A DNA stretch of 56,120 nt, filler included, from Platydemus manokwari (lineage: Eukaryota): the NCBI GenBank assembly GCA_037951405.1. It is 5 parts of 5 records of this genome, joined end to end, with 100 filler letters (N's around TTAATTAATTAA, not from the genome) between each part and the next. Parts side by side here need not be neighbours in the genome. Positions count along the whole stretch, not along the records: positions 32,774 to 45,281 come from JBBMOY010107787.1; 4 more parts are not named here. One strand, given 5' to 3'. The translations under genes and the position numbers were made by a program. A model generated the notes under the pieces. The model did no database searches. It was given only the letters and a program-made list of their open reading frames with translations, and was not told the DNA's origin. Shown in pieces: positions 1 to 56,120 of the stretch. How positions within the stretch are numbered: position 1 is the stretch's first letter; every line of letters starts with the position of its first letter.

Positions 1-3000
1 GTATGTAAGATTAATTAAAATAATATTAAATTAGATTACCTTTGGAAGTATAATTATCCCCATAACCTTTAATAATTCTATTATCTATCAGATATGATTA
101 TAATTCTTAAACAATTAACCGACCAAAACTTAACCTAACTTTAAATCAGGATTTTCATGCCTAAATTTACAATTGGACTTCGAGCATGACCCTTTCAGAA
201 AATATCTACACAATTCCATTTGATGAAAGTCTACATTATCATTTTTAACTAACATTAATCATTATATTAAATTTAAAATATATAAATTATTACATATATT
301 AAAACAATGGTTAAAAACAAAATTTTTAAACAAAAATAATAATACGATTTATTTGACAAATATTCAATAACTGTTGATATTTTTAACAATGTGACATACA
401 ATCCAGGTATTCAAATTAACTTCTTGAATGATAGTCCAACATAATCTTTTAAAAATTTTATTGGTAAGATATTTCAGTGCACTTTTTGAAAGAAATCTTT
501 GAGGAATACAATCGTACGTTAGAACCAGTTTCGATAGCCTTTCTCGATATTCGAAGCTCGTGCCTCATCAACTGAATATTAGTGATGTGGCACCACCGCC
601 AAACAGGGGTTCTTCTTAACATGAAGGATGGATCAGACCTACAAGTTAGAGAACATTCACAACTTCAGGGACATGAGTAACTGCCTTCGAGCTATGCAAA
701 AACAGAAACAGTGGTCTAACTCAACAGGCACTGGCACAAACTAGAATAACCGAAGTCAGTATCATTCCCGAGCTGTTATACAAATCAGGGGCAAATACAC
801 CACTCACTTTGTTCTTCGACCCTACAAACTTTGACGTAAATCTTTATGATCTATATTTTTTGATCGTTAAGGCTTCCTATCCTACCTTAATGATCTCAAG
901 ACCTAATTTAAGATCTAAATTCAGTCTACATTTGTTTCTACTTGTAGGTTTTGAACTAACGCTGAATATTTAGAATAATAATTCTAATTTCAAATTTATA
1001 CCCTAAAATCGAATAAGCAATGTTAGCAACCTGAATGACACTCAACGAGTAAAGCCAATTAAAAATTCTCAGTGGAATCTGCACCCAACAGATAAAACAT
1101 AGGTAGAAATAACAACTATAAAGGATTTGTCATCAAAATGATCGCACAAAAGAATTGCAACAGATATAAAGTTACCAAAAGACAGGAAGTTGCTGGTGAG
1201 ATTCGGCTTCTTTTATAAGTTTGTCTTGTGTGTTTGCTTGCTGCTTTGTAGCTTTACCTTTTTTATTTACTGGAAACATATACATGCTAGTTAATTTCTT
1301 CTAACTCTAGTTTCATTGTCATGTGTGTTCCCCGTTTATCGAAATTTTGGAGGTTTATGATTGACGCGTACGTTCCTCGAGGTTATTTATATCGAACATT
1401 ATTTTTGAAGATTATTTTGAAGATTATTTCGAGATCTCAATAGGTATCCTACTTATTTTTGCTACAAACTCAACATACCTCTAAGTGGCAAAATTAAATC
1501 TTATTTCAAACAATGACCAATTTAATTCACTCAACATAATCAAATTCGTACAATCTCGAAGAATGTTCTAATTTTTCTGACTTATATGAACACCCAAAAT
1601 TTATCTAAATTAAATTATTTAATTTATTATTTAGAATAGCAAAAATTGTTATAATTTTAGTCTTGATAAAAACAATTATTTATGGTTACTTCTTTGAATG
1701 AGCCCGTTGTTTGTTACGTAATAATTTTGTGTAACTAAAAACTTCTCTGCAATTGAATTTTGTTTAAAGAGAATATGAATTTTATCGCAATTTCGATATT
1801 TTATTTCTTAACGATTTATGAAATGAAAGGGAGTACAAACAATAATTAGATGAATTATCAAAAACTGACAAGAAATCAGTTTGGAAAATCAACCAGGATA
1901 AATATCACTCTATATAAAGCGAGCAAACGAAACAAGTCATCACTAAATAAAAATTGCATGGAGTCAGAATATAAATTATATATTTAGTAATATTTGTTCC
2001 GCGTATAAAACTTATTGATTATCTGGCAATAATCGCTGTTTTCCAAGGAGTTGATTTCAAGTTAAAATCCAGCTTTTAAATAAATTCAATAATAATAATA
2101 TTGTCTACTCGCATTTTTTTAACCTATAAATTCGTCATCATTAGAAGTTCTTTTTGCTGTTTTAATAGCAAGTAGTTTGAATATTTATTTTGTTTTTTCC
2201 TGTACCATTTTTATATTAAGTACACACGGTGACATTATTTTTTGCTTGATTATTATTTGTAAATTAAAATAAGTTCCTCATTAGATTTGCTCATATGTCA
2301 TACATCAGTATTTTACTAAAGGTGGCTCATCACTGTCTAGTCCTAACTTATTATTCTTCATACTAGCATTGAAATACGTGTAACTCTAATAATAGAACTA
2401 ATAATAAATACAATTCATAAAACATAATTTTTATTATGTTTATTATTTTCATATTTCTATTTTGCGCATTTAGATACTTTAAATGACAGCTGTTTGTCTG
2501 AATATGCGCAGTGTCTGATTTTGGTTTACTTTATCATTTATGCCACGAGCTTGGGAACGGTCAGTTTCTGAGTCGAATTCCAATATATCAAAGGTTTGCG
2601 AATACTTCCCACACAAATATTATTTAAAATATATGTTGGGATTTTGGAAAATAACAGTTATTTATTCGGAGATATGACTCCATATATATAAATATGTGCA
2701 TGAATCTTTTTATCTTTAGTTTTGGTATTATGTGAATATCTCACTTATGTATCGATGTATAATATTAACAGTTTTTATTTTCAATAATTTTTTATTTTTA
2801 ATTCTTCTGGACAATTCTTTAAGGTTGAATAACGGTTAATATAGCAAGTAAAATAATATGGAAATAACCTTAAAGGTTATTTATTATTAATAAAATAATC
2901 CAATTTTCAAGATAATAAAAACCCGAATAAAAAACCCGTATTTAAAACCCATCAACCAAAATATAATTACAAATACCACTCGCAGATAATTAAATACCCT

Positions 3001-6000
3001 TATTTAAATATCCAAATGATTTAAATTACCCTTATCAAATATCGGAACAATAAATTATCCATATCAAATTCGATTTCTGTTTAAATTAAACACCAATAAA
3101 ATTTTGAACCCCTTTTGTTGGAAATAATAAATATCTTTTTCCACATAATGGAACCCGCATTTAAAATTAAATCAATTGAGATAAATTAAATAGAGCCTGT
3201 ATTTCGACGGAAAATCAACCCCAATAAAAATCATACAAATACGCCCTTAAAATCAGTAACATTGAACAATCTGTTAAAAACCGCTTATTGTCGAAGAATG
3301 TGCCAATCATTCGAATTCGTTAGTCGTAGAAAGCCACCCAATTTCTCCTGAATTAATCATATGCTCAGTTTGTCTGGAATATAAATTTGATATTGATATT
3401 CTTTTTGATTGATTGAATCCAGAAGATCAGAAAGCCATTAGTAAGCTACGATTATTGTAAAATCATCGATAATCTATATCAATCGCATATTTTCCCTATT
3501 TATCAGATTAATCCCAAATATCTTGAACAATCGGTTTTACTCCTCTTGGAACTTTGTCCAGAATTATAAAGTTGTCTTTCCGTTTAAGTCTATAGAAATA
3601 TCGATCATAACAAACCATATATTCATTGAATTAAAGTAGTAATTTATATTGTCCATTTTTATAGGAATAAAAGTGTGTCATAACAAGCTAGTTGATTTTG
3701 GATTCAGCGAGTGCCCTAAGTGTCACACAATTGTTATTAAACGATAATTGCATTGTCAATTTCACCATCTTTATAGAAGAGTGTAACGAGATTAAAGTAA
3801 AAAATAAACTGAGACTGATTAATAAAAAAGCAATATCTTTGAGCCGTTCATCCTGTATTTATACGAGGATTATAAGGATCAAGATGTAGGAAGATCATAA
3901 AATAATAATAAATTTTGTTGATACCTGGGGTTATAAGAACTCTGTGAGACTGATTAGACACGGATATTGCACAAGAGAATTCAAATAGTATCAAATAAAG
4001 TGCGAAAATAGATAAAATCCAAAGAGACTGACCCCACAATTGAACATATATAATGCATTTATGAAGATCGAAAAGCTAATATCTTGTTACTCAATAAACT
4101 TTCTCGAGATTTATTTGTAGACGTTTATTAAGCTATTACAATTTCGATACTGTATTTATTGTCCTAACTTATGAGGAGTTCAAAAAATTCAAAACTTTTA
4201 TGACTTCCCACCAAAGCACAAATACAGATTTTAAATTGTAGTTTGTAGTTGTTTATTATACAGAAAATGAGCATATTTAATATGTACATTGTGACTCCTG
4301 ATTTCTATAAAATTACCAAACTGTTGAAAATCTCATTTTACTTACTCCTTCACTCAAGAAATTGACTTCATGGTTATAAAACCATATTTTTCTAGATTTA
4401 CCTTGATTTTAATTCCTTTTTGGTTGAATGGCTTCCTTTTCTTTAACTTTTTCCAATATCTGTACACTGTATTTTGTACCACTTCTTTGGAAAACCTTAT
4501 CTAAATGGTAGTCTATTGAAAAAAATAGTAATCAGTCCTTGTGTTAAAGTTGTAAATTCATGAGAATCTTGTTTAATCTCAACCTGGTACAGTGTTTATC
4601 CTACATTTGCCCAGCTGAAATTATGTTGAAATCATGAAATAAGTGGCACTGTTTATATTTCGAATGAATACATAAGGATTTTATTATTGCTCAATTATTT
4701 TTGTTTATTTAAAAAATTATTATTACATCAACAATAATTATTACATCAAAATATATCAAAGAAAATAGTTTTGGTAAAGTTACTCATATTTTGAAAGCAC
4801 AAAAATAATTTTGAAATGAGATTGCTTATTGGAAATAAACATGTGGGTTAAATCAATGCAGTAATAAATCAAAGGTTTGTGAATCAAATCTGAGTGAAAA
4901 GACATCTTAAAAGAATATAAGACAAAGTATTTTCAAAACAAAGATTATTATAAAAACTGTCGAATTATAATTCTGATTCACCATAATTAAATTTACGCAC
5001 TAATTGATCTGAAAAACTAATTCGGCTTACGTGAGTTCTTCTATCCAGTTTTGATGATTTAATCTCAGTAGTCTGTTTGACGGTGTTTTTCTTTTACTTT
5101 TCTCGGTATTTGACGACAATCTGTCGTTCCGGAGGGGCGGTTTGCTAAAATAAGATTTAATGTTTGCGTAGGAATTGAGTTACTGAATTGAGTTACCGAA
5201 TTTTTAATTTACAGTTTGTTTGATTTTTTATTTTTCAATAAATTCTTAAATTTTGGTTGAAAATTATTGCGCATTGCTTAATTTTCTTCATTTCTCACTC
5301 GATTCTTAAATGTACAATTAGTTTATTTAAATACTGATTCATAGCAAGTTCTGGTACTGTCATTTATTTAATTTAATATATTAATAAATTAATTACACAT
5401 TAAAAATGTGTAAAAATAACTCTGAAATAAAACTGAAATCTTGAAGAAAATTAAAAAATATTGCAAGTAGCTCTTAAATCATTAATATATACAAAAGCTA
5501 TAATTGTAAGTTCGATGTCAGTACATCGACATGTAATGATACAGAAATTTTATATCGCGTTTCGTCAACTAGACAGAAGAGGAATATCTCACAATTTTAG
5601 TGAATAAAATTAAAAATTAAAATTTTAATTGTTTTATTAAAACTCTCTTGGAAATATTTTAATTTGTTTGAAACATGTTTGTAGAAATACAAATCTTTTC
5701 ACTCCAAAGCTTCTAAATAAATAATTCTAACGAATTTAAAAATTTTAATGAAGTAGCTATTGATAGCAATTATTGTTATTAAATGATATCTGAAATATAA
5801 TTGTTATAAAATAATTTTAAATAAGAGATATATTATATTAAAACTGTCAATAATCAAAATATTTTTATTTAAATAATTTTGATGTTTGGTCCTTTTTAAT
5901 TTATATTTTACGAAATTGTAGAATTTATTACTTATGAAGTAGAGTAGAATTTTATTACGAAACCATTGAATACAAGAATTAAAATCAGATATTTTAATTA

Positions 6001-6347
6001 TTTACACTAAAGTTTCATGTTTAGTAGTTAAAACATATAAAACTCTTTCCATTCGCAGTGCTCTCTTAAAACATTTGTATTTTAGAAAAATTGAGTATTC
6101 TCAAATATAGTTTTCTGTGTTTAGTCAGTCTTATGATTCCTATATTGTATCATGTGCATATTTGAGAGATTTAATTATCTGATACCATGTTTATTTATAT
6201 TATTATATACATAAATATCGCAACCTTAATTCCAACAAGTTAAATAAAGTTGAACGAGGACACATTTTTAAACGTTTACTTTGGTATTTCAAAAGCAATA
6301 TCAATATACTGTTATAGATATATAAAAAACCTGATTCAAAAATTTAA

Positions 6348-6371
6348 ATATATATATATATATATATATAT
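6348..6371. repeat. (TA)n microsatellite
   Basis: About 12 TA units read directly from the sequence. Confidence 0.9.
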
Positions 6372-7303
6372 TTGGTTTTAAACTATTGTTTTTAATTCAT
6401 TTTTTTGGTTGATTTCATGTTAAAATCAACAATGACAACAATAATTAATAAATCGCATTATAAACATCGAAAATAAAAGCAAACTAAATAAACCAATAAT
6501 AAAACGCTTGAGACTGATAATTTCCAAATACGATGATCTTCTTTATGAGTTTAAGATATTTGTAATATTCTTTTACATTTTGGGTTCTTGTTATGGTTTT
6601 CTAATATTATGTTGTAGTGATTTCTAAATTTTTCATGTTTGAAGTTCATTAAATTCATTGTATATGACATAAATTAAGCCTTAAGCCTTTGATTGACACT
6701 TTATTCAAAGAATATAAAGTGTTTATTTTTGAATTTCTTTTAGGCTTTATTATAAATCTTTTTATCCTGTTTAGCATGAATGACACATAAAAATATATAC
6801 AAACTTTATTATTTCAACGAAATTTAAGTACCTCATTATGTTTAAAAATAGGTTTTTTGATTAACTTTATGATAAATTAATTCATTATCTAAATTCAGTC
6901 TTCAGTAAAATGTATTCAGTAACATTGTACGTCAATACATGTAAATAATTCTGCTTTTTTAAAATTTGTCATTGAAGCTTAGTTATGAATAACCATTTAT
7001 AGTTTTCTTATGATACGAAAATAATTTTTGAAAGCGTAAACTTAACTGCATTGATAACCTTTTCATTTTACAATTTATATCAATTTACAACTTAACTTTA
7101 TTTTAATTAAAACTAATCAAAAGCAGTTTTTGCAATTATTTTATGAAATAAAATATTTCTTATAAGTCTTTCAACCATTTCTTTAAATGTATTGTTTTAC
7201 TAAATAGTGAAAATCGCCATAATTTAATTTTAATATTAATTTGAAAAAGTGTTTCCTTTATAATTGTATTTTTTCTGCATATTTTAGATTAATAATTTCA
7301 GAA

Positions 7304-8221
7304 ATGAATATTTTAGATATGAATTCTGTAAATAACGGTTATTCCGCTAACACTTCTGCCAGTAAACTTTTGGAATCAGTACTTGAAGATATGAATAATA
7401 TAATTAAAGGTTGGAATGTATTAAATATATAATTTTCGATAATTATTGAGTAGCCAATGATCATACGGGAAATTGTACTAGTTCTAGCTCACTTAATTCG
7501 AAAATGATAGATTATTCAGACTTTACTAATGGAAATAACAATTGTTCTGAATTATCTCACGATCAAAAGTTTGAATTAATGGTTACAGAATTGCAAAACT
7601 GTCTCCAAGAGGCAGTCGATGTGCGTAGTATGATGAGAAATTTATCCAGCGATAAAAAGGAATTTTTGAAAGCTCTACTTAAATCAGATTTAGAAGTTAT
7701 AAAATTTGCAAAGGTTTTAAATGATGAGCAATTGAATTTGTAGAATAATATAACTATTTCACACAAAGTTGATTTAATGGATGAGATTTCCAAACAAAAA
7801 CTTGATATTGCATATTTACAAAGAGATAAGCAAAGCCTTTTAAATCAAATCAATGATTTGAATGTATTTATTTTTAAATAATAAAATATGGAATTATGAG
7901 AATTTTTTTCACATACAGGCCAAAATGGACAGAATAATCGACGAAAACGTAAGATTAAAAAAGGAATTGAATGTGTTGAAAGCTGATGAATTAGGTAGTT
8001 TGGGTTGTTTTATTTTTTGTAAATTTAATGAAAAAAACTTTGTTAGATTACTGTTTTCCTCCCAATGAATCAACGGATAATTGTTCGATTGGCGAAAGTC
8101 ATCAATCTAAAGATTCGGTATGATGATTCGTATTATTTTTTAGTCCAGTTGATGTATTGTTTACGTTAGGCTTTATCTAGTGCTTTACGAAACGAAAGCC
8201 CACTGGCAACAAGTACTCCTG
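7304..8221 (+). CDS. Liprin-beta (PPFIBP)-like protein, N-terminal coiled-coil part; 3' end probably beyond the contig end
   Basis: Manually spliced, phase-consistent GT-AG exons: 7304-7409, 7454-7713, 7744-7863, 7919-7994, 8047-8117, 8170-8221 (introns 44, 30, 55, 52, 52 nt). Product contains ASKLLESVLEDMNNIIK and HKVDLMDEISKQKLDIAYLQRDK, resembling the recalled liprin-beta segments ASDMLAAALEQMDGIIA and QKLDLMAEISNLKLKLTAVEKDR. No SAM domains before the contig ends at 8855. Confidence 0.62.
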
Positions 8222-8855
8222 GTAAATATTTGCATTGTCTTGTATATGACGTAATTGATTTATTCTGACTTTACGTAAAATCGATGATTGTTTTGGAATG
8301 GATAATCATTTTTTAAATAAATTTGTAAAAATTTTACAATTGCTATACTACTCATAATAATTAATTTTGTAAGTATTATATATAATGATGAAAATTTTTT
8401 ATTCTCAAATCAATCTTATATTGAATGATGAATGTCAAATTGAAATGATATACATATTAAATGATAATCATTATTATAATTATTTACTCAATGCTGATGG
8501 CATTGAAAGAATTTGAAAGCATTTCTTCAATCCATCAAGTATAACACTGTCAATTTATATTGGTTTGACGCTTATTAATAAATGAAATTTGTGTGGAATT
8601 TTGTATTTGTTTTTTTCATGAGAACTTATCTGAAATTTACAGAAGAGATTTATCATCGATTTTATAGTTGTGGTCAGAAATTGATTATTTATTATAGTGA
8701 TTATAATTATATGATTATTTAATAATAATGATTATGATTATATTTATAATGAGAAATTGAAATATAAATTATGCAATTAATAAAATTTATTATAATAAAT
8801 AATAATATAATTATAATAAAAAATAGTTATTATATAACTATAAAATTGTTGATAA

Positions 8856-8955
8856 NNNNNNNNNNNNNNNNNNNNNNNNNNNNNNNNNNNNNNNNNNNNT
8901 TAATTAATTAANNNNNNNNNNNNNNNNNNNNNNNNNNNNNNNNNNNNNNNNNNNN
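8856..8955. other. Artificial contig linker (N44-TTAATTAATTAA-N44)
   Basis: Identical 100-nt structure occurs four times; the 12-mer gives stop codons in all six frames. Confidence 0.97.
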
Positions 8956-8962
8956 TTCATGA

Positions 8963-8963
8963 A

Positions 8964-9000
<37 letters not shown>

Positions 9001-9018
9001 AATTATTATTATTATTAT
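8963..9018. repeat. (ATT)n microsatellite within AT-rich low-complexity contig end
   Basis: Direct run of ATT units; similar TAA/ATT-rich sequence flanks the linker (about 8690-8855 and 8956-9220). Confidence 0.88.
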
Positions 9019-9240
9019 CTTGATAACGGAAATATTAATTATAATCTCAATAATGATAATGCCGCTAATGATAATAATTAATTATTATTATATTATATAA
9101 TGATAATAATAAATTGTTATTAATAAAATAAAATATTTCATTAATATTATAAACGTAATGATTATAATTATTATTTATTATGAATTTTAGTTTTATATAT
9201 AAATATAAAATTTAATAATGATAAACCCCCAACCACTCAC

Positions 9241-9377
9241 CGAGTCAAACAATAATTGTCTTTCGAAAAATTATGGACATCTGCAGACCTGATGCTTTGG
9301 TAAGCAGCTGAGTTTGGATTGAGCATGAATGGGGAAGTATAGATTAGATTGTAAATCCACTGGTATAAGAATGCAGC
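9241..9377 (-). CDS. Isolated putative exon of an unidentified gene
   Basis: Acceptor ttatcatAG, 137-nt open frame (AAFLYQWIYNLIYTSPFMLNPNSAAYQSIRSADVHNFSKDNYCLT-R) and canonical GTGAGT donor at 9240. No family recognised; downstream exons would lie beyond the contig end. Confidence 0.3.
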
Positions 9378-10358
9378 CTATGATAACTTGTAAATGGTGG
9401 TGCTAGTAGTGGTGATGGTGATACACACGTGTTAATAAACCATGCGACATTAGATGTGACACGTAGCATCAGTGTGTACAGCATGTTAGGAAGGATTAAT
9501 TTGCTGAGGTGACAATTTCGATTCTGGAAGACGGTTTCATCAATCAAAACAGAGAGAGATTAATATGATCGCAAATACACAACAGATGAACATCGTACAT
9601 TGCAATGATAATAAAAATAAAATTAATAATTCGAAAAACTTGGTAACACATGATTGGAAGATGAGCTACAACCAAGTCAATATTTCATTCGTTGGTCTGT
9701 GAAAAGGAAAGCACACAGTTACGGCATAAGTATATTACGATCGCATACATCGTCGAGAGACAATTTTCTGCAAAATCGCAATTCAAATTTTCTACCACAT
9801 TAGTCATGATTTTTCTTACTTTTTCAATTAAAATTTTCAATTAGTCTGCTTTGCCAGACACGCCAACAACCAGTTTGATCTAAATAGACGTTAATCGATA
9901 TGAATGGATTTAGCCATTTGAATCCCAACATTCATTAATAGATAGATATTGGTAAAGTGCCTCAACCGATAACGATAAAATCATCACTCCAATGATGTAT
10001 TCATATTTCTGCACACAGATACACATATTATTTATTCACAATTGTCCTGTATTCGTAAACATTACACTCACTTGATCACATGCAAATCACAAATCAAATA
10101 AATCGTGGACATTCAGCTTTCATTTCCATCAAACTCGATGATGATTCATTAAAAATTTGCATTTTTATGTGCAAAAGTTTTGCTTGATAAAAGTGGGAAG
10201 CAGTTCTTATCTAATATTGGTACCTAAATAACCTTCAGAAATTCGATGATGAATTTTCATTCTATCATAACCAATCGTTGTCGAAGCAAATTTAGTATCG
10301 TTTTTCTTCGATTATGTTTTGTAAAAAAGATCAAAATAATTTTAAAAATGTACTTTAG

Positions 10359-10984
10359 AAAAATCCATTACAAAAAACACACGAAAAAGACGGTTTATTA
10401 CAGCTAAACGAATCCATCGAATTTATTGAGCAATATTCATTGGAATGGTAGATAACTATAAATTTGTGAATCCAATGGGTAGATGTAAATTTCATTTATA
10501 TTTGCTACAATTCTTTTCAATGAAAGATTAATTATTTTTCTGAACATAGACGAGTATTTTGTTTTGAAGAATTCATGTTTTATGGCCTCGTATGAGCAAA
10601 ATAGGAAGAATTAAAAAATTACTAGGATTCAATTTTAAAGTAATAAAGAATCTTTCTTGGTTTGAGAGAATTTGAATGAACCAGTGGATGAGGATTTAAA
10701 GAATCTATTATTAAAAAGGAAAAATTTTAATGTTGATTTAATCCTGTTCCACATATTTGATTTATCGATCCAAAGAAAATCACAAGAAATAATTAGAAAA
10801 AGTTTGCAATTGTATTCTACCAATTATAATTCATACCTCCATGTCCAAAACAGACCAAGTTGTTCCATTTGTAAAACAAGAATTTACAAACTGTTACGTT
10901 TTGATTGGTTTATTATTTTACGATAGATTTAAGAATCTAAAGCAGCTCTATACAAGTAATGATTTGTCTCAATTTAGAATATAG
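10359..10984 (+). CDS. Possible multi-exon hypothetical gene; exon structure unresolved
   Basis: Short open stretches bounded by AG/GT (e.g. KNPLQKTHEKDGLLQLNESIEFIEQYSLEW from 10359, and the 10672-10926 ORF). I could not build a consistent splice model or recognise a family. Confidence 0.2.
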
Positions 10985-12587
10985 TGGTGATTAAATTCCA
11001 CCAATAAAATACTAATCGTGATTCTTATATAAAATGAAACAATAAAATAGAAATGAGTGAAGAATATTTGAGTAAAATATATAATTGCCAAATCGAAATA
11101 GATCACAATGAAATACGATATTGGCACGAATTATCAAATATATAATCAATAATATAGGCGTGATTTAAATATAAAATTGATTGATTATCGAGAACTGTAT
11201 TGTTTTATATGAACGATTAATGATTGTTGCGTTTGCTTTAATGCATTATTGATAGTTCCAGTTAACCACTCCTTGAAAATTGATTTTATGATTTAACTTA
11301 AAGATTATTTACGGGTTCGACTGGATCCAAGCCAAGAATCCATTAAAATTAAAAATTAGAACAACATGGTAAAAATTAAAGTTACGCAGCAGTTCATGTT
11401 GTATTTTCAATATTTTTCTAATTTTTCTTCACTCTGAAATTTCAATTCCAATTTTCACTGAAATTGGTGTAGGCACGTGGGATATCGATTTCTACGCACA
11501 GTTAATACACGCGTTAACCAATTAATCGACAAGTCTCCTCTTACATGATTAATAATTTTTTGCGCGTTATCTTGTTTTATTCACTGTCTAAAATATCATT
11601 TTTGTTGTATTTTATTTGATTTATTGGCAATTGGGATAATCTATTCTTCCTATTTTATTATCTTTTGAATTTCTATTTTTGGATTTTGTTTTCTTTTTCA
11701 TTTACTTTTATTTTTATATCTATTTTTTAGCTTTTTGTACAGTTTATTATGATTATTTTTAGGATGATTTGTGTTACCTAGGTGACTTATTAACGGAAAA
11801 ATATTGTATTATTATTATTTATTATTAACTGAATGGGTATGTACCGAACAAAACAATAAATCAATTAAATTGATTAATATTTCAAGAAATAATTAAACAT
11901 TATATAAACCAATAGAAAATAAGCAACAAAATTTTAGCTGAATTTAAATATTTCATTTCTATCTCTCTTACGGTTTTAATATTTGTAACTCGAATTTATT
12001 TCTTGACCAGCTCGATTATTGTCTTATTCATTTGTCAGTGCGTCTCAATGTGATGTATTCCATTGGGATGTTTTAATTAATTTATCTTTTTTTGACTTTT
12101 TCTAATTTTATCTTTGTAATTCAAATACATCACATCGCATTGTACGATCGTCATAAAATCTCTTGACGTTCTGAATATGATGTTAGATAGATGAATTCAA
12201 ATAATGACAAAGAACAACAAAATATAATTCTTCAATACAGAGAAAATAGATTCAAAGGTAAAAATTAAAAATCAATAATTTAACAATACCAAAAATATTT
12301 TTATTCAAATAAAAAAAACATTAAATAAATATTGATAAAAATATTCACACAAATATTTGAGATAATTAAGATCTTATGCGGCCAGGATAAAGTGACAAAA
12401 GGTTTATTTGACGAGTTTGGGGATTAAAATTTATTGATTTGTGGACAATCAATAATAATGAGAATAACAAAATATTGGAAAAATTATACAGTTTTAATTG
12501 GTCCGTTTGGCATGACAAATAATCGATTTCACATTGACTGGAACCATTATAATCAATAATAATATAAACCAATCAAAATAGGATATT

Positions 12588-25735: not shown

Positions 25736-27326
25736 GCCAACAACCTTTTAATAAAATGATATGTGCTTTGTGTTGTTTTTTATAGCATTATTTATGAGAC
25801 TTAATAAACTCTTATTTATAATTATTATAAATTGGAAATTTTGGTTTTGCGTGCTTGTTGATTAATATTGAAATTAATATTATTATTCATGAAATTGGCA
25901 AATATGTCATCAAAAATTCCTCTAAAAATTTTGGTGGAGATCAAGTTTGGATGGGATTATATTCATAAAATAGATATAGTATATTACTATGAAGCCTCCA
26001 AACCATTAAGTTCTTGAATAATTTCAGTGTTGAAAGTTTTAGTCGACTTCTAGTTGCGCTATTTTAACTGTGGCTATCGCCACGTTCAGACTCACATGTT
26101 TGAATTTCATAGTTTTTGTCCAAAAAAATAAAAGGCTTAAAATTGGATGCCCTGCTAAAGAAGTGGAAAGATAAACGAGAGAAAAGTTAATTAAAAATTT
26201 CAAGCAGGAAAATTTATTAACAAACAGAAATAATGGTAATCTACAATTTTACCATATTCAGAATATAATTTTGCAACCGTATGCTAATAAATCACTGTTA
26301 AGAAAGTTGATTATATATTCCCAAATATAGGTGGAAACAAGTTTGTATAGGACCATTAATCAGACACTAATATTTTTCTACTGTCATTCTACAAGGTACG
26401 ACAGCCTTCATATCAAAATCAATAAAGTGTCAACTAAATTCATTTTACATTATTTTATAGTAAATCTTCGATTATATCAATGATTAATCATTTCATTCTT
26501 ATTGATTTTTACACTCAATCCATAATTTGAAACAAATCAGTTAATTGATGAGAACAACACCATAATCTAATTCAATATTTCATTAAATAGAACTTGTGAC
26601 TAATATTACTAGCAAAACCCTATCAAATATATTAATTTGAAGGAACTATCAACATTTTATGAAATTATCAACATTTAGAAATAAATCGAAACCCAAAAAA
26701 TATTATTTTTGAAATAAATTACATCATTCGATTCGTGTTATTTTTCCCGTGATAGATTCTACATTGATTGTAAAATTTTACTAATGCTATCAAATTGAAA
26801 TTTTGTTGCAAAGTCAGAATCAATCATGGATTCAAACAGTCTTATATGATTATAAATTTCAAATTTCAAGCAGGAAAACAAATTTAAATTATATTTGAAT
26901 TTGACAACATTAATAAAATAGAGATTATTTCCTAGAATAACTTTTGGTCAAATAATTTCAAGTTAAGTGACAGATAATCAATGAGATTTTGGTTTTGAAA
27001 TATCAAGCTGTTGAGGTAAATCATTGAAGATGAGTCAAAATATGGGGACAACTCGAATAAAATTGGGAAAAATTTTCGTAAAAATTAAAGCTTTACATTT
27101 CTTAAATAGAAAATTTCAATGAAAATACGCAGTAACATTATATATAAATTATTTGATAATCTTCGGTGTAAGTGTTAATAGATCATTGATATATTTCATA
27201 ATAATTATTTAATCAAATAAAAGAACTACAATTAAAGAAGCAAAATTCTATATTTATAAAAATCATTTATTAAAAAAGTTTCTATTTAACGTAATTTGAT
27301 CAAATTTTATTTTCACAAAAATAATT

Positions 27327-28540
27327 CTAGTGACCAGTAATTTTAGAATCTATAAAATCAGCACAAGCCATTGTTGTTCTGCCAATTAATAATTTGGAGT
27401 CTCTATTAAATGCAATGTATTTTTTGTATACATCATTATCATTCCAGTATCTATCGGATTCAAGCATCCATGAACTAATTTTTCCAGGCCGAATATTTCT
27501 CTCATCGAATAACTTGTCATAGCAAATTTCTGAAACATTTGTATTACGATTTTGACATTTGACATATAATGTTGACACCAATGATGATATTAAACTATAA
27601 TGAAACAATGTTTTGTCTGATGTTTTATCGGAGTTTAAAACCGGTTTACCGAATGAAAAAATAAAATAATCTTCATTTTTGATTTTATCATAGTATCCCA
27701 ATACCTGGACAAATTTAAATCAAAATTCTAAGATCATATTTATTTACTTTTTCTTTAATAAGCTGAGGTTTATCAAAGTTATCTTTAATATGATCAATTA
27801 GGATAGAATCCAGTTTAATAATTATTCGAGCTGAATTCATAATTGTATAATTGAATCTTCCACCTATCAAATCGAAAGCACAAACAGTAAATTTATTCAT
27901 ATCAAAAAAATTTTATAGTCAAAATTTTATTTGATTTGATATCCATTGTAATTTCAGAGTGATTATTGAAACAAATTGAAATTTCCGATAATATTATTTC
28001 TTATATAAACTAAGTACTCTATTACCTTTTTTATGCCAATGAATACTTTCCACACGAATAACTTAAATGAGTTATGTTTCGGTAGTTAAACTTAGGATAC
28101 ATTAGAAAAGCGAAAATTTATATATCGATTAAAATAAAAAATTAAAAAATGTTATATAAGAATATTTAACATCATCTATGTTGTATTATATGTATGGAAG
28201 AATCTATTTTAAAGTGAATATTATATTTAATGGGATTTTATAAATCCAATTTATAGTAATAACGGGATACAAAGACCAATTTATGAATATTAATAGGTCT
28301 TCCATATTTTGTATTAGAATCAAAGCACTTAAGCAATGTTTACTTTAGATGATTTTTAAAAATTCTATTAACAGAAGATAAATTTTGACGAAGATTTATC
28401 CACAAATAGTACTATTTTCATCAAAATATGTTGTGGGTTTGAGTTCATAATCTTCAATTTTCATTTTGCAGGAAGGTGGGCCTGTACAGGTCATTATCAG
28501 CACAGAAAATGTAAAGCATAGATAATATGTATATAATAAT
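27327..28540 (-). pseudogene. Disrupted gene of unknown family with hydrophobic, signal-peptide-like N-terminus and intact spliced 3' end
   Basis: ORFs 27715-27900 and 27327-27701 join in phase 0 through a 43-nt GT-AG intron (27705-27747: ..LIKEK|VLGYYDK..). Upstream, protein-like frames continue but are broken by a frameshift in a T7 run (~27905) and several stops, back to LLYTYYLCFTFSVLIMTCTGPPSC near 28540. Confidence 0.45.
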
Positions 28541-28919
28541 AATTTGATTTATAATTCTCTAATTTGTAAATAATTATTTAATATAATATATAATTATAAT
28601 AAAAACATAAAAATAATTTAATTTAAAAATATTAATAAAAATTTTGCAGTTAAAAATTAAACGGAAAAATCACAACATAAAATCACAATATAAAAACGTA
28701 TTGTTCGAAAATAAAATAAAATAAATCAAAACAATCATAATTTTTAAATCTTCACAACTCTCAAAGAATAAATAACAACATAATTTCCTATTCTGAGCAG
28801 AAGCAATTAATGTGCTACGGTAGCAACCGACAGTATCAAAACTCAAACTTGTATTAATACTCTTTCCGGTTCAAAGATAATCAGGAATTAATGAATAAAC
28901 GCCAATTCTCTCAATCCTT

Positions 28920-29115
28920 AAGCTTCTCTCGATATCATCAACGGCAATAAAGTTCAAACAAATATCAATCTTCAAAGACTTCGAACCCCAAACAATTCAA
29001 ATTCTCAAAAGCGTCACATTGAAAAGTCGACTTCATTTTATTCGAATACGACTTCATGATATTGCAATTCATTTGAGAATCGTTCACAAAATTGTAAATC
29101 TTCTAAATCTAGGAG
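28920..29115 (+). mobile_element. Possible decayed non-LTR (L1/Tx1-like) ORF1 fragment
   Basis: Frame reads ..KSRLHFIRIRLHDIAIHLRIVHKIVNLL, loosely like the RRM-type ORF1 segment at 43270-43520. Weak. Confidence 0.22.
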
Positions 29116-30168
29116 AAGATCGAAATTATAACAAGCTCAATATGTTTGCTTGACCTATTGAAGAATAATTTAAATTGATCAAAAGGTAACAAACAAAAAG
29201 TAAAGGATTAATAAATAAGAGTTGAAGATTTTTTCGTCATTGAGCAAGTAAATTATAAAACATGTTTTTAAATTTTTATTTATATCAACACAACAGAAGT
29301 TCGATATAGGAACCTTCACTTATTTGTCCATTTACTCTTGACATTGAGTTTTATTTTGTTTACATAAGTTCAGTTGAGATATTATTTTAACAATTTGTAA
29401 GGATGGCAAATATTACTATATAATTTTGTGCATTGATATCATTATCCAATAAAGGAATTTTGAAAATTAATTTCAGTCTTGGGGTCCTTGCTAATTTTCA
29501 GTAAATTGCATTTCGACCTACTTTTTTCATTTTTTCAAAAAATCAAATTTTAGGAGGTTTTTAAGCTCTGATTTATTTAATATTTGATTTCAGACTACTT
29601 AAATTTTTCTTAAATACTTAAATAAAAAATTCAAAATGTTTTTAAAGAATATAAATAAATAAACTGCATAGATTTTTTTAATGCACTCAATAAATTCAAA
29701 ATTTCATTTTAAAACCCTTTTTTAAACTTTAGACTAGAAATCCTTTGACCTATTTTTGTAATAATGAATTTTTGTGTATTAGAAAATTTTATGAATTGCG
29801 ATGTTTGATTTATTCGTCTAATATTAGTTAAAATCTCACTTTCTAGGATGTCTAAAATGGACAAAACGTAATTTAAAAGCCAAATTCCCATTTTTAACTA
29901 CAACATATCTAAATTGAAATTTTACTTAATTACAAATATGTTAAAAAATATCATTACTCTTTTTTATAAAATAAATGTAAACATTTAAAATATCATTTTG
30001 ATTTGATTATTCAGATTGATGGAAAAGTTGTACAAAATTTATAGAAAATGTGATAAAAATCTACTAAAGTAGTTAAAAGTAGATTGAGAGTGTCATCTTA
30101 ATATTAGAAATATTATAAAACGGAAATATTGAATTCATAGTTAATTTGTGATCAATTAAAATTATCAA

Positions 30169-30864
30169 ATGTATCGACTACCACAAGTAAATCCAAATTT
30201 GTTTTATAAAGAATCTTGCCGAAAAGATATACTTCGATCAGAACTCCAAAATCATACTCAACCAAATAACATATGGGTTGTCATCTTTGATGGAGTGTAC
30301 GATTTAACAGAACTCAGTATAAAACACAAAGGTGATCCTTTCATGTGGCCTATTCTCCAAGCGGCAGGAAAGGATATTTCTCATTGGTTTGATATTAATA
30401 CAGGTGATTTACGGACTTACATTGATCCAATAACTAATACAAAACACCACGCAACACCAAATGGACGATTTATTCATGTTGAACCACCATTTATCACTAC
30501 AGAATGGGCTAATGACTTTGGTACTCCATGGTGGAAAGATATCAAGCGTTACTTTATTGGAAAAATTTCAAAAAGAACTTGTTTTGTAAGATTTTTCAAT
30601 ACATTAACTGGGCATAAACATCAATTTGAAACAAGTGCTGATGATACAATATTGGAAATGATTAGGAAACATATTTATTTATTTAATTCTCATACAGCAT
30701 CTTATACTTGTAAGTATGAACAAAGAATTTTAAATCTAGAAAATACACTTGAAGAAAATAATATTCCAATTGAAACCGAAGAAATGGAAGATGTTGGTCT
30801 TGATCCAGTGGAATGGCCAATAGAATTATTGCTTTATTTTAATGATGATTTAACAGTAGCATAA
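30169..30864 (+). CDS. CYB5D1: Cytochrome b5 domain-containing protein 1 (ciliary), intronless
   Basis: 231-aa ORF with HTQPNNIWVVIFDGVYDLT, AGKDISHWFD..TGDLRTYIDP, TPNGRFIHV..EWANDFGTPWW, NSHTASYTCKY, TLEENNI and terminal LLYFNDDLTVA, matching the recalled CYB5D1 family along its length. Confidence 0.93.
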   Translation: MYRLPQVNPNLFYKESCRKDILRSELQNHTQPNNIWVVIFDGVYDLTELSIKHKGDPFMWPILQAAGKDISHWFDINTGDLRTYIDPITNTKHHATPNGRFIHVEPPFITTEWANDFGTPWWKDIKRYFIGKISKRTCFVRFFNTLTGHKHQFETSADDTILEMIRKHIYLFNSHTASYTCKYEQRILNLENTLEENNIPIETEEMEDVGLDPVEWPIELLLYFNDDLTVA

Positions 30865-32673
30865 CTTTAATTATATTTTATTGTTCAATTGTAATATTAA
30901 ATATAATAGTATATGACATGGCTTAAAATATTATTGATGTTCAGAACAGTCTTAAAATTCCTTTATGCTTTGTCAGATCGAGTAAATTATTATTAAATTA
31001 AATTTGGTTTTTATAATTATATTTTCTGATCGTAATTATTAGATTGCTAGAAAAAAATCTAAAGATTGGCCTTTCAGAGTTCAAATAGAGTTTCATTGTT
31101 AGCTTAACTGAGACTCATCTATCGCCAATACCAATATACCTTGAAAATCAAAACTAGGTGAAATAGTATTCCTCGATAGTTAAAATTTATAATATTTATC
31201 CAAATCACAACTTGAAAAATGACTAGCAAATAGTTTATTTAAAAGAAATTAAAATACAGCAATGTAAAATAGCAAAAAAAGTTACCAAATGTTAAGCTTA
31301 ACACTCAAGTGCGTCGATGAAAAGAATCTGAAAAGTCGGACAAAAAACAGAAGCAGAAAAATTGTGGATTAATTAAAATATATAACTAGTATTAGGATTG
31401 CAAGCCGCTACTATATTTTTAAAAAACGCATCGAAACGAACTGAAAAGATTCAACATTCAATTCTATTTAAAGATGATTATTTAAACAAATAAATAAAAT
31501 TTAATACCAAATTAAATTCAATATAAATTTAAATTCAATAAAAATTTAAATTCTTTATAAAATTAAATTAAATTTAAAATTAAATAAATTTAGCAATGGT
31601 TTCGAAGTCGAAGAGAACGAAGTTAAGAATTTCGGTTATTGAAATGAGTTTTAGTTCTCCTAAAGGAACACCAGGGTTTTTGTATAGGTTGAAGTCAGGT
31701 CGATGTGGTTTAGGTGGTTATTTGTCGGAAACATTCAGACGAATATAGGAAGTTAGATGATACAATTGATTGAGTCGGAGTTCTCTCGAGAGATACCAAT
31801 AATAAATATGTCGTTACTCATACCCATGGTTTATCATGGTTGATTGAAGGCTTTAGAGCGATTAGCAAAATGGAATTACTAATAATTATAATAGTCACTG
31901 ATAAAGGCAAATTAAAACAAATAACCTGCATTTTAAATGAATACAAATGATTACAAAGAAGTGAATAAAAATACGGATGATTAATTTAATTATCATAAAA
32001 TTAGATTCAGGTGAATGAAATAATAAGACATGATTTAAGCTACAGAAATGATATAAAAATTGCTACATTACCGGTGAAAATAAACAAGAAAAAGCAGAAT
32101 GAAACTTCTGAAATCTAAGATCGAGAAACTAGAACTTTTGAATTTGATTTTAAAGTAGTAAATTTTCTCCAATCTCTCAGAGCAGAAAATTGTAATTTGG
32201 GAAACTGGAATGTTGACATGTATCCAGTCATTATCATTTGAATTCTAATTTATTAATTAAAATAGTTTGAGAGATTTCGTTTCGAACTCAGTTATGTTAT
32301 ATTAGAAAATTTATACTTCCAAAACCAAGATCGGTGCATCTGCTCTAACTTAAAAATAATCCAGGCTTCTCTTCAAACCAGTTGCTATGAAAAAAAACAG
32401 TTATAAATATTTAATTTATCTAATGAACAAGCTTATTCACAAATAATCATTTGTCAGCCAAATATTTGGAACCATAATGGCAGTCTATCAGGATTAAATT
32501 TATATTTTAAGAAATCTAAAATATAAATAAAATTTTAAATGTATTGTATTAAAGTGAATGTGTTTATATTTTATTGTCTATATATATAAACATCATTAAG
32601 AGATAAAAGCTTATAAAGAATTTATAATATACAAAGCCGTAAAAATTTTAAATTATTATTTAATCATCGTGTT

Positions 32674-32773
32674 NNNNNNNNNNNNNNNNNNNNNNNNNNN
32701 NNNNNNNNNNNNNNNNNTTAATTAATTAANNNNNNNNNNNNNNNNNNNNNNNNNNNNNNNNNNNNNNNNNNNN
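32674..32773. other. Artificial contig linker
   Basis: N44-TTAATTAATTAA-N44. Confidence 0.97.
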
Positions 32774-33039
32774 TTATGTTTAAATGATTTGGTAAAACAA
32801 AAACTTTAAACAACTAAAAAACATGAATAACTTTTGACTCAGCCTAATAGTTCATCGAGTAAGTTAATTTATTATTTTCTGGCAACTTATTCTCGTACTA
32901 TTGTTGGGTCCAGAAGAATTGGAGGTTGCAAAGACTTTATGTTTTACTAATTCATGCTAGTCGACAGATACACCAATGAGTCCAAAGTTTATCAAGAATA
33001 TTCCACAAATGTGATACAGAAATATCATATTACTCGGCT

Positions 33040-33330
33040 TCCAAATGGCACTTGACCATCTTTACATCGGTATTTATATTTGAGATGTGTGAGTACTTGG
33101 TGTATCACGTTTTGATTTGAACTTTTGTTACTCAAGCCCAAATTGGACTTATAGACGTTCTGTGATAAGAATTGGCAATCCTTATGTGCTTCTTACTGAG
33201 TAGTTGTGTCTATTTTACGAATTAGAATCTTCCATTTAAGTTTTCTCCGTGTGTGAATTTTTTATATGTTTTCAGTATATCAGATATATACCAACACTGA
33301 AGTTTATTTTTCACATACTCAACATATCTA
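33040..33330 (-). mobile_element. Decayed non-LTR retrotransposon (L1/Tx1-like ORF2 C-terminal region)
   Basis: Diverged nucleotide homology with 52415-52581 (shared CGGTATTTATATTTG..TCACGTTTTGATTT..TGTCTATTTT.CGAATTAGAAT..ATTTAAG). Minus-strand translation LKWKILIRKID..NQNVIHQVLTHLKYKYR with stops. The repeat is seen; the L1/Tx1 assignment is inferred. Confidence 0.4.
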
Positions 33331-34475
33331 CCCCGTAAACAAAAATCTCAAAATCTAAAATGATTTAATAAAACTTTTGGTTATGTGAAATTTATAGTTA
33401 ATATGTTACTCTACTTCTAGGATTGCTTTACTTTCTCTTACTGTAGCTATGCTCTGTTATCGAGTTCGAACTGACTCAAATAATGTTTATATTTTCTGTG
33501 TTTTGTTCCATAGTTAATATTGATAACACATTAGATATCACCACTGAGCACATGGATCTAATTAGATCTTGGTCTGAACTCAAATTTAATTGCTTGTCTA
33601 TCTGTATTCCAATAATTTACGACATTATCTTTTTGTTTGTGCTGTTTATTATACCTCTCCTTAATTCATTCTTGACATTCCTTGCCTTCTGTCCTTAGTT
33701 ACAGTGGTGGAACAAGTTCAAGATATATAAAACATATAAAATTAAAATTATAATAAAGTACTACATCACATTAAATAAATAATAAACTGCTAAATATGTA
33801 GTACGTGATTATGTCACAATGATACCACCGATTATATCGATTGACAAAAGATGTCATTGTTAAATCCAAAATCAGAGAACTACATCAATGACACATGAAT
33901 ATGATTGTCATTATCCAAGATTAAAAACAAGTTTAATTCGCTGAATTTGCAACTGAGTTGACTTGTTGTCTTTCGTTGAGTACATCGCAAAAGTCTTATA
34001 GTGTTTGAAATCACGAATTCAATTTAGTATCATTTTTAATATATTAGAAGAAAAGAAATATTTTCATTTCTTATTTATATTGGTTTCCGCTAGATTATTG
34101 ATTCTCTACAAAATATCACAAATATTGAAAAATGGATTTTTGAGGTTTCGAGCCCTTATATCTTTGCCACGAAATCTCATATCGATTTTCTGTCTATTAA
34201 CTTTTTGCATTTCTCTATTACATATCAAAAAATTGAAAAATCGCCTTTCCAAGTTTTCGACCCTTTGGTTTTTCTCAACAAGAACTTGTTTCAGCTTCCT
34301 GTTTATAATCATTTTTCTTCGCCTCACCATTCAGTATTGCATATAAAAAAATGAGTAAATTACCAAATAACATTTACAATTTTACTGCTAATCAATATAC
34401 GAGGCAAGTAAAATATAATTTGATCAAATAATAAGTACAAAAATCAAAATTAAAAGAATGTTGTAAATATTCTCT

Positions 34476-34865
34476 TTAAAGATATCTAAAATTGGACCAT
34501 GTTACATCTCCTAGATCAATTACTGAATTCTTTGGACTCACATCATATAATTTGGTGTGAATTTCAAGCGGTGACAATTGGATTTTGTTGTGCGATTTAT
34601 TTAGCGCTTTGGAAATCATTGAGATGAGTGGCGTCATATTTTGATTTTGAACGTGCGATAAATAATACACTTTTATCAAGCGCTTCTCTTCATTGTGTTC
34701 TTTTGTCGGCTGAAGAATGATGCAGCACCTTGCTTTATTTTCAATCACTCTGATACGTCTATCTGAGCTGTGATTGTAAAATAATGAATTCACTACTTCG
34801 GGTTTTGTCGTTATTTCAATGAAACACGTACATAATTTCATTTGTTTTTCATTTTTTAGTAGTGT
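34476..34865 (-). CDS. Terminal exon with START/SRPBCC-like C-terminal strands; possibly a pseudogene
   Basis: Acceptor ttttgtAG at 34866 is in frame with the 121-aa ORF. RIRVIENKARCCIILQP..LIKVYYLSHVQ resembles the START-domain VRA..G..IQP..KVTYLSHVD pattern. The likely preceding exon (donor ~34938) has an in-frame TAA. Confidence 0.33.
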   Translation of the reverse strand, partial: TLLKNEKQMKLCTCFIEITTKPEVVNSLFYNHSSDRRIRVIENKARCCIILQPTKEHNEEKRLIKVYYLSHVQNQNMTPLISMISKALNKSHNKIQLSPLEIHTKLYDVSPKNSVIDLGDVTWSNFRYL

Positions 34866-35641
34866 CTACAAAATAAATTTTGTTTAAATAAAACGAAGAT
34901 TTCAAAATCATTAATTCATTTTGATAAGGAATTCCTACTTTGTTTTTATGTTCTTCTTATTGTTTAGTTTTTCTTATAATTTGACTTATTTCAATTACTT
35001 TAATTACTTTATTTCCAAAGATATTTTATGATTTATTATATTAATTTAAGAATATTGTTATATAAGCTAGTATTTAATATTAAATACAGAATTAAAACAA
35101 AATTAAACAATAATGTTTATTCAATTAAAACAAATAATTTAAAAGATAGAATTGATTTATACAGGATAGCATAGTGCCTACGCACTTTGGTATCCTAAAA
35201 TATGACAGTATAAAGTTAACTGCAATATCATTAACATACTTTATTAAATAAATTTTTTAATTTGAATTGAGAAAGTTTTGTGTAATTTTTTAAAATATTT
35301 TTCAACTATTTATACTAATTGATAATATGTTCTTTATATTATAATTATAATTAATTATAGTGCAATTTTTATTTTTAATTAATTATCAGATTGAGCTACA
35401 ATCATCCATCATACGCGTAGCTCAATTTGTCATCCATTATGAATTGGATTTTTCATTGTCCGACGGGATTTATCGTGACGGCAATAATGGGTAGAAATTT
35501 ATTACCTGTCAGCGCTTTAAAATCCTATCGGATTCCGTGCGAATTTTTAGCAATAATATATTAATCCTGGGTTTTGGGTTACTTGATGAATTAGTCCCTA
35601 AATTATTATATAAACAGATGGTTATTTTCTATATTTCTTTT

Positions 35642-35684
35642 AGTCCTATCTGTCTCTGGTCCGATGGAAAGCCGAAATAGGTCT
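35642..35684 (+). ncRNA. Internally deleted type III hammerhead ribozyme relic (copy 1)
   Basis: AGTCCTA-TC-TGTCTCT-[deletion]-GGTCCGATGGAAAGCC-GAAA-TAGGTCT. Stem III, AUC triplet, stem II region and GAAA remain; the 3' strand of stem I and the CUGAUGA box are missing relative to copy 2. Confidence 0.6.
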
Positions 35685-35750
35685 CTATCCACATCATAAA
35701 ACTACCATCATCATCATTGTAGCCATCACTCTTGAAAGTTCCGAGGGAAA

Positions 35751-35807
35751 GTCCTATATATCTCTGAATAGGGATACTGTGAGGTCCATGGAAGGCCGAA
35801 ATAGGAC
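35751..35807 (+). ncRNA. Type III hammerhead ribozyme-like motif with a one-base core deletion (copy 2)
   Basis: Stem III GTCCTA/TAGGAC, U-A pair and AUA triplet, stem I TATCTCT-GAAT-AGGGATA, core CTGTGA (CUGAUGA lacking A6), stem II GGTC-CATGGAA-GGCC, then GAAA. All three helices pair by hand. Confidence 0.72.
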
Positions 35808-36029
35808 CCATTTTTCAACCAAAGGTAGTTTATTTATTTATTGTATCTTGACCACTTAACATACCTACGATTACGGAAAAATCTCACTTAAAGTAACAGT
35901 TGTCAACATGGCACTATGTTTCGATATTTTACATACATACTTAGTTAGCACATAGTCACCGATAAATATGAATCATAGTAGAAAGAGGATTTGAAATTAA
36001 CACATCCGCAGTTTTTGACCAAATTCAGT

Positions 36030-36520
36030 TTATATAAATAGATAATTCCAATCTTATTTTTGGAAATCAAAGCATCGGACAAAAGTTAAGTTCAGGTAAC
36101 ACACACAAACTTGACAAAAATATTGCAATGAACATAGCTTGTAGCCAGTAGAAACCACAGAACATATGGATTTTATTTGTACGTGGAAGGAGCAGAATGA
36201 CACCTGTATATTTTTTGTTCAATAAATATTTGATATCGAACTCATGTTAAATATTCAACAAAAGCCATTGAAAGTCAATTAACTTTGTTGTTAAAAATAA
36301 ACACTTGAAAAAGAGATGGCTAATATATAGCACAATGTTACTAAAATTAGAAACAGTAGTAAAAAGGTAAAATAGGATTGTAAACATAGTGACACTATCG
36401 ATGAACATATGCTATGTAAGTTACAGTATGTAAGCATAGAACAAGAATTATATTTGCCACAAAATTTATAAACCAAAACTGTGTAGACATTATTGACAAA
36501 GTTTCAATAGCACCGAAACT
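36030..36520 (-). pseudogene. Possible decayed multi-pass membrane protein gene
   Basis: Successive hydrophobic segments in shifting frames (FWFINFVANIILVLCLHTVTYIAY; FTFLLLFLILVTLCYILAISF; HMFCGFYWLQAMFIAIFLSSLCVL) with stops. No family recognised, and T-rich DNA can mimic this. Confidence 0.2.
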
Positions 36521-39307
36521 ATATTGGTGTAATTAAAAAAACGATTAATTTCAGACCTTGCGGTCCCTTAAAAGTATTTAAGTTCCTACTTCATTGGTCA
36601 CCACATTTATTTTGTGTTCAGACAGTCTATCAAATTTCTAAAAGATTGTTGAATTTTTAATTCAATGAACTGAAAAAATATATTTTTTTTACGTTATAAT
36701 TACTTATTTATTTTTATCTTATTTTTAGCATCTATATATTTTTGCGTACACAATATTTTATTTGGTTGGAGCCAGGTACTTCAAAGATTAATTATCAAAT
36801 TAAAAATCTTTCGGATAACATCTTAAATAGTCATGTGTTTTGATTGAAGGAACCTTTGATTATTATCCTATATTTTTATGCAAAATTCAATGAATCTTTA
36901 ACAGTGCTTTGACAACAAACTTTATCTTTTCTAAATTATATATATCAAAGGAATATTTTTAACTTAATAATTGACTAATTAATTAAATTCAGAAATGTGA
37001 AAGAATCAGAATTTTTGACACCATCTATTTCATGATTGTTTCCTGCGATTGTTTGCTTTGTGAAGTTTTTTATGGTTATTTAAAAAACCAATTTTCAATT
37101 TGAACAGAGTTACACGTATGATTAAAACACAATGCGCAATATCCGATAAATGATGTGATCAATTAATTTCAAATAACCAGATCAAATACACAGGCCAACA
37201 TTAAATAAAAACAGCCCATTGAAACAATCTAACCAACTAGGATGTGAAATAACAGAAAGAATTGTTATGATACTGTTTTGAAATAAGACACTTATACGTC
37301 CTCAAATAAATTATAAAAACACAGTGATCCGAGACTTAAAAACCAGTTGATGAACCAATGGTGGTTATCATTTGACTTTCAATATTTGTTATCTAATTAC
37401 TTGTAATATTATTATTGACAATAGAATTGCAGGCATCAAATGTTCAAGTATTGAAAAAAACAATTATTGAAGTTTAAAGTGTTTCCTCTTCTATTCTCAA
37501 CGATATATTTTCTCCTTTTAATGAATTCATATAGAAAATGGTTTTGTAAAATATTTTAAGTCCACATTTTAGAACTCTGTCTAATTTGCAAATAGAAAAT
37601 CAACGACCTTTGGCTGTAGAAGTTCCTTTCTATCGGAATAATTTTTGAAGTTATTTTAGATAAATTTGTTTCGTTTATATCTTTTTATAATTTATTCAAA
37701 TATTATTCGAAACTTAAGGTTTTACTTTTAAGATACTCGCTTGCAACCATGCCGTCACTCACCAGTACTTCAGCGATCCATATCGGATTTACTTTATATT
37801 ATAGAAAGAAAAACAAGATTTTAATGTTTGACCACTGAAAAATAATGCTTGTAAATATATTAACAACGAAAAGAACATAAGATAAATTGAGTCAATAATT
37901 TTCAATCAATTTTATTGATTTCCGTTTAGTCATAACATTGTAGTTCAAAACTTGTGATAAAAAATATATTGAATATCAGAATAATATTGAATATCGTTCT
38001 AATGGTTTTGAAGATGTAAGCGAATTTTTTAATATAATTTTTGAAGAATTGTTTATCAGTTGTGATGACTTAATTTTTATTGCCTTAAATAATATTTGAT
38101 TTACGGCAATAAGTTTGGTAGGAGTAAAATTTTATTACAAAAGTATTAATGAAGAAATAATACAAAAGAATGTTTTATGATAAAAGTGAAGTACATAAAT
38201 AATTTCATTTAATTTAAAATGCATTCGACTAGCGAGTTTTGTTTTGATTCTGAGACTATGTATTCATTTGATTAAATTTAAATGTGGCTTTATTATTATT
38301 AATCAAAGTCTTGCCAAGTTTCTAAGATTTTACTTTTAATTTGTTATAAAATTTTAAAGTTTAATAATGATATTCAAATTTTTTAAAACAAAACAATACT
38401 AAACAATTAGCCATGATAAATTTGTTATAACACAAAATTAAAATTTTATATTTATTTTAAATATCTTTTATGATAAAATTAAAAAATATTAAAATTACAT
38501 TTAAATTATAAACTAATTTAGAAACAGTTAATTAATTAATAAAGTTAATTGAGTGATTTGAAAAACTATTTGTTCATTATCAGAAACATAGTTCCTCTGG
38601 GAATTTGAAAAGTTTGATTTTTAGTCTAGATTAATAGTGAAAACTTTTAAATGATGACTTTCAATATCATTTATGATAAATTTTGATAAACATCACATCG
38701 ATCATTTAGCCATCAGGCCTTTTATGAACTTAGTTTACTACTATTTAAATTCCATTTGGTATATTGTTCATAATTATGATATTGTTTCTGAATATTTGAA
38801 TCACGAAATCCCATCACGCAAAAACAAAATATATTATTAATAATAATGAATACATTATAAAAATTAATAACCACAGAATTAAAGATGATCTTCAATATAC
38901 ATATTTTAAAATTTTAATACAAATTGAAATAAAATTTAAAGCAGAATATTTCATTGGTTCAAAGATTAAAGATAGAGATGAAAAGAAAACAAAAACTCGA
39001 GACATCATATGAAAGTTTGATGTAAAAGTGAAAATGAAAATAAAAATTCGATATTTTTCCACTCTAGTAATTTGTCAGTACTATAAACAACGATTGTTAT
39101 AAATTAATAGCAAAACTAAATGTCTAAATAACAAGTTATTCATCAAAGTTGTTAAGAAAATTTTTTTGAAGACTAAAATTAATGAAATTTACAAGATCTA
39201 CAATTTGTCATAAAAGTAATTATTTTAAGCTACTTTCTATCAGCAATAAAATTGCAAATTGATATATCATTATTTAAGTTGGCCTTAATTTAAATGAACT
39301 TGATATT

Positions 39308-39415
39308 ATTGGCTCATGGAATAATAGCGAAGAAATGAAACATTTTAAATGGACAAAGCGGTTTAATTTATTTATAAATAGTAATGAAATTTCATGAAAA
39401 TTTCACTCATCATTC
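39308..39415 (+). promoter_or_regulatory. Candidate core promoter of the DEG/ENaC gene
   Basis: Reverse CCAAT (ATTGG, 39308), TATAAATA at 39373-39380 and Inr-like TCACTC at 39403, ~30 nt after the TATA and just before the ATG. Weak in AT-rich DNA. Confidence 0.33.
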
Positions 39416-39421
39416 TGTCAA

Positions 39422-40912
39422 ATGATCAATTTAATTCAGCGAAGCACCATTCATGGTATTAATCACATGTACAGTTCTACTAGTAGAATCTCGAAATTAT
39501 TCTGGCTAGTTCTACTTTTATCTGGTATTGTCGGTATCGGTGTAACGACAAGTTTTGTGATTATTAAATATTTATCGAAACCAATCTCAATGCGATATAC
39601 TTGGGATTATGAATCGTTCATTTGGCCAAATTTAGTATTCTGTGTTCCTCAATCGCCCATAAAAATTGATGGGGATTCTCCTGCTTCTCAATATTGGAAT
39701 CAAACAATTAGTAAATATAAAGAATCTATTCATTATTTACATCATCAATTTAAAGACCAACAACAATCATTTAAAGATCACATTGAAAAAGCTACCTTTA
39801 TGTCGAGTATTGAACCAATAAAATTACAAACAAATAATTATACTAATCTGATCAGGTCTATAAGTTATGATAGATCATATTCTACTGTGCGATTTTATCA
39901 CGATTCGAAAAATTTCGAATATAACACATTCCCAGATTGGGATCCATTATTTACAAGTTCTTGGTATCCAATGCCTTATAATATTCCTTGTCACATATTT
40001 CACTTGGATAAATCCAAACAAGTTAAAACAGCTGATATACAAAGACTTGAATTTCATTTGATATTGAATTATGATAGCTATAAACTTTTTAATGGCATCA
40101 ATGAAGGTAGATCGGTACATTTGTATCTCAATTATAAAAATGAAATTTCAGAAAGACCAATTATTCTGACACCTGGTTTCAAAACCGAAATAAGAATAAC
40201 TGAAAGTCGATATTTATATAATGGGATACAAAGAAAATGTAGAAATGACCTGTTTACAGTTCAACTCTATGATGCTCTTTTTCATTCGACGGATACATTT
40301 GAAGGAAATGTTGATTTATGTATATCGATAGAAAGTCAGAAGCTGTACGTTCGTATGTGTGGATGTTACAATCCATTTTTACCAGTCTATAAAAATGAAA
40401 GTGGATTACCAAGAATTTGTTTGAATGGATCAATATTTACAAAATTCGATATGACGAAAAATTTAAATTGCCTTTTGAATATATCTAATATATTTGGGAA
40501 AAGATATTTCCGTACCTGCCGTAAATACAGAACAATGAAATGTAATAACGTTAAATTTAAAACAGATGTTAGAAACACTATGATTGTTGAATTATGGTCG
40601 AATTCAGTCAGTGACAGTCAACGTCAATTTTTAAGAGATATCCATGATAGTCATTTTGGAAATATGAAAAACAATCAAACTTTTCTTCAACTTTTGCGAG
40701 ATAATTTGATTATCCTCAACTTGGAAAGAGAATCCGTATATGGTGATTCTCACAAAGAAGAACTAGATTATGGTTTATCGGAATTATTATCAGGCATTGG
40801 TGGATTGATGGGATTGTGGATGGGAGTGAGTGTGGTCGGATTATTTGAAATTGTCCAATATTCTTACTATATTATTAAATCTTGTTCACGCAACAAAATT
40901 TATCAAAAGTGA
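39422..40912 (+). CDS. DEG/ENaC (amiloride-sensitive sodium channel family) subunit, intronless, 496 aa
   Basis: STIHG pre-TM1 motif, TM1 FWLVLLLSGIVGIGVTTSFVIIKYL, WPNLVFC (FPxVTxC equivalent), Cys-rich thumb (MCGC), TM2 LLSGIGGLMGLWMGVSVVGLFEIV with GxS selectivity filter. Confidence 0.94.
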   Translation: MINLIQRSTIHGINHMYSSTSRISKLFWLVLLLSGIVGIGVTTSFVIIKYLSKPISMRYTWDYESFIWPNLVFCVPQSPIKIDGDSPASQYWNQTISKYKESIHYLHHQFKDQQQSFKDHIEKATFMSSIEPIKLQTNNYTNLIRSISYDRSYSTVRFYHDSKNFEYNTFPDWDPLFTSSWYPMPYNIPCHIFHLDKSKQVKTADIQRLEFHLILNYDSYKLFNGINEGRSVHLYLNYKNEISERPIILTPGFKTEIRITESRYLYNGIQRKCRNDLFTVQLYDALFHSTDTFEGNVDLCISIESQKLYVRMCGCYNPFLPVYKNESGLPRICLNGSIFTKFDMTKNLNCLLNISNIFGKRYFRTCRKYRTMKCNNVKFKTDVRNTMIVELWSNSVSDSQRQFLRDIHDSHFGNMKNNQTFLQLLRDNLIILNLERESVYGDSHKEELDYGLSELLSGIGGLMGLWMGVSVVGLFEIVQYSYYIIKSCSRNKIYQK

Positions 40913-43269
40913 GGCAATGAAATTACTAAAGAAATTTGAATTGTCATCAGACTTGACTTTATTTATCTTCGTAAAAAATTTGTGATGAAAACTTATTTTG
41001 TTTGACAAAATAATATCTCGGGAAATTCATAAAATTTACAATTTATTCATCGTTCCTAGAAATTTGAGATTCGTCATTGTGATAATTTTTTGCTTATTTA
41101 CATTATATACTAAATTTTGAACATATTTAGAAAATCCTCATCTCTAAATTTATATTTAACGATATTTGTTGTTTATTCCATGTTGACCTTTTTGGAATCT
41201 AAATAGACGTGATAGAAAAATTCAAATAAATATTTTTAAACTTTATTGTTTTATTTTATATATTCATATCTTATAATATATCGCAAATTTACTCATATTC
41301 CAATTTTAGTTATCGATTTATGTCAAATGGGATGATGTAATATTTATGTGTGATTCGTTTTATAGACATGTGTTTTGCCAGATAGAGATCTTTGTTTTAT
41401 ACTGAATCTGATTGGTCAGTCATTGTATCTATATGACTGTGTAAATATGTGTGCGTAGAGTATGTTGGAGTTATATTGAGATAGACGAAATCGAATTAAA
41501 ATGTTGTTTATACGATAACAATTAAGACAGCTATTTACAATTTTTAGAATGATATATATGATGAAGGCTCCGATTTTATTCCCAATAGAATCTGTTCCTG
41601 TCAGATATGAAGGAAGTGTTCTAACTTTATATCACTGATCATAATTTAAATATGAATGAATAGTCAGGGTTATTATTAACTATTCTAAAAAATATGATAA
41701 GTAAATATTCAAAAAATTAATAACTCAACAATGTTGACAATCAGACCCTTCAGTAAAAGGATTCAGGTGTGTCCAACTAGGTGAAGAGACGTACCTGTAA
41801 TAAAAAAAGAAAGCGGGAGATGAAGTAGTGACCTTAGCAATTGAGAACAATTACATAGTTATCGAAATAGCTGTGGGCGCATAATAGTAACAAATACATT
41901 TACTCATCATGTGATCGATTGAGTTAAAATAATTTTCGTAGGATAAATATTTCTAGAAATTTTGCTTTGTAAATAGATGCCTTGGATGAATATATTCACT
42001 GGTAATTTCTTCGCTAAAATGAGTAGACAATTTAACAGATTATTGCGAGCTAACGGAATTTTTTACGCTCATATAGTGATATTGTAGGTCGCATGCGTCA
42101 TTTTGGTGTGTAAATTTTTGGACTCTCTTTGTTGCTAATTTTAACAACTCTACACTATTTTAACAATGACGTATTTACTAAAAATAGATTTTTGAAATAA
42201 ATTTTTTAACCTTAGTTTTCGTTTTGGTTACCTTGAGGTCAGTTAAACAAAAAAAATTGTTATGGTAAAACAAAATTTTTTGTTTTATTTATTTTAAAAT
42301 ATTTTATGTGATATTTTTTTTTAATTTAATTTTTCTTTTATCAGTTTTATGTAAAAAATTGTAAATTATATTTTATTTTTCTTTTGAATATTTTTTAATT
42401 CCATATACAGTTTTGTACGATTGGGTTTAATTTTTAGATTAAAATTTTATAATTTTATTTTCACTTAATGTTTAATATTTTCTTTGACTAAAAACGTATG
42501 TCCTAATTTAAGGGTATATTGGATTCTACAAGCATGTGAATAAACGATCAAAATAACTCTACGGAGACCATGACATAACCATCAAACTTTGGCAGGGTAT
42601 ACACCAATAACAGGCCATGAACAGCGAGATACGCTATAAAAACGTAAATAAAAAAATCTCCGAGAATAACTGTCAGTATTTTATGTTGGCTAAGCAGTGT
42701 CTGTTATAATTTTTTATATGATTATTCTTACCACAGTATTTTGTGTTTCTGTCTCTGTTTCCATTTTGATTCGGTTGTGACTTGATACTCATTTTAAGGT
42801 TAATTTCCTTAATAAATCTTTTTCTTTAAAGACTTCATTTAATAGCTCACATTCATCCCCACTTTTTGATTATCAATGATATTTATACTCTTGATAGATT
42901 GTCTTCCACTTATTGACTTGTTTCCAATAATCGCCTAACATTAAGTCCCGAAAAATCCGCAAACAACATTGATATACTTTAAAATCCCTATCCGCAAATT
43001 CTATTATCACTGAATTTCTTTAATAATCATAATAATAAATTTTAAGAAAAATACTTAAAGTGCATTAAGATAATTGATCAAAAAGATAGAACAATAAATG
43101 GGTTGGCAAAGTAAATCAACAAAATAAAGCAAAAATTTTAAACTTACTGATGCACAAAAGTGGAAATCCAAACACGTGAAAGAAATACAAAAAATATTCA
43201 GTATCATTGACGGACATGATCACAAAAAAGTCAAGTCAATAGCAATAAATAATAAAAGTCAGCCAATGA

Positions 43270-43520
43270 AAATTAAGAGCAACTAACAACACAATTTACA
43301 TATACATTAGACTTCAATGTTCCATATGGTAGAGAAAGAAATTCTTGAAGACCATTCAAAAATATTCGTAGATCTCATTTTAAAAAAATAAAGATGCAAT
43401 GCGAAAGAACCCAGAGATATAAGTTCCTATTAAAACAATTTTCAACGAAGTAATTTGGTTCTCCGGGGATAAAATAGAATAACATATTCACTCATACTCA
43501 TGTATGACACACATTATATA
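43270..43520 (+). mobile_element. Possible decayed L1/Tx1-like ORF1 fragment
   Basis: Frameshifted pieces IYIYIRLQ / NVPYG / VEKEILEDHSKIF / WFSGDKI resemble RRM-type ORF1 of non-LTR elements. Lies next to the 3' end of the penton relic in opposite orientation. Confidence 0.28.
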
Positions 43521-43589
43521 TTTACGAAAAAGTCAACCGAGCAAGTAAAATTTAGTAATTTCAAGATTAATGAACGTGAAATTAAAGTC

Positions 43590-44037
43590 ACCCCATATTT
43601 ACTGGAAAAATCTTCAATGGGGAAATAATATAATGAGGAACACTAGCTGGAAAACTATAAATAATATTCGATTTTATTAAAGCATATTTACCGTTTGTGT
43701 TTTGTCCAGATACAAAATTTCCGACTGCTATTTAACATACAACGTTTACTAAGGTAAGCTCAGATATATTTGTTGAGTTCCAAAATGTGTACAATTTATT
43801 TTAATCAAATTCTAAAACCGAACCTAAAATAATTAATTTTATAATTCCTTTTGTAATTAGCTTACATTTTAAACTATCCTTATCAGGGTCTATTTTTACA
43901 TTATATATTCGGTTTCATTAGTATCAAGTTGTGTAATTCCATTAATTATATACTCACCAACATTTCGCATTCTTTCTTTACTATTAGATTTTATCATTGT
44001 GCTATATCTTTTAGAAATAATATGAATTAACTTCCAT
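43590..44037 (-). pseudogene. Polinton/adintovirus-like minor capsid (penton) relic
   Basis: Broken frames give NVKIDPDKDSLKCKLITKG and ILGSVLEFD*NKLYTFWNSTNISELTLVNVVC*IAVGNFVSGQNTNG..SNIIYSFPASVPHYI, matching the recalled penton pattern LKC..SLLGF..VNI..I.V.CDI..GSY.NG....IY.F.P.VP.GY.I. Confidence 0.6.
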
Positions 44038-44061
44038 TTCTAATTATCACTAATATAGCAA

Positions 44062-44445
44062 TTAGTCGTATGGTGAAAAATAAAGCCCATCATCTTTAAT
44101 CTATTTTAGAGATTGTAACTTTTTATATCCAGTATTTTTAAAAATAACAATAGAGATTTAAATAAATACCAGCTTCTTTACCACCATTGTTTTCTTGTTT
44201 CAATTCACCTTTTGGCTTTAAATCTGCTTATTCTTCCTTTACTTTCTCAGCTTCTAAATTGGTTTCAACTATCTCCGCGTCTGTGTTCTTAGCTTGCTTT
44301 GCTGGAGTTACTTTAAATGGAATTCCACTAACAATTCCTGCTGCTCCACCTAAATTTGCCATAATTAGTGATAATGGAGCTAATAACGGAAAAACACCAC
44401 CAGATTTTTGTTTCTTATAGTCTTCTTTATTTTCTATAAATTTAT
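44062..44445 (-). pseudogene. Polinton/adintovirus-like GG-motif (protease-cleaved, membrane-active-like) virion protein relic
   Basis: KKQKSGGVFPLLAPLSLIMANLGGAAGIVSGI..AKQAKN..EE*..AGIYLNL and DGLYFSPYD*. Resembles the GGFLPL..LAGGAAGIAKAV..G.GLYL.PY proteins of Polinton/adintovirus genomes. Contains an internal stop and frameshifts. Confidence 0.6.
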
Positions 44446-44469
44446 TAATTATTTTTAGTAAAGCTACTT

Positions 44470-45265
44470 CAGGTTCTTTGAAGCCAATTATAATATATCT
44501 TAGTCTAATTTTTAATAAAGCTACTCAGGGACATCGATGAGATTTGAAAGTCTATTTAAATAATTCTCTGCATTTGGAGTTAAGTCAGGCATACAAAATT
44601 CCAATGATTTAACAGTTAATTTTCCCTCTATATTTGCCCCATAAAATATCTTCTTATCATCTATTTTTCTATTTAAGGTGAATTTAATAATCATCAATAA
44701 TAATGGTCTATTGAACTTCTCTAAAAATCCAAATATGTGTTTTAATGAAAATATTCCTGTGTACAAATTATAAAAGGCTTTTCTTCTTCTGAATTCCTTA
44801 TTGTCTTTATATTTATCTTCATTAGTTTTATCTGAAATACATGATGTTAATTCACCAGTTCTTTCATCAGATTGTATTAATAATATAAAATTTAACATAC
44901 TATACATTTCTCCAACATTTGTAATATTTTCAATTTCATGAGTTCCTAATGTTAAACTCGTGGAGTAAAATAAATTAGGAAAGAAATTAGTTTCTAAATT
45001 AATGTCATGGTTTTCTTCTACACCAGCAGCATTTTTGTCTTTTCAAATCCAATTTCAATTTCATATCTCAAGAAACTATTACAAATATCTACAGGATTTA
45101 AAGCTTACTGGGATTCAAAAATAATACCTTTGGGTTCTTTTAAATTTTATGCTGTAGTTGATAATGGGTTAATAATATATAAATCTTATTTTTTAATTTG
45201 ATGTTTAAATTTTCAATTCAATAATTCCAGATTTGTCAGATTTTTAGAGCAAAAAAGTAATTTCA
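44470..45265 (-). pseudogene. Polinton/adintovirus-like double-jelly-roll major capsid protein relic
   Basis: INPLSTTA*NLKEPKGIIFESQ*..NSFLRYEIEI / INLETNFFPNLFYSTSLTLGTHEIENITNVGEMYSMLNFI..SLKHIFGFLEKFNRPL..KFTLNRKIDDKKIF..GKLTVKSLEFCMPDLTP, then LRYIIIGFK. These follow the recalled MCP motifs in order (NN...LF....L.G.EIE...G; PLKHIFGF..Y.K; L.L.R..D; GK......W.MP.V.P; PRYII.GFQ). Stops, frameshifts and deletions are present. Confidence 0.75.
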
Positions 45266-45281
45266 TTTCTCTAAAACAAAT

Positions 45282-45381
45282 NNNNNNNNNNNNNNNNNNN
45301 NNNNNNNNNNNNNNNNNNNNNNNNNTTAATTAATTAANNNNNNNNNNNNNNNNNNNNNNNNNNNNNNNNNNNNNNNNNNNN
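45282..45381. other. Artificial contig linker
   Basis: N44-TTAATTAATTAA-N44. Confidence 0.97.
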
Positions 45382-45483
45382 ATATCTGCAAATGGAAAAT
45401 ATTTTGATTGAATTTCATTAAATAAATATTTTAAAAAATGTTTTTGTTTTTAAAAAAAGCCGGAATCATACTAATACACCTAA
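45382..45483 (+). mobile_element. 3' end of a mariner transposon: last transposase codons, 3' UTR and right TIR
   Basis: 45382-45411 translates ISANGKYFD*, like the mariner transposase C-terminus (Mos1 recalled as ..VASDGKYFE*). TIR ends CACCTAA at 45483, followed by TA. Second copy at 21816-21890. Confidence 0.82.
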
Positions 45484-46043
45484 TAATATTGTGTCGTTCT
45501 AATTTTCGGCATCATCTGGTCTTGTAGGGGTTTTCTATTTACAGTGTCTTGTTTGTCGAGTGATTTTTTCAATTTTCGAAAAATTTGGGTTGCCATCACA
45601 GGATCTTCTCCATCAGCTCATGAGATCACCTCTATTTCCAAGGAAATTTTTATATCAAAAATTTCAATTCACAATTTCCGCACCATTGCTAATATTAGAC
45701 GTTTAATTTTCTGCAAACTTGGTGACATATATTTGAAATAACAGGTAATCATTTGTTGTCACTTCATACTGATATTACCAATTATTTAAATTCGATATTT
45801 TTTAGGGTTTTTTCTATTATTGTATTTATGGATATTTTTGTATATAAGATGTATTTATAATTGTATTTATATATTAATTTTGACATTTATACAAAAATAA
45901 TAATAAAATCAAATAATGCTGTAGTCAGTAAAGTTACAAAAATTGAGTTAACTACGTGAATAAAAGTTATCAATATAATAATCGATCTTGTCAAAATAAT
46001 ATTTTCATTGAATTTCTTGAGTATGCACTGAGATTTATCATAT

Positions 46044-46616
46044 TGTTGGGTAGGTCACAAAAGCAGCTACAATATTTATGGAAACCATGGAAATAACCCT
46101 CAAATCATAGATAGACACATATCTAACAAAGGCACGCACCAATAGCCAATCAGAGTTCTATGTATCAATCTACATTTAGAAGTCACTAATCGACTGGTAC
46201 ATACCAACAAATGGCCACAAACATTGCTATTCACCTATGACACGAGGAATGTGAGAGAAATTTGTTAGGAGACAAACGTCTGGACGGCTCTATCAAATGA
46301 AATGTAAAGCTCTGAGACATCAATTGAACACACATGACGAGCGTATAAAAGGAGTATGATTTCACGAGCAACTGGCAGTCATTTTGGTCAGTGACCGTCA
46401 TTCTGTTCTTTGACTTTGGTGTGATTTTTCTGACAACTGGCTTTCTTGGTAGTCTTCTGTTCTGTATTCAACCTTCCGGGTTGATCCCATCTTGAGTGAT
46501 TAACTATTATTGTTGTGGGGCGATTTCTTAATTGTATTTACTGACGAGTTGAGTCTGAAATTCTTTGTGATTTAAATTATAATTTTCAGTTTTCAGTGCT
46601 AGTTAATAATCTAACA
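46044..46616 (+). mobile_element. Probable solo LTR (573 bp)
   Basis: GC-elevated island bounded by TGTTGG..CTAACA, flanked by ATAT/GTAT (imperfect 4-bp TSD), with internal TATAAAAG at 46345 and CAGT ~31 nt downstream. No ORF. Confidence 0.5.
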
Positions 46617-48149
46617 GTATTAACTACAAAGTTAGAACAAAATGACGAATATTATATTAATATTAGAATTATTTTTTGTAAAAAAAATTATCGAACTTGT
46701 GCAAAAAAATAGTCTATCTAAATGAAATAATTTTTATCGCGAATTAAAGTTGATTTACTTTTTAAATTATCGGTGTAATAATGAGAGGATTAATTGATAT
46801 AAAAATTAAGTATTACCGTCACAATAAAAAATTGAAAATTCCATAAATGAATAACTAATTTAAAAGTTACATTAGAGTTAGGAAACTGGAATGAGATTTG
46901 TCAGGTGTTTTGTTCTCTCTCTCAGCATTGAAGTCAAGTGGTGAAACGATTTTTTAAAATTTAATTATAAACAATAATTATTATAATAATATTTATCAAA
47001 ATCTGAATTACAATATGAAGACGAATTTCAGAACAATTATATTTTTCAGTTTGTCGGTGACCATCCGAGCCATTTCCTAGCCATCTGTACAACCAAAGAG
47101 TTATAAACAATAAGTACAACAATTTTTTAAATAAAATAGAAACAAAATTTAATTCTTCAATAAAAATTATTCATAACATTTTTAAATTTGTTCTATCGCA
47201 TCAAAATTAAAATTGTTTAATCGACCTAAAAGCCATAAGGGAATTTCAATTAAAATATAAAGTAGTACTCACTGGGGTGAATGAGTTCGAAAATAGAATT
47301 TTGGATTTTAGCCTGGTAATTGATGAAAAACGGGGTGATCGCAGAACGAGAAGATTGGATTAAAGAAAAGCCCACAGTGAACATTTCATGCCTGTGAAAA
47401 CCGGCTGCGATTAACAAAAATTGGACTACAAAAAACCCGAATTTCGGACTTTGATTTTCAAATGAGATATTTTTATGTTTTGAAATAAATCTTCATATCT
47501 TCACAACAGAATTTACTAAAAATAACTATTTGAAATTACCCATAACATACACCAAAATTAGTAACACGTGTTACTAAGTATAGAATGTTACTAAAAATGT
47601 AGATATAACGCATATAACACACCAAAATGCAAATAGTATATAAACGACCAACAACAACCATTATATGCACAGTTATTTCTAGAGCACAAGCCTTAAATTA
47701 ACGAATTTTATTTACAAGAAAATATTTCTTATTTAACGAGAAGCTATTTCATTAATTTTGAATCATTACAAGAAGCGTTCCGGTTATCCCATTTGATTTT
47801 CAACATTTTATACAACAAGTAAATTTTTTATTGTAGTATCAATTAACTGCAGATCCATGAATAGTACTAGCTTTGCGGTCATACTTGATTCCACACTTTT
47901 ATTATTTACGTAGAGACTTGTTCTAGCACCTTAGCGTTACGCCCTTTACCTTTATCTTGAGGTTTCAGTGCTTAAACAATAGCAGTGTAAACATCTGAAG
48001 TATATTAAAATTTGCTTATCATTTGATAAATTTTAATGTACCTTTTCAGTTTCATTTTATTGGTACTATTTATATCATATTTGTCTCGTTGTATAGTTAT
48101 CTATTTGATTTAAATAGACTGTTTATTAATAATTATTCTAAATTACATC

Positions 48150-48700
48150 CTTAAAACTCTGAAAAAAGTTGGATAATATAATTGAAAATAACATAGTTTG
48201 GGTTATAAATTATAGTATATATTCTTAAATTGCGACCTTCACTGTTATAACATCTCAACGAGACTATGATATTGTAGTTGGTCTTATTCAAACCGAACGA
48301 TGCTTCATTTGTTGAATCATCGGTTTCATTAATTTCCATTAAATAGATGCATTTAACATTTGTCTCATACTTTATACAATATCTTTCTAATTGAGAACCA
48401 ACAGTGAAGAACTATTAAATCTTAGTGTAAGAACGAGAAGAATGACCCTTTGATTATGCCAAACCTTATCATAAGTATTAGATACTCTGGTTTGTTAATA
48501 AAACAGCTTATTTTTCAATTTTTAAATATGTTGATGAAGTATCATTGTTCTTAACCTTAAAATTCTGCATCACATTACTTTTGATTGACTACAGTTTTTT
48601 AAATTCAATTGATTTGTTATTGGCAATATTTCTGTCAATTTTTATAAGTCTGATATCTCTTACAGGAGCTTCGATTATTCATTCAGACTTATGCTAATGA
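48150..48700 (-). mobile_element. Possible heavily decayed non-LTR reverse transcriptase fragment
   Basis: Across frameshifts, AVLLTNQS / NTYDKVWH resembles the RT D..KAYD.V.H motif, preceded by SLNE*SKLL. Many stops. Confidence 0.28.
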
Positions 48701-51700
48701 TAATCTGCATAAAATGCTTCGTGATTATTTTTTATATGTTCAAATTATTCATCGAAATTATGATTTTTCTTATGATTTTGTTTATTTTTTATTTTAGGAC
48801 TGTTTTTATCCATGGTTTAATTTTCTTTTTTGTTTTCATGTTGTATCTTCTTTTTATTAGAGACTATGGAATTGCTGGATTTTGCCAGCAATTTCACTAT
48901 CGGGTCCACTTTAAAAACCAATATTAATAATACAGACTAGTTAGACATTAAGAGGTGGATTAATAAATATATCAATGATGACAAGGTAAAAAAGTAAGTC
49001 TGAACAAAGAATTGAAAAATGTATTTTTCAGTTTAGTGAAATACTATTTTTAAGCCACAATTATCGTAGGGCAATCAAGAATCTAATGAAACGAAACAAA
49101 TTAAGAATAAAATATGACTAAAATATAACAGACAATAATTTTAGAAAATGCTATTAGATTTAGCAATTTACGTATGTTCCCAAATTGGTTTCATGAAACA
49201 TTGTTTTCATGAATTTGACCAACTAAAATTAGTTCTATTTATACGTCAGATTCTACTATTTTATATTTAAATAGACGAATGGAAATTAAATCAGTAGAAC
49301 TGTTTGATAAAATCAAGTTTTCATTTATAATAAAATACTTTAAAATACTTTAACTACAAAAATTTATAAAGCCGCAATACATAAATAAATACACAATAAC
49401 AACATAAACAAAAACTATAAACCCATACTAAGATTGTGAAAAGGCCCAAAGAATTTGAAACAAAAACGAAATTTTCGAAGTACTATTCTCACACTGAGGA
49501 ATCACATGTGAGCATTCACATACAAGAAAATCAGAGATTCTCAACTTTTGAGTCACAGATTTCAGATACCAGATCAACTGAACAAGTGATTTTTTATTGC
49601 GTAATTTAGTGACAAAACCTACAAGAGGATTGTTACCCATAAATTAACCAGTTAAAGTTCATTAGAATATTTGATAATCTTTCTAAAGTCAATCATCATA
49701 TAATTTCATTTTCTTCCAGAATTGGTTGTGCGAGAACAAACCCACAAAGAATATCACATCACACATTTATTATTCTATTTATACTAGTATGTCATTATAA
49801 TTTATATTGAATTTTTCGGCCCCAAGTTATTTTTGATCCATTTATTTGTATTTATATATAGAAGCACTCAATCTAGTAATTATTCACTGCCAAGAGTAAG
49901 ACAATTGAAAATTTCTGAAGTTATATTTCTGTTTGACGATTCTTTTCCATGGGGAATATTTTTCGTCGTATCGTCCTTCTAGGATTCGAATTTTTGTATG
50001 TTCATATTTGGATCCATTTAAATCTCAATTTCGTTTGCTTCTCCTTAAGATGCCAGCTTAAGTTTTTTTTAATTTTTACATTTACAACACGAGGCTTTAT
50101 TTGGGAATTTCCAGAATTGTAGCAAATTTTTCAAGCGGTTAAACCTGTGGTTTCTCCCTATGAGTATTATGAATTCCTAATTTTAATTTCATTCAACTCT
50201 TTTGAAAAGTAATATTCTTAATTCTTGAGGTTCTCTTTACAATTGCCCTAAGGGAAATGCTACAAAGTACGTAACCGCTATTTTGCGTTTTAAGAATGTT
50301 TAGATTTATTAGCTAAATTTTTTATGTAAATGCCAAGAAAGTCATTATTCTTGAAATATTTAATGAAGTTCTTGCTAAAATCAACGTTGGGATAAAAGTG
50401 ATTCACTATCATTGGAATAAAACATCTTTCGGTGATGTTTTATCACATTTTCTCAACACTTCGTTGTCAAATAAGGCCCAAGCAACGATATTATCTTGAG
50501 ATTTATTTCTTCGATTATTCTGAAAATAGTCCTTAACATATATTCAAGTCGTCTTCAATCGAAAATACTCATAATCGTGGAAGTTTCGATGGCCACTCTA
50601 GTTTGCAATATTCTAGTGATTCTTCAGTTGTAAGATTCAATGATAATTTTGAAAACTTTATTGAAAGAATTGTTAATGCAATTTTAATTAGTAAATCATA
50701 ATTTAATTAGTTGTTCACATTACTCGAGATAAATAAATAATTGCAAACATTTCTTTATGCATTTATAATTTGTTTGATATTTTAGTAATTTTATTAAATC
50801 AAACTTAATTCATTTAATAAAGCCCTTGATTTATGTCAGCAAATGATATCAGGAATTTTATTAACGGAAAATAACTGTCACAGCTGTCCAATCTAAATTG
50901 CATTGTGTTTATGAAGGCGACATTACAGTCAAATACTATACTATAAGTAAACATTGTGGTCATTGCTGTCAACTTGATTTTTTTTATTATATTTTTTATT
51001 TATTTTTAATTTCAAATAGATAAAATTTATAGCACATGTTTAACATTAAATTATATTTATAAAATATGAATAAATTTCCAAACTATTCCATGGCTTCATC
51101 ATTGCGTTCTGATAATGAATTCTGCTGAAAAGCTTTAAATAACTTGAACAATTTATAACAAAATACCGTTTACATTTCCTTTCATACCTGGTTTTTATCG
51201 AATTTTTGCCTAATTTAATATAACTGATGTCCTAACTATTCAGATAATAACATCATAGCTCTACTTTCAGATTTTTCAATTAGTGAAAACGCTCAACAAC
51301 TTCCGCTTACAAATGTATTTAATTGATAACATTATGCACAAGGGCAGAACCCCTTCATCCAAAGTTTGATAATAAGTCGAAAATATGAATCAATACATGA
51401 ATAAAAAAATTGGAAAAACATCACAGAACTCTTTCTGACTGCTATTAATAAATTCCTTGCGAATATGACACAAACACACGTTTTATAAATGCCAAGCCAA
51501 AAATCATATATAAAGAATGACGGTCAGTAGAAGATTGTCATTTCTTGAAAAAAGCCAAATCAAGAATTAATCGAAACAGATCGAGGCGGGTTATTTCGAT
51601 TTGTATTATTTATAATATTGTAAAGGACATTCGAGAATAATCATTCTGAATATCGGTAAGGTGGCTTAAAGTGCTAAGTGTACGTAATTGTATTTGCGCA

Positions 51701-52409
51701 CGCTGGTAATTTTGTGCCGTAATAGTATCTATGCAAGTAGTTGTAAGGAGCAAATCCTTGACAGGTATTTGGAACTTTTTAATAGGACGTGATCTGATTT
51801 TTATTGGCGAATCTATTTAAGCGCTCGGCTCTTATTTGAATTAATTTTGTAAAATTATCATGTACAGTGTTATAATTAATAAAGCTTAGTAATCAATTTA
51901 TATATCTTCTTTTGGAGTCCGATTAATAAGTTTACGAATATTGTTGTGCTTTACATTAGTAGACTCAACCTTACATGGAAATATGATAACAAAACACTTT
52001 GGGAAAATGTTAATAAAAAAAATCGTGATATAAAAATAAACAACTCGTTTAAAATACGAAAAAGAAAAATCAGCGAATGCTTTAAAAATACAATGGATAC
52101 ATAATAAGAGATTTGAACAAGTTGTCGATTATATAAGTTATTTTAATATCAGAATCGAACTAGTTCAAATTTGGATTTAATTTAAAAATATCAAATGAGA
52201 GAAAAAGTAAAACAAAATAAATTATCGAAAAAATCCATTCTCCACAATTATTTTATCAAGAGATCTGTATCGATATTTAAATATTATCAGTTGTCTCTGT
52301 ATTAATAATTAAATGAATCAATGATATTGTTGTTGTAAACCGTTTTTCACTAAGACGCATTGATCAATACAAACAAGAATAACTCTAAAACAATATAAAA
52401 CTTGTCTTC

Positions 52410-52720
52410 CAACTAACGGTATTTATATTTGGGATTTGTGTGTAATCTGTGAGTCACGTTTTGATTTAATCTTTTATTTCTCAGAATCCAATAATATTTA
52501 TTAATTTTGTGTACTCAGGTCAATCCCAATATGTGTGTTACTATGTGCCTGTCTATTTTCGAATTAGAATTTTCTATTTAAGCCAGCTGTGATTGCTGTG
52601 GTTGCTATACCTGCATGATCGTGTAGTTATGCAACTTCTTAACTTCTAAAATAAGAATACCGAAGTGCAAAATCGTTTTTCTTTTGTGATATTTTGTTTC
52701 TCCTCAACAATATTGCAATC
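52410..52720 (-). mobile_element. Decayed non-LTR retrotransposon (L1/Tx1-like ORF2 C-terminal region), relative of 33040-33330
   Basis: Nucleotide homology to 33067-33240. Translation pieces LRRNKISQKKNDFALR and INKYYWILRNKRLNQNVTH resemble zf-RVT-adjacent motifs. Confidence 0.42.
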
Positions 52721-55114
52721 ACTGCAGTTGAATCAGTAGTAATAATCAGACACTTTCACTAATAATTTATTCAATATCCTACACCAAAATCATTGAATGA
52801 CTTGTGATTTTCTCGAAACACTTTTCAATTTTCAAAATTATTAATAGATTCTCTATTTTTAAGATATATCCGTACCTATTTTTATATTTGCTGAAATATT
52901 TCAGATAAATAATAAAAATTCAATAACCTCAGCATCACTGGTTTCTTGAAGAGTTCGATAAAAGCTAAGGACAACATTTTAGCCGATATACAAATATTTT
53001 TATTTAAAAAGTACTGAAAACACCTTACACAAGAAAACATGGGTTTTGTAGAAACAATATTTCGCACATTTTCGATAAAAAATGACCTAATCAATACAAA
53101 GATAAATTAAAATTATAATTTCATCTACCATTTTGGATTATGTTATTAGTTTAATGTTTTATTAAGTCTTGACCTGAAATGCACTCGAGTATGCAGTGTT
53201 GCTGCTACATTAAAGTTTTGCTTCAGATAAAAAAATCAGAAATAATAAAATCATATTGACAATATAATTTAGGATGACATTACTAATTTAATAGGTATAG
53301 CGTGCAATAAACTAACGGTAGATTATATTAATTAAATCTAATAAATGGATTTCAGTTGCTATTCACTTCTGAGGTATTGATATTCGATTGAACTTAAAAA
53401 ATAAAATTCCGAACTAATTATCAATTAAATAAAAATCAATTGACAATTAATCTTCCCATTTTGAGAACCGAAATTTCCAACCCACTCAATTAGTAGATTA
53501 TAATTTTTAATTCTAGTTTTTTAAGTACCAAGAAAGCATGCTTCACAGAACACCTGCAATTCATTGTAACTCTACTAAATCTGATTATTTCATTGACAAA
53601 TGGAAATTAGAAAACAAGTCGTTATCTAAACAATGCAAAAGTCACAGATTTTTAATTGAAAAAATTATTAGAATCTTATTCGAATGACTCATCTGTTTCC
53701 AATAACGATATCAAATTGTATCAATACAATGTATTTTCGATGATAAAATCGAATTCGTTAATAAAAGATATTAAATTTCAACGTTCTGATAATATTGATT
53801 AAATTAATCACTCAATAGAATCATGTTTATCAGACATCGATAAACAAAATAAACGTGTAAAATATTTATCAAAAAACAAAATGTAGATTTTTGGCCTCGA
53901 TTTTATAAATGAAAATATTCTTCATAAAATTAAATCGATATGAATCAGATTATAATGAAATTGGATATTATTATTATTTCATCTTAATGTAAAAGTATTA
54001 TGTTTTATAATTATTAACATTCCAGAGTGTCAGTCTACATTATGTGTAATGATCAATGAATTAATTATAATGTAGACAGTTAATTAATTACTTATGCGAT
54101 TTATGAAAAATAATATTTGGCCTTTTGTGGTATTCAAAAAATTCGCATTGGAAAGGAATTTCAGAAATTCACTCGATTCATTTTCGACGAATCATTCAAA
54201 GTTGCTGCTGAATATATATGTGCGATTCGATTCAAAACCATGTCAAAATCTGAATTTAATCAGCATAAGAAGAATGTTTTAAAAATAAATGAAAGAAAAC
54301 TAAGAAATTACCCGCTAATGATCTTAATAATTATTTCAATATCGAATGAAAATATTGTGAAAAATGTGATAATTATTCGTTATAAATCCCGGATCATGAG
54401 ATTGTTTAGATTGCATTACAAACATAGAAATGTTTCGGACATTTATAAAAGGAAACCTTTGTCATAGATTCGATGGTTTCTTGTTGATATTTTTTTGAAA
54501 TGAATTATTAATAAAGAAAATCACTGAAATAAAAATCTAGGGTTGTCAATGAATAAAGTCGATTAAAAAATCTCAATAATCATAAGTTGTTATCACTGTT
54601 GTAAGGCGATATTTACAGCCGTTCTCGTGGATATGTTAAATTGCATTTACAATGTCTTTCAATTGAATCAGTAGTGTTACCATATCAAAGAAGCCACTCA
54701 TTGCTAACATCAGACTTTCAGACGGACAAATTAACCTTGATTACTAAACCAGACAGATATATCATAAATGAAAACGATAAGTTGTTCCATATAAAATTAA
54801 CAGTCGATTCGCAACTCCAATTATTTATTCCAATTACTTGAAAAAAATTCCAATTTTACACCAGCATCCAAATCAAATAACTCGGGAAAATCTTAACGCG
54901 ATTTAAAGTGAATCGTATTAACGAATAAAACTTCATCACAAAATAACCACTCCTCTCACCAGCCACACACACACACACAAGCACACCAAATGAATGATAA
55001 ATGAAAAGCTAGTCAATATATAATTATATTACAAGATAACGATACAAGAACTCATATGTTGATAAAAATCGATTGGATTTGAATTTCTGAAAAATCTGAA
55101 AGAATCCTATAAAC

Positions 55115-55557
55115 CTGTTTGATTGGGATCCTGAAAAAATCGAAAACGTGCATCATGAAATGATTCGATTATTTCCGATAACAATTACTTTGATAATTTC
55201 CGGAAACAATTCCAATCGTGATTTCACTTCGTCTGTCATCAGAATCCGTTTGCGACGTTTCTTTTGTGAAGATAAATTCCGATTGAAACCATTGGTGATC
55301 TGATCATGTAAAATGGAAGATTGGAAAGGTAAATTTGGAAATCCATTTCCCAAATTATTGTTGAGACTAGTTGGGAGAGAATTGGAGAATGTTGCCGAAA
55401 ACCCATTTGTCAAATTACTGAGCAGGGTCGGTGAAAGACTGTTTGATATACTTCCTATACAAGTGCGAAGAAGTTGATTTTGTGAAAGTTTTGAATTCAT
55501 TGTTGTCGAATCGGCATTAGCGGTATTCCTTTCGTCAGATAAATCGTCTGGAGTGAT
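55115..55557 (-). CDS. Divergent POU-like homeodomain gene fragment (Ser/Asn-rich linker, N-terminal arm and helix 1)
   Basis: Exon 55557-55189 (acceptor aattcAG, donor GTAATT) ends KKRRKRILMTDEVKSRLELFPEIIK. A 58-nt intron leads to 55130-55115 (DPNQT). R5, LE and P26 fall in homeodomain register against POU-type KKRTSIE....ALE..F....KP..EEI. Helix 3 is not linked by an evident splice path. Confidence 0.45.
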
Positions 55558-56120
55558 CTGAATTTATTTATTATTTATCTCAATTGATATGTTATACATT
55601 TCTATTGGTGACAATATTTATTGATGGTTTTAATTAATATTTATAAGAAATTTATTTCTAATACTTCTATTTTTACAGATATTAAATATAATTAAAAAAT
55701 TATAATTTGTTGAATCAGTAATATTCATTGACTTCAAACAATAATTCATATTTCATAATTAATAGACATATAAACTCATTACAAAGTACGAGAAATGATA
55801 CACAGATATTTGTAAGAGAATTGTTATTGGCTAATATTAATTCTCCATAAATCAATTATTATCTGACACAAGCTAAAAATAACGAATTACAAAAATGGAA
55901 AATAGAACATTGAAATAATGACAGGCATATTGACAATTTAATCTGCAATTAGTTACTGATTGTAATAAAATTTCAATTTTCTGAATTAATACTAATCAAT
56001 AACATAATATTCAAATGGTACATTAATTAGACTATTTCTCTTTATTGTAAATTATGATATGTCGTCTAGATATCATGCAATAAAAACTAACACAGTAAAA
56101 TATTTAAGATTTTGATATAA

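Follow-up and report, generated by a model that had tools for sequence, protein, structure and literature searches.

A decayed capsid-gene copy from a multi-copy Polinton of Platydemus manokwari

The stretch of DNA analyzed here (the window; 56,120 nucleotides, filler included, from Platydemus manokwari assembly GCA_037951405.1) carries, at 43625-45212 on the minus strand, three broken, intronless and co-oriented genes with shifting frames, those of a major capsid protein, a GG protein and a penton protein. We read them as a dead, deleted capsid-gene copy of a multi-copy Polinton (Maverick) element whose active ancestors likely built icosahedral particles and likely made a precursor of phospholipase A2 (PLA2) and integrase that their own protease would cut, and we give this reading a probability of roughly 80%.

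State of the window copy

The remnant closes the fourth part of the window (record JBBMOY010107787.1, 32774-45281, 27% G+C), and its surviving pieces are collected in Table 1. Against naturally open frames from sister copies in the same genome it scores 200 bits for the capsid, 92 bits for the GG protein and 78 bits for the penton, compared with a top score of 23.1 bits in 30 shuffles of the region. These scores bear out an earlier note, which had described three co-oriented, intronless, decayed minus-strand frames at this place. The 128-aa reading frame singled out there is the part from the first ATG of the longest open frame, which runs for 173 aa from stop to stop (44521-45042, minus). The same note called the frames decayed, which is correct but incomplete, as at least three internal deletions accompany the stops (found in all three genes) and the several frameshifts. 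A short deletion near 44565 removed ~17 codons of the capsid gene, and penton residues ~33-112 are deleted near 43915-43965. The deletion at about 44430-44450 took the last ~120 codons of the capsid together with the first ~36 of the GG protein, and because of it the 98-aa frame at 44228-44524 is a capsid/GG chimera. In the larger GG piece, KSGG still stands before a hydrophobic segment rich in Ala and Gly, after which come a basic helix-like segment and a GxYL motif. The window copy cannot make a capsid.

Table 1. Surviving pieces of the Polinton capsid genes, in window coordinates
Feature	Position	Strand	Description
Major capsid gene, 5' piece	45051..45212	-	sister residues 12-65; 3 stops, then frameshift; tblastn 68.5% to L024 capsid
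Major capsid gene, longest open frame	44524..45042	-	173 aa, residues 70-267; FCMP motif inside; 55.6% to L024 capsid
Major capsid gene, last surviving piece	44429..44524	-	residues 275-306; different frame; fused by deletion to GG gene
GG (protein-X-like) gene	44150..44449	-	residues 37-131; one stop; 53% to L007 GG protein
GG gene, 3' piece	44068..44139	-	residues 141-170; frameshifted, one stop; tblastn E 0.003 within region
Penton gene, 5' piece	43965..44033	-	residues 9-32; tblastn E 0.004 within region; blastn matches to sisters
Penton gene, middle piece	43625..43914	-	residues ~113-210; 2 stops; 44-49% to L054/L056 pentons

In AT-rich DNA, two frames free of stops over 173 and 98 codons might lead one to suppose that the host has domesticated the capsid frame or the chimera as a gene of its own. 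We consider this highly improbable: such frame lengths are common among broken sisters, stops, frameshifts and deletions lie on all sides, and in the capsid tree described below no other frame of the subclade has a branch as long as that of the window frame (0.25, versus 0.07-0.19 for the others). The copy has since undergone neutral decay, and any function is unlikely.

In an assembly as fragmented as this one, with 1.99 million contigs, an assembler could have misjoined a free virus or a contaminant contig to host DNA. That explanation is barely credible here, since the copy is broken, unlike a live virus, and continues without a gap into a flank with an ENaC/ASC channel gene. In addition, a public-run contig matching 42179-43673 (depth 12.8) crosses the boundary between flank and penton without difference, although that run may be the source of the assembly itself and hence is not independent support. 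Further contigs of the run match 43913-44426 and 44409-44873, again without difference; together the contigs span the flank-penton boundary and the 44565 deletion, while the 44430-44450 junction is not formally bridged. Read depth is ~15 in the flank and climbs to ~19,800 across the capsid gene, a depth that is not to be taken as a copy number.

Several other features of the window were recorded. The host gene nearest the remnant is the channel gene, an intronless 504-aa frame for an ENaC/ASC amiloride-sensitive channel at 39398-40912 on the plus strand (PF00858, 131 bits). Left of the remnant, 41750-42480 belongs to another repeated element outside the Polinton gene set (read depth up to about 1070, 70% match to L067). 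A different stretch of higher G+C (32%) contains a single open frame of 2558 aa with a sacsin domain (PF25794) at 12877-20553 on the minus strand, and a 234-aa frame with a cytochrome b5-like domain lies at 30160-30864 on the plus strand.

Capsid, penton and GG protein in sister copies

Pfam found nothing relevant in the window's own frames, and their identity was therefore tested through the sister copies. A naturally open sister capsid of 428 aa (L024:155-1441) matches PF21738 at 62.9 bits, well over the cut-off of 27. Its model, built from a 23-row alignment (pLDDT 82.7, pTM 0.86), folds as a double jelly roll, which is the opposite of the absence of jelly-roll similarity that the earlier note had named as evidence against its reading. 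In the PDB the model matches the major capsids of mavirus, Sputnik, PBCV-1 and an iridovirus (TM 0.55-0.62, E 5e-14 to 3e-13, and 5e-14 to 1e-13 for the best three, those of mavirus, Sputnik and PBCV-1), at identities of only 8-14% and with no Polinton capsid among the matches shown. Searched by sequence, the capsid had no match in the PDB. The best BFVD rows are 11-14% identical and include a MELD virus and an adintovirus entry; no close adintovirus hexon was found in that database, where unlisted families could still be present. Outside the genome 26 relatives of the capsid were found, the full-length ones 43-49% identical except two at 30-31%, and the capsid profile reaches 2453 clusters.

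The penton was examined in the same way, using the model of a naturally open sister (L054, pLDDT 77). Its top six PDB rows are viral: a PBCV-1 chain (Z 11.4, rmsd 3.1, 121 aligned) and another (Z 11.0), the pentons of mavirus (Z 11.2, rmsd 7.7, 228 aligned), Sputnik (Z 10.8, rmsd 7.4, 229 aligned) and an aviadenovirus (Z 9.5, rmsd 8.6, 233 aligned), and EhV-201 (Z 9.1). The first non-viral row stands at Z 6.6. BFVD matches comprise a MELD-virus penton, adomavirus LO5 and minor capsid proteins, and Pfam found no penton family in the penton frames. In the sisters the penton gene lies one gene from the capsid gene, a placement also described in passages of PMC4028283. Pfam, the folds and the linked genes of the sister copies thus uphold the identification of a double-jelly-roll major capsid and a penton of Polinton type.

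The GG protein is about 170 aa long and basic, and G52, G53, P56, L57 and P62 are invariant in all nine rows aligned, three of them outside relatives. Five of 11 scanned GG proteins match Pfam Adeno_PX (E 9e-4 to 0.017), with a best score of 19.5 bits against a cut-off of 25, and none of the 11 matches a PLA2 or gasdermin family. The GG-protein profile finds chain E of PDB 9lr9, 'PX', at E 0.68, ranked under three unrelated rows. Because the Adeno_PX and 9lr9 scores are weak, a pX-like nature of the GG protein is likely but short of proven, and the earlier assignment to the GG-cleaved proteins is retained with that reserve. The stretch after the glycine pair is hydrophobic and not clearly amphipathic (hydrophobic moment low, 0.13-0.24). 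Adenovirus protein X, the mu precursor, likewise has GG followed by a hydrophobic PL-xx-ALP stretch (PF05829, weak matches), whereas the P. manokwari protein has extra N- and C-terminal parts.

Gene order, copy number and selection

Gene maps were drawn for 27 contigs of this genome and two outside ones. In the recurring order, integrase and PLA2 occupy one strand, and the opposite strand carries the ATPase, two or three unassigned genes, capsid, GG, penton and protease; a fibre-like gene, a small gene and a membrane gene come next, and then pPolB, facing them. Contig L237 links protease, penton, GG, capsid, ATPase, PLA2 and integrase, L256 links capsid to integrase, L055 spans pPolB through capsid, and L250 also carries linked element genes. 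Three contigs close to the window copy (C249783, C1199377 and C660985) also carry PLA2. All six core genes, which a Polinton carries in one element of 15-20 kb, occur together on none of the 27 mapped contigs of this fragmented assembly, and the element map is one of overlapping broken copies, several of them rearranged. Inversions and large deletions were seen in L025, L064, L241-L245 and L253, with integrase facing pPolB in some. The outside relatives L135 and L137 have the same genes in other orders, as have the further metagenome relatives L136 and L138, and more than one native gene order is possible. L135 has an extra Cys-rich gene after the capsid, which we take to be nuclease-like, and in L137 and L140 a different short glycine-motif gene adjoins the capsid.

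The window holds no detectable element genes besides capsid, GG and penton, and similarity to the sisters stops at about 43625-43646, within the penton and short of its 3' end. It had been supposed that the contig end hides the remaining genes. This can apply to the ATPase and integrase only; protease and polymerase are expected at lower coordinates yet are absent there. Because the sisters carry both downstream of the penton, where the window lacks them, protease and polymerase have been lost from this copy.

The assembly search proposed in the earlier note, for pPolB, rve integrase, adenain and terminal inverted repeats, succeeded for polymerase and integrase, gave a putative protease and found no repeats. 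Integrases score 32.9 bits (L064) and 39 bits (L151) against a cut-off of 32.6, and are linked to the element on L237, L239, L240 and L256. Fragments of pPolB from this genome match PF03175 below cut-off (E 2.7e-4 and 0.011), an outside homologue (L137) reaches 41.3 bits against 25.8, and pPolB is linked to the element on L055, L060 and L068. The ATPase of L078 matches PF04665 at 31.9 bits (cut-off 22.8), and ATPase homologues (62-81%) are linked to the capsid on L237, L238, L239, L249, L250 and L256; with these matches and linkages in sister contigs, a family without a packaging ATPase was rejected. Two more A32-type ATPases were seen at L074:338-1120 and L075:118-891, the latter of 50% G+C, unlike the host, and perhaps foreign.

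The gene after the penton shows HW..FDP..Q..C motifs, which we take as the Ulp1/adenain protease pattern. Pfam gave no protease match in three of three frames of this gene from the P. manokwari genome, and a 48% homologue in L137 matches PF00770 weakly (E 0.047). Beyond the protease, L053:1403-2458 and 334-1110 (minus) are two genes without a telling Pfam match, one with two hydrophobic helices between coiled coils and one with a repeat; the repeat-bearing gene we take to be phage-tail-fibre-like, and the two-helix membrane gene downstream of the protease may correspond to the 'cupiennin' gene of Beta adintoviruses. In adintoviruses PolB bears an OTU domain at its N-terminus. The polymerase of the P. 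manokwari family has a Cys/His pair (DNKCF..NHYV) that may fit vOTU, with no OTU Pfam domain on the pPolB of L183 or L241. pPolB also starts with a C2H2 finger and contains an insert resembling endonuclease VII (L060:3024-3572, L183:814-2046), and portions of PMC5803895 give such an endonuclease VII stretch for Spodoptera Mavericks as well. Neither terminal inverted repeats nor 6-bp target duplications were found in the sister contigs, which are short. One candidate repeat (L122/L123 versus L184) was discarded because similarity continues beyond the supposed end, and because only one polymerase-side copy has it and lacks the polymerase start.

This gene set bears on whether the remnant derives from some other double-jelly-roll group, such as a virophage, a Polinton-like virus or a giant-virus fragment, rather than from a Polinton. 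The structural matches would permit it, the best being virophage and giant-virus capsids at such low identity, with no close adintovirus hexon. Such an origin is nevertheless improbable: pPolB, rve integrase, A32 ATPase, putative protease, pX-like gene and PLA2 together make up the Polinton set, the gene block is compact, and no giant-virus genes lie on the mapped contigs. Mavirus and Sputnik offer the closest solved capsid and penton folds, but their capsids are 11-12% identical to that of the family, and these virophages parasitise giant viruses in protists and have a lipase of another family. According to passages of PMC3671162, mavirus pairs pPolB with an rve integrase, as the P. manokwari family does.

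The Polinton family is abundant in this genome. A DNA search returned 1440 candidates, of which 40 were scored; these yielded 84 matches, and the best of them share 73-84% identity across the capsid gene. With the 173-aa frame as protein query there were 1159 candidates, and the 150 scored yielded 151 matches, mostly with stops and with a few frames open over most or all of the gene. Queries with penton, ATPase, integrase, PLA2 and pPolB gave 150-161 matches each among 147-150 scored. The family copy counts are lower bounds, at least 150 matches per gene. The capsid phylogeny that the earlier note had called for was made with FastTree from 90 rows and 407 columns, comprising 20 frames of this genome with at least 160 aligned residues and 70 proteins from outside it, 380-500 aa long (the first 60 ids without exception, then every third). 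Eighteen of the 20 frames, that of the window among them, group in a single clade (support 1.0) that divides into two subclades and whose sister group the tree does not resolve. The tree holds no named reference. The other two (L059 and L073) fall next to an outside protein as a second lineage (support 0.99). That second Polinton lineage, to which L077 also belongs, has a capsid about 46% identical and the order penton-ATPase-capsid.

Median pairwise dN/dS is 0.36 for the capsid (45 pairs), 0.35 for the penton (10), 0.47 for the GG protein (10) and 0.36 for the PLA2-integrase (10), in frames of AT-rich DNA that were picked for being open. These values indicate that the family's genes evolved under purifying selection. 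The ratio is about 0.2-0.3 between subclades and higher within them, the pattern expected from selection during activity and decay after insertion.

The earlier note had taken the LEFCMP sequence of the window capsid as a sign of an undescribed lineage. This inference stands on weak ground, as the FCMP site has Cys in 13 of 15 rows from this genome and the nearest outside capsids (43-49% identical) mostly have LWIP or similar, LWIP being the commonest outside form (19 of 70). FCMP is a substitution of the host family only. The PLA2-integrase fusion, located outside the window, gives better reason to regard the family as a distinct variant.

The PLA2-integrase fusion and its relation to known Polintons

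Natural open frames covering the PLA2 part number 42 in this genome, and half of them (21, on 20 contigs) continue in frame into the integrase; the others end at a stop or contig end, or were not followed further. In the metagenome relative L135, a single 441-aa open reading frame contains a Zn finger, GG, PLA2 (PF08398, 46.9 bits), GG and integrase (PF00665, 49.4 bits). Both the PLA2-integrase gene and pPolB start with a Zn finger. Outside homologues of the fusion amount to 965 among 7993 scored proteins; among the best 120 of the 965, query included, 100 match both families, 19 the integrase only and one the PLA2 only, in a ranking that favours two-domain proteins because the query has both domains. 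In these best-listed homologues the catalytic H, D, Y and D of PLA2 are kept in 106-108 of 120 rows and the D, D and E of the integrase in 116-120. The PLA2 frames of this genome keep HDxDY with an insertion between loop and catalytic helix, and score 17-18 bits against a Pfam cut-off of 23.9. Adintovirus integrases have a chromodomain at the C-terminus. None was detected on the integrases of L135, L025 and L064, and chromodomain PF00385 is present on part of the outside PLA2-integrase homologues.

Of 90 parsed linkers between the two domains, 80 contain GG or GxG, versus nine of 291 control windows. About half of the homologue rows have an aligned G-G/S-D before PLA2. GxG is also the conserved end of the PLA2 domain, and its conservation may have a cause other than cleavage. 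The adenovirus protease consensus has Met, Leu or Ile four residues before the cut; unlike it, the fusion often has Lys four residues before the putative cut.

By analogy with Polintons, virophages and adenovirus, capsid trimers and pentons would form the shell, and the A32-like ATPase would pack a linear genome copied by pPolB. The putative Ulp1/adenain-type protease would then mature the particle by cutting at glycine pairs. Such cuts would release PLA2 and the hydrophobic pX-like peptide to act in membrane entry, and would release an integrase delivered inside the particle to act in insertion. An earlier proposal, in a section of PMC4642659, holds that virions probably contain the Polinton lipases.

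The same element might instead have lived solely as an intracellular transposon, its fusion never cut or packaged and its capsid genes relics or employed in another role. No particles or free genomes have been seen, two pattern scans of IMG/VR gave no relative, and the glycine motifs may be structural. We nonetheless judge this unlikely, given the low ratios between subclades for capsid, penton and GG protein, the PLA2 active-site residues kept across outside homologues, and the recurrence of GG motifs in two unrelated element genes.

The nearest described elements are the Group 2 Maverick-Polintons or Alpha adintoviruses (Polintoviricetes), which share with the family the capsid, penton, A32 ATPase, protease (putative in the family), pPolB, rve integrase, parvovirus-type PLA2 and pX-like domain. 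The family probably belongs to Group 2, an assignment of its capsid made by PF21738 and sequence motifs rather than by a tree with named references. Portions of PMC8502044 describe PLA2 as characteristic of Alpha virion modules, and portions of bioRxiv 10.64898/2026.06.19.733378 as common in group 2. In Group 2/Alpha elements PLA2 is fused to pX (PLA2X) or has its own gene (passages of PMC8502044, bioRxiv 10.1101/2024.03.25.586562, bioRxiv 10.64898/2026.06.19.733378, PMC11161782, 10.1101/2023.08.22.554363, PMC11296320 and PMC7805220), whereas in P. manokwari the integrase is the fusion partner of PLA2, and pX is a separate gene. Beta adintoviruses (Group 1 Mavericks) have the six core genes and a pX-like domain as well, but carry GasderminX (PMC8502044, in part), where the P. 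manokwari family has PLA2 and no gasdermin match. Parvovirus VP1 resembles the family in the loop and HD/Y/D residues of its PLA2 (PF08398), which is tied there to a capsid protein and here to the integrase. The family is thus a Polinton variant, recognizable by a pX-like gene without a fusion partner and by an integrase fused to PLA2.

The fusion was not found in the parts of the Polinton and adintovirus literature searched, though figures, supplements, Repbase or subscription journals may show it, and none of the terms searched occurs in PMC11131425. Specialists may know the architecture, because Pfam marks both domains. The part of the supplement of PMC8502044 (Starrett 2021) that was searched gave no match for four flatworm names or three capsid motifs, and an expansion of Mavericks in Dugesia planarians is reported in portions of 10.64898/2025.12.11.693146. 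A bolder and quite tentative proposal is that these elements form a widespread, unnamed clade of animal Polintons in which the integrase is made as a virion polyprotein (Zn finger-GG-PLA2-GxG-integrase) and cut by the protease, PLA2 and integrase being packed together, as retroviruses pack Pol. The P. manokwari genome would then have undergone a large invasion by this clade through particles, and the second lineage would have entered on its own.

The window copy itself is an ordinary fossil, one among many. Its family bears on whether animal Polintons form particles and by what route the integrase reaches an incoming genome. A PLA2-integrase in which protease-type motifs flank the lipase suggests a testable answer, in which the integrase would ride in the particle, and the fusion serves as a marker by which this clade can be told from the PLA2X and GasderminX types.
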